Below are positions 1 to 64,000 of a stretch of 64,000 bases of DNA, in pieces. Both the position numbers and the translations under genes were made by a program. The DNA comes from Parachlamydiales bacterium (lineage in GTDB: Bacteria > Chlamydiota > Chlamydiia > Chlamydiales > JAJFMK01). The notes under the pieces are model-generated. The model ran no database searches. It worked only from the letters and a program-made list of their open reading frames with translations, and was not told the origin of the DNA. The DNA is taken from contig CAVXVG010000026.1 in assembly GCA_963765145.1 (NCBI GenBank), forward strand, positions 218,769 to 282,768, in the 5' to 3' direction. Each line of letters opens with the position of its first letter. The first letter of the stretch is position 1.

Positions 1-2887
1 CATAAAAAGCACCTGTGACAACATCGACGGGGTCAGAAACAAGGTTAGTTCCCAATTTGTGGCCAGGTCGGACATCGGCAGTCAACCATGTCTTCTGAAT
101 TTGTTCCGTTACTTGCTGATTGGTGGGAGTTAGCTTTGGAAGAGAAAGGAGGTCGTTAGAAATTTTAAAAAGAGTGAAACCGTTTTTGTAAGGAGATAAC
201 TTTGTATCTACAAGAAAATTTGGCGGAAGGGGCGAGCCATAGCCTCCATGTATAAAATGGTCGTGGTCAGAAATGAGGGCAGCGCTGAAACGTGGATTAA
301 AAATCAAAGTGCCTATCCCCCTATATGATGGTGGATTTCTTCCATTTGATATGAGTTCCGGAGTCATGTAGGCATAGGAAAGAGGGCTACTTTTTGGATC
401 TTCAAAAACCTCTTTTAAAATCGCCCATTGTCCTTTAGAAAGGGCGCGAAGTTGAAGAAATGGGATTTTGTCTAACTGAGAAAAACTCTCTTTAGTTAAA
501 GCTAGTATGCCACGATCTTCTCTGTGTGCATTTTCTAACAATTTTACTGTCGAGACCGGATGAGAATCCTGGAAAAGATCTCGTAAAATTTGATGCTCAT
601 TAGAAGAGTTGTTGATCGCCAGATGATTTTGAAGTTGTCCTCCTAAAACGGTTTTTAAGGGTGTTGGCTCATCTAGATAAGTTGTATAAAATTGCATGTC
701 GACTTGGGGGAAAACGAGTTCTCCGGTCGACAGGTCAGGGGAAAGTTTGGCAAGCCCTACAGCAAAGCAAGTAATGGGAGGTATTTTATGTAATGCAGCT
801 AATATTTGTTCAGCCCTGCTACATTTTTCAAAATAGGCCATTCCCATGAAGGAAAGAAGATGATGAAGTCTTTTAGTTTCATCTTTTTCGGTTTCATAAG
901 CTTTTTGAAATAGTTCGAGGTGTTTTGTGGTCACCCTTCCGGTATGAAAACAAAGTGCTGTACGGGTTCCCCGCGTAAAGGAAAAGGCCTTTAAAGGTTT
1001 GTCATTGAAGCACACAGTGAGGGAGAGCGTAGAGTCATATGCATCTAGAGGTAATACAAGGCTCTTTCCTTGGACATCCTCCATTTGCAAACGGAATTCG
1101 GAAGGAGAAAAAGAGAGCTCCATGATCCCTTCATTCAAATTAGGCAATGGAAGAGAAATAGACCTTCTTTTATAGGGGTTTTCGCAAGAACCGACTGTGA
1201 TCTGCATCAATGACGGCTGGTTTAAGGGAAACCCTTCTTGGTTCTCGGCTTGTTTAGAGGGGCGAGGAAAATCTTCCCAACTATTAAATTGCTTTTTGCA
1301 AATCGTGCGATGAATACCAACATCTTTGATCGATAACTGTTGCTTTTTGAGCTCTTCCTCTAAAAATTGGAGGAATAAAACGGCAGCAGTATCATCTTTT
1401 CCATCCGACGCATTGCCTGTGAGATAATCCTTAATCCATCTGTCGGGGCTTGCAAAAGGATCGGGTAGTACACTGTAAAGATCATATCCTTCCTCTACCC
1501 GGATTTCTTTAATCCATGGATAAAGGACGATTTGTTGATCCCCATCATGTACTAACACCCCAGGAAAGGCGAGCTGGATCTCTTGTCCATCTGGTAAGTC
1601 GGTAAGCAATAATTTCCTAACTAAATGGCTTGGAAGAGATACACAGAAAGTTGGAGGAATCAAAACAGCGTTATAACCGGCAATCTCTAAAAGATGGAGG
1701 AGAAAAGCACATTGATCAGAGGGGGAACCTTGTCCTTCCAGAAAAGTCATTAAGGGGCTTCGCTTGTAAAGAGGTTCTATAAATATTCCTCCATTATTTT
1801 TTAGCCCGATGAGATCGAGTTCGATCTCGTTTTGAACATACTGGGCTAATGAGATGGGGTCTTTTCCCATATCTTGAACAAACTGAACAAGGACAGGATG
1901 TTTTTTATCATTGGAGCAAGGAACGGTGGGAGCAGATAGTGCAATCGATTGTTTGGATAGGGGCTCTAAGAAGCTCGACAAAGCAGGTTTTTTTAACATC
2001 CCTAATTGCCAAGGCGGCGGCTCTAAAAAATGAAGAGCGTACAAAAGCTTTTCGCCTGAAAAAACCTGGAAGCTATAGTTAGGATAGACGGCTTTCTGTG
2101 CAATTAAATATTGATTTTCAGAAATATATCCAATGCGTAGATCAAGGCCATATTCCTTTGAAAGGAACGTTTTGGGGATGTAAAGGAGTCCATCTTCTTT
2201 CAAATGCAAATCCCATCCTTGGCCTGAAGGGGAAGGTAGAGAGATATTCTCTTCGTAGAGCAGCTTTTCCTGTTCGTAAACTTTGACAGTCAGCTCCGGA
2301 GAGTCACTTTGAACTGTGGTTTGGTAAAACTGTTGGGTATAGAAGGTGTGATCAGATTTTGAGGTGAAATAAAACAGATCCCTTCGCTTTTTCTCCCTTT
2401 GCAAAGTGGCGTCCAAACTCAAGGGAATATGGGCAGGCTCTTTTCTGCTCGGAATTTTTTTCAATTGCAGCTTTGGTAAAAGCTCTCTTGCTTCTTTTTG
2501 GGCGTTAGAAAGATGGAAAATATTGTTGTTTAGAAGCACTGCAAGTTGTTCACATCTTTTGAGAGTTATCTCAGCATCTATTCGGATGTCTTCGATCTTT
2601 GCTTTAAGATTCTTTTTCGCTTCACTTTGGCTAAGGATCCGTAAGATTTGTTCTAGGTTTTGCTTGGATAGAATGACTTCAGCTAAAGCGCGATGATATT
2701 TGTCGAGACGTTCGTCAACCAGTTGGAAATCACACCGATCTGCCTCTTTTATCAACTGATCGTGATTTTTGATCCTTGTAGCAGCAGCTTCTCTATGCTC
2801 TCTACAATGTTTTTCGTAGCTGTTTTCGGAGAAGAGGAGGGTGGGAACTATAAGGCAGAGGGATAGGAGGGAGTAGAAAGTCTTCAT
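1..2887 (-). CDS. large secreted protein, N-terminal 962 codons only (C-terminus lies beyond position 1); possible transglutaminase-like cysteine-protease core
   Basis: The minus-strand frame is open from ATG 2887..2885 to the window edge. It is absent from the ORF track because no stop lies inside the window. Hand translation of the start gives MKTFYSLLSLCLIVPTLLFSENS, which is signal-peptide-like. Hand translation of 1667-1741 gives LEGQGSPSDQCAFLLHLLEIAGYNA, resembling the G-x-C-x-x-F-A nucleophile motif of transglutaminase-like proteases. The + strand ORFs at 1849-2696 are short and overlap it. Confidence 0.6.
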   Translation of the reverse strand, partial: MKTFYSLLSLCLIVPTLLFSENSYEKHCREHREAAATRIKNHDQLIKEADRCDFQLVDERLDKYHRALAEVILSKQNLEQILRILSQSEAKKNLKAKIEDIRIDAEITLKRCEQLAVLLNNNIFHLSNAQKEARELLPKLQLKKIPSRKEPAHIPLSLDATLQREKKRRDLFYFTSKSDHTFYTQQFYQTTVQSDSPELTVKVYEQEKLLYEENISLPSPSGQGWDLHLKEDGLLYIPKTFLSKEYGLDLRIGYISENQYLIAQKAVYPNYSFQVFSGEKLLYALHFLEPPPWQLGMLKKPALSSFLEPLSKQSIALSAPTVPCSNDKKHPVLVQFVQDMGKDPISLAQYVQNEIELDLIGLKNNGGIFIEPLYKRSPLMTFLEGQGSPSDQCAFLLHLLEIAGYNAVLIPPTFCVSLPSHLVRKLLLTDLPDGQEIQLAFPGVLVHDGDQQIVLYPWIKEIRVEEGYDLYSVLPDPFASPDRWIKDYLTGNASDGKDDTAAVLFLQFLEEELKKQQLSIKDVGIHRTICKKQFNSWEDFPRPSKQAENQEGFPLNQPSLMQITVGSCENPYKRRSISLPLPNLNEGIMELSFSPSEFRLQMEDVQGKSLVLPLDAYDSTLSLTVCFNDKPLKAFSFTRGTRTALCFHTGRVTTKHLELFQKAYETEKDETKRLHHLLSFMGMAYFEKCSRAEQILAALHKIPPITCFAVGLAKLSPDLSTGELVFPQVDMQFYTTYLDEPTPLKTVLGGQLQNHLAINNSSNEHQILRDLFQDSHPVSTVKLLENAHREDRGILALTKESFSQLDKIPFLQLRALSKGQWAILKEVFEDPKSSPLSYAYMTPELISNGRNPPSYRGIGTLIFNPRFSAALISDHDHFIHGGYGSPLPPNFLVDTKLSPYKNGFTLFKISNDLLSLPKLTPTNQQVTEQIQKTWLTADVRPGHKLGTNLVSDPVDVVTGAFY

Positions 2888-3017
2888 TCGTTAATCTCCA
2901 AACATCAAAAGACTGGAAGGTTGTATCAGACTTTCTGTTTCAAAGCTATCTATATAAATTGACTTTTCTTCAGTTATAAATTAATATCGCAGGCCCAACA
3001 TAACATAAGGAAATATT

Positions 3018-4946
3018 ATGTCCCGAATCGATGTTGGTACAGACAGATACAGTGTTAATTTTGATACATTTGAAATAAATTCGGAAAAATCTAAGAACCA
3101 CCTCAAGCTAGAAAATAGAGTAGCCCAAGCTGCTAAAGGTTCAATTAGCGCCTACAGCAGAGGAGAACTCTCGCTAAGCGGAGCTACTTTTTCTAATGTT
3201 AATTATGGCTCAAGGTTCTTCGTCGATTCACCCTCGACCTTCCCTGGTGGCACCTTGGTCCTTATGGATGCTCCCTTTTCTATGAATTCCACAACTAATC
3301 TAATTACCCCCCTAGAGTTAGTTGAAAGGTACAAAAAAAACTCGATAGGTCAGGATCCTATCACATGTGCCTTGAGATTCGCAGATTACGATGCTGTTCT
3401 TGCCATCGCTGACTATAATTATGAAGAGTCAAAAGGGAGCTCTCAATATAGCGAAGTATTGAATGCAGTACTGAGAAGAATCATACTAGGTGACGCCCCC
3501 ATAGTTTTCCTTGATCTCAAGGAAAAAGAGCAATTTATCATCTTGAAATTATTTGATCGTTTGATTAATTCCGGCAAAGTTTCTCCTAAAACCGATGCAT
3601 CCTCTCATATCGATACAACCGGATGCTTACTACTGAAGTTTCAATTCTTTGATTTACTCGAAAGGCTTCTTGCTGCTGGCTATGACATAGACCAAAGCTA
3701 CGGACAATTACTCAAGGAGGCAATACGAAATAATGATGAAAAAGGAGTCAAGTTCCTTTTCGAACATGGAGCTAAACTAGAAAATGGATTTGGGCATGAT
3801 GAACTGCACGATGCGTTGCAAAAAGGCAATGTTACCATCGCTAAATTACTTCTCGAAAACGGTGCAGATGTTCATAAACAGTATGAAGAGCATTCTTTAC
3901 AGTATTCTCTAGTAGATATAGCTGATAGATGTGTTGCAAAACCTTTTAGAAGTCAGGCTATCAAACTTCTAGAATCCTATGGTGCTGTTTCAAATGAAAC
4001 AGAACGAGTCAATCTATTGCTTAGCCGCTTTGAGAAAACCAGCGAGCAATTCTCCCCTGTTAAATACTGTCTCTCAAACCAAAAATATAGGTCTGCAAGG
4101 GATTTACTCTGCTTAATCAAAGAGAGGCAAGAGCTGTTTGAGATTCTAGGCTTCTTTTTCGAAAATGATCCTGACATTCTCGAAAGGACATTTACTGGCA
4201 TAAGCCCTTTTTGTGAAGATGAAGGTGCTTTCCTTGATAAATTGCTTGATATAGCATTTGAATTAGATGTTACTCCGGCTGATTTCAATCCTTATTTCCA
4301 AACATTTTGTAAGATTGGAGATGGCCCAATCGTACCAATTATCAAACGACTTTTGGACTTCGGCGTCGATCCTAACCAATCAGGTGGAATAGGAATTGCT
4401 ACAGCTGCGTGGTTTAACCAACAGGATTTAGTAGATTTGTTCATTGAGTATGGAGCCAAGCTAGACCTTCAACATAACCCCCTCTATGCAGCAATGATGA
4501 ACGGAAACATCTATATAGCTGAGCAACTCCTCAAGAAGAGCGCAGACATTGATAAGGACGATCTGCTGCTTACGACAATCTTGTTAGGCAAATTCGAATA
4601 CAGTCCATTTCAAGTCACAACTCTGTCTGAGCTGGCCGTCATCTACCAAAATCGGGATTTAATAAGAGACTTGAAGAAGGGAGTATATTCTCATAACCAA
4701 GAAAGCCACCTTAATAGGATTGCCTTCTTGCTAGAGAATGGGGCTGATCCGAATAAGCCACCAAAAGACGAGCCTTTCAGCATCCTTTATTCAGCTCTTT
4801 CCTTGCCTGATCACGATAACCATGTTTGTGAATACAAAAAATCTGTTCTCGATTTACTCGTCCAATATGGTGCAAAGCTCACCTCCAAGGATGGTGTTGT
4901 TAAATTCCTGGCAGAAAAATACAGAATAGATTTAGAGAGGGTTTAA
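3018..4946 (+). CDS. ankyrin-repeat protein (effector candidate)
   Basis: 642 aa with repeated ANK signatures: LFEHGAKLENG, LLLENGADVHK, LLDFGVDPNQ, FIEYGAKLD, LLENGADPNKP and LVQYGAKL. There is no signal peptide. The gene looks AT-richer by eye than the neighbouring housekeeping genes. Confidence 0.85.
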   Translation: MSRIDVGTDRYSVNFDTFEINSEKSKNHLKLENRVAQAAKGSISAYSRGELSLSGATFSNVNYGSRFFVDSPSTFPGGTLVLMDAPFSMNSTTNLITPLELVERYKKNSIGQDPITCALRFADYDAVLAIADYNYEESKGSSQYSEVLNAVLRRIILGDAPIVFLDLKEKEQFIILKLFDRLINSGKVSPKTDASSHIDTTGCLLLKFQFFDLLERLLAAGYDIDQSYGQLLKEAIRNNDEKGVKFLFEHGAKLENGFGHDELHDALQKGNVTIAKLLLENGADVHKQYEEHSLQYSLVDIADRCVAKPFRSQAIKLLESYGAVSNETERVNLLLSRFEKTSEQFSPVKYCLSNQKYRSARDLLCLIKERQELFEILGFFFENDPDILERTFTGISPFCEDEGAFLDKLLDIAFELDVTPADFNPYFQTFCKIGDGPIVPIIKRLLDFGVDPNQSGGIGIATAAWFNQQDLVDLFIEYGAKLDLQHNPLYAAMMNGNIYIAEQLLKKSADIDKDDLLLTTILLGKFEYSPFQVTTLSELAVIYQNRDLIRDLKKGVYSHNQESHLNRIAFLLENGADPNKPPKDEPFSILYSALSLPDHDNHVCEYKKSVLDLLVQYGAKLTSKDGVVKFLAEKYRIDLERV

Positions 4947-4988
4947 AAAACCACCTAAAGGACTTTGTCCTGTCTCTTTTCAAAATAT

Positions 4989-5026
4989 AATAGCGTCCTG
5001 AGAAAACTTTCCACGACGCTATTTTT
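4989..5026 (+). terminator. possible intrinsic terminator after the ankyrin gene
   Basis: AATAGCGTC (4989-4997) pairs with GACGCTATT (5015-5023), followed by a T-run. The loop is long (17 nt), so this is a weak call. Confidence 0.3.
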
Positions 5027-5106
5027 AGGATTCACCTTAAATGCTTTCATATTTCGGTCCTGCGGACCTATTAGAAGGCAAAATTTCGTATTTCAAGCGC
5101 TTCGGG

Positions 5107-7914
5107 TTAGAAGGTAGCTTGGAGGCCGGCGCTTATGAAGAAGTTGGAGGCATTTCTCCATACTTCACCGCCGTATTCAGCCCACAGCCTTACGTTTTCG
5201 TTGACCTGACTTGATAGGGTGACGGCTGCCTCTCCGCTATTTCTGTTTAACCTGACTCCTTCAAGGGCAAAGGGGGTGCCAAAGCCAACAAAAGATTGGT
5301 TATACAAAAATTGATCGGAAGTCAGTCGATAGTTCCAAGCTCCATCAAAGCTCAGCGAAAAAGAGCAGATTTCGGCTGTGGTGAGGTGGAGGCCAAGTCT
5401 GCCTGTTGCAGAGCCACGGTTACGTTTGAATAGGTTGAGGTCTAGGTCTGCAGCGCCCGATTCTGTAAAAGAAGGTCTGAAAAAGCCGCTTGCTTCAATG
5501 CCGATAAAGGGTTGGATAAGAGCCCAAGTGGCCGGAATGTCAAAGCCCCCTTCGCCATAAAAAGTGATGTCGTAGATGTTAGGGTTGCTTTTGGTCGCAA
5601 AATCAAGATCGCCTATGGTGATAAACCGTTGGACTCGGTTGTTGGTGTATCCAAAAGCAAGATCGACCAAGAGATAAAATTCTTCAGGACGGTAAAGACC
5701 ATACAAACCGACAAAACCGCTATCTAGTTTGCCTCGGCTGTCGATGTTGTAGTGGACAAAGTCATGCTCATAAGACCCGGCTATGCCGATTGTTAATGCA
5801 TCACAGAATGTTTTTTGTCCGCCGAGGGTAATTTCCCACCCGTTCAAATTAAATCCAAAACTGTTTCCATCGTTTTGAGTAAAACTTCGGTTCCATCCTC
5901 CTTCTATCCACAGCTCAAAATCAGGAGTGCAGGGGAGGCATTCTGGTGAAGTGGTCACCAAATAACGGATCGGATCATATAGACGACGGATAAATTGACG
6001 GTTCAGGGTGCCGACGATAAAAGGGTCGTTGGTGTAAGGATCGCCACTTAATTGATCAAGTGCATCGGTTAAAAAAGCAGGAGAAAGCCCAACTAAGGCG
6101 TTGAGAAGGCTGTTGAGTTCAGGGTCTGGATCGCTGTTAGCTGTTAACGAATCAAGCTGGGTCGCAACTTGTCTTTCGTTGTAAGAAACCGCTCCATTGA
6201 TAAGGGCTGTTTTAACCGTCAAGAAAACAGCATTAGGATCTGAATAATCGAGAAAGGGGATGAAGTAAGGAGAGGTTTCTGCGCTTGTTACATTGCTAAA
6301 CTGTCCGAACACCCCACCAGATGCCGTTAAAATAGTGTATTTTGCCCCAAAGTCGATTCCGTCAATTGGATAGACCACAACGGTTCCTCCATTGAGAACA
6401 GCAGTTCCCGGTGTCCCGGAAACGGCGATCAAATCGCTTTGTCCGGCGTCATTGATTTCAACGTTGTAGATGGTGTTGAAGTTTTGGGTGTAAGAGTTAA
6501 ACGACAATGTGCCGATGCTATTTCCGGGAGAGATGGTACTTCCCGACATGAGGGTGACTCTTGAAGCGCTTCCGGTTCCGGAAAGTGTTCCGGATTCAAT
6601 GGTGGTCGTGCCTCCAAGAGAGCCGTTTAAAGTCAGTTGAGCCCCTTCCGTGACAGCTGTTGTCCCTGCAAAGGCAGAGCTATCTCCATCCAGCAATAAG
6701 GCCCCGCCTTGAAGGTTGAAAGCTCCATTTCCGGAAAGGGCACCGGAAAAGTAGGTAGAGTTATTTCCTATTACAGTTAAAGCGCCTGTCCCGTGAAGAC
6801 CTGTCTCAACAACGCCTGAGCCCGATAGAGAAAAGATTTCATTCGTAAAATCGTTGGTCCCGTTATTCATCGATAGAGTGCCATCAATGAAGTGGTCGGA
6901 ATGAGCCGATAAGGTGTTATTATTCCCTGCAATTAATGAGGAATCAACATCAACGCTTGTTAGGCCTGTGTAGGTGTTGCTGTTGGAGGTTGAAAAAGTG
7001 ACCGACCCGGGACCTGTAATGAAAAGATTTCCGTTGTTTGAAAGATCTGTTACGCCACCCGATAAGGTCACAGCTTCGTTTGCATAGATCTCAGCCGTAA
7101 ATCCGGGAGCAATTTGGATCGAGTTGGCTAGGGAAAGAGGAGAGACATTCAAGATCTGCAATTGACTTGTGGTGCTAGGAAATGTATCAGAATCAAAAAG
7201 AATTTGACCTGTCCCTATGTTATTTGCAGTGACGATCGATACGGTCCCTTGACTTAAGATGGTACCCCAATCGAAGTTGGTTAAATTGTTTCCAGATAGG
7301 GCAAAAGTTCCGGTTCCGATTTTGTTCAAAGTGCCCGAGGCTGTTCCGGAAATGGTGCCGGCGTAGGTTAAGTTGGCATTAGCAGAACCAACTGTCAAAT
7401 CGGCAGAACCCAGTGCTACGTTGCACAATCCATCTGTATTGCTGATGTTAAGCATTTGAAAACCACTGACATTTAATGCAGTTCCAACTCCTGAGAGGTT
7501 CAACAAGACATTTGGACTGTTAGTAGAGTTGCCTGCACTTCCAATAAAAGCGACTGTTTGGCCGAGATTGAAGGTCTGAGTCGTTCCACTCAAGTTGACA
7601 ATGCCCCCATTATCGCAAGGGATTGAAAAGGTAGAGCCTGTGATTTGTAATGTATAAGAATAAGGGTTTACTTCGAGAGGAAAGGTGATGTTGCTTAAAG
7701 AAAGAAGGCCGCTTACAAGGGTTGGTTGATGAGACACTCCTGTGGTATCAAACTGTGCAATAGCATTTGGTTGATTGGGCACAGCTCCGCCTGACCAGTT
7801 CAAAGGTTCGGAAAGATCGGTTGGATCACCAACGTTTCCACCTTGCCAAACGATGGGTAAAGCAGAAAGGGGAGAGGTGAGGCAGACAAAGGCAAGAATA
7901 GAGTGTTTAAGCAC
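5107..7914 (-). CDS. autotransporter outer-membrane protein (beta-helical passenger plus C-terminal beta-barrel)
   Basis: 935 aa with the signal peptide MLKHSILAFVCLTSPLSALP. The passenger is Gly/Thr/Asn-rich with autotransporter-associated beta-strand repeats (LNKIGTGTFALSGNN, GTGALTVIGNNSTYFSGALSGNGAFNLQGGALLLDG). The C-terminal ~280 aa show an alternating beta-barrel pattern and end in the aromatic residue of AGLQATF. Confidence 0.85.
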   Translation of the reverse strand: MLKHSILAFVCLTSPLSALPIVWQGGNVGDPTDLSEPLNWSGGAVPNQPNAIAQFDTTGVSHQPTLVSGLLSLSNITFPLEVNPYSYTLQITGSTFSIPCDNGGIVNLSGTTQTFNLGQTVAFIGSAGNSTNSPNVLLNLSGVGTALNVSGFQMLNISNTDGLCNVALGSADLTVGSANANLTYAGTISGTASGTLNKIGTGTFALSGNNLTNFDWGTILSQGTVSIVTANNIGTGQILFDSDTFPSTTSQLQILNVSPLSLANSIQIAPGFTAEIYANEAVTLSGGVTDLSNNGNLFITGPGSVTFSTSNSNTYTGLTSVDVDSSLIAGNNNTLSAHSDHFIDGTLSMNNGTNDFTNEIFSLSGSGVVETGLHGTGALTVIGNNSTYFSGALSGNGAFNLQGGALLLDGDSSAFAGTTAVTEGAQLTLNGSLGGTTTIESGTLSGTGSASRVTLMSGSTISPGNSIGTLSFNSYTQNFNTIYNVEINDAGQSDLIAVSGTPGTAVLNGGTVVVYPIDGIDFGAKYTILTASGGVFGQFSNVTSAETSPYFIPFLDYSDPNAVFLTVKTALINGAVSYNERQVATQLDSLTANSDPDPELNSLLNALVGLSPAFLTDALDQLSGDPYTNDPFIVGTLNRQFIRRLYDPIRYLVTTSPECLPCTPDFELWIEGGWNRSFTQNDGNSFGFNLNGWEITLGGQKTFCDALTIGIAGSYEHDFVHYNIDSRGKLDSGFVGLYGLYRPEEFYLLVDLAFGYTNNRVQRFITIGDLDFATKSNPNIYDITFYGEGGFDIPATWALIQPFIGIEASGFFRPSFTESGAADLDLNLFKRNRGSATGRLGLHLTTAEICSFSLSFDGAWNYRLTSDQFLYNQSFVGFGTPFALEGVRLNRNSGEAAVTLSSQVNENVRLWAEYGGEVWRNASNFFISAGLQATF

Positions 7915-8036
7915 AAGCGGCTCCTTAAAAATTCCATTCGTACACTAAGCCTACATTTCAGGGCAATCTGAAAATCTTTTATATGTTAAAGGGCGTTCTT
8001 GCATATTAACCACTTGAGGCAGTGAACTTTTTAATT

Positions 8037-8130
8037 CGCAACGCGTTTGGAGCGCTAAACTCTTATTTAGCTTTTACTTTCACTGATAAGTCAAAGCTAA
8101 ACAAGAGTTTAGCGCTCCAAACGCTTCGCG
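8037..8130. repeat. R1 palindromic element (CGCGAAGCGTTTGGAG... family), copy 1
   Basis: A 94-bp near-perfect hairpin: CGCAACGCGTTTGGAGCGCTAAACTCTTATTTAGC...GCTAAACAAGAGTTTAGCGCTCCAAACGCTTCGCG. The same element occurs at 43276-43369 and 54933-55026, and in disrupted form at 37516-38810. Confidence 0.85.
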
Positions 8131-8163
8131 TTATGCAACATAACCGTGCCAAAGTCCTCTTTG

Positions 8164-10353
8164 CTAGCGGGTTTCTGGCAATTGCGAAAGCTGCTCTTGA
8201 ATGAGTTGGTTTTGCATGAATTTCATTTTAGTGAGCTCTAGCCCTGGAAATGCAAAAGGGCCGTTTAAAAGATTTGTAAGGTAGGGTGTTACGTCTAGCG
8301 GAGCAGGCTGAGTTCCCTGATAGACAAGTTTTAGGGCGATTGTCATTAATGCGGCATGGGCCTGATCTCGAGAGGTAGTGGTGATACTCTTGTCGCCAAA
8401 ATAACTGTTCCACTCTTGTTCTAGTTTCATATATTCCAAGAAGAGTTCTTTGCTGTGTGGTTGAGAGTTTAACTTCTCGTAACGAGAAGAAAGATCTGCA
8501 AAAGCCTTTTTATTGTCGAAAGTTCCCTTTCTAGTGATAGGTGAAAATGTTGTTTTCCCAATTAAGCCAAGGTCGGTAAGAGCCGCTTTTTGTTTTGTAA
8601 TCTTGCCTCTTAAGTCAGAGATCTCTTTTTGGGGGAATTGTACGCTACTTTTAGTGGCAAGCTCTCGATCAAACTTTTCAAGCTCTGCATAGGTTGTTAT
8701 AGATTTGAGCCGCTCTCCTAGTTCAGGCGCTTTAGCGAACGATTGTTTGACCGCGTCCATTTTAGCTAGAAACTGATCTAATTTCTTTTGATCAGGCAAT
8801 TTTTCTTTGATCTCAACGATTTGGGCTCGTGCCTCATCGAAATCGGCTGGCAGGCTGGTTAGATTTCGATAATATGGACTGATAATTCTATCAGCCATTT
8901 TTTCCAAAGCTTTCATATGCACTTCTTCTTGAAGTAGAGAAGGTGCAGTTACTAGTTGAATTGCTTCTTCAGCTTTGGGTTCTACGAGAGCGTCGGCAAA
9001 TTTATCGATAATGAATTTTTTGAAGGTAGGATTTTCTTCCATTAGCTGTACCAACAGCGGATGGTTGTTGATGGCATCCCCCTTCTCGACCGTCGCGTAG
9101 GCTTTCGACAGTGAAGCGACAAGTTGTTGCTTAATTTCGTCCTGACGAATGCCCTTAGCGCCTTCAAATAGCGGAAGAACTAGAATGACTTTTTCCTCAT
9201 CAGATGGGGTTTTTATCTCTGTTGCATTGATTTGGCGCTGTATTTCAGAGAGTTCTTTGACGACTTTCTCTTTTATTTTTGGAAAACGTTCAAAAATGAG
9301 CTTTTGCTGCTCGAGGGGTAATTCTCGAAGTGTTTTCCAAGCATAGGTGGGAAGAGGTTGTTGTGCGTCGAGTTTTCCAATTTCTATGAGTTGAGTTGCC
9401 ACTTTAGAGTCAACCTTCTTTGTAACTAAATGGTCGAAATGGAGCGCATCTTGCCATGAAGATTTCTGTTCTAAGGCTGCTTTTAACTGCGGGCATTTTC
9501 CATCGGTGTGGATAATGCGAATGACATGGTCAAGTTTATCAGGCTCATCAAGGAGCTGTTTTAACCAAAAGTCTACAGCCTCATCTTGCTTACTATAAAC
9601 GACAATAGCAAGATTGTCGACGATCTGATCATACGTTTGTTCATGTACTGACTGATTGTTTAATGTCAGGATACCCTTTGCTTCATCCAGAAAGATTTCA
9701 TCTCGAGCTTCTTCATAGGTAGGAGTCTCAAAAAGGTTTGCCGCTTGTTCTGTTTTTGGCGTTAGAAGTTTTTCCACAAGAAGAAACTTTGGCGTGTTGC
9801 TATAGGGATTTTTTTCTTCCGAAAACTTGATGTGCGCTTCGATTTGACTGATCATTAAATTCGTAAAATCAAGCATGACGCCCGAAAGTTTTTTATCTTC
9901 CTTAAACTGCTGAAGCTCTTTTAAATTAGATTGTAGTGTATCGGTGCCGGGCTTATCTTTTTTAAGTTCTTCTTCTGTAGATTCAATGCAAGCGATGACG
10001 GCTTTATTTTTGGGAAGAATATGCATTGCCATGAAGAGAAACTGGGTGATCCAGTTGCCCTTCCAGATTTTCTCCTTATGATCTATCAGTGTATTTTTGA
10101 AAGTTTTACATGCAGAAATCTCTTTGGTCACTTTTTGTGAGAGAGAAAGAAGCCGTTGTTTGTCAGCCAGCCCTGGCGTTTTATCTAATTTACCTAAGAT
10201 ACTCTCATTAATTTCCGTAGCCGTTTTCAAAACTGCCTCGATTTTTTCGGGGTCGCGGCTCTTTCCTACCCGTTTAAGGTCGATGACTGCTTGTTCAGCC
10301 TGTGCTGATTCAGTAAGAGGTTCATTTTGACGAAGAGGTTGTGTGGCAGTCAT
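8164..10353 (-). CDS. hypothetical 729-aa hydrophilic protein, no recognisable domain (effector candidate)
   Basis: A long uninterrupted ORF rich in Lys, Glu and Gln with a coiled-coil-like composition. It has no signal peptide and one hydrophobic stretch (WITQFLFMAMHILP). Confidence 0.65.
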   Translation of the reverse strand: MTATQPLRQNEPLTESAQAEQAVIDLKRVGKSRDPEKIEAVLKTATEINESILGKLDKTPGLADKQRLLSLSQKVTKEISACKTFKNTLIDHKEKIWKGNWITQFLFMAMHILPKNKAVIACIESTEEELKKDKPGTDTLQSNLKELQQFKEDKKLSGVMLDFTNLMISQIEAHIKFSEEKNPYSNTPKFLLVEKLLTPKTEQAANLFETPTYEEARDEIFLDEAKGILTLNNQSVHEQTYDQIVDNLAIVVYSKQDEAVDFWLKQLLDEPDKLDHVIRIIHTDGKCPQLKAALEQKSSWQDALHFDHLVTKKVDSKVATQLIEIGKLDAQQPLPTYAWKTLRELPLEQQKLIFERFPKIKEKVVKELSEIQRQINATEIKTPSDEEKVILVLPLFEGAKGIRQDEIKQQLVASLSKAYATVEKGDAINNHPLLVQLMEENPTFKKFIIDKFADALVEPKAEEAIQLVTAPSLLQEEVHMKALEKMADRIISPYYRNLTSLPADFDEARAQIVEIKEKLPDQKKLDQFLAKMDAVKQSFAKAPELGERLKSITTYAELEKFDRELATKSSVQFPQKEISDLRGKITKQKAALTDLGLIGKTTFSPITRKGTFDNKKAFADLSSRYEKLNSQPHSKELFLEYMKLEQEWNSYFGDKSITTTSRDQAHAALMTIALKLVYQGTQPAPLDVTPYLTNLLNGPFAFPGLELTKMKFMQNQLIQEQLSQLPETR

Positions 10354-10482
10354 ATTCTCTCCTAGCGCTATTAGTTTTAGCCTAGAACAGGGAAATTAAG
10401 AGACAGTTAATCAACCTTAAAGAGATAGAAGATTTTCCCTTTACTCTGCGGAAGAAAAAGCTCTCTGAACAGTGATGAATTA

Positions 10483-10518
10483 CCGAACAAGGCCGTTCCT
10501 TGCTCCAAACGCTTTGCG
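10483..10518. repeat. R1 solo end (ACAAGGCCGT + TCCTTGCTCCAAACGCTTTGCG)
   Basis: It matches the right-hand pieces of the disrupted R1 copy (38523-38532 and 38789-38810). It abuts the stop codon of the LysM gene. Confidence 0.5.
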
Positions 10519-10519
10519 C

Positions 10520-10957
10520 TTAAACCTTTTCGGGGATGATGAGGGTGACGCCTGGGCGTATTTTGTTTTTGTTGGGGATGGTGGTCTTGTTGGCTTCCCA
10601 AATCATTTCCCACTTGGTTTCGGTGCCGTAGTACTTTTTAGAGATGGAAGATAAGGTCTCTTTGTCTTTCACGGTGTGCTTTTGTTCTACTGCTTCGATA
10701 GCAGGTGCTGGCGCTCCTTGAGTAACAATAGCGACTTCTTCAATAGGCTCTGCAGCGACAATGGGTGCGATTTTCCTTTCTTGGACAATCACAATCGGTT
10801 TTGCGGCTTCAATAGGAAGAGCAGGTGGCGGTGTGGCCGCCACTTTTTCTGCAGGATCTGAAATAAAAGACCGGAGGAGGGCAAAAAGAACCAACGCCGT
10901 GCAGAACGAAAAAATAACTGTTCTAAAGGTCGAACTCTCTCTTCTTCTAGACTTCAC
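10520..10957 (-). CDS. LysM-domain membrane-anchored protein
   Basis: 145 aa with an N-terminal TM segment (VIFSFCTALVLFALL), a Pro/Ala-rich linker and a C-terminal LysM domain (HTVKDKETLSSISKKYYGTETKWEMIWEANKTTIPNKNKIRPGVTLIIP). Confidence 0.8.
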   Translation of the reverse strand: MKSRRRESSTFRTVIFSFCTALVLFALLRSFISDPAEKVAATPPPALPIEAAKPIVIVQERKIAPIVAAEPIEEVAIVTQGAPAPAIEAVEQKHTVKDKETLSSISKKYYGTETKWEMIWEANKTTIPNKNKIRPGVTLIIPEKV

Positions 10958-10984
10958 TCCTATCCTCTCTTTATGTAGTTTTTA

Positions 10985-11110
10985 CAGCAATTCCAGCCAA
11001 TTTTTTACATAACCCAGGGTTGCGTCACCCTTTCAGGGTTTCCTTACCCTGGGCTACATTCCTTCACCCCATGCTGGGGTGCTTCCTCTCGTTTTCAGCG
11101 GGAATTGCTG
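10985..11110. repeat. R2 element (terminal inverted repeats CAGCAATTCC / GGAATTGCTG), copy 1
   Basis: 126 bp with the core CCCAGGGTTGCGTCACCCTTTCAGGGTT..CCCTGGGCTACATTCCTTCACCCCATGCTGGGGTGCTTC. Other copies lie at 52833-52964 (same orientation) and 63226-63505 (inverted, carrying an insertion). The right end overlaps the last codons and the stop of fba. Confidence 0.85.
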
Positions 11111-12183
11111 TAGTTTTTAGATGGTTTTGCCGATTCGCCATAAACTCCATCTTTATACCTTTTGGCCATTTCTTCCAAGGTAACAAATGGGACATCTGCA
11201 GCATGGCCTGCTTGACCAAACTGTGTCATTCTTTCTTCGCAAATTTTTTGCATCGCAGATCTGGCTGGCACCATATATTTGCGCAAATCAAACTCTGCCG
11301 GGTCTTCAGCCAACACTTTTCGGATAGCCGCTGTCATGGCTAGGCGGTTATCAGTGTCGACATTGATTTTACGGACACCGGCTTTGATCCCTTTTTGAAT
11401 TTCACTGACAGGCACGCCCCAAGTCGGTCTGATTTTTCCACCATGCTTATTGATTTCGGCAATCAGATCTTGTGGTACAGAAGAGCTTCCGTGCATCACC
11501 AAGTGGCAATCGGGTATTTTTTCGTGGATTTCTAAAATTCTGTCGATCGCTAACACCTCTTTGTCGGGTGCGCGAGAAAATTTATAGGCTCCATGGCTTG
11601 TCCCAATGGCAACAGCAAGCGCGTCGACACCAGTTCTTTTGACAAAGTCAACTGCTTGATCAGGGTCGGTCAGCAATTGATCCATCGTCAACTTTCCTTC
11701 AGCCCCATGGCCATCTTCTTTGTCTCCATGGCCCGTTTCTAAAGAACCCAAAACACCAAGTTCCCCTTCGACTGACACGCCAAGAGAGTGGGCTGCATCA
11801 ACCACATACCGTGTGACATCGACGTTATATTCATATGAGGCAGGTGTTTTTCCATCTTCTTCTAACGATCCGTCCATCATGACACTTGTAAACCCAAGCC
11901 TCATCGCACTTAAGCAAGTTTCGGGGCCATTGCCGTGGTCTTGGTGCATCACAATAGGAATTTCTGGGTACAACTCTGAGGCAGCAATCATCAAATGCAT
12001 TAAAAAGTGGTCATTTGTGTATTTTCGTGCACCGCGGCTTGCTTGGACAATCACCGGACTTTTTGTCTTTCGGGCAGCTTCCATGATCGCTTGGATTTGC
12101 TCCATGTTGTTGACGTTGAGAGCAACACATCCAAAACCCTTATTTTTGGCCACATCTAGAAGAACTCGCATCGGAATTAGCAT
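11095..12183 (-). CDS. fba: fructose-bisphosphate aldolase, class II
   Basis: 362 aa with class II FBA motifs: [30 protein letters not shown] and LVMHGSSS. Confidence 0.9.
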
Positions 12184-12258
12184 AAATCACCTGTTGAAGT
12201 GGAAAGATCATCGCAAGAGTTGATCAAAAAAGGCAAGCCATGCGAGTGTCCAAGTGTC

Positions 12259-14352
12259 ATGAAAGAAAAACCCGAACACACCAACCGCTTAATCAACGAG
12301 AAATCTCCTTATCTTCTTCAGCATGCGCACAATCCAATCGATTGGTATCCATGGGGAGAAGAGGCATTTACTGTAGCCAAAGAGCAGGACAAACCTATCT
12401 TTTTATCGATCGGGTATGCCACGTGCCACTGGTGCCATGTGATGGAAGAAGAGTCGTTTCGAGATCCCGAGGTAGCCAAATTTTTCAACTCAACTTTCAT
12501 TAACATTAAAGTTGATCGAGAAGAGTTGCCCGAGGTGGACAGCCTTTATATGGAATTTGCTCAAGGGATGGTTTCAGGGGCTTTAGGTTGGCCGCTAAAC
12601 CTTATTTTGACTCCGGAGCTTCACCCTCTTTTTGCTGCGACCTATTTGCCCCCTAAAAATAGAGGCGGTTCCATGGGACTCATCGATTTGGCCAAACAAA
12701 TCGGAGAGGTGTGGAAAGGAGAAGAAAGGGCTCAACTAGTAGAACAAGCCCATCGAATCATCGAGGTCATTCGTTCTACTAACCAATATGAGCAAGGGCC
12801 TGTTCCGCCCAAAGAAGCGATTGATAAAAGTGCAGAACTTTTCTTTAAAATGGCCGACCCAATTTGGGGTGGACTAAAAGGGGCTCCTAAATTTCCGTTG
12901 GCGTATCAACTAAACTTTTTGACGCGCTATGCGAAAGTCAGAAAGGACAGCAGAGCTCTTTTCTTAGTAGAAAAAACACTAGATAAAATGGCTCGTGGCG
13001 GCATCAATGACCATTTAGGCGGGGGTTTTTCTCGCTACAGCGTTGATGAAAAGTGGAGGGTTCCTCACTTTGAAAAAATGTTATATGACAATGCGATCAT
13101 TGCCGAGGCCTATTTGGAAGGTTACCTTGCAGAGTCCAATGAAGTATTAAAAGACGTCGTGATCAAAACACTCGACTATGCTTTGGATGAAATGAGGGGC
13201 GACGATGGAGGTTTTTTCTCGGCCCAAGATGCAGACTCTGAAGGAAAAGAGGGGGTTTACTATACCTGGACACCTGATGAGGTGAGGGCGTTGTTTGATC
13301 CTAAAGATGCAGATCTTCTTTGCCTATATTTCGATATCACCCCATTTGGCAACTTTGAGGGGCGCTCTGTCATAGCAACACCTGATAGTCCGGAAGAATT
13401 TGCCTTAAGATACGGTGTTGAACCGAAAGCTTTTAAAGCACTTTTACATGAGGCAGTCCCTCTTTTACTGAAAACAAGAAGAAAAAGGACGCCTCCGCAA
13501 AAAGATGATAAAATTTTGACCTCTTGGAACGGCATGATCATCAATGCCCTTGCCAAAGCAGGCAGAAGTTTAAGGGTGCAACGGTTTTTAAAGGCTGCAG
13601 AGATGTGCGCCCAATTTTTACTGACCTCTCTGTGGGTTTCCGGGGAACTTAAGCACAGATTTCGGGAAGGGGATGCGGCCATCCATGCAACGGTGGATGA
13701 TTTTGTCCACCTGATCCGTGGACTTTTATCCCTGTTTGAAGCCACTCAAGAGACCACTTTACTTCGTTGGGCGATCGATTTAACTGAAGAGGTAGAAACG
13801 CGATTTCGGATCAAAGAGGGTGGGTATTATCAGACTGATCAATTTGAGCCCTATTTGATCTTGAGAAAAGCGCAGTTTGCTGATGGGGCCGAGCCAAGCG
13901 GCAATAGTGTCCACGGAGAAAATCTTCTGCGGCTTTATCAAATGACATTTGATAAGAAATATTTAGAGAGGGCTGAGGCCCTTTTTGGCGTCTTGAATGT
14001 CCCTCTTTCGTCGGTATCTCCCGGTTATCTTTATAGTATGATGAATCTTTTGAGGTACCACGACCCGCAAGCGACTACTTACGTGCTTGCTCTTGATAAA
14101 GAGGGCCATTTGAGAGAAGAAGTGCAGGAAAAATTTTTCAAAAGCTATCATCCACATAGTACTCTTTTGATTTTGGAAGAAGAAGGAGACCTGAAGCGGG
14201 CTTTGATTCCAGCGCTTGAACCGTACCGTCCCGTTGACCGTCAAACAACACTCTATCTTTGCAGATCTGGCATCTGCGGCCCCCCAATTGTGGGTAAAGA
14301 AAAAATATTAGGGTCTGTTAGCTTGAAATCAGATATAATAGGTGAGCCGTGA
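12259..14352 (+). CDS. thioredoxin-domain protein of the YyaL/DUF255 (SSP411-like) family
   Basis: [22 protein letters not shown] followed by the CHWCHVM redox motif, then a long alpha-helical C-terminal region. The track ORF starts at 12199 with a non-ATG codon only 16 nt from the divergent fba start. The first ATG (12259, MKEKPEH) is preferred, but the start is uncertain. Confidence 0.8.
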
Positions 14353-16223
14353 ACTCTTTTAAGCCGTTAAAACCGCTCCCTTCTCCCTTGCATCCTCCAG
14401 AACCTGAGGATGAAAAGGATATGCTCGAGCTTCTAGAAAAGCCTGGAAATTTAGATCTGGCAAAAGAAAAACTGATCCAGATGCTGCAGAAAGGGAGATT
14501 TTCTGAAGAACTTTGGGCTCTTTATCTTGAGACATTGTTGATTGAAAAAGAGACCAATCAAGAGCTTTTGTCTTCAGATCTTTTAGAAATTTTCCCCTAC
14601 GTAGCCTCGGTCGCCAAGTCGGGTGGTGTAAAACTTAGCCCTTCTTTTTTATGGAGATGGGGCCTAACTCACTATGCAATTGGCTTGCAAGGCGAGGAAC
14701 CGTGGGACTTTGTCCGGTCTATCTCACTTTTGAAACGAGCCATCTCTTTTGGGATGGAAAGGGGCAGCCTCTGCTTTGATTTGGCCAAATGCTATTTTTT
14801 TCTCCAAAGATTGTTGAAAGACCGATCTTACCTCGAAGAGGCCATCCGTTGGCTCGAGCGAGGCGAAAGGCTAACAGGGGGCATTCAAGAAGAGATGTTA
14901 CCCCTATTTCGGGTGATCAGCTTAAGCCTTTTCCAAGAATCTCCTTCTGAAGAGCTATTGAACTGGAGCATCCGTTTTTTTACCCCGGAACTACCCAATG
15001 AAGGGGTTGAAGAATGGGTCGAAAAGGGAAGATATTACCTCAATGCCGCTCGGTTTAAAGGGGACTTAACGCTTTATCAAAAAGCTTTAGAACAGTTTCA
15101 AAAGGCTGAAGAAGCCGGCTATGATTCTGCCGATATGACCCTTATGCTGGGTGAAACCTTTCTTGGAATGGGTGCAGATGGAGAGCGGATCGACCTTTTA
15201 CGTGAGGGGCAAAATCTTTTAGAGTATGTCGCCGATCTTCATCCGGAAAATAACCGTCCTTTAGAGCTTCTTGCAGAAGGATATTTTGAAGAGGGTTCTT
15301 TTTTACAAGATCAAAGTTTAATAGAACTTGCTTGTGATGCCTACTTCGAAGCGCTCTCTGTCGATCCAACATCCGGAGATGGATATTGGGGTTTAGCACG
15401 TGCATTGACCCTTTTAGGAGAATTAAAAGGGGATATTGTCTCGATCCAAAGGGCTTCCTGGTTTTTTGCAGAATCTGAATACCATCTGAAAGATAAACCA
15501 GCTCTTTTCTATGCAGATTGGGGCTTTTGCCTCTTAAAATTTGCTGAATTGACGCAGGACAATGCGTATGTGAGTTTAGCAATTATTAGGCTTGAACAGG
15601 CTCTGAAATCCCTCGGAAATGATGCGGCTCCGAGTGAATGGTTGTACCATTTGGGATGTGCTTATGACCTGCTAGGCGATCAAACCATGCAGATCTCCGA
15701 CTACGAAAAAGCCATCTATTTTCTCACGCGGGCTATGACGGCTGAGCCACCACATCCTTATGTGCGGTTTAATTTGGCATCGGCCCTTTCCCATTTAGGA
15801 GAAGCAACAAATGAGCCGGAGTGTTTTGAGAAGGCCTTTGAACTTTTTCGTACCCAAGCAGAAAAAGACCCGGAAGATGATGTGGTTTTTGCCGAATGGG
15901 GAGTGTCACTTTTAAGCTTTGCAGAACTTGTGGACGACCCTTCACTTCCTACTCGAAAGGAGTCGGTATTCCGTGAGGCTGAAGATCGTTTAGAGTGGGC
16001 CCGTCGCCATGGCAATTTGCATGCTAGCTACCATTTAGCCTGCCTTCACTCGTTGCAGGGCAACTTAGACGCCGCTAACCACTTTTTAGAAAGAGCCGAT
16101 GTGATGGGAGTTCTTCCCCCTCCAGACGAGCTCATCGAAGATGAGTGGCTAGATGCCGTCCAGGCTACCCCCCAATTCGAAGCCCTAGTCGCCCGCATCA
16201 AAGCTAAGAAAAAGCCCACATAA
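14349..16223 (+). CDS. hypothetical helical-repeat (TPR-like) protein
   Basis: 624 aa with a 4-nt overlap (GTGA) on the upstream gene, suggesting translational coupling. Repeated A/Y/L helix-pair patterns are present (for example [33 protein letters not shown]). The family is not recognised. Confidence 0.55.
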
Positions 16224-16224
16224 A

Positions 16225-16330
16225 TGTAGCTTAGGCTTTAGCCTGAGCTCGTTTTGCAGGACTTTAGTCCTGCTGGAAGCTTGCGGGTTAAAACCCGCAA
16301 AAACGAACTCAGGCTAAAGCCTAAGCTACA
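16225..16330. repeat. R3 palindromic element (TGTAGCTTAGGCTTTAGCCTGAGCTCG...), copy 1
   Basis: A 106-bp hairpin with two inner hairpins (GCAGGACTTTAGTCCTGC, GCGGGTTAAAACCCGC). It exactly fills the gap between two convergent stop codons (16223 and 16331). A second copy lies at 59720-59813. Confidence 0.85.
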
Positions 16331-16966
16331 TTATACAGGGATGTCTTTGGTGTCGAGCGTAGGGCCAATGTTTTGCAAAGCCAGTTTGTACTTGTCGGGC
16401 TCTGCATCTTTAATGTCTTGAAGGAAGGCTTTACGGTCGTGGGTGTTCATGTGGGGAAAGAGAACCTCCATCATTCCGACTAGTTGATCGACTGTCATTT
16501 CGTGATAGGTTTTGGCTTCCACTTTCTTGAGCTCTTCATCGCTATAGAGTCGCTGCAATTCGGGCAAAATCGTCGTCTCTTCTTGGTAAAGATGGGCCAG
16601 ATTGTCTGCTACAAATTTTCTGTAATAGAGGTAAAATTGATAGCCACCCTCAACTTGTTCCTCTTCCGACTTGGCTTGAATAGCTTTATCTAACAGCTTC
16701 ATTAAGTGCTTAAAATCGAGCTCTTGTTCCTCATGATCTTTCTCGATTTGTGTCAAAATTTCAGAGTTTTTTCCCTTCAGTAGGCCATGTAATTTGTCAT
16801 TCTCATAGGCAGCATGCCCATTTAGCATACTAATTAACCTTTCAAGCTCTAACTGAAGCCTTTTTGTCTCTTCGGGAGATCGAAAGTCAATTTTAGCGGC
16901 TATCCTCTCAACGTCGTTGAGTGCGGCACTTACAAATTTATGCTCTCTGTAGAATTTGTATCTCAT
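16331..16966 (-). CDS. hemerythrin-like (HHE cation-binding) domain protein
   Basis: 211 aa with three His/Glu-containing helix motifs (HAAYENDKLH, EKDHEEQELDFKH, LAHLYQEE) spaced as in hemerythrin-like domains. Confidence 0.5.
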   Translation of the reverse strand: MRYKFYREHKFVSAALNDVERIAAKIDFRSPEETKRLQLELERLISMLNGHAAYENDKLHGLLKGKNSEILTQIEKDHEEQELDFKHLMKLLDKAIQAKSEEEQVEGGYQFYLYYRKFVADNLAHLYQEETTILPELQRLYSDEELKKVEAKTYHEMTVDQLVGMMEVLFPHMNTHDRKAFLQDIKDAEPDKYKLALQNIGPTLDTKDIPV

Positions 16967-17013
16967 TTCTTCAGCTTAATCTTTCTTTAATTAAAATAAG
17001 TTATCATGCTTGC

Positions 17014-17787
17014 ATGAATATTTTGAATGTTATCCATCAAAACATTGTTGCACCGATAACAGAAAAGATAGGCCATCTGAATAAGAAAGTCGATGGGGCG
17101 AGCCAAGATCCAGATCTTTATAAAGCTTTACTAGCTACGGATGCAGCTTTTGCTATAGCTACATGGTCAATGCTTAATGGAAAAGGTTTCATGCTTCTTT
17201 TGCACGAAGTTGTTGGGCATGGTTTTTTTGGCTATCGCATGACCACAGATTACACAAACGGAGTCAAACCGAGTTTTTCAATTAAGCCAAGAACCTCTTC
17301 AAGTAACTCTTTGATAAGCTTTCTTTTTAAACTAAATTTTGACGGATTAGCTAATCCTGGGCATGGAAAGCCTAATTGGTTAGGTAAACGACTAGGGACA
17401 GACGGGACATTAGCCTGGCATGCTTTTTCCGGTTCAGTTCCTCAACTTTTTTTAGATACAGCCCTAGCTCTTGGGGGTATTCAGCTTTTTAAGAAACACC
17501 CGTTTTTTGGCTTTTTTCTTACCTTTTATGGGTTGATTTCTCATCTGTCTAATGCACGCTATCCCATTACTGCAGGCTTGATGAGTCCGCAAAAACTTCT
17601 TTCTGAAGCAAAAATGGGGCACGATTTTTCCAGATTTGCTGTTTGCATGAGCAATATAACAGGGGCTAATCCGCAGAAGATTGCCCGGATCACCGCAGCA
17701 GTGTTTCTTCTAAGCGTCCCTTTAATCTGCCTGCTCTACGCCCGAAGCCTTAAAAAGCAGGAACCCGAGGCAGTGCCACCAACTTAG
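17014..17787 (+). CDS. polytopic membrane protein with an HExxH zincin-like motif
   Basis: LLLHEVVGHGFFGY contains HEVVGH, and several hydrophobic segments are present. The track start at 16921 overlaps the divergent gene, so the first in-frame ATG at 17014 (MNILNV) is used. Confidence 0.45.
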   Translation: MNILNVIHQNIVAPITEKIGHLNKKVDGASQDPDLYKALLATDAAFAIATWSMLNGKGFMLLLHEVVGHGFFGYRMTTDYTNGVKPSFSIKPRTSSSNSLISFLFKLNFDGLANPGHGKPNWLGKRLGTDGTLAWHAFSGSVPQLFLDTALALGGIQLFKKHPFFGFFLTFYGLISHLSNARYPITAGLMSPQKLLSEAKMGHDFSRFAVCMSNITGANPQKIARITAAVFLLSVPLICLLYARSLKKQEPEAVPPT

Positions 17788-17802
17788 GTAAAAGCTTCTT
17801 GT

Positions 17803-17826
17803 AAATTTAACAGGGAGAACAGGAGA
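17803..17826. repeat. solo arm of the R8 element
   Basis: AAATTTAACAGGGAGAACAGGAG matches the left arm of R8 at 22092-22114. No partner arm is seen nearby. Confidence 0.4.
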
Positions 17827-18047
17827 TGGAGGCGATATAGAGAGTGTGAAAAAAGTGGTTGATGAGCTGCTAAGTGATATATTTCCTGGCATTCAGGACC
17901 ATCAGAAACCGGTTCTCAAAGAATTTGTCGTAGATTTAATAGTAGACTGGCCAGAAATTCAACAAGCAATGGATAAATTACCCAAAGAAGTATAAACGCA
18001 AGTCCCGACCAAGTTTAGGTCGGAACTTGTGTTAAGAAGAAGGGGTG

Positions 18048-19851
18048 TTAACGCTTGGCGGGGATTGGGGCTTTTCTCATCCGGATAACGGTTGGGGTTA
18101 CCTCGATCCACTCATCGTCTGCAATGAAGTCGATCGCTTGCTCAAGTGTGAAACGGCGGGGAGGGGTGAGGACGATGTTCTCGTCATTTCCCGAAGCCCG
18201 AACGTTTGTTAGCTGTTTACCCTTTGTTAGGTTAACCTCGAGGTCATTGTCTCGAGAGTGTTCTCCGACAATCATCCCTTGATAAACCTCTTCACCAGGC
18301 GATAAGAATAACTCGCCACGCTCTTGCAATGAGAAAGAAGCATAGCCAGTCACTTGTCCTTGGCACATCGAGACTAAAACGCCCCGCTTTCTGCCTGGGA
18401 TTTCACCTTTAAAAGGGATGTAGCAGTCAAAAACAGAGGTTAAAATTCCAAGACCGCGTGTCATGGTAAGGAAAGAGTTTCCGGAAACCCATCAAACCAC
18501 GGGTCGGAATCATAAACTCTAGTTGAGTCATGCCATGCTCATTTGTGGTCAAATTTTGCATTTCACCTTTACGGCGGCTCATCTCTTCAATGACACTTCC
18601 TGCAAATTCTTCTGGCACTTGAAGGGTTGCCCTTTCTTGTGGCTCATGTGTAACACCTTCGATTACTTTGGTGATAACCTGTGGTTTCATGAGCGAGAAT
18701 TCGAAGTTATCTCTTCTCATCGCTTCGATTAGAACCGCTAAGTGCAATTCACCCTTTCCGGCGACAGAAATTTTATCTTGCGAACTAGTGAGGTCAATTT
18801 TAAGGGAAATGTTGGCCTTTTTCTCTCTTTCAAGACGCTCTTTGATCTTATTGATGGTCACATGCTTTCCGCTGCGGCCAACAAAGGGGCTAGAGTTAAC
18901 GCAAATGTCGATCGAAACGGTCGGCTCTTCAAGCTTAATCCTCGGCAATTTGACGATTTTTTCAGGTGAGCAAAGGGTGTCGCCGATGATCACTTCGGGC
19001 ATGCCAGAAATGCTGACAATGTCGCCGGCTCCCGCCTCGTCCATCTCAACTTTGATAATCCCTTGGTAACCTTCGATTTTGGTCACTTGCCGTCTGTTTT
19101 CTTTTCCGCTTTCATCGATGTGGATGATCGTTTCACCCTTTTTAACAGTCCCTTGCAAGATACGTCCGGAAGCTTGGCGACCTAAGAAGTCGTCAAAAGA
19201 AGTTGTTGAAACATGCATTAAAAACTTTTCTTCGATGTCTCCGCCAGGAGGAGGAACCGCTTCGAGTACCATTTCGAAGAGAGGAGTCATGTCCTTTCTT
19301 TCGTCGCCGATGTGTTTAAAAGCAAAGCCCGAAAGACCGGAAGCATAGATGTGACGGAAATCAAGCTGTGCATCTGTAGCGCCAAGTTCAACGAAAAGGT
19401 CGAATGTTAGGTCGAGCACCTTGTCAGGAGCTGCGTGAGGTCTGTCGATTTTGTTGATCACAACAATCGGTTTTAATCCCATTTGCAAAGCTTTTGACAA
19501 CACAAACCGCGTTTGTGGCATAGGCCCTTCTAAAGCGTCTACTAGAAGAAGAACGGAGTCGACCATCCCTAAAATCCTTTCCACTTCGCCCGAAAAGTCG
19601 GCGTGGCCGGGAGTGTCGATGATGTTGATCTTGGTGTCGTTGTACATCACCGAAGTGTGCTTAGCGAATATCGTGATACCGCGCTCTTTTTCTTGATCGT
19701 AAGAGTCCATGACCCTTGCATCGACCGCTTGGTTATCGCGGAAGGTGTGTGTCTGCTTTAGCAAAGCGTCAAGCATCGTGGTTTTGCCATGGTCGATGTG
19801 AGCAATAATGGCGATGTTACGGATTTTGTTGGCGGGAAGTACGTTTTTCAT
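18048..19851 (-). pseudogene. typA: GTP-binding translation factor TypA/BipA, interrupted by one +1 frameshift
   Basis: ORF 18427-19851 carries the GTPase motifs [17 protein letters not shown] and NKID. It derails after GLMGFR. ORF 18048-18464 continues with TMTRGLGILTSVF...GKQLTNVRASG...IRMRK, the BipA C-terminus. Removing one A from CGGAAACTC (plus-strand TTT at 18478-18480) restores GLMGFRNSFLTMTRGLG. Confidence 0.9.
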
Positions 19852-19933
19852 AATAGGTACTAAAAAGGTAACATAAGTTGTATTTGATTTGAAACAGCTT
19901 AAGGGCTTATATTTTTATCTATAATGTGAGCGC

Positions 19934-21385
19934 ATGTTGGACCGATTCGAAGACGAAACAAGTGATGCAGGGGCAAAAGAAGTTCCTGAAAGTCATACAG
20001 AGCTTGTCGACGACTATTTGGATCAGTGTCTAGATAATGCTTTTGAGTCTGAAACCCAAAAAGTTGTCCTTCATGAAGTAGCGGCCATTGCATCGGAATT
20101 TGACCCGATCGACTTGGCCCATGCGGTGACCCGTCTTCCGGCAAGAGCCAGATTTATCGTCTATGACAACCTGCCCGACTTAGAATCAAAAAGTATTTTT
20201 ATGATTCACACGGGAGGCAACACCCGTTCGGCCATCTTACGACAGCTAAGCGACCAAGATATTCAAAAACTTGTTGATAAAATGCCGCCCGACGAGGCAG
20301 TCGCTGTATTAGACGATCTCCCTGCGCGCAGGTTAAAGAAAATTTTTGATCAATTAGAGCCTAGAAAGGGCAGAAAAATCAAAGAACTCCAGTCTCACAG
20401 TCGTTACAGTGCCGGCCGTTTGATGACCAACGAATTTTTTTCGTTTGGGCTGGACCAAACGATCATTGATGTGAGCCGCGCCATCCGAAACAATCCCGGA
20501 ATTGACCTGACAAGCGCCGTTTTTGTTGTGAACCCATCGGGAGAATTGATCGGCGTTGTCCCAAGCCGCAGCTTGATCGTCAATGCGCAAGACACCAGCT
20601 TGCGACGGATCATGGCGCCGGTTCAGCATAAAGTTTCTCCCGATACACCAAGAGATGATGTGGTCGATTTGGTAGACCGTTATTCCATTACCGCACTGCC
20701 TGTGGTCGATGATGAGGGGAGGCTAGTGGGTGTCATTTCGTATGAGGATGCTGTCGAAGCGATGCGAGATTTAGCGGATGAGACGATCGCAAGTTTTGCC
20801 GGTACAACAGAAGAGGTTTCTGAGGACGTCCCGACCTGGAATAGAATCCTTTATAGAAGCCCTTGGCTGGTTGTCACCTTGTTTGCCGGTATTACAACAA
20901 GTACCGTCATGACCCACTTTAAAGATTTAAGCTGGTTTGTCTTCGTCCCATTTTTTGTCCCTTTGATTGCTATGATGAGCGGCAATGTGGGCATTCAGTG
21001 CAGTACCATTTTAGTCCGATGGATGGCTCAAGGGGAGTTTTCTGCTACATCAAGAAAAGAGGCCGTTGCAAGCGAGCTAGTCGTTGGCTCCATTTTGAGC
21101 CTTATTTTTGGTGTTGGAGGGGGTTTCGTCATCTATTTCTTGAGTTTATGGGGAGTCTACCATACCGGCGGCGATTCGTTAGAGGTTAGCCTCATGGTCG
21201 CGTCTGGGCTGTTTTTTGCTTGCTTGACTGCCACCTGTCTCGGCACATTTTCTCCTATTTTATTTTACCGTATGAATATCGACCCTGCAGTGGCTTCCGG
21301 CCCTATTGTCACGGCATTCAACGACTTGTTATCGACCACAACGTTTATTTTGGTGGCCTATGGTGTCTTCCGCCTCTTCCTTTAG
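19934..21385 (+). CDS. mgtE: magnesium transporter MgtE
   Basis: 483 aa with an N-terminal MgtE domain, a CBS pair (ITALPVVDDEGRLVGVISYEDAVE) and a TM domain containing SGNVGIQ and PIVTAFNDLLS. Confidence 0.9.
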   Translation: MLDRFEDETSDAGAKEVPESHTELVDDYLDQCLDNAFESETQKVVLHEVAAIASEFDPIDLAHAVTRLPARARFIVYDNLPDLESKSIFMIHTGGNTRSAILRQLSDQDIQKLVDKMPPDEAVAVLDDLPARRLKKIFDQLEPRKGRKIKELQSHSRYSAGRLMTNEFFSFGLDQTIIDVSRAIRNNPGIDLTSAVFVVNPSGELIGVVPSRSLIVNAQDTSLRRIMAPVQHKVSPDTPRDDVVDLVDRYSITALPVVDDEGRLVGVISYEDAVEAMRDLADETIASFAGTTEEVSEDVPTWNRILYRSPWLVVTLFAGITTSTVMTHFKDLSWFVFVPFFVPLIAMMSGNVGIQCSTILVRWMAQGEFSATSRKEAVASELVVGSILSLIFGVGGGFVIYFLSLWGVYHTGGDSLEVSLMVASGLFFACLTATCLGTFSPILFYRMNIDPAVASGPIVTAFNDLLSTTTFILVAYGVFRLFL

Positions 21386-21522
21386 TCAAAAGTTTTGGGA
21401 AAGCTTCTCTTTACGTACCACTACAGCTTAAAATTCTAGCTTTTGATGCCTTCGAGTATCTAAAAGTTGTATTCAGGTACTACCGAAATGGGCCCTTTGC
21501 CAGAGCCGATTTTTCTTTAGTC

Positions 21523-22077
21523 ATGAAGGGGTTTATTGAAAACCCTTTCAGAGTGGCCCGATTTTATGCCGAAAAGAGGGGAAAGGGGCACCTTTCTGCC
21601 TACACCTATGGCGAAACTCCACTAACCACTTTTGCAGAAATCGCGAAGGCAGCTGAACTTGGCAGCAACACTAAGCTGATTGAATGTGGTGCAGGGAGGG
21701 GGCGTGTGACTCTGTTTGCCAAGTACGTCTTGGGTTGTAGTGTTGTTGCCTACGAGAAAGTGCCGGAGTTTGTAAAACGGCTCAAAAAGTCAGGAATTAC
21801 TGTTGTTGAAGGTGATTATTTCACTGCAGATTTTAGCCAAGCGGACGCCATTTACCTTTATGGGTCTACATTGAGTGATGACGAGATCAGAAAGTTGGGT
21901 CAGCAGTTGCAAAAAGCCAAAAAAGGGACCATTTTCATTTCGACCAGCTGGTATTTGAATGAAACAAGAGGGGACGCCCCCTTTCTGATCCTAAAAGTAT
22001 TGAACTGCCCCTTCCCCTGGGCAAAACCAACGTCTACATCCAAGTCAAAGACTCCTAAAACCAGAAAGCCATCTTGA
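21523..22077 (+). CDS. class I SAM-dependent methyltransferase with a DOT1-like motif layout
   Basis: YTYGETPLTTFAEIAKAAEL..KLIECGAGRGRV...AYEKV...VVEGDYF...ADAIYLYGSTL...KKGTIFIS follows the order YGE(T/L) - D/E-x-G-x-G-x-G - G-x-E - GDF - NNF-like strand - G-x-I-x-S of DOT1 histone-lysine methyltransferases. The track start at 21220 overlaps mgtE, so the first ATG after the mgtE stop is used. The true start may use a non-ATG codon upstream. Confidence 0.55.
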   Translation: MKGFIENPFRVARFYAEKRGKGHLSAYTYGETPLTTFAEIAKAAELGSNTKLIECGAGRGRVTLFAKYVLGCSVVAYEKVPEFVKRLKKSGITVVEGDYFTADFSQADAIYLYGSTLSDDEIRKLGQQLQKAKKGTIFISTSWYLNETRGDAPFLILKVLNCPFPWAKPTSTSKSKTPKTRKPS

Positions 22078-22097
22078 AAAGAGCATCCTATAAATTT

Positions 22098-22271
22098 AAC
22101 AGGGTGAACAGGATAAGCTCTGCCTAGCATTATTCTACAATGGTGAAAAATATGGAAATAAAGTGCTTCGCCAAAAGTTAGTTTTACAGTCCAAACTTTT
22201 TTTTCGCTTATTTTTACCAAATTAATTGCCTTTGTTGCGGAGGTTGTCCTGTTCATCCTGTTCACCCTGTT
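22098..22271. mobile_element. R8 MITE-like element (17-bp TIR AACAGGGTGAACAGGAT / ATCCTGTTCACCCTGTT)
   Basis: A perfect 17-bp terminal inverted repeat encloses ~140 bp of AT-rich non-coding sequence. A solo arm lies at 17803-17826. Confidence 0.7.
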
Positions 22272-22393
22272 ATTTTTATACGATTCTTATCACCGAGGTT
22301 GACGTCTTGCTTGCTCATCCGATAAATGACTGTTGCTTTTTGTTTGGATTGACCAGGGGGATCTGTGGTAAAAAGGGTGTTTAGGGAGAGTGA

Positions 22394-23110
22394 ATGCACG
22401 AGAAGGTTGGGGTTATTGTTCAAGCCCGTTTAGGGTCTGAAAGGCTGCCAGGGAAAGTATTGCTTCAAGCGTGCAATAAGTCGTTCTTAGAGCTATTATT
22501 AGAAAGATTATCTGGTTTAAACCCCATTGTCGCGACAACCACCCTAGACCGAGATCTTCCGATTGTCGAACTGTGTGAAAAGCTAAAGGTACCCACCTAC
22601 AGAGGAAGCGAACAAGATGTTCTTGAAAGAACCTATCGAGCTGCCAAAGAAAATGGGCTTAAAACCATCGTCAGGATCACCTCTGATTGCCCCTTGGCAG
22701 ACCCGGAGATGATTTCGAACTATTTACAACAGTTTGAGGAGGAAGATGTCGATTACCTCACCAATACGTTGGAAAGAACATTTCCTAGAGGAATGGATGT
22801 CGAAATTTTTACGTTTAAAGCTTTGGAATCGGCGTGGAAAGAGGCTCGAGAACCTTATGACAGAGAACATGTAACTCCTTACATCCGTCACCATTGGGGT
22901 CGATTTAAACCCTTTTCTGTCTTTCAGAAAGAGGATTTGTCCTCTATCCGTTTGACACTCGATACGCCAGATGATTATAAACTGCTCAAGGCCATTTTTG
23001 AGGAACTTTACCCAAAGAAAAAGAATTTCGATTACCAAGACATTCTACAAGTATTAAAAGAGCATCCTGATTGGATCGAATGGAACCACCATGTTAACCA
23101 AAAAAGTTGA
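22394..23110 (+). CDS. sugar-nucleotide cytidylyltransferase, SpsF / acylneuraminate cytidylyltransferase-like
   Basis: VIVQARLGSERLPGKVL at the N-terminus, then RITSDCPLADP and RGMDVEIF, the typical CTP_transf_3 pattern. 238 aa. Confidence 0.7.
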   Translation: MHEKVGVIVQARLGSERLPGKVLLQACNKSFLELLLERLSGLNPIVATTTLDRDLPIVELCEKLKVPTYRGSEQDVLERTYRAAKENGLKTIVRITSDCPLADPEMISNYLQQFEEEDVDYLTNTLERTFPRGMDVEIFTFKALESAWKEAREPYDREHVTPYIRHHWGRFKPFSVFQKEDLSSIRLTLDTPDDYKLLKAIFEELYPKKKNFDYQDILQVLKEHPDWIEWNHHVNQKS

Positions 23111-23744
23111 AGCGATCTGCATTGATTTAGATCAAACATTGATCGAATCTTATCCCTCACTCTTCAAGGCCTATGTTAAGTTTTTATTGGTGCAAGGAAA
23201 GCAGGCAGATGAAGGGGAGTTTCAATCGTTAAATGGCATTCCCATTTTTGAAATGTTGCCTATTTTAAAAAAACGGCACGATTTGCATTTGCCTCTTGAA
23301 GAGCTGCAAACAATCTATAAAAATTTTATCGAAGAAGAATATTTAGATTCCCCTTTAATTGAAGGCGCTAATGACTTTCTAGAGTGGGCCACAAGCAAAA
23401 AAATCCCTCTGGCTTTAGTGACCTCATCAAGGGAGGAATGGGTAGGCCCCATTCTAGGGAAGCTGAAAATCGGTCATTTTTTTGACGCAATTGTGACAAG
23501 AGACAGGGTCGAGCATGGGAAACCTTTTCCAGATCCCTTTTTACTAGCTGTGGATGAGCTTGAGGTCAACTCTGCTAATTCCTATGCTATCGACGATGCT
23601 GAAATTGGGCTGCAATCGGCAATATCTGCAGGTTTGATCACTCTCCGCTTCGTTCCAAATCCCCCTTTTCCACCAGGAAGTGGCAATTGGGCCACCCTTA
23701 AAGCTTTTTTTATTAGATCTCTTGATGCAATTCAAACAAATTAA
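23091..23744 (+). CDS. HAD-superfamily phosphatase (beta-phosphoglucomutase-like subfamily)
   Basis: Motif I is ICIDLDQTLIES (DxDxT), motif II LVTSS, motif III GKPFPDPF and motif IV AIDDAEIG. It overlaps the upstream gene by 20 nt. Confidence 0.8.
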   Translation: MLTKKVEAICIDLDQTLIESYPSLFKAYVKFLLVQGKQADEGEFQSLNGIPIFEMLPILKKRHDLHLPLEELQTIYKNFIEEEYLDSPLIEGANDFLEWATSKKIPLALVTSSREEWVGPILGKLKIGHFFDAIVTRDRVEHGKPFPDPFLLAVDELEVNSANSYAIDDAEIGLQSAISAGLITLRFVPNPPFPPGSGNWATLKAFFIRSLDAIQTN

Positions 23745-24291
23745 GACACCGAAATTGCCCCCACTCGATTGGAATGGCCCTTATGAGGAACAAGTTTTTG
23801 TTGCAAAGGAGATTGGGAAAAAGATCGTAGGTTATTTTGTTCCGTACCGTTACCTTTACGCCTACACAACAGATAAAGAATGGCGCAGCAAGCTTCCATT
23901 TATCCCTGTCGGTGTTTCTGGTCTGGTTAGAAAAGGAGACCAGATTCTTTTTGGAAAAAGAGGGCAGAATGTCACTCAGTACAAGGGCTATTGGGAAACA
24001 CCACCATCGGGCTCTATCACGGAAGGTCCTGAACAGTTAGACCCCATTTTACACATCTTAAAAGAACTTCAAGAAGAGACCGGCATCACAAAAGCTCTTA
24101 AAGTGACGCCTATCAGAGAGGTCTTGGACCGTGAAACGGGTCGACTCGACCTGTGTTTTCAGATAGATGTCGACCAAAATCCTATTCCAACAGACGAATA
24201 TCAGGAATTTATTTGGGTAAATGTAGGCGATTCTCTCACCCATTTAGGGAAAAAGGTCGTTCCTCTGAGCCGCCAACTCTTCCATTTATGA
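23725..24291 (+). CDS. NUDIX hydrolase
   Basis: Nudix box PSGSITEGPEQLDPILHILKELQEETGI. The ATG at 23725 (MQFKQIK) is preferred over the track start at 23680, which overlaps the HAD gene by 65 nt. Confidence 0.7.
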   Translation: MQFKQIKTPKLPPLDWNGPYEEQVFVAKEIGKKIVGYFVPYRYLYAYTTDKEWRSKLPFIPVGVSGLVRKGDQILFGKRGQNVTQYKGYWETPPSGSITEGPEQLDPILHILKELQEETGITKALKVTPIREVLDRETGRLDLCFQIDVDQNPIPTDEYQEFIWVNVGDSLTHLGKKVVPLSRQLFHL

Positions 24292-24351
24292 TTTTCATTT
24301 TATTAAAATCCATGTCGATGTAAATGTAAATTTTTACAAACAAAGGATCTT

Positions 24352-25574
24352 TTGATGAAATACTCAAGTCTTATTGCGATAGGGGTTGCCTGTGTAACAC
24401 CTGTTGTCGCTGAAAACTGGCAAGATAATTGCGACTGCCCCATGAATGAGGGATATTCATATCCTTTTTTAGACAATTGTGAAAGTCATTATTTTGCAGG
24501 AGTTGACTATTTAGCCTGGTACGTAGACCAGGAAGGAATGTCCTACGCATCAGCTTATGATATCGCTAACACAACAGCCATAACCACTGCCAACACCGCA
24601 GATGGTAAAGATCTATTCTTCAAAACAAAATGGGACTCAGGCGTCCGTGCAATGGCTGGATTTAAGCCGTGCAATAAATCTTGGGATATCAGAGGTTCGT
24701 ATACCTATTTTTCAACCAACGATAAACCAAGAGCTCTTTCATCAAGCGCAACATCAATAAGCACACTACCACCAGAGGGTGGATCCATCATCACGACGTC
24801 AGGTACGGTTATTATCCCTGCCTATTTCTCAGTCCGAGAACCAGCTGCCGGCTTTGCTTCGGATGAGGCTATTATTACATATTCAATTCTTCCCAGATGG
24901 AAATTCAACTTCAATCAAGCAGATCTTGAACTGAGCGAAGAGTTCTTTGTGACATGTGATGCCACAATCAGATTTTTTGGAGGTTTCAGAGGCTTATGGA
25001 CCAACCAGAAGTTTGAAGAGGTCATAGCTCTTGAATCAACATTTTTGAGTGATGGTATTACAACAACATTCGGCTCTTCAGCTGCTTTTGAAGCACAACA
25101 TAAATTTAGTGCGTTTGGAGCAAGAGCCGGCTTTGACTTTAACTACACTGTTGGCGGAGGACTCGATCTTTACGCAAGTTGTGCAGGGTCTATCCTTTGG
25201 GGATGGTTCAATGATCGACAATCATATGCTGTAACTACCGCAGTCGTAGAAGCAACTGCTACTAACGATGCTGCAGAAACATTTACACATTCCCACCACA
25301 CATCTATCTTAAACTTAGATACAGCTTTTGGACTTCGTTGAACTATTGGCTAAATTGCAATCGCCATCTCTTGACGGTCAGATTTGGTTGGGAGCAGCAC
25401 ATTTATCTGAATATCAATCAATTTCAAAATTTTGCCAACACGCCGCTTGTAGGTGCAATCGGACCAGGTAGCCTTGTTCTAAACGTTAATCAACAACCAT
25501 TTGTTGATCACAATGTTCAAAGAGGCGATCTTTCTCTCTCAGGATTTGTTGTCGGCTTACAATACGCATTCTAA
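24352..25574 (+). pseudogene. MOMP-like cysteine-rich outer-membrane porin, interrupted by a -1 frameshift
   Basis: It has a signal peptide (MMKYSSLIAIGVACVTPVVA), a Cys-rich N-terminus (CDCPMNEGYSYPFLDNC) and the MOMP-family motif GVDYLAWY. ORF 24352-25341 stops at TGA inside CGTTGAAC. ORF 25338-25574 continues the barrel and ends with LQYAF. Adding one T to the TT at 25338-25339 gives ...AFGLRLNYWLN.... Confidence 0.65.
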
Positions 25575-25642
25575 TCAATTCAGGGGGCTTTAAAAAGCCC
25601 CCACTCTTCCCAAAAGAAAAGCTACAATGCGTTACACATTTC

Positions 25643-26581
25643 TCAAAATCTAAAGAGGAGGCTGCCACCGGCGTAAAAACTGCCGTCAGCTTTCAGATCT
25701 GTAAGCACATCGCCCCATGTATTAGAGACTTGCAGATCAGGCCGGAACATATAACCGATGTGGGCATTGATGCTGAAGAAAGGGCCTGGTGAGTAAGTGA
25801 TGCCTAACTCTTCACCAGCATTGCGATATTCTAAAATTCCTGAAGGGATAATGTCGTCTTGTTTCAACCGGTGACGCGAGTTGATAAACCGGGTTGTCAA
25901 ACCAATAGCAATAGGTTTAATAGGGCGGTAAAGAACAGAAATATTCACAGGATAAACAGCGTGTATTTCCCATTGGCTATTGATGTTCCACTCAAAACCA
26001 AGGACAGGCCAAAATTTGTCTTGGCGTAAGCCTGAACGCCCAATGAAACCGGCAGACATCGAGAGGCAAGGAAGGTATGCATAGGTTGCCCATCCACCGT
26101 AAAAATAGAGATAGCAACGCTTGCCACCTAAATCGAGGTCTGCGTTGAATTGAAATTCTCCCTGATAAGTCCAGTCTCCTTCAAAGACTTTCCCGCCTAA
26201 TGTGACGTAAGCATTTTGAAAGTTGGTTCTATCAAACAAATCGACATTTTCTAGGGTGATCCATGTTTTTTGGTAACCTGCAGCAACAGAATACATGGCA
26301 CATCCGCAAGGAAACACATAACCTGCTCTAGCATCGGTTTCGGCGTAGCCAAGTCTTTCCATTACGGCACTTTGAAGTTGCGAATTTCTCGGCACTTGCA
26401 GAGCTGAAGGTTGGATCCAATCGCCACGACCATCGATTTGAAAAAAGGCTGGAGTAACTGTAGAGGGCTCTAGAGGAGTTTCTAACACATCATCGAAAGA
26501 TGGGGTATCATTTAATGCAGGCAAATTTGCTGCTGTTAGCGGTACTGTTAATGTGAAGAGAAGGGAGGTCCAGATGTTCAT
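25643..26581 (-). CDS. putative outer-membrane beta-barrel protein
   Basis: 312 aa with the signal peptide MNIWTSLLFTLTVPLTAA. The sequence alternates hydrophobic and aromatic residues throughout and ends in the terminal GGSLLFRF. It is convergent with the MOMP-like gene. Confidence 0.5.
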   Translation of the reverse strand: MNIWTSLLFTLTVPLTAANLPALNDTPSFDDVLETPLEPSTVTPAFFQIDGRGDWIQPSALQVPRNSQLQSAVMERLGYAETDARAGYVFPCGCAMYSVAAGYQKTWITLENVDLFDRTNFQNAYVTLGGKVFEGDWTYQGEFQFNADLDLGGKRCYLYFYGGWATYAYLPCLSMSAGFIGRSGLRQDKFWPVLGFEWNINSQWEIHAVYPVNISVLYRPIKPIAIGLTTRFINSRHRLKQDDIIPSGILEYRNAGEELGITYSPGPFFSINAHIGYMFRPDLQVSNTWGDVLTDLKADGSFYAGGSLLFRF

Positions 26582-26634
26582 ATGCTATCCTATAGAGGGA
26601 AATTTTCGGGCTGAGTATAAAGAAATAACTCTTT

Positions 26635-28039
26635 TCAGGCGAGTGTGCGCTTCTCTTCTTTCTGTTTGAAAGTGATCCCTTCTCCCACTTTTTGCGAGGC
26701 GCGCACCCAAACAAACGTGAAAAAGAGAGCTAGGATGCTGGCGGGCCAGCAGCTTTTGGCAAGCGAGCCGCAAATGGTGATAAGACCGATGCTAAGAAAA
26801 GAAGAGGCTCCACGGCCAAACCTTGAACCAATACCATCGATAATAAGCTTTCCCTTAACTTGAGCTTCTGCTGACAAGTCCATGAATGCCAGTTCTTTGG
26901 ATGGATCTGAAAAAGCGTATTTTGCAGATCTGCAAAGGCAATAATGGAGGCTGCCAAAAAAGACCAAGATTTCTAGAGAAGAATAACCACCAAAGGAGAA
27001 AGAGAAGCAAAGGGTTCCAAAAAAGCCAAAGCCTGTAACAAGGGCGCAAAGGGGCGTGACAAGGGCTGTTACTACCCATCTTGACCTTTGCAAAATGGTG
27101 GGCGCAATGATGATGGAGCCTAATGCGGTTAAAACCCCGCACCACAGGTTTAGCTGACCCATATAGTTGAAATAGTCGGCGGGCAATGGATAAAAGTCTT
27201 TTAGTTTATCCAGAAAAAACAATTCACCTAAGCAGTAGGCCATGTACTCTGCCCACACTGTACTCCGAGGAACCACAGTTGGGGAGAGTTTCTAAAATAA
27301 TTCCAAGCAGAAGCTAAAGAAAGAGGTTCACCTTTTTCTGTTTTCTCTGTGGGCCCTCTTCCGGCAAAGCACTTCTCAAGTTTGGAGAAGAGAAAAAGGG
27401 AAGCTAAGCTAATCACTGCTAAGTTCAGAGTCATTGCAATCAAGACATGGTGCCAATGGTCTGAAGCTAGTGGAAAAAAGGACCAGACATTTCTTGAGGT
27501 GCAGAAAGTGGTGATAGGTCCTGCAAGGACAGCGCCAATACTGCCGCCAAGCATTAAAGGGGGGTAGAACCGGCTTGGCTTCGTCGACTAAAAGGTGCCG
27601 GTTTAAAAAACCCCAGAACAAGACACTTAGAAGGATGACCTTCCATAATTCAGAAACGACAAAGAAAAGTAGGGAAGGGATGTGTTTTAAATAGGGGGTC
27701 GTTTCAAAAAAATGGAGCGGATGGATGACAAAACAATAGAGGAGAAAAAAGGAGAGAAAGGCAATGGTTGTCGTATAAAAAACGGAGGCGATCGAGTACC
27801 GTTTTAATAATTTTGTTAACCCCCAAGTCATCAAAATTGCAGCAGGCAGGGTGCCAAATAGCTCAAACCAGGGGATTAGGTTGGCGCTCCCGGCCTTGTC
27901 GACCACAACCACCGCATTTCTCGCGCTTCAGAAGGAGTGTGTAGTTGATATTGATCAAGCAGGTGATCAAGGAACATCAAGATCACTTGCGTCCATTCAC
28001 CCGACCAATAGGGAACAACCACTCTCTTAGCTTTTTCAT
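26635..28039 (-). pseudogene. ADP/ATP (nucleotide) translocase of the TLC/Npt family, at least 5 frameshifts
   Basis: The fragments, in order, are MKKLREWLFPIGR / GEWTQVILMF / LITCLININYTLLLKRE / (N)AVVVVDKAGSANLIPWFELFG...SELWKVILLSVLFWGFLNRHLLVDEAK / RFYPPLMLGGSIGAVLAG... / ...TVWAEYMAYCLGELFF...FSDPSKELAFMDLSAEAQVKGKLIIDGIG. These correspond to the conserved Npt1/Tlc blocks (FNYTILR, GAE.IPF.K, SELW, FAN...EAKRFY, KE.AY). The frame changes lie near 28000, 27975, 27925 (AAA), 27575 (CC) and 27265. Confidence 0.8.
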
Positions 28040-28081
28040 AACAAAAAGTTTACCTGGAAATCCTATTACCCTCAAATTCAA

Positions 28082-28177
28082 CCCTTGCCCGTGCCCTTGC
28101 CCGAATTTTTACCTTTGAAGTTTTTTTGGACAAATTAAATAGGGCGTTTATTAAAAATTTTTTGGGCAAGGGCAAGG
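28082..28177. repeat. R6 palindromic element (CCCTTGCCCGTGCCCTTGCCCGAATTTTT / AAAAATTTTTTGGGCAAGGGCAAGG)
   Basis: Inverted arms at 28082-28110 and 28153-28177. A related copy lies at 50025-50113. Confidence 0.65.
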
Positions 28178-28179
28178 AA

Positions 28180-29709
28180 TTAGTGGCGTAACAGGGTCAC
28201 TTGATGGATGAAATGGGGGTCTTCCGTCCATTCTTCTACCGAGGGGATGAACTGGAATGTCCAGTTAAAGTCGGAAATGGTGCCCGGAATGTTGATCCTT
28301 TCGAGGCTTGGGCTTTCAAAGGACCATTTAGGTTCTAAGTCGAGATATTCTTGAAGGGGATTGACGTGGTATTGGCTGGTGGTTTGATGGCTGATCTTTA
28401 AAATCTGATGACGCATTTCTTTTGAGATTTTTTCCTGATCGGGGATGCCGAAGGTGTGAGCAAAAAGCTTGGCATCATTAGGGAATTTTTCCCACCACTC
28501 TGCCATCGTTTCTGAGTCATGGGTGGTCAAACTTGTCATGCTAATCGGGTCGTATTGATCTCCGGGGATAAAGGGATGTCCATTATGATGGTAATTTCTT
28601 TCCCATCGCATGATTCTTAAACCGGGTATGTGTTGCCGATTCATCACTTGACGTATCTCAGGGGGAATCACCCCTAGGTCTTCGCCCATGATTTTCATCG
28701 TTGTGTGGTCACTCATCCACCGAAGCAAATATTCTCCCTGCTTCAGCGCATCATGGAAATTGTCGGGGACATAATGCCCCTGTTTTGGAGTTTTTCCATC
28801 GGGGATATACCATAGCCTAAAAAAACCGATCACATGATCTATGCGGAAGAGGTCATAATACCGTTCGGCTGCGGCCAATCGTTCTGTAAAAATAGGGTAG
28901 TTAGCTTTGTGGATTTCGTCCCAATTAATGGGAGGAAAGCCCCAGGCTTGCCCTTCAGAGTTAAATTGATCGGGTGGAACCCCCACGGTTGCACCCTCTA
29001 CAAACAGATGCTTGTATTCGTAATATTTGACACTATCACGCGAAAGAAGCAGAGGGCTGTCTCCGATGAGGTAGATCCCTTTTCTTCTGGCTGTTTCTGC
29101 CACAGTTTTAAGCTGCTGATGCAACAGATACTGAACTAAAATATACGGGCGTATCTCTTCTTCTGAGACTTCAAAGTCGGTCCAATCCCACCATGGTTTA
29201 TAGTGGTTTTTTTCTTTGAGAGCTACATACTTGCCGTAAGGATAGATCCAAGGGGTTGATTCTAAAAACTGAACATACTCTTCTTCGTGCCGTAAAGTTT
29301 CTTCGTGTGCAAGGATATACCTTTTGATCCATTTGAGCTTTTCTTCGCGGACGTGTCCATAGTTAAATCTTGAGGTTTTTTCAAAAACGGGCAGTGCCTC
29401 TTTCTTATTTGGAAGGGCGTGGAGAGACAAAAAAATCGGGTGTATTGCTGTTGTTGAAATGGCGCTATAAGGGCTGGAATCGGCCCCAGAGTCGGTGAGT
29501 GGAAGCAATTGGAGGGTGTCAAAGCCCACCCTTTTCATCCAGTCTAAAACGGGCAATAGGTCAAATATTTCTCCATTGCCGCAACTGTTTTTAGAGTGAA
29601 GGGCAGAAACAGGAAGAGCAATACCGTGTCGTTTAGGAAGCAAGGCCAAACATCCCTGATGATTTTTTGGGTGATGGAGAGGTAACAACAGGCACTGTAT
29701 TCGAAGCAA
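28180..29709 (-). CDS. malQ: 4-alpha-glucanotransferase (amylomaltase, GH77)
   Basis: LQLLPLTDSG..SPYSAIS, FRIDHVIGFFRLW, GEDLGVIP and LTTHDSETM. The ATG at 29709 overlaps the upstream chaperone gene by 77 nt, so the real start may be an internal non-ATG codon near 29645. Confidence 0.9.
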   Translation of the reverse strand: MLRIQCLLLPLHHPKNHQGCLALLPKRHGIALPVSALHSKNSCGNGEIFDLLPVLDWMKRVGFDTLQLLPLTDSGADSSPYSAISTTAIHPIFLSLHALPNKKEALPVFEKTSRFNYGHVREEKLKWIKRYILAHEETLRHEEEYVQFLESTPWIYPYGKYVALKEKNHYKPWWDWTDFEVSEEEIRPYILVQYLLHQQLKTVAETARRKGIYLIGDSPLLLSRDSVKYYEYKHLFVEGATVGVPPDQFNSEGQAWGFPPINWDEIHKANYPIFTERLAAAERYYDLFRIDHVIGFFRLWYIPDGKTPKQGHYVPDNFHDALKQGEYLLRWMSDHTTMKIMGEDLGVIPPEIRQVMNRQHIPGLRIMRWERNYHHNGHPFIPGDQYDPISMTSLTTHDSETMAEWWEKFPNDAKLFAHTFGIPDQEKISKEMRHQILKISHQTTSQYHVNPLQEYLDLEPKWSFESPSLERINIPGTISDFNWTFQFIPSVEEWTEDPHFIHQVTLLRH

Positions 29710-30088
29710 GGGAGGCAGACCAGGATCTTGCTTTTTCGTTGAACGGCTCTAAGAAACTAGCGATCTGTTTACCGTTCAGGTTTTTTACTAGCAGATAGGC
29801 GTATAAATAAAGATCGCTGTTTTTTTTAGAATAACCGAAAGTTCCTATGTGAAAGTCGATATAATTAGCCTTCAACGTCTGTTCCAGAAAATCTTGTCTA
29901 AACCGGCCTGGAGGCAATGTTCCAATGGGAGAACCGATGAGTAGACGAGATTCATCTCGATCCACCTCTATTTGAACGACCAATCCGTCCGGGTATTGCA
30001 ATTTACAGGTATTGAGATGGTCTGGTTTTAGTTGTGTATCCAAAATGGTGCCTAATTCTTCCATTAGACCGCCAAATAAAGTGTCCAT
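29633..30088 (-). CDS. type III secretion chaperone, CesT/SycE class (Scc1-like)
   Basis: 151 aa and acidic. The pattern FGGLMEELG...CKLQYPDGLVVQIEVDRDESRLLIGSPIGTLPP...FLEQTLKAN is typical of class I chaperones. Its position immediately downstream of copN, with a TAATG stop/start overlap at 30088, matches CT088-CT089. Confidence 0.7.
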   Translation of the reverse strand: MDTLFGGLMEELGTILDTQLKPDHLNTCKLQYPDGLVVQIEVDRDESRLLIGSPIGTLPPGRFRQDFLEQTLKANYIDFHIGTFGYSKKNSDLYLYAYLLVKNLNGKQIASFLEPFNEKARSWSASLASNTVPVVTSPSPKKSSGMFGLAS

Positions 30089-31263
30089 TAAAAATCATCC
30101 TCCGCTTCTTCTTCCTGTTTAGCAATCATATCGTCTAATTCATCTTCCAACGACTCTAAAGCCCCAATTAGAGCCTTACTCACCTGCTCACGGTGCTCTA
30201 GTGAGCGGTAGATCAAATTGAAGGCGACTTCCCTGACAGCATCTCTCTCCTGTGAGAAGGTGTAAATTTTGGCAATAATGGATTTGTCAATGCCTAGTTT
30301 GGCAGCACTTTGCAGGATTTTTTCTGGACTTGGGTATCTATCATCGACCAATCCCATAAATTGTTTTGCAAGGGCTTCAAAAGTCAGCTCTGGGGGCATT
30401 GGCATCTTTTCTTTTTCTAGGAGCTTTTTTAAAAGAGGCATTCTTCCTTTAAAGAAGTTAAAAAGCCCTAAAATAGCTTGAAGGCCACGAACTTCCTTCA
30501 GTAAGTTGTGTAAAAGGCCTCTAGGGATCGAGGGACCTTTCGACTTTAAATCACTACCGACAGAATGGAGCAAATAGCGGATGACTTCGCGCAATTTTTT
30601 ATAGGCATACTTATTAGCCAGTTCTTCAAATAAAGTGGTTGTTTCTCTTGGGGTTCCGGTGATGTTTCTATAAAGATCTCTTAAAGAGGCAGGGGTGTCG
30701 AGCCCCTCGCGGGAGGCTTCTAAAGCTGCTTCCTGTACATTGCGTCCTGCAGCAATTTCTCGGCCAAAGTACTGATTAAGCGCCCTTTTTGCCTCTAACA
30801 ACTGCTCTTTCATGTCGGCATTGCAGGTGGCAAGGAGAAATTCGAGAGCTTCATCCATTAAACTGACATCTTCAAAGAACCGTTTAATGGTCTCGAGTAT
30901 TTTCTCTGGGGAATCGCCCTTTTTAATCATATCGCGTAGGGCAAGGAGAGCTTTGGGGTCTAGTTCCGGGTTTCTTTCCTTAAACTCGTCGGCCATTTGT
31001 TCGATCTCTTTGATCGGCAAGTTCATCCCTTTTTCGCGCATCTGTTCAGCTTTAACAGTGGCTTGTGTGCGGGATTTGATGTCAGCTTGACGGCCGGGAC
31101 GCAAAGAGGCTGTTGGGCTTAAATTTTCTGCTAAAGTTGCTTCAGATTCTGTTTGAGCAAGTTTTTGCGCTGCTTCTTCCTCTTTTGTGGTCGCAGTAGC
31201 CTGCATAATCCTCTGCATGGAGGAAGAGATATTAGGGACGTCCATATCTCTATGGTAACACAA
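30088..31263 (-). CDS. copN: T3SS gatekeeper CopN (SctW / YopN-TyeA family)
   Basis: 391 aa, helical and acidic. It lies between cdsV and the CesT-type chaperone exactly as in Chlamydia (CT089). This call rests mainly on size, composition and synteny. The start could be the internal MDVPNISS. Confidence 0.7.
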   Translation of the reverse strand: MCYHRDMDVPNISSSMQRIMQATATTKEEEAAQKLAQTESEATLAENLSPTASLRPGRQADIKSRTQATVKAEQMREKGMNLPIKEIEQMADEFKERNPELDPKALLALRDMIKKGDSPEKILETIKRFFEDVSLMDEALEFLLATCNADMKEQLLEAKRALNQYFGREIAAGRNVQEAALEASREGLDTPASLRDLYRNITGTPRETTTLFEELANKYAYKKLREVIRYLLHSVGSDLKSKGPSIPRGLLHNLLKEVRGLQAILGLFNFFKGRMPLLKKLLEKEKMPMPPELTFEALAKQFMGLVDDRYPSPEKILQSAAKLGIDKSIIAKIYTFSQERDAVREVAFNLIYRSLEHREQVSKALIGALESLEDELDDMIAKQEEEAEDDF

Positions 31264-31291
31264 TAATTATTTTAATTTAGCGGGTGAAAAA

Positions 31292-31505
31292 AACCACAGA
31301 GTCACAGAGATCACAGAGGAAATTTGAGAGCAATGAGAACGTCTCACTGCGCAAAAGAAGTAAGAGTTGCTCTTTAGAGTCTTCCGAGTCTTTGTTTTAA
31401 ACTTTTATAAAGATTAAAAACATAAAGGAAAAAGTTTAAGCTACCTATGCTAACTTTGTCTCAATGCTCTCAAATTTCCTCTGTGATCTCTGTGACTCTG
31501 TGGTT
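31292..31505. mobile_element. R4 MITE-like element, copy A (about 45-bp TIR with three CACAGAG heptads per arm)
   Basis: AACCACAGAGTCACAGAGATCACAGAGGAAATTTGAGAGCAATGAG ... CTCAATGCTCTCAAATTTCCTCTGTGATCTCTGTGACTCTGTGGTT. It lies between cdsV and copN. Confidence 0.8.
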
Positions 31506-31524
31506 TTATTTGCCAGTCATGAGG

Positions 31525-33678
31525 TTAGCTGATTTGTATACGCCCTAATGGCTGGATCTTGATTTCGGGGATGATTTCTTGGTAAGAAACCACCGAAATG
31601 TCTGTAAATTCCATTTCTATCAATTTTCTCACGAAACGGCGAACGTCAATAGCGGTCAGAATAACAGGAGGTTGTCCTCCGGGTGGAGGAGGGGTAACCG
31701 TACCACGCACTGCTTGCAGGATAAGCTGCACAGAGTCAGGGTCTAAGGCTAAGTAAGAACCTGCAGAGGTCTGTTTGATAGCGCCCCGAACCATATCCTC
31801 GATTTCCGGATCTAAAATATAAACAGATAGGACCGATTGTCCTTGAGAATATTTATAACTGACATAACGCTTTAAAGAAGAACGGACATATTCGGTTAAT
31901 AAAACGGTGTCTTTTTCTGTTTGAGCCCATTCAGCCAAAGACTCTAAGATTGTCCTTAAATCTTTTACAGAGACCTGCTCTTGTATGAGACGTTTAAAGA
32001 TATCTGTCATTTTTTGAAGGGGAATCAGGCGAGTGACCTCTTTGATCAAATCTGGATACGATTTTTCCATGAATTCGACCATAGACTTAACTTCTTGGAT
32101 GCCAACGAATTCATTGGCATAGTGCCGGAAGAAGTAAGAAAGGTGAAGAATCATCACTTCCAAAGGGTTCCAAAAACGGATTCCTGCCTTCTTCATCAAT
32201 TCTTGGTACTTATCTTCTACCCATAAAGAGGGGAGGCCAAGGGCGTTTTTATAGCTTGTATAGGGGAGGTTATACCTTTTGAGATTGTCTTCTGATTCAT
32301 TGGTTAATAGATGCCCTTTTAATACTTTTCCCCGAACAATGGGCACTTCATTTAAGTGAATCGAATATTCGTCGTCTTCTAATGAAGGGGAGTCGGTTCG
32401 GACGTGTACCCCTGGAAAGCGGACCCCTAAATCAGAATAAAGGGCCTGTCTCATTTTCGGGATCATCTGATCGATGAAGCTAGATCCACGATTGGCCGCT
32501 TGTATCTCCTTTGTCAGCCAACCGCCCGTCTCAAGGATCACCGGGAGAGTGAGCGCATAACTGTCGACTCCGCCACCCGAAATAACCTTGTGTCCTTTAA
32601 TCGGCGTATCTACCGTGGCAGATTCCATGGTAGCGCCACTGCCTGACGTAGAGAAGGTTTTTCGCTGTTGATTCGACCAAAGGGAATAGCCTAAAAGACC
32701 TAAAGCTGACGCTAAAATCATGAAAGGTGCGGGAGGGAACCCTGGAATGGCCGCCATGATCAATAGAATGCCGGATGAAACCATCAACGCTTTAGGTTGA
32801 TTCAAGATCTGACCCGAAATCTCACGACCCAGGTTCATATCTGCTTTCTCTGAAGAAACCCGTGTAGTCACAATACCGGCTGTAATCGAAATCAAAAGAG
32901 CTGGGATTTGAGAAACAAGACCGTCACCGATAGATAAGAGGGAATAGACTTGTGCCGCCTGCATAGCCGACATGCCGTTCATTGAAACCCCAATGATCAA
33001 GCCCCCGATAACGTTAATTAAAGTGATGACAATCCCTGCGATCGCATCCCCTTTAACGAACTTCATCGCACCGTCCATGGCACCGTAAAGTTGGCTCTCC
33101 TTTTGGATCAAAAGACGTCGTTCACGCGCCTGGTTGGCATCCATGATACCGGCTCTCATGTCGGCATCGATACTCATCTGCTTACCTGGCATCGCGTCAA
33201 GGGTAAAACGGGCGGCCACCTCAGCGACACGCTCGGCACCCTTTGTGATCACGATGAACTGAACCAAAGTGATGATTAAGAAAATCACACCCCCGACAAC
33301 AAAGTTCCCCCCAACGACGAAGTTACCGAAAGAAAAAATGATCTCTCCGGCATTTGCGTGCAGAAGAATCTGGCGAGTTGAGGCGATGTTTAGCCCCAAA
33401 CGGTAAAGAGTTGTAATGAGCAGCAGCGACGGAAAGATAGAGAGCTGCAGGGCACTGTTGATGTAAACGGCCACCATCAGAAGGGCCATTGAAATGGTTA
33501 AGTTGATGGCGATCAAAAAGTCGATCACATGAGGGTTTAGAGGAACAATGATCATTGCAAGAATGGCAATGATGATCAGAATCAAAACGATATCTGAACT
33601 TTTTCCAATTCTTTCGTACGATGCATCGCCGCCCAGCCGCGCAGTGATTCCGTTTAGGACGTCTTTTAGTAAACTCAT
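31525..33678 (-). CDS. cdsV: T3SS export-gate protein CdsV (SctV; LcrD/FlhA family)
   Basis: 717 aa with an N-terminal polytopic region containing FPSLLLITTLYRLGLNIASTRQILL and GDGLVSQIPALLISITAGIVTTR, then a large cytoplasmic domain. Confidence 0.95.
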   Translation of the reverse strand: MSLLKDVLNGITARLGGDASYERIGKSSDIVLILIIIAILAMIIVPLNPHVIDFLIAINLTISMALLMVAVYINSALQLSIFPSLLLITTLYRLGLNIASTRQILLHANAGEIIFSFGNFVVGGNFVVGGVIFLIITLVQFIVITKGAERVAEVAARFTLDAMPGKQMSIDADMRAGIMDANQARERRLLIQKESQLYGAMDGAMKFVKGDAIAGIVITLINVIGGLIIGVSMNGMSAMQAAQVYSLLSIGDGLVSQIPALLISITAGIVTTRVSSEKADMNLGREISGQILNQPKALMVSSGILLIMAAIPGFPPAPFMILASALGLLGYSLWSNQQRKTFSTSGSGATMESATVDTPIKGHKVISGGGVDSYALTLPVILETGGWLTKEIQAANRGSSFIDQMIPKMRQALYSDLGVRFPGVHVRTDSPSLEDDEYSIHLNEVPIVRGKVLKGHLLTNESEDNLKRYNLPYTSYKNALGLPSLWVEDKYQELMKKAGIRFWNPLEVMILHLSYFFRHYANEFVGIQEVKSMVEFMEKSYPDLIKEVTRLIPLQKMTDIFKRLIQEQVSVKDLRTILESLAEWAQTEKDTVLLTEYVRSSLKRYVSYKYSQGQSVLSVYILDPEIEDMVRGAIKQTSAGSYLALDPDSVQLILQAVRGTVTPPPPGGQPPVILTAIDVRRFVRKLIEMEFTDISVVSYQEIIPEIKIQPLGRIQIS

Positions 33679-33690
33679 TCTAATACCATT

Positions 33691-33837
33691 CGTAACAAAT
33701 AACCTATTATTTGAGCTGCGTCAAGGCTCTTGGGATTCAAAGATCTTAGTCTGGGGAGTATTAGAAATACAACCCAAGGCAACGATCTCTGAATCGCGGC
33801 ACCTTCACGCGCTCCAAATAACAGGTTATTTGTTACG
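33691..33837. repeat. R5 palindromic element (CGTAACAAATAACCT... arms)
   Basis: CGTAACAAATAACCTATTATTTGAGC at 33691 pairs with GCTCCAAATAACAGGTTATTTGTTACG ending at 33837. It fills the cdsU-cdsV intergenic gap. A 12-nt remnant (TTATTTGTTACG) occurs near 40887-40898. Confidence 0.65.
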
Positions 33838-33856
33838 AAAAAAATTTTAATGCGAA

Positions 33857-34930
33857 TTATTCTGCGGGCTCTGAAGCCGAGACATATTGCTCGTTAAGCG
33901 AACGGACCCATCGGATCACTTCGGCAATGGCTTCATAGGTATCTTCGGGGACATATTGATAAATTTCCCCTCTTTCCCACAGATCTCTTGCCAGGCCAAC
34001 ATTACGCATTACAGGAACATTATACTCTTCTGCTAGCCTTATCACTTGTTCGGCCATTTTGTCTTTCCCCATGTATAAAACATAAGGTGCGGCATCGACT
34101 TCTTGGTCGTAGGCAAGAACGATTGCCAAGTGAGTCGGGTTAGTTACAACGGCTTGCGCTTTTTTCACAGCACCTGCCGGACCTTCTTGATAAGCGATTT
34201 CCTGAGCAATCTGTTTACGCTTACTTTTGATTTGTGGGTCGCCTTCTGTGTTTTTATACTCTTGTTTAACCTCAAATTTTTCCATCTTCATCTGTTTTTG
34301 GAAGTCTTGGATTTGGTAGATGAAGTCCATGACTGCCACAACAATGAACAAGAACCAAAGTTTGGCAACGGCTTCAATCAAAAAGTGGTTAAAAACAATG
34401 AGCGAGCTTGTGATGGGCATTTTGACCGTGGTGATCAAGACCGGCAAGCTTTTGTAGATGATGTCGTAGACGATGTAGGTCGCAATCCCAATTTTTGCCA
34501 TTGACTTGATCAATTCGATCAAAGTTTTTAGTTTAAATTTTTGCTTCAAGTTTTCGACAGGGTTGAACTTTTTGAGGTCTAACTTAAAGACTTCGAAGGT
34601 AAAGACAGGTCCCGTGATGAGGAAGGTGACAATGACACCTACAAAAGTGGTAAAAGCAGCTATGGGTATGGATGCCAGAAAAATGATGTAGATCGATTGT
34701 TTAAAGCCTATAGCAACAGTGGTGTCTAGCTCCCCGTTATTGATGGCGCCAAAGAGCCCCTGCAGAAAGTCTCCCATCTGGTGATACAGAACGTTGACCA
34801 AAACAATGGTTGCACCAAAGGAGGCTAAAAAAGTCCAGGCAGACGGAAGGTCTTGAGCCTTAGCAACTTGCCCTTTTTTTCGGGCATCCTGAAGCTTTTT
34901 TGGCGTCGCCTTTTCTGTTTTCTCGCCCAT
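33857..34930 (-). CDS. cdsU: T3SS autoprotease/substrate-switch protein CdsU (SctU; YscU/FlhB family)
   Basis: 357 aa starting MGEKTEKATPKKLQDARKKGQV, with four TM segments and the NPTH autocleavage motif (VVTNPTHLAIVLAY). Confidence 0.95.
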   Translation of the reverse strand: MGEKTEKATPKKLQDARKKGQVAKAQDLPSAWTFLASFGATIVLVNVLYHQMGDFLQGLFGAINNGELDTTVAIGFKQSIYIIFLASIPIAAFTTFVGVIVTFLITGPVFTFEVFKLDLKKFNPVENLKQKFKLKTLIELIKSMAKIGIATYIVYDIIYKSLPVLITTVKMPITSSLIVFNHFLIEAVAKLWFLFIVVAVMDFIYQIQDFQKQMKMEKFEVKQEYKNTEGDPQIKSKRKQIAQEIAYQEGPAGAVKKAQAVVTNPTHLAIVLAYDQEVDAAPYVLYMGKDKMAEQVIRLAEEYNVPVMRNVGLARDLWERGEIYQYVPEDTYEAIAEVIRWVRSLNEQYVSASEPAE

Positions 34931-35025
34931 ATCTCTCTCCTACTACCCCATTATCATGATAGCAACCTAAACAAGAAATAATAAAAACAAACCATTAAAG
35001 ATTTATGAACAGATTATACAATTTT

Positions 35026-35212
35026 ACCACAGAGGCACAGAGAGCACAGAGAAATATGAGAAAAGTGAGGAAGCTCGAGCTGCAGACTTTTTCTCTCTAT
35101 TTCCACGTCTTTAAGATGGAAAATTCAACAAAATTTCTTTAGAGCATTCATTGCCAGCCTAAATATTCTCATTTTTCTCATATTTTCTCTGTGTTCTCTG
35201 TGCCTCTGTGGT
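35026..35212. mobile_element. R4 MITE-like element, copy B
   Basis: ACCACAGAGGCACAGAGAGCACAGAGAAATATGAGAAAAGTGAG ... CTCATTTTTCTCATATTTTCTCTGTGTTCTCTGTGCCTCTGTGGT. It sits in the divergent cdsU/ychF promoter region. Confidence 0.8.
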
Positions 35213-35245
35213 GAATTATGGTCAATTAAGTTACACTTTCGGCCT

Positions 35246-36340
35246 ATGTCTGGACTATCTTGTGGAATTGTCGGTTTACCAAATGTGGGAAAATCGACCC
35301 TTTTTAATGCTTTAACATCAGGCGCTGCAGAAGCGGCCAACTTTCCCTTCTGTACCATAGAGCCTAATAAAGGGACCGTGCAGGTTCCGGATGCGCGCTT
35401 AGCCATCTTGAGTGGCTTGTCTGGAAGCGCAGCTTTAGTGCCTGCCTATTTAGAATTTGTCGATATCGCCGGTCTTGTAGAGGGTGCCTCTCAAGGAGAG
35501 GGGTTGGGCAACCAGTTTTTGACCCACATTGCCAATACTGACGCGATTATCCACATGGTCCGCTGCTTTGAAGATGAAAATGTTGTACACGTGACCGGGA
35601 CTGTCGACCCGATTAGAGACATTGAGATCATCAAAACTGAGTTGATCCTATCAGATTTGCAAACCGTCGAAAACAGCATCGGACGAGTAGAAAAACAGGT
35701 TAAAACGCGTAAAGAGTTGGTGCCGGTGCTTGAATTGCTCCAGACCATCAAAACTACGCTAGAAAATAACCTGCCGGTTAGCAGCCTCCACTTTAAGCCG
35801 GAACAAGAAGAACTTCTTCGCCCCTATCCTTTGCTAACAAAGAAAAAGGTGCTGTATGTGGCCAATGTCAGTGAAAATGACTTGCCTCATATGACAAACG
35901 CTTTAGTTGAAAAGGTTAAAGAATATGCGGCTAAAGAGGGAAATAGCGTCATCCCGATCTGCGCCAAAATCGAAGAGGAAATTGCCCAGCTTCCTAAAGA
36001 AGAGAGGGGAGAGTTTTTATCATCCCTTGGACTTGAAGAATCGGGGCTTGATCGGCTTGTCAAAGCTGCGTTTGCGATGCTGGGTTTAATTACCTTCTTG
36101 ACCACAGGACAGATGGAAACTCGGGCTTGGACCATCAAGACGGGGACCACAGCACTATTTGCAGCGGGCAAGATCCACACCGATATCCAAAAAGGCTTTG
36201 TCAGGGCCGAAGTGATCGCCTACGACGATTTTGTCGGTCTTGGCGGGCGAAATGGGGCCAAAGAAAAAGGCAAACTCCGCTCCGAAGGAAAAGAGTATGT
36301 CGTTAAGGACGGGGATGTGATCCTCTTTTTGCACCACTGA
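35246..36340 (+). CDS. ychF: ribosome-binding ATPase YchF
   Basis: GIVGLPNVGKSTLFNALT, FVDIAGLVEGASQGEGLGNQFL and a C-terminal TGS domain (AGKIHTDIQKGFVRAEV). 364 aa. Confidence 0.95.
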   Translation: MSGLSCGIVGLPNVGKSTLFNALTSGAAEAANFPFCTIEPNKGTVQVPDARLAILSGLSGSAALVPAYLEFVDIAGLVEGASQGEGLGNQFLTHIANTDAIIHMVRCFEDENVVHVTGTVDPIRDIEIIKTELILSDLQTVENSIGRVEKQVKTRKELVPVLELLQTIKTTLENNLPVSSLHFKPEQEELLRPYPLLTKKKVLYVANVSENDLPHMTNALVEKVKEYAAKEGNSVIPICAKIEEEIAQLPKEERGEFLSSLGLEESGLDRLVKAAFAMLGLITFLTTGQMETRAWTIKTGTTALFAAGKIHTDIQKGFVRAEVIAYDDFVGLGGRNGAKEKGKLRSEGKEYVVKDGDVILFLHH

Positions 36341-37507
36341 TGGAACTTTTTATCACTACACAGGCCCACCTTGAAGAGGTCCTTGTCCAAGAATTAACTG
36401 CCTTAGGCTTCCCAAATGCTGAAATAGGCTTTAGGGGAGTTTATGTTGAAGTTAAGGACATCAAAGATATCTACAGGCTTAATTTGTCTCTTTCGACAGC
36501 TTCAAGAGTGCTTCTTCCGATTAGAAGATCTTCAGTAAGGGACGATAGAGACCTATATGAAATGGCTGCAGACATAGATTGGACCAAGTTTTTAACGCCA
36601 GAAGGCACCTTTTGGATCCATTCTAACGTGAACCATCCCCAGTTACGCCATTCAGTTTATGCAGCACAAGTGGTGAAAGATGCGATTTGCGACCAATTCC
36701 GCGAAGAGTTTGGCACGCGCCCTAATGTGAATAGAGAGACACCAGACCTGTCGCTGAACCTTTTTATTGATGAAAGAGTCGCTATTTTGAGCTTAGACAC
36801 ATCAGGCGAACCGCTTCATATGAGGGGATACCGTCAAGATGGGGGCGAATCGCCTGTCAGCGAAACTTTGGCAGCAGCAAGTTTAAGAATGGCAGGATAC
36901 ACCGGAAACGCAGATCCTTCTCGATCCAATGGCTGGTTCCGGTACATTTCTTGTCGAGGCAGCACTTATCGCCACAAAAACTCCTCCCGGCTGGTTAAGA
37001 CGCCGCTTTGGCTTTTTTGCCCATCCTGACTACAAAGAACTCGAATGGCTAGAGCTAAAAGCCAAAGTTTTAAAAGAAATCGTTCCTCTTGAGCCAAACA
37101 AGATTTTTGGCATCGAAAAAAGCGCTGCGCAAACGAAACTATGCAAAGAAAACTTAAAAGTTGCAGGTTTTGGTGACGTAATCGAAGTAACGCAAGCCGA
37201 CTTTCGCGATGTCGAGCCCGAAATCAAGCCCAACTTTGTGATTGCCAATCCACCTTATGGGGTTAGAATGGAGGAGGAGGCGAGCCTTGCCCCTCTTTAT
37301 CGCTCTTTAGGTGACTTTTTGAAGAAAAAGACAGCTCATCCGGCGACAGGAGCCGTATTAACCGGTAGCTTGCCTCTATCTAAAGAAATAGGCCTAAAAC
37401 CAAGACGACGGATACCTCTTACAACGGGTGGCCTCGAAGCCCGGCTTCTCCTCTTCGACCTATTCTCAGGCTTTAAAAACTCCTTAGAAGAAAACCCCAC
37501 ACTTTAG
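36340..37507 (+). pseudogene. THUMP-domain RNA (guanine/adenine-N) methyltransferase (RlmL/YpsC-like), one +1 frameshift
   Basis: ORF 36340-37029 carries the THUMP part and derails after LRMAGYTGNA. ORF 36929-37507 carries motif I (ILL)DPMAGSGTFLVEAA and motif IV ANPPYG. Removing one base around 36906-36913 joins them as GYTGNAILLDPMAGSGTF. Confidence 0.8.
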
Positions 37508-37581
37508 CATTTTTTCGCGAAGCGTTTGGAGTGCTAAACGGCCTTGTTGCATAATTGTTAATCAGCTTTTCGTTTTTCCTG

Positions 37582-38473
37582 CAGCCTTACAGGCTGCCAT
37601 CTTTATTTTCTGCCCTTAACCTGGGGCGTTGCCCGCAGGCTGTTGCAACTATCCGGCTTTCAGCCGGAAAATCTCTATACACATTTTCATTGGCCTGAAA
37701 GGCCAAAACTGCAACAGCTCAGGGCAACGCCCTGAGGTTATAAGATAAAATAATATTGGCAGCCTTACAGGCTTGCCATCTTTATTTTCTGCCTTTAACC
37801 TGGGGCGTTGCCCGCAGGCTGTTGCAACTATCCGGCTTTCAGCCGGAAAATCTCTATACACATTTTCATTGGCCTGAAAGGCCAAAACTGCAACAGCTCA
37901 GGGCAACGCCCTGAGGTTACAAGATAAAATAATATTGGCAGCCTTACAGGCTTGCCATCTTTATTTTCTGCCCTTAACCTGGGGCGTTGCCCGCAGGCTG
38001 TTGCAACTATCCGGCTTTCAGCCGGAAAATCTCTATACACATTTTCATTGGCCTGAAAGGTCAAAACTGCAACAGCTCAGGGCAACGCCCTGAGGTTACA
38101 AGATAAAATAATATTGGCAGCCTTACAGGCTGCCATCTTTATTTTCTGCCCTTAACCTGGGGCGTTGCCCGCAGGCTGTTGCAACTATCCGGCTTTCAGC
38201 CGGAAAATCTCTATACACATTTTCATTGGCCTGAAAGGCCAAAACTGCAACAGCTCAGGGCAACGCCCTGAGGTTACAAGATAAAATAATATTGGCAGCC
38301 TTACAGGCTGCCATCTTTATTTTCTGCCCTTAACCTGGGGCGTTGCCCGCAGGCTGTTGCAACTATCCGGCTTTCAGCCGGAAAATCTCTATACACATTT
38401 TCATTGGCCTGAAAGGCCAAAACTGCAACAGCTCAGGGCAACGCCCTGAGGTTACAGGATAAAATAATATTGG
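37582..38473. repeat. tandem array of 5 units of 178/179 bp, each unit a long imperfect palindrome
   Basis: Units start (CAGCCTTACAGGCT...) at 37582, 37760, 37939, 38118 and 38296, with a truncated sixth start at 38474. Copies differ by only a few substitutions or 1-nt indels. Confidence 0.95.
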
Positions 38474-38628
38474 CAGCCTGTAAGGCTGCCGGAAACTCGA
38501 AAGATCTCGAAGCCATTATGCAACAAGGCCGTGCTTTCACTTTCACTGATAAGTCAAAGGCTAAACGAGCTCGGGAGCACTCCTCTAGTAACTCAGCATT
38601 AATCCAAGAAATTATACTCTTCTTTGTA

Positions 38629-38740
38629 CCTCTGTGTTCTCTGTGCCTCTGTGTTGAAAATGGTGAACTTTCACCTATAAATCTGCTTTGGCAAAAAGCT
38701 AGCTAAATTTTCAACACAGAGGCACAGAGAACACAGAGAG
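38629..38740. repeat. R4-related element, copy C (inside-out arrangement of the CACAGAG arms)
   Basis: CCTCTGTGTTCTCTGTGCCTCTGTGTTGAAAAT ... ATTTTCAACACAGAGGCACAGAGAACACAGAG. The heptad arms face the opposite way compared with copies A and B. Confidence 0.7.
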
Positions 38741-38824
38741 AAAAAGTACTTCGCATGTTACTTCTTGATCCGAGAGACGGCAGTCTATTCCTTGCTCCAA
38801 ACGCTTCGCGAACTATAAAGCTCT

Positions 38825-39913
38825 TTATTCAGTGCGGAGGTTGAAGTGGTTGCCGTTTTCGTGCTGTAAAGCGATGGTTTGCTGACTAAACTGAGGATTG
38901 ACAACCTCTTGGAAGTCGATAGGCTTTCCGTTATAGATACGAAAAATCTTTACACTTACTTCGTAGATGGTGCTGATAGCATAAATTTCGGCCCTAGTTC
39001 CGAAAAAAGCATTTTTACCGGCTTGTTCCAGGTATTTGTCTACGTCGAGTTTAAGAATCTTTTCATGACCGTCTTTGAGGCTAGTCATTTGTCCTTCAAC
39101 ATCCATTCCCATTTCACGGATGGTTTCAAGGCTTGCTAGCTCTTGCCCATATTTAAAGGTTGCTGCTTTTTTGGTATCATCAATAGCATCCTTAAAATGT
39201 CCTTTAAGAATACTGTCTGAATCTTTATTTGCTTTCATCCAATCGACAGCTTTCTTTCGGAGGGTAGCATGGTCGACCTCTATATTCTTAGCTTTTTTAA
39301 GGCCGAGAGCAAGGGCGTGGTAAAGGCAGTTGCCATCATTATCGACTTTTATAGTGAAACTGGGGTCGACGAAAACATCTGGCTTAAAGGTTAGCACGAA
39401 GCGTAACGTTTCTTTAACCCTTTGATACGCTTGGATCGCTTTGAAATGAGCTTTTTTAAGGTGGACGTTATGCATCCCTTCAAAAGCGGTGATTTGGGTT
39501 TGTAATTGCTTGGCCAGTTCTTTAGGGTTTTGGTGATCAACCATTTGATTGCAGAGCTTGACCAGCTCCCCAGCGTCCTTTTTTAACGTTGGAAAACGAG
39601 TTTCATCATCTTCTTTGGCTTGTATTTGGTAGTAAAATCGGTGTGTAGCCAAGTGGCTTAATACAATGAGAGCCGACAGGAGAGGAATGATGAGGGTCGC
39701 AACACAGACTGCTTTGAAGGCAACGGTCTTCCAAGTGGTCTTTTTCTCCTCTTCCTTTAAGATTTTGACTGAATTAGTATGGTCGACAACAATGTAACTT
39801 TTGTTGCCAATATGCCAAAAACCTTGCAAAAACTGATAGGTGTCTTTGGCAGGCTGCGGCCATAGAGAAAACGCGTCGGTTATTGGAATATAAGGGTTTA
39901 TACTATTAGTCAT
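38825..39913 (-). CDS. OTU-family cysteine protease (deubiquitinase-like) with an N-terminal TM anchor
   Basis: The catalytic Cys motif is VDNDGNCLYHALALGL and the C-terminal His motif is ENGNHFNL. A TM segment (AVCVATLIIPLLSALIVLSHL) is present. 362 aa. Confidence 0.85.
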   Translation of the reverse strand: MTNSINPYIPITDAFSLWPQPAKDTYQFLQGFWHIGNKSYIVVDHTNSVKILKEEEKKTTWKTVAFKAVCVATLIIPLLSALIVLSHLATHRFYYQIQAKEDDETRFPTLKKDAGELVKLCNQMVDHQNPKELAKQLQTQITAFEGMHNVHLKKAHFKAIQAYQRVKETLRFVLTFKPDVFVDPSFTIKVDNDGNCLYHALALGLKKAKNIEVDHATLRKKAVDWMKANKDSDSILKGHFKDAIDDTKKAATFKYGQELASLETIREMGMDVEGQMTSLKDGHEKILKLDVDKYLEQAGKNAFFGTRAEIYAISTIYEVSVKIFRIYNGKPIDFQEVVNPQFSQQTIALQHENGNHFNLRTE

Positions 39914-40058
39914 ATTAATATTTTAACATATTTTACGATACTTTTCAACTCCTAAGGTGAAAGTGCTAATCAAAATGGCTCAAAATTGCGGTAATTCGGG
40001 TACGGGTAAGACTTGATACCTCTTTCTGCTCATCAATCATTTTAATCAAAAGCTATAA

Positions 40059-40775
40059 TTAAAGCTTTGCTATGGCGCTTTTAATATCATCACTTATGAT
40101 GGAAAATGGTGGTAGAGGGAGATCTTGCCAGCAGATAGAGTTGATTTCTTTTATAAAGTTGTCAAATGCCACATGATCTGTTTCAACACTTGCATTTTTC
40201 AGCGTTTTACAAAAGGCACGATACTCATTTACAAGATCCATGGATCTTTGAGAATCTAATAAAACTTCCTTATAGTATTCAGAGTCTATAAATTTTATCT
40301 CGGAAGATTCTGTGATGAACGTGTTAGATGGTGTGAGGTCGGACCAAGTAATTTTGCGGCTGTCAAGGTAGTTTGCGCAATCAAGAGCGTCAGTGAGATT
40401 TTTTTTTAATTGCTGCATGGCGAGCTTTTGTAACGATTGCGAAGACAATGGTTTACCGTTGATTCGTTCCATTTTGAGTCTGTATACTTTTTTTTCATCC
40501 TGGCGAGTTTTTATCGCAAATGCATATACTTTTCTCAAGCATTTATGCTCTAAAGTAAAACCCATCTTATATTCATTTAGATAAGAGAGATAGTCTATAT
40601 TATTGTTTATAGAATATTTGTCTTTTCGAGTGCTTTTCTTTATTACGATATCGGGAGAGATACTGCTTTCATAAACTGTCCCGGTATTTCCTGAGCCGAT
40701 TTTTGTTTTATTGGTGGAGAAGCCGTATAGGCTCGTCTGCCCTTTCCCGCTATATTCAATGATTGGTAAGCTCAT
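40059..40775 (-). CDS. minimal eukaryotic-like protein kinase (OspG/NleH / Kdo-RIO-like size class)
   Basis: 238 aa with a Gly-loop IGSGNTGTVY, the Lys in DIVIKK, hinge MERINGKPL, catalytic loop WSDLTPSNTFI (D-L-x-P-x-N) and metal-binding KFIDSE in place of DFG. Only ~75 aa follow, so there is no activation-loop or substrate lobe. The gene is very AT-rich by eye. Confidence 0.6.
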   Translation of the reverse strand: MSLPIIEYSGKGQTSLYGFSTNKTKIGSGNTGTVYESSISPDIVIKKSTRKDKYSINNNIDYLSYLNEYKMGFTLEHKCLRKVYAFAIKTRQDEKKVYRLKMERINGKPLSSQSLQKLAMQQLKKNLTDALDCANYLDSRKITWSDLTPSNTFITESSEIKFIDSEYYKEVLLDSQRSMDLVNEYRAFCKTLKNASVETDHVAFDNFIKEINSICWQDLPLPPFSIISDDIKSAIAKL

Positions 40776-40921
40776 GCTAAATTCCAGGTTTAATGAGTTA
40801 TTATAACATGTTTTTTAATTTCGCGTGGTTTTGCAGTTTAGTTAAATATTAAATTGGTTTAATGCTGAACGTAGCAAATGAAGCGTTATTTGTTACGTTT
40901 GGAATAAGGTATTTGACTCAA

Positions 40922-42124
40922 ATGAAACATGAAAGCAATCAGAACAAAACCTGCCCCGGTAAAAGCGGAAAGACCTATGCTTCCTATTACACTCAAAAGA
41001 AATGGCATGTTCTAGACGATTCTATTCAAGAAGAGATCGGCTTTTTAGAAAATCAGGTCGGCTCAAATTTTGAAATTATCAGCCAAAGTCAAGACAATCG
41101 AATCTGGATCGTATCCAATAGCATTCCAGACAAAGGGATCTATTTTTGGGTGTACGAAAAAGAGGCTCGTTCTTGCTGGCAGCTTTATCCTGTTACCCCT
41201 CAGCCTTGGGAAGCGGGTCTTTCTAAGATGTATGAGATGGTTGTGACCTCTCGTGACGGTAGGGAGCTGGTTTGCTATTACACCTTGCCAAAAGAATTCG
41301 ACAAAGGAGGGGATGTTGATTCTCCGATCCCTCTGGTTGTCGTTCCTCATGGAGGACCTTTTAAAGTGAGGGACAAATTTGAATTTAAACCCTACCATCA
41401 ATGGCTTGCTGATTGCGGTTATGCAAGTTTGAGTGTGAATTTCCGCCTTTCATCTGGTTTTGGCAAAGCTTTCGTCAACGGAGGGAACGGAGAGTGGGGT
41501 GGAAAAGCTCATCTGGATGTCATTGATGGCGTTGAAGCTTGTATTGCTAAAGGGCTAACAGAAAAAGGTAAGTTGGCTATTTTTGGAGGCAGCTACGGAG
41601 GTTTTGAATCTTTAGCTGCGCTTACATTTACTCCTGACTATTTTACCTGCTGTATTGCTATTTGTGCTCCATCAAATCTTAAAGCCATTTTGGACAGTGT
41701 TCCTAAATTCTGGGAATTTACTGCCAAGCCGTTGTCTGACAAGCTGATGTTTTTTACCAAGCAAGCCTTTATTACCAGCATGGGAGGGGATCCTGATGAG
41801 GCAGCCGGCGCAGCCTATCTAGAAAAATGTTCTCCATTAAGTCACTTGGATAAAATTAAAGCTCCGTTGCTATTAGTCCATGGGAAGAACGACCACGTCA
41901 TTACAGAGTCTGTGTCGAGACAAATTTATGAGAGCATGAAGGAAAACAATAAGACAGTCACTTACATCATGTTTTCCAATGAAGGGCATCGGTTTGCCAA
42001 TTTTTCTAACAAAGTGATGTATCTAGATCAGGCCGAGCTCTTTTTGTCACAACATTTGCATGGCAAATATAGGTCGGCACGAGAAGAGGTGGTCGCTGAT
42101 TCAACGGCACATGTCTTCAAATAG
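40922..42124 (+). CDS. S9-family serine peptidase (prolyl oligopeptidase/dipeptidyl peptidase type), short N-terminal region
   Basis: The catalytic domain has the nucleophile elbow GGSYGG, LLLVHGKNDHVI (Asp) and NEGHRF (His). Only ~150 aa precede the hydrolase fold, compared with a full 7-blade propeller in typical S9 enzymes. It may therefore be 5'-truncated. The start is placed at MKHESNQ (40922); the track start is 40862. Confidence 0.7.
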   Translation: MKHESNQNKTCPGKSGKTYASYYTQKKWHVLDDSIQEEIGFLENQVGSNFEIISQSQDNRIWIVSNSIPDKGIYFWVYEKEARSCWQLYPVTPQPWEAGLSKMYEMVVTSRDGRELVCYYTLPKEFDKGGDVDSPIPLVVVPHGGPFKVRDKFEFKPYHQWLADCGYASLSVNFRLSSGFGKAFVNGGNGEWGGKAHLDVIDGVEACIAKGLTEKGKLAIFGGSYGGFESLAALTFTPDYFTCCIAICAPSNLKAILDSVPKFWEFTAKPLSDKLMFFTKQAFITSMGGDPDEAAGAAYLEKCSPLSHLDKIKAPLLLVHGKNDHVITESVSRQIYESMKENNKTVTYIMFSNEGHRFANFSNKVMYLDQAELFLSQHLHGKYRSAREEVVADSTAHVFK

Positions 42125-42180
42125 AATCAATTCACGCACGAATTTGACAGCACGTGCGTAAAGGGGATTCACGAGTTTGT

Positions 42181-42831
42181 TTAAGCAACGTCGAGGATGT
42201 CGAGGGCGAAACGGTATCTAGTTGCTCCGTAGAGTTCAGTCTCTTCGACCATTTTCAGGCCTAGTTTCTCCATAATTCTCTTTGAGGCAGGGTTGTCTAG
42301 CCGAACAGTAGCTGTAATCTGATCCAAAGGTTTACCCTCTACAGTGTATCCTTCCTGGATAAGGGCAGGCACATAGACTTTTAAAAAAACGTTCGCAAGT
42401 TCTGTGCCATATCCATAGCCCCAATGAGCTCTTTTTAGAAGGCCTGCACCTTCTGCTTGCCCAGGTCTATCTCCATGCCCAAGAACTCCATGCCCGATAA
42501 AGGCGCCGGTTTTCTTATCTAAAACTTTGAAAGCGCTGAAGGGGTCTTTTTCTTCCGTCCACCGCTTTGCCCAGACGGTATCAATGCGTTTCTGAAGGCT
42601 TTCCATGCTAAGTGGTTTTCCCTCTAAGTATCTTTCTACCACCACTGGGTCGTTAAAAAGAGAAAAATAATCGGCGTAATGAGCTTCTGTCGCTTCGACC
42701 GGCACCATCTTTGTTCTTAGAGTTTCAATTGTTACAATAACTTGCTCGCCACGTGTTAAAAAGGTCACACTTCCATATGATGGGTCACTGTAAGTCGTTG
42801 CATCTTCGCATCTTTCGAATGATAAATCCAT
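42181..42831 (-). CDS. GNAT-family N-acetyltransferase (RimJ/RimL-like)
   Basis: HWGYGYGTELANVFLKV (acetyl-CoA loop) and NPASKRIMEKLGLKMV. 216 aa. Confidence 0.8.
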   Translation of the reverse strand: MDLSFERCEDATTYSDPSYGSVTFLTRGEQVIVTIETLRTKMVPVEATEAHYADYFSLFNDPVVVERYLEGKPLSMESLQKRIDTVWAKRWTEEKDPFSAFKVLDKKTGAFIGHGVLGHGDRPGQAEGAGLLKRAHWGYGYGTELANVFLKVYVPALIQEGYTVEGKPLDQITATVRLDNPASKRIMEKLGLKMVEETELYGATRYRFALDILDVA

Positions 42832-43054
42832 AAGCTTTTCCTGTTAAGTTCTCTTTCAAGAGAGAATGGATCAACACCTTAAATATTAAAAGTGGAAAAT
42901 ATTTTGCATACACGTTGCACAGTTTGGTTAAAACTTAAAATTGGTTTAAGGTATTTGTCTCCAACTAAAAAAGAGTTACTCTACCCCTTTTGAAGCAAAT
43001 AAGTGGCATATTCAATGGCATCGCTACCCTGAAGGACATGGGCTGCCAGAATTA

Positions 43055-43264
43055 GTGGCCAAAGTTCCTCATCTTGCCTTCCAAGTGGATGATTTAGATG
43101 CCGAAATTAAAGGATGCAAAATTCTTTTTGGCCCTTATAGCCCTTTGAAAGGTTACCGTGTTGCCATGATTGAAGAGCAAGGGGTGCCTATCGAATTAGT
43201 GGAAACATCGCTCACAGATGAAGAGCTCTCATTATTAGAGCAAGAAAAGTTCGACGAATCCTAA
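43055..43264 (+). pseudogene. probable fragment of a glyoxalase/VOC-family gene
   Basis: A 69-aa ORF (PHLAFQVDDLDAEIKG...GYRVAMIEEQGVPIELVE) resembles only the C-terminal beta-alpha-beta module of VOC proteins. The frame stays open upstream without an ATG. Confidence 0.3.
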
Positions 43265-43275
43265 TGTTTGGTTCC

Positions 43276-43369
43276 GCCGAAGCGTTTGGAGCGTGAAACT
43301 CCCGTTTAGCTTTCACTTTCACTGATAAGTCAAAGCTAAACAGGAGTTTAGCACTCCAAACGCTTCGCG
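43276..43369. repeat. R1 palindromic element, copy 3
   Basis: GCCGAAGCGTTTGGAGCGTGAAACTCCCGTTTAGCTTTCAC...GCTAAACAGGAGTTTAGCACTCCAAACGCTTCGCG. It lies between two convergent gene ends. Confidence 0.85.
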
Positions 43370-43397
43370 AGGGCTGTAATTCGAAAGTGCAGATCAC

Positions 43398-43751
43398 TTA
43401 GAGTTTTTTGGACCATTCTGTTTCGTTAAAGCCGGTGAACCCAAAGTCATTTCCTAGTAAGAAAGGGCGTTTAACAAGCATGCCGTGCTGACTTAGTAAC
43501 TCTAGAGCTTTGTCACTGGTTAGGTGTTCAAGTTTTTCCTTGAGCTGCAGTTCTTTAAATAGTAGGCCAGATGTGTTGAAAAGCTTTTTTAAATTACCGT
43601 TCTGATGGGTCAGCATCTTTTGCAGCTCTGCAATAGATGGGGGTTCTTCAGTGATTTCTTTTACGGTAACCGAGGCTCTATGCTTCTTTAAAAAAAGTAA
43701 GGCTGCCTTGCAAGTCGTGCATTTTCCATAAACATAAATGATCATTTTCAT
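43398..43751 (-). CDS. ArsC/Spx-family thiol-redox protein
   Basis: MKMIIYVYGKCTTCKAALLFLKKH carries a CxxC motif, followed by LVKRPFLL. The track start at 43844 would overlap the tRNA-Leu gene, so the ATG at 43751 is used. Confidence 0.75.
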   Translation of the reverse strand: MKMIIYVYGKCTTCKAALLFLKKHRASVTVKEITEEPPSIAELQKMLTHQNGNLKKLFNTSGLLFKELQLKEKLEHLTSDKALELLSQHGMLVKRPFLLGNDFGFTGFNETEWSKKL

Positions 43752-43805
43752 CTCAGATGCAAAATAAAAAACCGAATGTTTCGTGAGAAACATCCGGTTA
43801 AGCAA

Positions 43806-43887
<82 letters not shown>

Positions 43888-43939
43888 GGGGATGACATAA
43901 ATTGTAAGTGAGTGGGGAATATATGTTAAGCTCTTTGGT

Positions 43940-44908
43940 ATGAAGTTTTGGATTGTGTGCTTATTGTTGAGCGTTTGCTCAGCCGAAGAGGGGTATATTG
44001 GAGTGAAAACATGTGGCGGGCAGTTGGGAAACCAACTATTCGATGTGGCGGCCACTGTTGCTTATGCTTGGGATCATGAATTGACCCCAGTTTTTCCAGA
44101 TTTTAAGTCTCAAGAGAACAATTTGGCTTACAATTATTCCCAAGTTTTTTTTCGGTTGGATAGAGAAAAAGAGAGCCCCTTTCCTTTGCCTCTTCATACA
44201 GTTGAAAATCCTGGGTTTGTGCAGTTGTCCCAAGATCTGAAGAATGTTTTACTTGATGGAGGTCTTTTCTCTTGGAAATACTTTGATCATCATAGAGAGG
44301 CTATTCAAAAACTCTTTGAGCCAAAAGAGGAATTGGTTGAGAAATTAGCAGCAAAATATGGAGAGCTAATCGGTGCAGAAAATACCGTAGCAGTTCATGT
44401 GCGAAGCTATTCAAAAGCAGTGCATGAAACAGGGCTTCATTTTGTTGGTTTTGCCTATTTCAAAGAGGCGATGGATCAATTTTCAAAAGATTCTCTTTTT
44501 GTGGTTTTTTCTGATCGAATTCAGTGGGCTAAGGCTAATTTCCAAAAAAGATTTCCTGACAAACAGTTTGTTTTCATCGAAGGGAACGACTACATCGAAG
44601 ATTTTTATCTCATGTCAATGATGAAGCATCAAATCGTCTCCCGTTCCTCGTTTTCTTGGTGGTCGGCTTATTTGAATAAAAATCTGGAAAAACAAATTTA
44701 CGTTCCAATACTAAAAGAAGAAGGGATTAGAGGTTTTTTAAAACCCTATGCGAAGCAGCTGCTTACTTTTTTTGGGAAAGTTTTTTGGTGGGATGAAAAT
44801 TATTGGCTGCCGGAGTGGAGTAAGCTTTTTTACTCATTAGAACCCTATCCGGAAGATCTCTATAGCTACGGAGATGAAAGTACCTCTCTTTACTCGTTGG
44901 ATAAATAA
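43940..44908 (+). CDS. GT11-like glycosyltransferase (alpha-1,2-fucosyltransferase family) with an N-terminal signal/anchor
   Basis: The N-terminal motif is GGQLGNQLFDVAATVAYA and the C-terminal motif is DFYLMSMMKHQIVSRSSFSWWSAYLN (compare the GT11 motif NSTFSWWAAYL). The expected HxRRGD motif is degenerate (AVHVRSYS). A hydrophobic leader MKFWIVCLLLSVCSA is present. Confidence 0.65.
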   Translation: MKFWIVCLLLSVCSAEEGYIGVKTCGGQLGNQLFDVAATVAYAWDHELTPVFPDFKSQENNLAYNYSQVFFRLDREKESPFPLPLHTVENPGFVQLSQDLKNVLLDGGLFSWKYFDHHREAIQKLFEPKEELVEKLAAKYGELIGAENTVAVHVRSYSKAVHETGLHFVGFAYFKEAMDQFSKDSLFVVFSDRIQWAKANFQKRFPDKQFVFIEGNDYIEDFYLMSMMKHQIVSRSSFSWWSAYLNKNLEKQIYVPILKEEGIRGFLKPYAKQLLTFFGKVFWWDENYWLPEWSKLFYSLEPYPEDLYSYGDESTSLYSLDK

Positions 44909-45928
44909 GGCAAAAGGGTTTCTTTCGAGGAAGTTTCTTTGGTGCCAATAAGGGTAAACCGGCTCTTTTTGACTGGCTTGGTCAAGCTTTGCCATTTGAT
45001 CTTTAGAAAGCTTCCAACCGATGGCTCCCAAATTTTGCTTCAATTGCTCTTCATTTCTCGCCCCAATGACAATGTTGGCAACGGTTGGACGTTGTAAAAG
45101 CCAATTGAGCGCCACTTGGGGAACACTTTTGCCCGTTTCTTTTGCAATCTCATCAAGTGCATCGACCACTTTGTAAAGATATTGTTCATCAACTGGGGGG
45201 CCACCATCTGCGCCGCCCGATTTGATTCTTCCTTCCGGCATTGGTTTATTGCGTCCAATTTTTCCGGTTAATCGACCCCAGCCGAGAGGACTCCACACCA
45301 TTAAGTCAACACCTTGATCGATTCCAAGGGGCATGAGCTCCTCTTCATAATCCCGTCCTATCAATGAATAATAACCTTGATAAACGACAAAGCGGGCAAG
45401 ACCATATTTTTCAGAGGTAGCAAGCGATTTCATCAAATGCCACCCAGAATAGTTAGAGCAACCGATATAACCGATTTTTCCACTTTTTACGAGGTGGTCT
45501 AACGCTCCTGAAGTCTCTTCCACAGGTGTTAAAGCATCAAAAGCGTGAATGAAATAGATGTCGATATAATCGGTGCCAAGCCTTTTTAGACTCTCTTCAC
45601 AGGAAGTAATGATTTTGTGTCGTGAGGCGCCCATGTTATTGGGCCCTTCTTTAAATCTAAAGCCTGTTTTGGTTGAAATGAGTACTTTATCTCTTCGCCC
45701 TTTGATGGCTTTGCCAAGTATTTCTTCCGACATCCCTTGAGAGTAAGAATCTGCCGTGTCAAACAATGTGACTTCAGCTTCCAGGCAGATGTCGACCATT
45801 CGGGTGGCCTCTTTAACGCCGGTATCACCCCATTTTTTGAAAAATTCTGTCGAACCACCAAAAGTGGCTGTACCAAAGCTTAATACAGGTACTTTCAAAC
45901 CTGAGTGGCCTAATCGTCGATATTCCAT
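44837..45928 (-). CDS. aldo/keto reductase
   Basis: MEYRRLGHSGLKVPVLSFGTATFGG, FDTADSYSQGMSEEILG and IGCSNYSGW. The 3' end overlaps the convergent GT11-like gene by 72 nt. Confidence 0.9.
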   Translation of the reverse strand: MEYRRLGHSGLKVPVLSFGTATFGGSTEFFKKWGDTGVKEATRMVDICLEAEVTLFDTADSYSQGMSEEILGKAIKGRRDKVLISTKTGFRFKEGPNNMGASRHKIITSCEESLKRLGTDYIDIYFIHAFDALTPVEETSGALDHLVKSGKIGYIGCSNYSGWHLMKSLATSEKYGLARFVVYQGYYSLIGRDYEEELMPLGIDQGVDLMVWSPLGWGRLTGKIGRNKPMPEGRIKSGGADGGPPVDEQYLYKVVDALDEIAKETGKSVPQVALNWLLQRPTVANIVIGARNEEQLKQNLGAIGWKLSKDQMAKLDQASQKEPVYPYWHQRNFLERNPFALFIQRVKRGTFISVAIEIFRIGF

Positions 45929-45962
45929 ATCTGTACTTTGCTTTTATCTTAAATAAATTGCT

Positions 45963-47559
45963 ATGGGTAAGACTATGGAAGCAGATCTTATCTTATTCAA
46001 TGGCACACTTATTACGATGAAACCGGAGTCGCTAGTTGCCGAAGCGGTTGCCATTCAGAAGGGGAGAGAGAATTGTTTGGATTGGGAATAATCAGGAAAT
46101 TGTTGCCTATCAAGGCCCTCACACTGAAATAATTGATCTGCAAGGCTCGTTTGTCTATCCAGGTTTCATCGATACTCACGCCCATGTCATTTACAGCGGG
46201 CACTTTTGGCGTTCTTTGCAGCTGGCTGAAACAACAAGTAAAAAGGGGCTTCTTGAAAAACTAAAAACACATCTTTTGAAGTGCCAAAAAGGGGCAATGG
46301 GTTTACGGTGTCGGATGGGATGAGGGAAAATGGGAAGAAAAAGTTTCAATCCACGCTTCCGACTTAGATCAGGTGGCCCCTAATCACCCTATTGCTTTAG
46401 CCAGGGCTGACTCTCATTTGCTGTGGGTCAACAGTCATGCTTTAAAGCTTGCCGGAATCGACGCATTCAGACTCCAGATCCTGAAGGGGAAAGATTGAGA
46501 GGGATTCGGCAGAAAACCCAACAGGTTTGTTATGGGACCGCGCCCTTTTTTTAGTCAGAAAGCTTTTGCCGATGCCAGACTTTAAGGAGACATGTTTACT
46601 AGCTCAAGAGGTTTTTAAAAAAAGCCTTTCGCTTGGAATCACCATGATCCATAACGCCTCTTCGTTTGGAATTGATTTGGAGGTTTTCAAATTTCTTGCA
46701 GCTGAAGATAAATTGCCCTTACGTGTTTATATGCTTTCGTCTGTTCAGGACAAGGACGGAAACATCACCTTTCCGCCACACAGTGAAACGTTTGTGCAGA
46801 TGTTGCAACTCCGTTGCATCAAATTGTTTGCCGACGGTGCATTCGGTTCTCGCGGGGCCGCTTTAGTTGAACCCTATCAAGATGAGCCTGACCATCGGGG
46901 GATTTTGATCTGGAAAGAGCCCGAGTTTTTAAAGGTATTGGCCCATGCAAAAAAAGAAGGATTCCAAGTGGCCGTGCATGCCATTGGAGATCAGGCCAAC
47001 CATTTCGTTCTGGATGCCTTCGAAAAAACGGGTGTTAATGGATTGAGATGGCGAATAGAGCATGCTCAGTTGCTGCTTCCATCTGATATTCCTCGTTTTG
47101 CAAAACTTGGGGTGATTGCCGCAGTGCAGCCGTTGCATGCAACGGAGGATATGTACTGGTTTGCCGATCGGGTAGGGGAGAGAAGGCTAGAAGAGGGGGC
47201 ATTTATGTGGAGGGCCTTACTGGATGCAGGAGCAACTGTGGTAGGAGGGTCCGACGCGCCAATCGTTTCGATTAACCCGCTGTGGGGCATCTATGCGGCG
47301 ATCACTCGGCAAGATCAAAAAAGGGCAGCCGGAAGGGGGGTGGTATCCAAAGCAAAAAGTGACCCCGATGGAAGCCTTGGAAATGTACACAAGCAAGGCT
47401 GCCTACGCCTGTTTTCAAGAAAATGAAGTTGGGACTCTGAAGGTGGGGAAGTGGGCCGATCTGGTCGTGCTTCCAGAAAATATTTTGACCTGTGAGCCTA
47501 AAAAGTTGCTCGATATGAAAGTTGAGTACACTGTTGTTGGCGGTATGATCGCATATTAG
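45963..47559 (+). pseudogene. metal-dependent amidohydrolase (Amidohydro_3 / YtcJ-like), 5 frameshifts
   Basis: The fragments are ADLILFNGTLITMKPE..AIQKG / ERIVWIGNN...YPGFIDTHAHV / QWVYGVGWDEGKW...LARADSHLLWVNSHALKLAGID / TPDPEG / GKIERDSAENPTGLLWDRA...AVHAIGDQAN...RIEHAQ...GGSDAP / GQPEGGWYPKQKVTPMEALEMYT...VVGGMIAY. The frame changes are at GGGG 46061-64 (+1), GGGG 46291-94 (+1), about 46465-70 (-1), GGGG 46486-89 (-1) and A6 47317-22 (+1). Confidence 0.8.
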
Positions 47560-47711
47560 AGAAGCGAACGCGCCTGTGCTCGAATTATCAATGTATTAGC
47601 GACAAAGCACATGAAATTTTAGGTAATGATGCTTGGTGGAGAGCATTAGAGACAACACACTCTAGAGTAGTTCTAAGAGAAACAGTCTGCTATGCCTACC
47701 TTCTTCGCAAA

Positions 47712-48032
47712 ATGCAGCAGCCTCTTGGGATGTCATCAAAAGAAAATGCTCATTCAATTCTTCTAGAAAAGTTAAGTGAAAGTCCCTACGCAGATTATGA
47801 AGTTTCTGATTTGCTACAGCACAATATTCCCTATTTTTACCATGTCATAGGACAAGGACATCTTTACGATGGCAATGGAAAAGAGTATCGGAATGTTTTT
47901 TCAGAACCTGCTACTTTAGGAATAAGGCGACAATTTTTTAATCGCTCTCCTCAAAAAATGTATTTTGACTGTGAAATTATTAGAAAGCACTTAACGTTAC
48001 CTTCCATAAGAAAAAAAGTGAAAACCAGATGA
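47712..48032 (+). CDS. hypothetical protein, 4-nt overlap with the ABC exporter gene
   Basis: A 106-aa ORF with an ATGA overlap at 48029. The frame is also open for ~150 nt upstream without an ATG, so this may be the tail of a longer decayed gene. Confidence 0.3.
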   Translation: MQQPLGMSSKENAHSILLEKLSESPYADYEVSDLLQHNIPYFYHVIGQGHLYDGNGKEYRNVFSEPATLGIRRQFFNRSPQKMYFDCEIIRKHLTLPSIRKKVKTR

Positions 48033-49821
48033 AAGGCTCGATCAAGAAGCTTTTAAGCTCAATAAGAACGTTTTGCTGGGCGGGAAAACAGATAGCGATA
48101 GCCGCACCTTTTGAAATGATCGGGTTGTCTGTCTTTATCTTGTTGCAGGGAGCTGTTCCAGCAGCCTCACTTTATGCTGTACAAGGTATTTTTAATTGGT
48201 TAAGCACCTCAATGGCATTCCCAATTTTCTTTGTAGTTCTTTGGGGTTTCCTTCTTTTTTGCGATGTTGCTCTATCTCCTTTTATTGCAGTGATCAGGCT
48301 TCACCTAAACGAAAAAATGTTGACGCATTGCAATGTGCTTTTGATGGAAAAAGCCAATCGAATACAAAGCCTGCTGCCATTTGAGAACGCCAAGTTTTAC
48401 GATGAAATCCAGTTCCTCAAGAATGAATCTAATAGGAGGCCGCTCAATTTCATTTATGTCGTTTCCGGCCTTGCAAAAGATGGCATAGGGCTCATTTCCG
48501 TTCTTGCTGTTCTATTCAGCATCGACTGGTGGATTCCTTGTGCCATAGCCTTAGCGTGCGTCCCACAGGCCATGTCTACACTCTGGTTTGAAAAGCAAGC
48601 TTGGGATCAGCTCCTTTTTAGAAGCCCTCACTCTCGAAAATTAGCATGGTTTTCTTCTGTTACGCTTGACGATCGTTTAGCAAAAGAAGTGCGATTATTT
48701 GGCTTTGGTCACTTCCTTATTCAAAAGTATAAAGATTTGGCTGGCAAATCGCTCCACTTCCTATCTACAGAACAGTGGAGAAGCTCATTTTTTCCGCCGC
48801 GGTTTCAGGATTAAGCGTTCTTGGTCATCTTTTCATTTTTTGTATACTCTTAATGAAAGCAAAAGAAGGCACGCTGCATATAGGAAGTTTGGTGATTACT
48901 ATCCAAGCTTTTATGCTAACCCAATCTCAATTGATCGGCTGTATTGCGAATTTAGGGATGGCTACCCCTATTCTTCTCTTCTTTCAGAAGCTAAAGGTCT
49001 TTTTGAAAGATGAGCAGCATTGCGATGCTGCAGAATCTTCAAAGCCATTTATTCAATCATTTGAAGAGATCCGATTTGAGAATGTTTCTTTTGCTTACCC
49101 TGATGGAAGAGTTGCGCTAACAAATATTAACTTCTCCATTAAGCGGGGTGAAAAAATAGCACTTGTTGGCGAAAACGGAGCAGGAAAATCGACCCTTGTA
49201 AAACTTCTGCTACGTTTTTACGAACCTACACAGGGAACGATCACAGTTGATGGAAAAGATTTAGCTTCGTTCGACCTCAAAAGCTGGCGATCTGCTATTA
49301 GTTGCGTTTTCCAAGACTTTGGTCAATATCACTTAACCGTTCACGAAAACATCGCGCTTGGAGATTTAAACGCCCAACCTGAAGCCATTTCAAAAGCAGC
49401 CCAAAAAAGTGGGTTTGAAACAACTCAAGAAAAGCTTCCTCTTGGGGCTAATACCCCTTTGGGGAAAGAATTTGGAGGCACTTCCCTCTCTGGAGGAGAA
49501 TGGCAAAAACTGGCTATGTCACGGGCTTTTGTCCGTGAATCAGCTTCTTTGCTCATTCTAGATGAGCCTTCCTCATCGTTAGACCCTCAGAGTGAACAGG
49601 CCATTTTTAAGTTATTTGCAGAACAGTCTCAAGGGAAAACAGCTCTATTGATCACCCACAGATTAGGATCAGTCAAAATGACAGACCGAATCCTAGTACT
49701 AAAAAAGGGGCGTTTGGCTGAAGAAGGCACCCATCACCACCTGTTAAATCTGAACCAAGAATATGCCTCGTTATTTCTTCTGCAAGCTAATCAGTATAGA
49801 TTGACTGAATCAGTTCTTTAA
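48029..49821 (+). pseudogene. ABC exporter, fused permease-ATPase (MsbA-like), one frameshift
   Basis: ORF 48029-48814 carries the TM domain. ORF 48775-49821 carries the rest of the TMD plus Walker A GENGAGKST, the signature LSGGEWQK and Walker B LLILDEPSS. The frames switch somewhere in 48733-48814. Confidence 0.8.
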
Positions 49822-50024
49822 CTAGGCTAGAGCTTAAAACAAGGAATCGCCGTCGTTGCTGACTCGAACATCCGCTGAGGGACCTTGGATATTTGATGAA
49901 GCGAATGTCTATGGCTCCCTCCCACGCATGTGCAACTTGCAGAATAGTTAAAACCAACCAGCCTCCTCCTCGGCGCTTGCAGCGAGCATAGGTAAATTGT
50001 AAATTACATATCGGTAGTTGGATG

Positions 50025-50113
50025 TGTGCCCGTGCCCGAATTTTTAGATAGTAACTTTTTTTTGCACTAGTTTCGCAGCTTTTTATCTAGGAATTTTCGA
50101 GCACAAGCAGGGG
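50025..50113. repeat. R6-related palindromic element
   Basis: TGTGCCCGTGCCCGAATTTTTAGATAG ... CTAGGAATTTTCGAGCACAAGCAGGGG. Confidence 0.55.
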
Positions 50114-50187
50114 CAATGGTATTGGTTAATTGGGATATGAGGTTAATTTGGGCAAGGAAATCATCATTTCAGCTAAATTATTTGGCT

Positions 50188-50673
50188 ATGCAGCCGGCAG
50201 CGCTTGTTATTTTACAAGACCCAATCACTTCTCATGTTCTTTTGGTAAAAAGAAAAGATGTCCCTATCTGGGTCATACCGGGAGGAGGGATTGATGAAGG
50301 GGAAGAGCCGGAAGCGGCAGCTAAAAGAGAACTTTTTGAAGAGACAACTTTGTCTGCTTCAGGATTGGTTTTGCGTTGCCACCTGTTTCCGGTGAATCGG
50401 TGGGCCGCCGAAACGTTTATTTTTTTTTCTAATTTTTTTGAAGGGTCTCCGGTCTCCACAGCAGAAACGGCTGCTGTCGCATTTTTTCCACTCGACCAAC
50501 TGCCTGATTCCCTTTTTATTATCCATCGCCAATGGCTTTTTAAAGCTCTTTCGACTGAAAGCCTGATTCAAGGAAAGATAGAGGAGGTGACTTGGAAGAG
50601 CATCATCCGCTATGCTATACGTTCTCCAAAGATTGTCTTTGGCTTTCTTTGGACCTATCTGACAAAACTTTAA
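50188..50673 (+). CDS. NUDIX hydrolase
   Basis: Nudix box GGGIDEGEEPEAAAKRELFEETTL. The ATG at 50188 (MQPAALVILQ) is preferred, because the track start at 50116 abuts the R6 repeat. Confidence 0.7.
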   Translation: MQPAALVILQDPITSHVLLVKRKDVPIWVIPGGGIDEGEEPEAAAKRELFEETTLSASGLVLRCHLFPVNRWAAETFIFFSNFFEGSPVSTAETAAVAFFPLDQLPDSLFIIHRQWLFKALSTESLIQGKIEEVTWKSIIRYAIRSPKIVFGFLWTYLTKL

Positions 50674-50683
50674 TGAGTAATTT

Positions 50684-51253
50684 ATGAGTATAAAATCTGA
50701 CGAATGGATCCGCGAACAATCTGAAAGGATGGGGTTAATTGAACCTTTCATTCCCCATCAGGTCAAAAGAACTGACGATGGTTCGCCTTTAGTTAGCTAT
50801 GGTCTTTCAAGTTACGGCTATGACCTCCGTGTTGCAGACGAATTCAAAGTATTTACAAATGTATATAACACAATCGTTGATCCTAAAAACTTCTCACCCG
50901 ATTCTTTCGTCGACATCAAGGGCCCTTATTGCGTCATTCCAGGCAATTCCTTTGCTTTAGCAAGAAGTGTTGAGTATTTTCGTATACCTAGAGATGTGCT
51001 CACGCTATGTATTGGAAAGTCGACCTATGCTCGTTGCGGTATCATTGTGAATGTCACCCCGTTTGAACCTGAATGGGAAGGGTACGTCACCATAGAGATT
51101 TCCAATACCACACCGCTTCCTGCGAAAATTTATTCAGATGAAGGGATAGCGCAGGTTCTTTTTTTCCAATCCGATTCTTCTTGCCTTACATCTTATAAAG
51201 ATCGTAACGGTAAGTATATGAAACAGGAAGGGATTGTTGTCCCACGCATCTAA
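50684..51253 (+). CDS. dcd: dCTP deaminase
   Basis: 189 aa starting [11 protein letters not shown], with [26 protein letters not shown] and [15 protein letters not shown]. Confidence 0.9.
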
Positions 51254-51581
51254 TACGCTACAAAAATATCTAGAAGAAAAAAGGCTTGCTTTTAGGCCTT
51301 TTTTCTTTATCCCCTTGATTACCAAGTGGCCAACACTTCTCCTTTGTTTTTTGATCTTATCTCTCCCTTTTGTTTTTCGCTTCCTTCGTTTACATGATGA
51401 AGAAGAGCTGCTATTAAAAAAGCATGCTCAACTGGATATGGAAATTGTGAAAGAACAGACTCGGAAAGCGGTACTTGAAAAAGAGCGAAAGCACGCAGAA
51501 GACCCCCGTTTTTTTGAAGTGCTAATGATGGAGCGTTTAGGTGTTGTGCCTAGAGGCGCCAGGGTCATTTCGAAGGAATAG
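51234..51581 (+). CDS. small membrane protein, possibly FtsB/DivIC-like
   Basis: One TM segment ([17 protein letters not shown]) is followed by a coiled coil ([31 protein letters not shown]). The tail [19 protein letters not shown] resembles the IE..AR..LG.V..GE.V end of septum-formation initiators. The start is uncertain because it overlaps dcd by 20 nt. Confidence 0.35.
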
Positions 51582-51583
51582 GA

Positions 51584-52828
51584 ATGGATTCCAACCAATT
51601 TCTATTGATACCGATTATTTTATTTACAGTTTCGTCGGCTTTTTTTTCAGCTTCTGAAACAGCGTTTTTCTCTCTGCCGCGCGCATGGGTTAAAAGTGCC
51701 GAAAATTCGCCTTTTGCCCATATAAGGCTCATTGCCAAGCTATTAAAAACTCCTCAAGACCTTTTAGTTACCATTTTTATTTTGAATACAGTGGTGAATA
51801 TTTTGGTTCAGAACAGTGTGTCGGCCTATATTGGGGAAAATGGAAGCTTTGTAGCAAAAATCTTTATCCCGTTCTTTCTCCTGCTATTTCTAGGCGAAGT
51901 CTTCCCCAAGCAATTGGGAATGGTCAAAAATAGAACACTTGCAGAATCTTTTGCCCCGATTTTAGATAAGCTAAACCGATGGATTGCCCCTTTGAGGGTG
52001 GGAGTGATGAAGGTGACCCTTCCTCTCTCAAGGATACTGTTTGCTTTTCTGCAAAGAGATCGGTTGTTGGGCCAAGAAGAGATCGAACATGTCCTTTCTT
52101 CTTCACAAGAAAGGGGAGTGATCTATCCGGAAGAGGTTGAATTAGCCTCAGGATATTTGGATCTGAAAGAATCTTTGGTAAGAGATGTTCAACTGCCAAA
52201 AGAGGATATGGAGGGGTACGACACCCACGAGCCTTTAACCAAACTGTCTCACCTTTTATCAGAGGGGGGCCACAAAGAAGTTCCGATCTATCAGCGAAAT
52301 TGGGACCATCTGTTGGGTACCCTATCTGTGAACACCTACCTTCAAATACGCGATAAGCTAAAGACAAGTCAGGACATCAAAAAGTTTGTCGAAAAGCCGT
52401 TTTTTATCCCTGAGGTAGCTCCTGCGCGCGTTTTATTGGAAGAGCTTTTGAAAAAGGGAAAGACTACCGCTTTTTGTATCGATGAATTTGGTGGGCTTGC
52501 AGGGACATGTCTTTTAGAAGATTTAGTTGAAGTTGTTTTTGGAACCCTTGGAAGTTCTGTGCAAGAAGAGCTTGATTACCAAGTGGTTTCTCCAACTGCC
52601 ATCATTGCCGATGGAACGATGGACTTAGACGAGCTCGAATCTTTCTTTAAAGTGAATTTAAGAGGAGAAAGCATTTCCCAGAGTGTGGGAGGGTGGTTGA
52701 TCGATGAAATTGGCGATATTCCAAAGATAGGACTTCTTTTTGAAAAGAGCGGAATTGAATTTCAAGTGGTTTCTGCCGAGCCCCACAGGGTAAAAAAGGT
52801 GTTTATTAAGAGGAGAGAACCTAAATGA
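51584..52828 (+). CDS. DUF21-CBS-CorC (CNNM/TlyC-type hemolysin-family) membrane protein
   Basis: 414 aa with an N-terminal DUF21 TM region (SASETAFFSL), a CBS pair and a C-terminal CorC_HlyC-like domain. Confidence 0.8.
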   Translation: MDSNQFLLIPIILFTVSSAFFSASETAFFSLPRAWVKSAENSPFAHIRLIAKLLKTPQDLLVTIFILNTVVNILVQNSVSAYIGENGSFVAKIFIPFFLLLFLGEVFPKQLGMVKNRTLAESFAPILDKLNRWIAPLRVGVMKVTLPLSRILFAFLQRDRLLGQEEIEHVLSSSQERGVIYPEEVELASGYLDLKESLVRDVQLPKEDMEGYDTHEPLTKLSHLLSEGGHKEVPIYQRNWDHLLGTLSVNTYLQIRDKLKTSQDIKKFVEKPFFIPEVAPARVLLEELLKKGKTTAFCIDEFGGLAGTCLLEDLVEVVFGTLGSSVQEELDYQVVSPTAIIADGTMDLDELESFFKVNLRGESISQSVGGWLIDEIGDIPKIGLLFEKSGIEFQVVSAEPHRVKKVFIKRREPK

Positions 52829-52832
52829 TATT

Positions 52833-52964
52833 CAGCAATTCTCCCCAGCCTTTGAATTGCCCATACCCAGGGTTGCATCACCCTTTCAGGGTTACTTTAC
52901 CCTGGGCTACAATCCTTCACCCCATTCTGGGGTGCTTCACTTTTTTTTACAGAGGGAATTGCTG
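52833..52964. repeat. R2 element, copy 2
   Basis: CAGCAATTCTCC...CCCAGGGTTGCATCACCCTTTCAGGGTTACTTTACCCTGGGCTACAATCCTTCACCCCATTCTGGGGTGCTTC...GGGAATTGCTG. It ends 1 nt before the ATG at 52966 of the next gene. Confidence 0.85.
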
Positions 52965-52965
52965 A

Positions 52966-54072
52966 ATGATGCTCTGGATCATTCTCGACATTCTCTCTTT
53001 AATCGCCCTTTCGTTTTTTTCGATGTTTGAAATGGCTGCCATCTCGTTTGATAGGCTGAAAGTCGATTATTATGTTGCTAGGGGCTACAGACGAATCATT
53101 TGGTTACAAGAGCTGCTCAATAAGCCCTCTGCCCTTTTTGGTACCACTTTAGTCGGAGTGAATCTTTCTCTTGTTTTTGGTGCTGAATGTTCTCGTAATA
53201 TCTTTTTTGCTATGGGGATTTCTCCCGATTTTGCCCCCATCATGCAAATCACATTGGCAATTATTTTGGGGGAATTGGCACCCATGTTTGCAGCTAGAAA
53301 ACACCCAGAGCATGTGGTGTTTTTAGGGATACCCATTATCTATTGGACCTCACGTATCTTGGCACCTTTTCTCCACCTTGTCGAATGGCTTTCTCAGGTT
53401 GGCAATAAGCTTGTCAGAAGTCACGGAGAAATGACCTTTATTCCACGTGAAGAGCTTGTGGAGATGATTGAGGGGAGTACCACCCAAAATGCCGGGGAAG
53501 AAGAGGGGTCTCGTCGAACATTGTCGGCCATCTTTTCGCTTGGAGAACGGCAGGTGGCCAGCCTGTTGCAGCCGCTTGAAGCTTTTCCAAGACTGCCTTT
53601 AAAGGCAACTGTTGGGGAATTACGTGAGAAGGTAAAAGGTAAACCCTATTCGTTTGCCCTTTTAACATCAGAAGAGAAAGAAGGGTTTTTAGGATGGGTT
53701 GCTTTACGTGATCTTCTTCGCATTCCAGACAACAGACGGGTGAGAGATTGGATTCGGCAGCCGACTCAAGTAGATCAGAAGTCAAGCCTCTTACAGCTAT
53801 TGAATATTTTTCGAAAAGAAAAAGTAGAAGTCGTTGTAGGAGTAGATGAGAAAGGGAACACAATGGGTCTTTTAACATTTGATCAGCTGATTCTATCTCT
53901 TTTCCCTCAAGATCGGGGAGAACCTGTCAATCCCAACCTCTTTGTAGACAGAACATTTGATGGACAAACTCCACTTGCACAGGTGGAAAAACAGCTAGAA
54001 ACCAGCCTTGGATTGCCTCCTGACCTGCCCCTATCTGAGTTTATGGTTTCAACAATTGGGAGAGCACCCTGA
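52966..54072 (+). CDS. DUF21-CBS membrane protein (second TlyC/CNNM paralogue)
   Basis: 368 aa with FSMFEMAAISF, GELAPMFAARKHPE and a CBS-like region. It lacks an obvious CorC tail. Confidence 0.75.
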   Translation: MMLWIILDILSLIALSFFSMFEMAAISFDRLKVDYYVARGYRRIIWLQELLNKPSALFGTTLVGVNLSLVFGAECSRNIFFAMGISPDFAPIMQITLAIILGELAPMFAARKHPEHVVFLGIPIIYWTSRILAPFLHLVEWLSQVGNKLVRSHGEMTFIPREELVEMIEGSTTQNAGEEEGSRRTLSAIFSLGERQVASLLQPLEAFPRLPLKATVGELREKVKGKPYSFALLTSEEKEGFLGWVALRDLLRIPDNRRVRDWIRQPTQVDQKSSLLQLLNIFRKEKVEVVVGVDEKGNTMGLLTFDQLILSLFPQDRGEPVNPNLFVDRTFDGQTPLAQVEKQLETSLGLPPDLPLSEFMVSTIGRAP

Positions 54073-54210
54073 GGAAGGAGCTCATTTTGTCTTAGGGGGA
54101 TTTGACTGGAGAGTGGAAAGTTTACCACTCATTGCAGTTGAAAAGGTGAGAATTAAAAGCTCCTCTTGATTTTCATCCCTTTTCTGGTTAACATATTCGA
54201 TATTCAGTGC

Positions 54211-54299
54211 GGAAGAGTGGCAGAGCGGCCGATTGCACCTGTCTTGAAAACAGGAGGCCCCTCCGGGGTCCGTGGGTTCAAATCCTACCTCTTCCGCCA
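54211..54299 (+). tRNA. tRNA-Ser (anticodon TGA), CCA encoded
   Basis: GGAAGAGTGGCAGAGCGGCCGATTGCACCTGTCTTGAAAACAGGAGGCCCCTCCGGGGTCCGTGGGTTCAAATCCTACCTCTTCCGCCA has the anticodon loop CTTGAAA, a long variable arm and a GGTTCAAATCC T-loop. Confidence 0.9.
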
Positions 54300-54347
54300 A
54301 TTTTTCTTCGTTTGAGCTAATCCTTCACTTTAGATATAAGTAAGTCC

Positions 54348-54929
54348 ATGATTGCTCGTCCCAAAATTTTAGCATTTGCAGGAAGCCTGCGTAAAGATTC
54401 TTACAATAAAAAGTTGATAAGGATCGCAGTAAAAGGAGCCGAAGAGGCTGGCGGAGATGTCCGTTTAATCGATCTTTTAGATTACCAACTCCCTCTTTAT
54501 AACGAAGACATTGAAAGGGATTCAGGGGTGCCAGAAAAGGCTAAAGAGCTGAAAAAAATGATGATTGAAAGCCAAGGATTTTTGCTTTCATGTCCAGAAT
54601 ATAACAGCTCAATCTCAGGTGTATTAAAAAATACAATTGACTGGGCCTCTAGGCCTGCTACTCCCGATGAAGAAGACCTGATTTGTTTTAAGAAAAAGAT
54701 AGTGACCTTGATGAGTGCTTCACCTGGTCCTTTAGGAGGGTTGCGAGGACTTGTGACAGTTCGCTCCATCTTCGGTAACATCAACTGCATTGTCCTTCCC
54801 AATCAAAAATGCATCTCTAAGGCGTTCGATGCCTTTAATGCTGACGGGTCATTAAAAGATCCGAAAGCACAAGAAAGTGTACTCCAGCTCGGCCGCGACC
54901 ACGTCAACTTTTTGAAAAGTCTAGCGTAA
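54348..54929 (+). CDS. NAD(P)H-dependent FMN reductase family oxidoreductase
   Basis: ILAFAGSLRKDSYNKKL and CPEYNSSISGVLKNTIDWASR. 193 aa. Confidence 0.8.
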   Translation: MIARPKILAFAGSLRKDSYNKKLIRIAVKGAEEAGGDVRLIDLLDYQLPLYNEDIERDSGVPEKAKELKKMMIESQGFLLSCPEYNSSISGVLKNTIDWASRPATPDEEDLICFKKKIVTLMSASPGPLGGLRGLVTVRSIFGNINCIVLPNQKCISKAFDAFNADGSLKDPKAQESVLQLGRDHVNFLKSLA

Positions 54930-54932
54930 GTA

Positions 54933-55026
54933 CGCGAAGCGTTTGGAGTGCTAAACTCCTGTTTAGCTTTCACTTGCTAGTGAGAGTGAAAGCGAAACAG
55001 GAGTTTAGCACTCCAAACGCTTCGCG
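54933..55026. repeat. R1 palindromic element, copy 4 (most perfect hairpin)
   Basis: CGCGAAGCGTTTGGAGTGCTAAACTCCTGTTTAGCTTTCACT..AGTGAAAGCGAAACAGGAGTTTAGCACTCCAAACGCTTCGCG has stems of roughly 40 bp. It lies between convergent stop codons at 54929 and 55045. Confidence 0.9.
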
Positions 55027-55044
55027 TATTTTTTCAGCGCGTAG

Positions 55045-55530
55045 TTATTTCGTAATGGTAATTTTGACGATCTTTTGTGTCTCAACTGGCTTGTCGTGAT
55101 GGTCGGTTTTTGTTGTCTCGATTTTTTTGACAACTTCGTAGCCGGCTGTTACTTCGCCAAAAATGGTGTGGTTGCCATTGAGCCAAGGGGTTTCGGCCGT
55201 TGTGATAAAAAACTGGCTTCCGTTGGTGTTAGGACCACAGTTTGCCATCGCAAGAAGACCGGGCTTATCAAAAGTTAGGTCTCTGTGACATTCGTCTGGA
55301 AAGGCTTTTCCAAATGTTGATTCTCCGCCACGGCCTGTGCCGGTCGGATCGCCGCCTTGTACCATAAAATTTTTGATGACACGGTGAAAGATTACATTGT
55401 TGTAGTAGCCTTTCTCAGCCAACGCAATAAAGTTTTCAACAGCTTTAGGTGCTTTTGCAGGAAATAGGGTGATGGTGAAACTGCCTTGCGTTGTCTCCAT
55501 CACAATTTTGGGAAGAGGTTCTTTTGTCAT
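55045..55530 (-). CDS. peptidyl-prolyl cis-trans isomerase, cyclophilin type
   Basis: FHRVIKNFMVQGGDPTGTGRGGES and NGSQFFITT. The start is placed at MTKEPLPK (55530), but the alternatives 55575 and 55500 cannot be excluded. Confidence 0.9.
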   Translation of the reverse strand: MTKEPLPKIVMETTQGSFTITLFPAKAPKAVENFIALAEKGYYNNVIFHRVIKNFMVQGGDPTGTGRGGESTFGKAFPDECHRDLTFDKPGLLAMANCGPNTNGSQFFITTAETPWLNGNHTIFGEVTAGYEVVKKIETTKTDHHDKPVETQKIVKITITK

Positions 55531-55599
55531 ACCACAAAGTATAACAACTCTTGTCCTTAAAGGGGAGCAGGACATACAATTTTTTCACTTTAAGTCTTT

Positions 55600-55686
55600 G
55601 GAAGAGTGGCAGAGTGGCCGATTGCGTCTGTCTCGAAAACAGATTCACCTGAAAAGGTGACGGGGGTTCAAATCCCTCCTCTTCCG
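55600..55686 (+). tRNA. tRNA-Ser (anticodon CGA)
   Basis: GGAAGAGTGGCAGAGTGGCCGATTGCGTCTGTCTCGAAAACAGATTCACCTGAAAAGGTGACGGGGGTTCAAATCCCTCCTCTTCCG has the anticodon loop CTCGAAA and a long variable arm. No CCA is encoded. Confidence 0.9.
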
Positions 55687-55731
55687 TTTCCTTTTTATTG
55701 CCCCTTAATAGAGCCGTAGTATCAGTGGGGT

Positions 55732-56526
55732 ATGGAGCAACCCCTTACCTTTGAGATGTTTCGAGAGGTCCAGGCCAAGCTGGAGGCACTGGGGGCGCCG
55801 CTTTCTGAGTATAATTTTCCTAACCTATTCTTTTTTAGAGAGAAGCATGAATACCGTCTAGTGGGAGATTTTATTAGAGGAAAAAGTTACCAGGGGGAAA
55901 CCTTTTATCTGCCCCTTAAGAGCGATATTAGAGCGGAAGAAGGGCCCTATTTTCCGATTCCCGATGAATGGCTGAAGAATTTTGAGGGGATGAAGCGCTA
56001 CGAGAAGGTAGAGGACCGAGATTATTTATTTAAAAGAGAGACTTTAGAAGGGCTGCCAGGACGCCACCGCTCAGGTCAGAGGAATCAAATAGCCCAGTTT
56101 GAAAGAGATCACCCTTTTGCCCGAGTCCATCCACTCGAGGAGGAAAAATTTCCGCTAATTCTGAAGCTTTTAGATGAGTGGGAGTTGTCTGTCCCAGAGG
56201 GAGATGCTAAGAATGCTAGAGAAGCACTGAAGTACATGGATGCCTTTGATCTAGAAGGTATTATGCTTGAAGAAGGAGATGAGGCTGCCGGCTTCCTGAT
56301 TTTTTCTGTCCAAAACGGCGAAACTCTTTTGCTCCATTTTGCAAAAACTTTACCCCGGTTCAAAGGTGCTTTTCCTTATTTGATAAGATCACTTGCCCGT
56401 GCAACATCGTATCCGTGGATAAATTTTGAACAAGACTTGGGAATTAAAGGTATTCGGAAAGAAAAAGAGTCGTTAGTGCCAGATTTGCTTAAAAAGAAAT
56501 GGTGGATAGCAGTACAAAGAGAGTAA
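55732..56526 (+). CDS. DUF2156-like protein (fold related to the C-terminal domain of lysyl-phosphatidylglycerol synthase)
   Basis: 264 aa with LSEYNFPNLFFFREKHEYR near the N-terminus and a GNAT-like second half. This assignment is by recollection of the family pattern only. Confidence 0.4.
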   Translation: MEQPLTFEMFREVQAKLEALGAPLSEYNFPNLFFFREKHEYRLVGDFIRGKSYQGETFYLPLKSDIRAEEGPYFPIPDEWLKNFEGMKRYEKVEDRDYLFKRETLEGLPGRHRSGQRNQIAQFERDHPFARVHPLEEEKFPLILKLLDEWELSVPEGDAKNAREALKYMDAFDLEGIMLEEGDEAAGFLIFSVQNGETLLLHFAKTLPRFKGAFPYLIRSLARATSYPWINFEQDLGIKGIRKEKESLVPDLLKKKWWIAVQRE

Positions 56527-58715
56527 TGGATGTAACGCTCTTTGGTCACCTTTTCCCCCTATCTTTTTCATTCAACGAACAATTCAAGATACATTCTATA
56601 GGCGATTTTCTTGCTAAAATATACCCAGAAATAGTTGTAGGGCAACCTTTAGATCTATTTTTTGAAGTAAAAATGGATCCTTTTTCGATCAAAAGTCAGA
56701 AACTCGACCTTTCCTTTGAGGGAGAGTTAATCAAAGAGGGGGATGTCTATTTTCTATTTGGCGGGATGTGGCCATCAAATAAAAGAGTCAATGATTTCTT
56801 AAAGTTCAGAGAAAGAATCGACCTGATCGTCGATTTTAGTAGAGATGGGATGTGGGAGCTGAACCTTGAAACAGATGCCTACTTCTTTAGTCCACAAGCA
56901 TGCCAAATGTTAGGCTACCAAGCAGGGGAGTTGACAGGGCATTTGTCGACTTGGGAACGGTTAGTCCATGCAGATGATCTATTGTTTGCCGAAGGGTTTT
57001 TAGAAAACCATCTGCAAAAAGGGGCTCCTTACGAATTTAAGTGTCGTATGCGAACCAAAGAGGGGCGGTGGAAGTGGATTTTGATTCGAGGACATCTAGT
57101 TGATCGGAAAAAGGATGGGACACCTCTTCGAATGATAGGCACTTATACCGATATCAACCATGAGAAGATAATAGAAGAAAAGTTGCATCTTCTCCATAGC
57201 CGCTTGATCGATGCTGTGGGCAGCTTAGAATCTGGATTTGCCATCTTTGATCGAGATGAAAAGCTGGTGGTTGGAAATGGAAAATACAGAGAACTGTTTT
57301 CGCTGCCTCGAGAATTGCTCGAGCCTGGTGTATCGATCGAGAGGGTATTATATGGAATCAATCCCGATGATATCTGGGTGGCAAGAGAAATTGCCCATTT
57401 TCGAAATCCAGGACAAGTGCGAGAAGATCCGTTTGGGAAAAAATGGCTTCGCCATGTGGAGAAGAGGACAACGGATGGTGGTTTGGTTTCTCTAGTCATC
57501 GATATCACGAAAAGGAAAGAGGCGGAAGAAGAACTCAAGAAAGCACGCCAAAGGGAAATTGATGTTGGTTATCGGATCCAAAAGACACTGCTTTTTGGCC
57601 ATTTGGATGTAAAGCCTATCGGGTTTGATGTTTATGCGATTTCAATGCCTTCTCAAGGCATTGACGGTGATTTTTATGACTTTTATGTCATGGGAAGAGA
57701 TGGCTTTGATCTTGTGATCGGAGACGTCATGGGCAAAGGAATACCTGCAGCTCTAATGGGAGCTGCAACCAAAAGCGCCTTTAGCAGAGCATTAACCTCA
57801 AAGGTAGGTTTTACCCCTAGCCCAGAGCACATTGTTACTTGGGTCCATTCCGAAGTTTCTTCTGAAATGATCAACCTTGAGACCTTTATGACGATTTGCT
57901 ACGGCAGATTCGATTGGCTTAACAAAAAACTGACATTTGTAGATGCAGGCCACACTTCCACACTCCATTACAAGGCAAAGGAACAAGCGGTTGTTGAAAT
58001 TTCGGGCGATAATGTTCCTCTTGGGTTTTTAAAGGATGAAATTTACAGAGAAAATGAGGTCTTTTTTGCGTGCGAAGATCTATTCATCTTCTATTCCGAC
58101 GGAGTGACAGAGAGTCGAGCTGTTGATGGAGAATTTTTTGGGACTGAAAGATTAAAAGAATTGATCAAGAGTTTAAGCCTTTTAAAGGCCCAAGAGATAG
58201 GAGAGAAATTATTAGAGGAACTGAAAAGGTTTACTTCGAATGGTAAATTACAAGATGATCTGACCATGATCATTGTGAAGGTAGAAACAGAAGGCCCAGC
58301 ACCCCTGGAAGAAAAACAGATGGCTGTAGAAGGGAGTTTTAGCGATTTGGTTTCTGTCCGTACATTTGTGCGGGAGTTTTGCAAAAATCTAGAGGAGCAT
58401 GAATGGGGAGAAACGAAAACCATGCATCTAGAATTGGCTGTGGATGAAGCCCTCACCAATATCATCGAACATGCATTAAGTGGGCAGGAAGATACAACGA
58501 TTGTCATCAAAATTGAGCGGTTCGAAGACCACCTTCTTTTACATCTCGATTATCCCGGTTCTCCCTTTAAGCCTGATAAACCCATTAGACCTAAAAGCGA
58601 AAAAATGGCAGAAGGGGGTCTTGGCCTCTATTTAATGGAACGTTTAACCGAAGGGGTCGAATATAAAGAGATGCCAAAAGGGCAACAGAGGATCACTTTA
58701 AGGAAAATTTTATGA
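56526..58715 (+). CDS. multidomain sensor: HNOBA-like N-terminus, 2 PAS, PP2C/SpoIIE (RsbU-type) phosphatase, RsbW-type HATPase kinase
   Basis: The N-terminus LFPLSFSFNEQFKIHSIGDFLAKIYPEIVVGQPLDLFFEV resembles the HNOBA pattern. PAS 1 is DGMWELNLETDAYFFSPQACQMLGY...RMRTKEGRWKWILIRGH...GTYTDINHEK. PAS 2 is ESGFAIFDRDEKLVVGN...LVIDITKRKEAEEEL. The PP2C part is GIDGDFYDF...VIGDVMGKGIPAALMGA...FIFYSDGVTE...QDDLTMIIVK. The C-terminus has the N-box DEALTNIIEHA and the G2 box EGGLGLYLMERL. The ATG at 56526 overlaps the upstream stop (TAATG). Confidence 0.8.
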   Translation: MDVTLFGHLFPLSFSFNEQFKIHSIGDFLAKIYPEIVVGQPLDLFFEVKMDPFSIKSQKLDLSFEGELIKEGDVYFLFGGMWPSNKRVNDFLKFRERIDLIVDFSRDGMWELNLETDAYFFSPQACQMLGYQAGELTGHLSTWERLVHADDLLFAEGFLENHLQKGAPYEFKCRMRTKEGRWKWILIRGHLVDRKKDGTPLRMIGTYTDINHEKIIEEKLHLLHSRLIDAVGSLESGFAIFDRDEKLVVGNGKYRELFSLPRELLEPGVSIERVLYGINPDDIWVAREIAHFRNPGQVREDPFGKKWLRHVEKRTTDGGLVSLVIDITKRKEAEEELKKARQREIDVGYRIQKTLLFGHLDVKPIGFDVYAISMPSQGIDGDFYDFYVMGRDGFDLVIGDVMGKGIPAALMGAATKSAFSRALTSKVGFTPSPEHIVTWVHSEVSSEMINLETFMTICYGRFDWLNKKLTFVDAGHTSTLHYKAKEQAVVEISGDNVPLGFLKDEIYRENEVFFACEDLFIFYSDGVTESRAVDGEFFGTERLKELIKSLSLLKAQEIGEKLLEELKRFTSNGKLQDDLTMIIVKVETEGPAPLEEKQMAVEGSFSDLVSVRTFVREFCKNLEEHEWGETKTMHLELAVDEALTNIIEHALSGQEDTTIVIKIERFEDHLLLHLDYPGSPFKPDKPIRPKSEKMAEGGLGLYLMERLTEGVEYKEMPKGQQRITLRKIL

Positions 58716-58900
58716 AGTTAAGCTTAATTTTTGCGCTGATCATTGCTCTTTTTACTTTTTTTATCTTTACCGGCGAAACTTCAGACACGTCCATTTTTGA
58801 GAGGTTGATTTACTCGCTTGTATTGTTTGGGGTTTCTTTCGGGCTATTTGAGCTGTTCCGATTTACCTATGACTGGTTGAGAGACTGTTTTAAAAAGTGA
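58712..58900 (+). CDS. small two-TM membrane protein
   Basis: 62 aa with an ATGA overlap on the sensor gene and two hydrophobic segments. Confidence 0.4.
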   Translation: MKLSLIFALIIALFTFFIFTGETSDTSIFERLIYSLVLFGVSFGLFELFRFTYDWLRDCFKK

Positions 58901-58912
58901 TATAACTAGGCT

Positions 58913-59311
58913 ATGAATAAACTGATTTTTTTTCTCTTTTGCTGCGCGATGATGTTTGCAGCAACAACTCCTCCTCCCTTTACCGAGGGGGATGAAATCG
59001 ATTTTTATGAGCAGTTGCAAGATGAATTGGCTGCGTCTGAAAATCAGGTGCATGCATTGGTAATGGAAAAGGCTAATAATCGAACGATTTTTACTCACCA
59101 GCGCCAAATCATGCTAGAGTCGGCTAAAAGCGCGATGGAGACAAAGTACACCCTCTATTCGAACTTTTACCAAACACCCTCTATACAGTCGCCCCAGGTT
59201 CGGAGGATTCTTTTAGATATCTTTCAAAGCGATGAAGTGACGACAGATGACCTTCAAAATTTACAATCGGCTGTTATACAGTGGCAGCGAAGAAAAAAGG
59301 AGACACAATGA
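58913..59311 (+). CDS. small secreted protein, paralogue A
   Basis: It has the signal peptide MNKLIFFLFCCAMMFAA. It shares a motif series with the next ORF: (D/E)E..FY.QLQ, LESA.A, F.TP.IQ.P..R..LL..FQ.DEV...DL..LQ.AI..W. Confidence 0.5.
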   Translation: MNKLIFFLFCCAMMFAATTPPPFTEGDEIDFYEQLQDELAASENQVHALVMEKANNRTIFTHQRQIMLESAKSAMETKYTLYSNFYQTPSIQSPQVRRILLDIFQSDEVTTDDLQNLQSAVIQWQRRKKETQ

Positions 59312-59709
59312 AACATTTGCTTATCACCCTTTTTGCGACGGTGCTCGTTGCAGGAGAGCCACTTGCTGCAGCATTGCCGGCAACGACGAATAACACGAGC
59401 TTTTCTAAAGCTGATGAAGAACAGTTTTATGCACAGTTACAAGCTGGTTTGAAAAAATCGCAAGACCGTGTTGGACAACTGCAGAGAGCGGGAAGTGGAA
59501 TACAAAACGAGATGGCCTTAGAATCAGCTCAAGCGACATTTGCCATTAAGCAGACGATGTTTACCAATTTTAAAGGGACTCCTGCTATCCAGTTTCCGGA
59601 AATCCGGCAACAATTGTTGTCTCTTTTTCAAAAAGATGAAGTCGGCGCTCAGGATTTGGTTGCCCTGCAACAGGCCATCTACGATTGGGAACAATCTGCC
59701 AAGCGTTAA
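59308..59709 (+). CDS. small secreted protein, paralogue B
   Basis: ATG at 59308 preceded by AAGGAG, with the signal peptide MKHLLITLFATVLVAG. It is a paralogue of 58913-59311. Confidence 0.55.
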   Translation: MKHLLITLFATVLVAGEPLAAALPATTNNTSFSKADEEQFYAQLQAGLKKSQDRVGQLQRAGSGIQNEMALESAQATFAIKQTMFTNFKGTPAIQFPEIRQQLLSLFQKDEVGAQDLVALQQAIYDWEQSAKR

Positions 59710-59719
59710 TAATAAGATA

Positions 59720-59813
59720 TGTAGCTTAGGCTTTAGCCTGAGCTCGTTCCGCGGGTTTTAACCCGCGGTGGGTGGTGCGGGGTTAAAACCCCGCAAAACG
59801 AGCTCAGACTACA
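59720..59813. repeat. R3 palindromic element, copy 2 (right arm partly deleted)
   Basis: TGTAGCTTAGGCTTTAGCCTGAGCTCGTTCCGCGGGTTTTAACCCGCGG...GCGGGGTTAAAACCCCGCAAAACGAGCTCAGACTACA. It lies between convergent gene ends. Confidence 0.8.
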
Positions 59814-59831
59814 TTGTGGCACATATAACGC

Positions 59832-60500
59832 TTAGACAGGGACAATCACTGCTGAATTGTTATAAGCATAGTGCATGACTGTGCCAACGAAAAGAAATGC
59901 AATAGTTAGTGCGAGCCCTAAGAGCAAACTATCTCCCGATGCGACGGCATATGCTAAAGCAGCGACGGCCATTGTTACCCCACCTTTAAGAACAGATGCT
60001 TTAAAAGCATCTCTTTCGATATTTGCAATTGCTTCTCTTGAATTTTCTATAATTACATTTGCAACGGTTGCGGTTTTATTATAAGCAATAAGGATTGCTG
60101 GGGTTGTTGTTACTGTTGAATATGTGATTGCTCGTCCTCCATCTGCCCGGGTTGGCTCTTTGGTTGGCTCTGTGACTAGATCTCCTTCTCCGTCTGCGCG
60201 AGCTGGTGGCTCTATGGTTGGATCCCCATCTGTGCGAGTTGGATCTCCAGTTGGGTCTTCTCCTCTTTCAGGTGCATCAGCTGAGGCCTTAGAAAATAGA
60301 ACGTACAAAGCAAGGCTTACAAGGCATGTGCCAGCTGTGACGGCAGCGATAGTCCTTTTATCCAAAGACGCAAAAGTTTGAACTGGATTTTGAAAAACCG
60401 AAGCTTTTAAGGCGGAAATTTTTGAACCTAAATCAGAGAAAAAGGGCCTTATTTGATCGAATGTTGGTAAAGATGGGATGGAAAGATTTGGAAACTGCAT
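59832..60500 (-). CDS. membrane protein with a bilobed hydrophobic domain and a Pro/Thr/Asp-rich repeat (Inc-like candidate)
   Basis: 222 aa with a TM segment at AAVTAGTCLVSLALYVLF and the repeat region GEDPTGDPTRTDGDPTIEPPARADGEGDLVTEPTKEPTRADGG. A C-terminal ~40-aa double hydrophobic stretch is present (VTMAVAALAYAVASGDSLLLGLALTIAFLFVGTVM). Confidence 0.45.
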   Translation of the reverse strand: MQFPNLSIPSLPTFDQIRPFFSDLGSKISALKASVFQNPVQTFASLDKRTIAAVTAGTCLVSLALYVLFSKASADAPERGEDPTGDPTRTDGDPTIEPPARADGEGDLVTEPTKEPTRADGGRAITYSTVTTTPAILIAYNKTATVANVIIENSREAIANIERDAFKASVLKGGVTMAVAALAYAVASGDSLLLGLALTIAFLFVGTVMHYAYNNSAVIVPV

Positions 60501-60591
60501 AAAAGCACCTTTTTAAATTTTAATATATATTAATTTAGACTGTGGTTTCTAATCAATATTTTATTGTGAGGTTGGCTAATGCAACGTTTCA

Positions 60592-61596
60592 TCATCTTGA
60601 TTTAATACGATTCCACGCTTCGTTGTAATAAACAGTTGCATTGCCGACATCTAAAATCGGATAACATTTTTTTACCTCATGCTCCGGGGGGAAAATAAGA
60701 GTGTTTTGCCGGTACGACAAGGGTAATGTATCGAACATTGTCTTATTTGCCGGATTTGCGTAGGCAAATTCCATATTGAGACGGGCAATTTCTGGGTCTA
60801 ATAAATGGTTGATGAAAGCATAAGCTAACTCAACATCTACGGCTCCCTTAGGGATGGATAGCATGTCTGCAGAGACAATGCTTCCTTCTTCCGGAATGGA
60901 ATAGTCAACTTCGGGCGCTTCTTGGATGACCTGTTGGATTTCGCCTGAATAGGCTTGGCAAAGGAGAAACTCGCTGCTTGCTATCCCATTTTTATAATCG
61001 GAGTCAAATTTTGCAATATTCTGACGCCATTGGATGACAAGATCGGCTGCTTGTTGAACTTCTGCTTCCACCTCTGAATTAACCGAAAACCCAAGCGTTA
61101 GAAGAGCCGCTCCTATCACTTCCCGTATATCATTCAATAAGGTCATCCGGCCTTTATAGCTTTTGTCTCCAAAAATGGTCCAAGACTTGGGCCGCTCAAC
61201 ACGATCTGACCGATAGCCAATCCCTGTAGTGGTTAACATGTAGGGCAGCGCACTAGTTGTTAAGGGAATGTGATACCTTTCCAGTTCTTCAAAGTCGACA
61301 TTCTTTGTGTTAGGCATTTTTGAAAATTCGAGAGGAACTAATAGCCCTTGGTTTTCTAAAATTGTGACAAAATATTGTGTCGGAAAAATCAAATCATAAC
61401 CGCCACCGCCGGCTAAGAGCTTAGCGACCATCGATTCGTTAGAATCATAGGTGTCTATCGCCACATGGCAATCGTACTTATCTTCAAACGTTGTGATCGC
61501 ATCAGGGTGGACGTAATCGCTCCAAACATAAAGGTGTAGGGTTCGTTTAGATTCAAAACAACCGGAAAGCAGCAGAAGAACTAATAAAAATCTCAT
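60592..61596 (-). CDS. potD: spermidine/putrescine ABC transporter, substrate-binding lipoprotein PotD
   Basis: The ATG at 61596 overlaps the potC stop (ATGA). A lipobox is present (LLLLSGC), and the PotD-like body includes YVWSDY and GYDLIFP. Confidence 0.9.
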   Translation of the reverse strand: MRFLLVLLLLSGCFESKRTLHLYVWSDYVHPDAITTFEDKYDCHVAIDTYDSNESMVAKLLAGGGGYDLIFPTQYFVTILENQGLLVPLEFSKMPNTKNVDFEELERYHIPLTTSALPYMLTTTGIGYRSDRVERPKSWTIFGDKSYKGRMTLLNDIREVIGAALLTLGFSVNSEVEAEVQQAADLVIQWRQNIAKFDSDYKNGIASSEFLLCQAYSGEIQQVIQEAPEVDYSIPEEGSIVSADMLSIPKGAVDVELAYAFINHLLDPEIARLNMEFAYANPANKTMFDTLPLSYRQNTLIFPPEHEVKKCYPILDVGNATVYYNEAWNRIKSR

Positions 61597-62369
61597 CCTT
61601 CCTCTCCTTTTAAATATTCTGTAAAAGCAACGATGCAAAAAGTGACGACTAAAAAAATGGCCGATAGGGCATTGATGACCGGAGTTGTCCCATATTTAAT
61701 CATTCCATAGATGTAAAGGGGAAGTGTTTGAGAACCAGGTCCAGCTACAAAGAAAGTGACAACAAAATCATCAATCGAAAGAGTAAATGCCAAAAGAGCT
61801 GCAGCCATAATGCCGGGACCTAAGATCGGCAATAGTACTTTAAACACAACCTGCAACGGCTTTGCCCCTAAATCCCAAGCAGCCTCCAACAACGAAAAAT
61901 CGAAGTTTTGCAACCTGGAAAGCACCACAAAAGTGACATAACTGATGCAAAAGGTCGTATGCGCTAAAAAAATGGTAAAAAGGCCCAATTTCAAGTTGAG
62001 AAAAACGAAAAAGATAAGAAGGCTTACCCCCATCAGGAGGTCGGGTAAAAGCAGCGGAGAGAAAATCAACCCATAATGAGCTTTTTGAAGATGACCTCTA
62101 AACTTATGGATGGCAAAAGCGGCAAACGTACCCATTAAAGTAGAGGCGATGGTAGCTGATATGGCTACTACTAAGGAGTTAAGAAGAGCCAGTAAGACCT
62201 GAGGCTCAGAGAATAGCTTCAGATACCATTTGAAAGAAAATCCACCCCAAACAGAGCTAAAGCGGGAAGCATTGAACGAGCTGATCAACAACAGTATGAT
62301 GGGCAGGTAAAGAAAAACGAGAGTGACCCCGATGAGGATTTTGGGAAGGGCGCTTCTTGGTTGGCTCAT
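61593..62369 (-). CDS. potC: spermidine/putrescine ABC transporter permease PotC
   Basis: 258 aa with six TM segments and the EAA-loop region LLEAAWDLGAKPLQVFFKVLLP. Confidence 0.9.
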   Translation of the reverse strand: MSQPRSALPKILIGVTLVFLYLPIILLLISSFNASRFSSVWGGFSFKWYLKLFSEPQVLLALLNSLVVAISATIASTLMGTFAAFAIHKFRGHLQKAHYGLIFSPLLLPDLLMGVSLLIFFVFLNLKLGLFTIFLAHTTFCISYVTFVVLSRLQNFDFSLLEAAWDLGAKPLQVVFKVLLPILGPGIMAAALLAFTLSIDDFVVTFFVAGPGSQTLPLYIYGMIKYGTTPVINALSAIFLVVTFCIVAFTEYLKGEEG

Positions 62370-63226
62370 TCCACGTTCCTTTGGATTTTCAATTCGATCC
62401 CTTTTTTCGCGAATTTAGACATTAATAAAAGGGGCAACGTCGTAGCAAAAGCAAGAAGGAGAGAAAGGGCTGCAGCATCGGGAAAGTCTCTTTCCACCAA
62501 TGTTTTTTGAGCAATTTTATTTCCTAACATTTCCGAATGTGTTCCGCCGACTAAGTCCGGGATGACATAAGCCCCCATAAAAGGGATAAAAACCAATAGG
62601 ATAGCAGCCGATATCCCTTTGCTGATGCCCGGCAAATAAACTTTAAAAAAAGCTTGATAACGAGTGCAGCCCAAGTCTGTTGCCGCTTCAAAAAGCTGCC
62701 AATTAAACTTCTGCGAAGCTGTATAAATAGGGATAATAGCAAAGGGCAAGTAGGTATAAACCATCACAAAAAGGACAGCGATATCATTGTAAAGAAGGGT
62801 AGTGTCGGCAGGAACAAAAAAAACGATTTCCAAAAACCGTTTTAGCACACCTTCAGGATGTAAAAGGAGCTTCCATGCGTATACTCTGATAAGGAAGGAG
62901 CTCCAAGAAGGGACAATGATCAAAACCAATAATAGTCTTCGCCAAAACGGTGCGCTTCTTGCAATTCCATAGCCAACAGGTATGGCTAAAGCAAGGGTAA
63001 ACAAAGTGGCAACAGCACTCAAAATCACCGTTCTTGCAAGCACGATGAGATTGCCGGATGTGAAAATTGAATAAATGGAGGATAGAGACCAACCCTCACC
63101 AAAACCACCGTACAACCCTTTTTCTTTGAAGGCGCATCCGATCATAATGATGGCCGGTATCAAAAAAAAGACCGTTAAAAAAAGAAAGCTGGGGAGTGTT
63201 AGAAGAAGCTCTGTTTTTCTACGCAC
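62366..63226 (-). CDS. potB: spermidine/putrescine ABC transporter permease PotB
   Basis: EAA loop LFEAATDLGCTRYQAFFKVYLP. The first ATG (63301) lies inside the R2 repeat. An in-frame GTG at 63226, at the repeat boundary, gives VRRKTELLLTLPSFLFL. The start is uncertain. Confidence 0.85.
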   Translation of the reverse strand: MRRKTELLLTLPSFLFLTVFFLIPAIIMIGCAFKEKGLYGGFGEGWSLSSIYSIFTSGNLIVLARTVILSAVATLFTLALAIPVGYGIARSAPFWRRLLLVLIIVPSWSSFLIRVYAWKLLLHPEGVLKRFLEIVFFVPADTTLLYNDIAVLFVMVYTYLPFAIIPIYTASQKFNWQLFEAATDLGCTRYQAFFKVYLPGISKGISAAILLVFIPFMGAYVIPDLVGGTHSEMLGNKIAQKTLVERDFPDAAALSLLLAFATTLPLLLMSKFAKKGIELKIQRNVE

Positions 63227-63505
63227 AGCAATTACCGCTTGAAAAAAGTGAGCCACCCCAGAATGGGGTGAGGGATGGTAGCCCAGGGCATACCCAAACA
63301 ACCTGAAAAATTGGTTTTGGACTCAAGCGAAAGCTCTCTAGATTCGACTTTCGAAATCGGTCCCATATTCTAATATTGGACCGATTTTGAAAGATCGAAT
63401 CTAGAGGCTTTGGCTGAGTCCAAATTCCAATTTGGCAGGTTGTTTCGGTATAGAGAAACCCTGAAAGGGTGATGCAACCCTGGGGATTGTTGACGGAAAT
63501 TGCTG
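63226..63505. repeat. R2 element, copy 3 (inverted orientation), split by a nested 162-bp palindrome R7 (63290-63451)
   Basis: The R2 ends are CAGCAATTACC (63226) and GGAAATTGCTG (63505). The R2 core CCCCAGAATGGGGTGAGGGATGGTAGCCCAGGG is separated from AACCCTGAAAGGGTGATGCAACCCTGGGG by ATACCCAAACAACCTGAAAAATTGGTTTTGGACTCAAGCG...CGGTCCCATATTCTAATATTGGACCG...CAGGTTGTTTCGGTAT. Confidence 0.85.
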
Positions 63506-63507
63506 TG

Positions 63508-64000
63508 TTACGCATTCTCGTCCATAGTCATCTCGGTGAGCGCTTCATCTTTTTCGCTATATCTCTCTAATAAAAACCCGTCGTCAGCATGCCAAGAAAG
63601 CCAAACATGATCATTCCAGGTGATAGGCTTTTCATCGAGCAAAAACCTTGAGTGGGGTTGAAGGACAGAAATGCGATAGTCGCCAACTTTGACCCAAAAT
63701 TTGGTGTGATCTCCCTTATAGATCACATCGTCGACTTTGCCGGGGATTAAGTTGTGATGAGGCGACGGTTTTGCAGACTCCCTAGATATTCTGATTTTTT
63801 CCGGACGAACTGTTAAGTGGACCAATTCACCTCGATTCAGCTGCTTGTCATTGAAACAGATCACCGAAGGGAAATCTTCAATCTGCAGCTCGCTATATTC
63901 TGCTGTGATGGGTTTAGAAACAATGCCATCTAAAAAGTTGGTGTCACCAATAAAAGCTGCGACAAAGCTACTTTTTGGCGCTTCGTAGACTTCGATAGGT
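63508..64000 (-). CDS. potA: spermidine/putrescine ABC transporter ATPase PotA, C-terminal part only (start beyond the window)
   Basis: The frame stays open to position 64000. Hand translation of 63865-64000 gives PIEVYEAPKSSFVAAFIGDTNFLDG, the conserved post-ATPase PotA block, followed by the TOBE-like tail. Confidence 0.85.
   Translation of the reverse strand, partial: PIEVYEAPKSSFVAAFIGDTNFLDGIVSKPITAEYSELQIEDFPSVICFNDKQLNRGELVHLTVRPEKIRISRESAKPSPHHNLIPGKVDDVIYKGDHTKFWVKVGDYRISVLQPHSRFLLDEKPITWNDHVWLSWHADDGFLLERYSEKDEALTEMTMDENA

Follow-up and report, generated by a model that had tools for sequence, protein, structure and literature searches.

A tandem hairpin array in a Parachlamydiales genome as the probable amplified core of a small non-autonomous transposable element

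In the BIME-2 elements of Escherichia coli, REP pairs in inverted arrangement are repeated in tandem; the copies are well conserved at any one locus, and their number varies between strains (PMC3333891). Tandemly reiterated REP dimers have been described in the literature as well. The BIMEs of E. coli are bound by gyrase and IHF and influence termination (PMC2817692). RAYT proteins carry a specific motif, NP(L/V)(R/K)xG, next to the catalytic tyrosine (Nunvar et al. 2010, PMC2817692), and Y1 transposition of the IS200/IS605 type involves neither target duplications nor terminal inverted repeats (PMC2817692). Transposases flanked by long terminal repeats have also been described (PMC3733652), as have the TIRtrons, or TIRYT (Di Nocera et al. 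2013), which were reported from PVC bacteria and Acidobacteria (PMC3733652). IS903B makes 9-bp target duplications. Such a duplication, combined with short terminal repeats, is the signature of a DDE transposase and not of Y1 transposition. Classical REPs number in the hundreds per genome, typically with more than 100 copies, and the REPINs of Pseudomonas (Bertels and Rainey 2011) reportedly occur as hundreds of dispersed copies that are not usually tandemly amplified.

The window, by which we mean the whole stretch of 64,000 nucleotides analysed here, contains a single large tandem array without strand, placed by Tandem Repeats Finder at 37581–38490 with a period of 178, 5.1 copies, 98 per cent matches, and a score of 1758. 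Its five units start at 37582, 37760, 37939, 38118, and 38296, each with CAGCCTTACAGGCT, and are 178, 179, 179, 178, and 178 bp long in that order; a truncated sixth start at 38474 reads CAGCCTGTAAGGCT, which is the same small hairpin with its loop inverted. Aligned to each other, the units have five variable columns (four substitutions and one single-base indel), differ pairwise at one to three positions, and owe the difference between 178 and 179 bp to a single T within a TT run. Since 178 is indivisible by 3, the units are not spanned by a continuous reading frame. Each unit folds into a long interrupted hairpin, with −82.6 kcal/mol on the + strand (z = −8.7) and −81.2 kcal/mol on the − strand (z = −7.6); on either strand, none of 200 shuffles folds as well. 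The two halves of one unit are about 70 per cent complementary. Within the 64-kb window, neither a second large tandem array (Tandem Repeats Finder) nor further copies of the unit outside the array (BLAST and covariance model R1) were found. The array differs from a CRISPR array in that the full 178-bp period is repeated at 98 per cent identity, without unique spacers. These results bear out the initial annotation, which had described five near-identical tandem units of 178/179 bp with the same start positions and a truncated sixth, each built from two inverted half-modules with small local hairpins and able to form one long interrupted hairpin on either strand, and had seen no other tandem amplification in the window.

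The gap occupied by the array, rightly characterized at the outset as gene-free, lies between convergent gene ends at 37507 and 38825. Its upstream flank is a gene for an RlmL/THUMP-type RNA methyltransferase (36340–37507, + strand), which consists of two overlapping ORFs assigned by Pfam to RlmL_1st and THUMP (36340–37029) and to UPF0020 methyltransferase (36929–37507). The overlap suggests a frameshift; in the relative L012, the gene is intact and encodes one protein of 385 aa. The downstream flank, convergent with the methyltransferase gene, encodes an OTU-like cysteine protease (38825–39913, − strand; Pfam OTU, E = 1.7e-10), and an identical protein is found on a short-read contig that breaks near the repeats.

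Between these genes, the array-bearing insertion has as its host sequence a dispersed palindrome that we call element A. The left arm of element A (TTCGCGAAGCGTTTGGAGTGCTAAAC; 37514–37539, + strand) pairs with the right arm (CTCCAAACGCTTCGCGAA; 38795–38812, + strand) as a perfect 18-nt inverted repeat, and the inner part (GTGCTTTCACTTTCACTGATAAGTCAAAGGCTAAAC...GGAGCACTCC) lies at 38531–38583 on the + strand, as comparison with the intact copies at 43290–43400 and 54915–55045 indicates. Uninterrupted copies of element A in the window span 54933–55026, 8035–8130, and 43309–43370. The inner part opens with GTGCT, and the same bases end just before the left terminal repeat of the insertion; the repeated GTGCT looks like the remnant of a 9-bp target duplication that was followed by a 16-nt deletion. 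A hairpin repeat separate from the array, element B, occupies 38622–38746 without strand; its 40-nt arms (CACAGAGGCACAGAGAACACAGAG) are 93 per cent complementary, a second copy lies at 35019–35225, and a search of it against Rfam returned only sub-threshold hairpin look-alikes, including miRNA-like matches. True GTAG REPs are present elsewhere in the window, at 52866–52915 and 11012–11062, and belong to a family different from the array module.

The array-bearing element is about 990 bp long (37540–38530) and is bounded by 15-bp inverted repeats. The left one (GGCCTTGTTGCATAAT; 37540–37555, + strand) was delimited by an inverted-repeat search and by comparison with the loci L044, L077, and L140, and the right one (ATTATGCAACAAGGCC on the + strand; 38515–38530, − strand) by the inverted-repeat search. 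Exactly two copies of this terminal repeat exist in the 64-kb window, inverted and bracketing the array. The same sequence, GGCCTTGTTGCATAA, bounds single units at other loci in relatives (L044 and L077) and a transposase element in L140, and it agrees in 13 of 15 positions with the IS903B inverted repeat (GGCTTTGTTGAATAA). An exact 9-bp direct duplication (GTTTAGCAC) is found at the single-unit elements L044 and L077, the target duplication of L140 agrees at 8 of 9 positions (GCGCTAAAG/GTGCTAAAG), and the window element has 5 nt of a target duplication left, beside the 16-nt deletion. The element family thus combines the two features that define IS903-group MITEs, namely IS903-like terminal repeats and a 9-bp target duplication. 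A tblastn search with the IS903 transposase, run over the window and about 1 Mb of retrieved loci, found no IS903-like transposase. The hairpin modules described below face inwards from the terminal repeats in the single-unit elements and outwards in the L140 transposase element, so the two kinds of element are not simple deletion derivatives of each other. At the orthologous site in L012 the array is absent, and 25 bp separate the end of the RlmL gene from the gene that follows. For the closest relatives (L001, L017, and L019), the contigs end in repeats ahead of the array, and single units with the same terminal repeats were seen in several JGI short-read contigs.

Each 178-bp unit is a convergent pair of a module of about 90 nt with three hairpins, arranged as hp0, about 22 nt, hp1 (with a GTT loop), CTGTTGCA, and hp2. 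In the array, five + modules and five − modules, which represent two variants about 70 per cent alike, alternate strictly, and a single hp0 hairpin is common to both sides of each unit junction. The + module has the hp1 CCTGGGGC-GTT-GCCCgCAGG and the hp2 CCGGCT-TTC-AGCCGG and lies on the + strand at 37616–37677, 37795–37856, 37974–38035, 38152–38213, and 38330–38391 (model R1, 59.3 bits, E = 3.5e-14 each). The − module, with the hp1 CTCAGGGC-GTT-GCCCTGAG and the hp2 GGCC-TTTCA-GGCC, lies on the − strand at 37681–37740, 37860–37919, 38039–38098, 38217–38276, and 38395–38454 (model R1, 65.7–68.3 bits, E about 1e-16). All 10 half-modules are therefore matched by model R1, with E values of 1e-14 to 1e-16, and nothing else in the 64-kb window is. 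Comparison of the units places the strandless hp0 (CAGCCT-TAC-AGGCT) at each unit boundary, at 37582–37595, 37760–37773, 37939–37952, 38118–38131, and 38296–38309, and a terminal hp0 with an inverted loop (GTA) at 38474–38487. A T-rich run follows hp0 on both strands, and the hp0 sites score as terminator-like on both. Across the module family, hp0 is kept about 22 nt upstream of hp1, with compensatory stem variants.

An exact-pattern scan (GGGCGTTGCCC-N3-4-GCTGTTGCA) located the family in at least 120 metagenome stretches with a G+C content of 0.33–0.66; about eight pattern matches inside coding sequence were attributed to chance and excluded. With the covariance model, more than 100 metagenome contigs were found to carry the module, its stems altered in a compensatory manner. 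Among 116 distinct copies that were aligned, 88 per cent of the hp1 and hp2 cells are paired; of the two hp1 pairs left free by the search pattern, one has 41 double changes and the other 48. The alignment scores 0.283 for covariation, compared with 0.129 for shuffles (none of 500 reaches the observed value) and 0.013–0.108 when the partners are slid. Model R1 also matches genome loci of Verrucomicrobiota and Phycisphaerae (E of 2e-8 to 4e-4), and an exact 20-mer scan of species-representative genomes gave six real module matches in these two groups; matches in Glutamicibacter, Bacteroides, and Embleya were discarded as chance. We dropped the notion that the family is restricted to the PVC superphylum, because a soil group with a G+C content of 0.53 proved to be Pyrinomonadaceae (Acidobacteria) by its L9 protein. 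A scan of viral contigs yielded 0 matches to the module and thus leaves a phage origin unsupported.

Members of the family occur as singles, dimers, and groups. Among the close pairs at 112 metagenome loci, 46 are inverted and 7 are direct. Tandem amplification was also found in L109 (66 nt × 3.9) and, beside the transposase gene, in L056 (113 nt × 2.4). The chlamydia-like metagenome genome of sample Ga0207126 has module copies on at least 13 contigs, and the only modules in about 120 kb searched of a relative are four around its transposase gene. In four different organisms, module pairs adjoin rplI. The hp1 motif, as a sequence string, had no match in the literature, and the three-hairpin module, its chlamydial occurrence, and the five-fold tandem array were not found in the literature searched.

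Bias-free clustering of neighbouring ORFs identified a protein of 150–157 aa that adjoins the modules. It is a Pfam Y1_Tnp protein (E about 1e-27), scores 78–80 bits with the NCBIfam IS200/IS605 transposase model NF033573 (cut-off 55), and aligns in its HUH and catalytic tyrosine to ISDra2 TnpA, the best solved relative. Proteins homologous to it are annotated as transposases in Parachlamydiaceae, Chlamydiales, and Simkania, with 'RayT' as the JGI name. The RAYT model NF047646, however, gives the protein 29–32 bits against a cut-off of 80, and the RAYT motif is absent from it, with KYIQTQKDHH at that place. In L030, L056, L114, and L134, a − module precedes the Y1 gene on the left and a + module follows it on the right, in each case with hp0 nearest the gene; the Y1 genes of L140 (from a relative of the source with a genome of 2.6 Mb) and L141 (Simkania negevensis) are surrounded in the same inverted way. 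Inverted modules, in flanks of about 90–240 nt, thus enclose a Y1/HUH transposase gene for a protein of about 150 aa in six independent loci, which identifies the modules as REP/TIR-type transposase ends. In L140, moreover, the IS903-like terminal repeats enclose the Y1 gene as the sole ORF. The 64-kb window itself has no Y1 transposase gene. The Y1 gene of the close relative L057 was rejected as the cognate one: the repeat at its flanks is another kind of REP, of the GTAG type, and we assign this gene to a second system.

The array is probably the core, amplified internally, of a small non-autonomous transposable element, and this core consists of doublets of the module that in chlamydiae flanks Y1 genes. 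By analogy, the module would be the counterpart of a REP or terminal repeat, the doublet that of a REPIN, and the alternating tandem array that of a BIME-2 cluster of E. coli. Like IS200/IS605 and RAYT enzymes, the Y1 enzyme would recognize the hairpins in single-stranded form, and the doublet would have entered an IS903-like terminal-repeat scaffold that was moved in trans. The palindromic hp0 hairpins at the borders of each unit may then have allowed unequal recombination or slippage during replication, from which the five copies recently arose; alternatively, the HUH enzyme may have copied a circularized doublet by a rolling-circle mechanism. That the amplification was recent, which the initial annotation had named alongside concerted evolution as an implication of the near-identity, is reasonable given that the copies differ at only one to three positions and that the array is absent from the orthologous site in L012. 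With hp0 and a T-run on both strands, the array probably also terminates or stabilizes both convergent transcripts as a side effect.

The initial annotation had offered three identities for the array (structured small RNAs, a protein-binding array, or an amplified MITE). It is the last of these that is supported, by the terminal repeats, the 9-bp duplications, and the Y1-flanking modules, whereas for structured small RNAs there is neither an Rfam match nor a strand bias. Small-RNA genes, or a functional RNA element with which the transposase is only secondarily associated, might be suspected from the very stable folds of the units, from the covariation of the hairpin stems across phyla, from weak promoter-like hexamers that occur once per unit on the − strand, and from the module pairs beside rplI, which could hint at a conserved role in untranslated regions. 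We regard this explanation as highly improbable. Rfam 15, searched at gathering and permissive thresholds, gave three tRNAs in the window, sub-threshold hairpin and weak sRNA look-alikes in the array region, and nothing at the related loci; the promoter-like site is one weak 9/12 match that the array multiplies; and every unit holds modules in both orientations, and inverted pairs dominate everywhere. Wobble in the stems is without strand bias (50 G-T versus 56 A-C), which gives no indication that one strand in particular is transcribed and functional. Finally, the array is absent from the orthologous locus, and these modules also form the inverted ends of a transposase gene. The host might instead have selected and kept the array for protein binding or insulation, either as a BIME-2-like site for gyrase or nucleoid proteins or as a terminator working in both directions. 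In L012, however, a gap of 25 bp suffices at this gene end, the near-identity of the copies speaks for recent expansion and not for long maintenance, no binding protein can be inferred from the sequence, and any function would be a by-product of mobile DNA. We consider such selection improbable, even though the array is located exactly between two convergent 3′ ends, has a terminator-like hp0 and T-run on both strands at every junction, and invites comparison with the gyrase- and IHF-binding BIMEs that affect termination in E. coli.

A plain IS903-group (IS5-family) MITE, moved by a DDE transposase and expanded in its palindromic filling by slippage without any part for Y1, overlaps with the explanation that we prefer and differs only in who moved and amplified the DNA. 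Its strength is in the ends: 15-bp repeats 13/15 identical to the IS903B end and 9-bp duplications like those of IS903, neither of which Y1 transposition yields (PMC2817692). Yet what fills the interior is not arbitrary: it is built of R1 modules, known from the flanks of Y1 genes at six loci. In L140, these terminal repeats surround a Y1 gene and no other ORF, and an IS903-like transposase was found neither in the window nor in about 1 Mb of retrieved loci; we therefore think that a plain MITE is unlikely. It is also improbable that the copy number, or the whole array, is an artefact of over-extension or collapse in the long-read metagenome assembly. Pure duplication of one read segment would yield no substitutions, but four separate the copies; single units with the same terminal repeats exist independently in several JGI short-read contigs; and the module family is tandemly amplified in unrelated contigs too. 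What gives rise to the suspicion is the frameshifted appearance of the neighbouring methyltransferase gene, which is also split in one related long-read assembly and intact in another, suggesting indel errors, together with the single T in a TT run that separates the 178- and 179-bp units and the short-read contigs of the region that break inside the repeats. Such an error would touch only the number five, not the identity of the element.

If the array is indeed the amplified core of a non-autonomous element, a conspicuous chlamydial structure is explained as mobile DNA and not as a new RNA gene or regulatory array. The initial annotation's view of the array as more than selfish DNA accordingly loses its footing, as the unit is essentially that of a dispersed MITE and the array is missing from the L012 counterpart of the site. 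Environmental chlamydiae carry REP/BIME-like systems linked to a Y1 transposase, and the three-hairpin end module is found again in several phyla. As arrays of this kind interrupt short-read assemblies and may be mistaken for structured-RNA candidates, annotation should profit from the covariance model and the link to the transposase. The nesting is an unusual combination, with IS903-like ends and 9-bp duplications around Y1-associated modules and, in one genome, around the Y1 gene too; followed up experimentally, it could help to show how hairpin repeats spread and amplify. A bolder proposal, which we think doubtful, is that the module is the conserved cis-element of a distinct IS200-like Y1 clade of Chlamydiota, Verrucomicrobiota, Planctomycetota, and Acidobacteriota, which would differ from IS200/IS605 in using inverted ends, that head-to-tail arrays are HUH rolling-circle products of circularized doublets, and that the IS903-type ends were taken as a vehicle. 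Were such a clade real, it would amount to an independently evolved system of the REPIN-RAYT kind.

Compared with known systems, the module has no sequence similarity to E. coli REPs. It is a three-hairpin structure of about 90 nt, whereas a classical REP is a single hairpin of 30–40 nt, and in the window modules and the family consensus no GTAG/CTAC or CGTC/GACG tags adjoin hp1. The module-linked transposase falls in the IS200/IS605 clade and, unlike RAYTs, is devoid of RAYT motifs. With IS200/IS605 elements and their PATE derivatives, the family shares a Y1 protein recognized by Pfam Y1_Tnp and NF033573 and ends that carry hairpins. In contrast to these elements, which are defined by same-strand hairpins and by having neither terminal inverted repeats nor target duplications, the flanks here are inverted copies of an asymmetric three-hairpin module, and the enclosing element has 15-bp repeats and 9-bp duplications. 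The ends and target duplications of the array element are, in turn, those of IS903 (IS5 family) MITEs, but no DDE transposase was found in the sequences examined, and the gene-carrying copy in L140 encodes a Y1 transposase.

The array unit resembles the REPINs of Pseudomonas in being an inverted doublet of a transposase-flanking repeat that forms one long hairpin and in that doublets far outnumber direct pairs; here, however, the doublet sits inside another element and appears to have been amplified in place. The module family corresponds to the definition of TIRtrons, with a Y1 gene between long inverted repeats that contain several palindromes each, are unrelated to GTAG REPs, and occur also alone, as dimers, and in groups, although the GGGGWSAS motif of some described terminal repeats is absent here. 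As in the REPtrons of E. coli, the repeats flank a Y1/HUH transposase gene in inverted orientation, and a Y1 gene between two inverted repeat copies is present in L030, L056, L114, L134, L140, and L141. The array departs from BIME-2 in what appears, from the 64-kb window and about 120 kb of a relative, to be a very low module copy number in this lineage and in its enclosure within an element with terminal repeats and target duplications. Like BIME-2, however, it consists of hairpin-forming imperfect palindromes in tandem inverse pairs that are near-identical at one locus, and in both, two slightly different inverse hairpin repeats with alternating short linkers are reiterated head-to-tail, extragenically, at the 3′ ends of genes.

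According to Tandem Repeats Finder, the window contains one large array (37581–38490; period 178, 5.1 copies, 98 per cent matches), in agreement with the initial annotation, in which the array was the sole tandem amplification. The five unit starts named there are exact, as a comparison of the units shows; the units are, in order, 178, 179, 179, 178, and 178 bp long, and their claimed near-identity holds, with five variable alignment columns in all (one single-T indel and four substitutions). The surrounding gap is indeed without genes: it is flanked by the convergent ends of an RlmL/THUMP-type methyltransferase gene upstream (+ strand, ending at 37507) and an OTU-like protease gene downstream (− strand, ending at 38825), and, as 178 is not divisible by three, no frame runs across the array. 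The five-copy count comes from one assembly, and indel errors in it are suggested by the methyltransferase gene, which is split both here and in a related long-read assembly (locus L011) but intact in another (L012, from a 2.6-Mb source-related genome; 385 aa). In the window, this gene (36340–37507) consists of two overlapping ORFs (36340–37029 and 36929–37507), which could reflect an indel error of long-read sequencing or a genuine pseudogene. The G+C content of the window (43.5 per cent) and its chlamydial-type type III secretion cluster (SctU in the window, SctV and CopN in syntenic relatives) fit an environmental chlamydia.

Each array unit comprises two convergent copies of one module, and the inverted half-modules with small hairpins described initially are thereby resolved into a module pair with hairpins hp0, hp1, and hp2. 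Read 5′ to 3′, the module consists of hp0 (GCAGCC-TTAC-GGCTGC), about 22 AT-rich bases, hp1 (an 8–9-bp stem closed by a GTT loop, as in CCTGGGGC-GTT-GCCCgCAGG), then CTGTTGCA with a further four to five bases, and finally hp2 (a stem of 4–6 bp). Within a unit, the + and − modules are approximately 70 per cent alike. Neighbouring units have one hp0 in common, and the array therefore reads hp0 (+)(−) hp0 (+)(−) ... hp0. The partial sixth start at 38474 is this same hp0 with its loop inverted (CAGCCTGTAAGGCT), as expected for part of the last − module. A T-rich run follows hp0 on both strands, and the hp0 sites score as terminator-like in sequence prediction. As proposed, one unit of either strand folds into a long interrupted hairpin (−82.6 kcal/mol, z = −8.7; other strand −81.2 kcal/mol, z = −7.6), and none of 200 shuffles folded as well.

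Scanning with an hp1 20-mer identified six loci in genomes of Verrucomicrobiota (Luteolibacter, Pedosphaera, and Chthoniobacteraceae) and Phycisphaerae, all with a second small hairpin in context; three further matches, in which the surrounding context is absent, were dismissed as chance. The pattern GGGCGTTGCCC-N3-4-GCTGTTGCA, shared by the two halves of the unit, occurs in at least 120 stretches of metagenome sequence (G+C 0.33–0.66), and about eight of the listed matches, sited in coding sequence, were likewise attributed to chance. The search for covariation on the hairpins of the unit, suggested in the initial annotation, yielded compensatory changes in an alignment of 116 distinct module copies, in which 88 per cent of cells are paired. 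The hp1 pairs left free by the search pattern show 41 and 48 compensatory double changes, hp2 likewise covaries, and the covariation score is 0.283, compared with 0.129 in shuffles (0.283 was reached by 0 of 500) and at most 0.108 with slid partners. Across the family, hp0 is kept about 22 nt upstream, with compensatory stems of the GCAGGC/GCCTGC, GTAGCC/GGCTAC, GCAGTC/GACTGC, and CGCGCC/GGCGCG types. R1, a covariance model of the module, matches every half-module of the array, ten in all, at E of 1e-14 to 1e-16, as well as the Verrucomicrobiota and Phycisphaerae loci; it has no other match in the 64 kb of the window and none in approximately 100 kb from relatives around the array locus. A search of Rfam with the array and related loci matched no family, a literature search for the hp1 string found no paper containing it, and the viral contigs searched held no copy of the module.

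Limitation of the family to the PVC superphylum is ruled out by an Acidobacteria group with G+C of 0.53, assigned to Pyrinomonadaceae via an L9 protein 90 per cent identical to a MAG protein (contig L069, same G+C range). Soil loci of about this G+C (L023, L024, L028, L055, L059, L061, L068, L086, L088, L089, L096, L098, L107, L120, L129, L132, and L135) carry a longer element, with about 60 extra conserved bases upstream of hp0 and downstream flanks that differ per copy. On four contigs (L021 348–914, L069 204–782, L092 1681–2433, and L123 2–532), inverted module pairs lie approximately 180–200 bp from rplI, which encodes ribosomal protein L9; the L9 proteins are 34–96 per cent identical, and the pairs could mark a conserved insertion site or a conserved 3′-end element. 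Close module pairs across 112 metagenome loci are inverted in 46 cases versus direct in 7. Local tandem amplification recurs in the family, in L109 (3408–3665; 66-nt units × 3.9, head-to-tail) and, directly adjoining a transposase gene, in L056 (1336–1606; 113-nt units × 2.4). A four-module cluster of alternating orientation in L085 (1192–1702) is too diverged to be reported by Tandem Repeats Finder.

When all ORFs of the metagenome loci were clustered with no prior assumption, one recurrent neighbour of the modules was a protein of 150–157 aa, encoded about 50 nt from them at five loci. It is a Pfam Y1_Tnp protein (E about 1e-27) and scores 78–80 bits against the NCBIfam IS200/IS605 transposase model (cut-off 55); its closest solved relative is ISDra2 TnpA, with which it aligns at the HUH motif (HVH) and at the catalytic tyrosine (RKYIQTQ). 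At L030, L056, L114, and L134, a − module lies to the left of the gene and a + module to its right, with hp0 adjoining the ribosome-binding site at one end and the stop codon at the other. Annotated homologues come from Parachlamydiaceae, Chlamydiales, and Simkania negevensis, and JGI names homologues 'REP element-mobilizing transposase RayT'. Inverted R1 modules also flank the Y1 gene in S. negevensis (L141) and, as two nested pairs, in L140, from a 2.6-Mb contig of an organism whose SctU is at least 90 per cent identical to that of the window, with matching gene order. The array is thus composed of hairpin modules of the kind that make up the inverted ends of a Y1 transposase gene. In L030 (1146–1260), an extra − module lies to the right of that gene, and after it come hp0, a ribosome-binding site, and an ATG resembling the transposase start; this may be an incomplete second copy, and it suggests that abutting transposase elements can yield (+)(−) doublets.

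Two copies of the 15-mer GGCCTTGTTGCATAA, and no more, are present in the window, where they lie in inverted orientation on either side of the array (37540–37554 and 38516–38530). The same 15-mer encloses a 1.07-kb element in L140 that carries the transposase gene, as well as the single units of L044 and L077, whose elements measure about 250 bp. In L044 and L077, the element lies between direct 9-bp duplicates, GTTTAGCAC; the flanks in L140 are GCGCTAAAG and GTGCTAAAG (an 8/9 direct duplication), and GTGCT is left at the array element, beside an apparent 16-nt deletion. The insertion point is identical in each case, an arm of element A, a dispersed palindrome of about 95 bp (CGCGAAGCGTTTGGAGTGCTAAAC ... 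GTTTAGCACTCCAAACGCTTCGCG) found in intergenic gaps (also at 10478–10518 of the window, L044 580–662, and L057 388–461, the last from a close relative). Uninterrupted copies in the window (54933–55026, 8035–8130, and 43309–43370) contain the 9-mer once per arm; element A is the constant target of the array-bearing element, with insertion at GTTTAGCAC. The terminal repeat GGCCTTGTTGCATAA matches the IS903B inverted repeat at 13 of 15 positions, and IS903B makes 9-bp duplications; no IS903-like transposase was found in the window or any fetched locus. The L140 element (2702–3772; about IS903 size) has inserted into the type III secretion cluster, with a YscO-like/291-aa gene pair on one side and a SctQ-like gene on the other; its ends are IS903-like, yet it encodes a Y1 and not a DDE transposase.

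Single units, which the initial annotation had proposed to seek beyond the array, are present at other loci of relatives: those in L044, L077, L094, L040, and L118 are 84–92 per cent identical to the window's and have different flanks, which makes the doublet a dispersed element of this lineage. In L057, a long ORF (~730–2366) lies directly upstream of a single unit, which sits between it and a second Y1 element. The unit is therefore an inverted doublet that elsewhere forms a single-copy element bounded by terminal repeats and flanked by target duplications; of the options in the initial annotation, the 'amplified MITE' was right. At the orthologous site of the 2.6-Mb relative there is no array, and 25 bp separate the methyltransferase end from the next gene; contigs of nearer relatives end in repeats, short of the site. 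The five near-identical copies at the array locus are thus without counterpart in a relative.

Two other hairpin repeats occur in the window. Element B, with CACAGAGGCACAGAGAACACAGAG arms, is found at 38622–38746 and 35019–35225 (also L017 10797–10918 and L077 ~2390–2430); short-read contigs of the array region break at it, and Rfam returned only sub-threshold miRNA-like hairpin look-alikes. Classical GTAG REPs (GTAG-CCCAGGGTAA...AACCCTGGG on the − strand; 52866–52915 and 11012–11062) are followed by a small CACCCC...GGGGTG hairpin, the stretches with hairpin being 52866–52936 and 11012–11080. REPs of this type flank a different Y1 gene (L057 2734–3204), 37 per cent identical to the module-linked one, as perfect inverted repeats of 111 nt. 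This lineage therefore hosts at least two systems of hairpin repeat and Y1 transposase.

In the array, a REPIN-like doublet from a terminal-repeat family of Y1 transposases has been amplified in tandem in BIME-like fashion, and the whole lies within an IS903-like MITE. Wobble pairs (50 versus 56) show no strand bias, which argues against a strand-specific RNA role and does not separate DNA-level models. The array resembles a REP/REPIN/BIME system in the way it works. The Y1 enzyme would recognise the modules as single-stranded hairpins. Amplification may have proceeded by unequal recombination or slippage between the hp0 palindromes at which units meet, or a circularised doublet may have been copied by a rolling-circle route; opening a (−)hp0(+) doublet at hp0 would give exactly hp0(+)(−)hp0. 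Between its two convergent genes, the array would now form a hairpin-rich bidirectional stop.

Among known systems, BIME-2 elements are inversely oriented REP pairs in multiple copies arranged in tandem, which are well conserved at any one locus but differ in number from strain to strain, with a proposed two-step spread by transposition or recombination and then local amplification (Ton-Hoang et al., PMC3333891); tandem reiteration of REP dimers is also described (Di Nocera et al., PMC3733652). The array module is not a classical REP: it has no GTAG or CGTC tag, is about 90 nt long with three hairpins, and occurs in few copies in the sequence covered here. RAYTs are defined as always flanked by two inverted REPs (Nunvar et al., PMC2817692), but the module-linked transposase lacks their NP(L/V)(R/K)xG motif (PMC2817692) and scores 29–32 bits against the NCBIfam RAYT model, below the cut-off of 80; membership of that clade is thereby ruled out. 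Nor is this a canonical IS200/IS605 element, since elements of that family lack both inverted ends and target duplications (PMC2817692). The outer shell fits an IS903-type MITE, and the system as a whole is best fitted by the description of 'TIRtrons', Y1 transposases between long terminal repeats that contain several palindromes and constitute repeat families in their own right, known from bacteria including PVC members and Acidobacteria (Di Nocera et al., PMC3733652).
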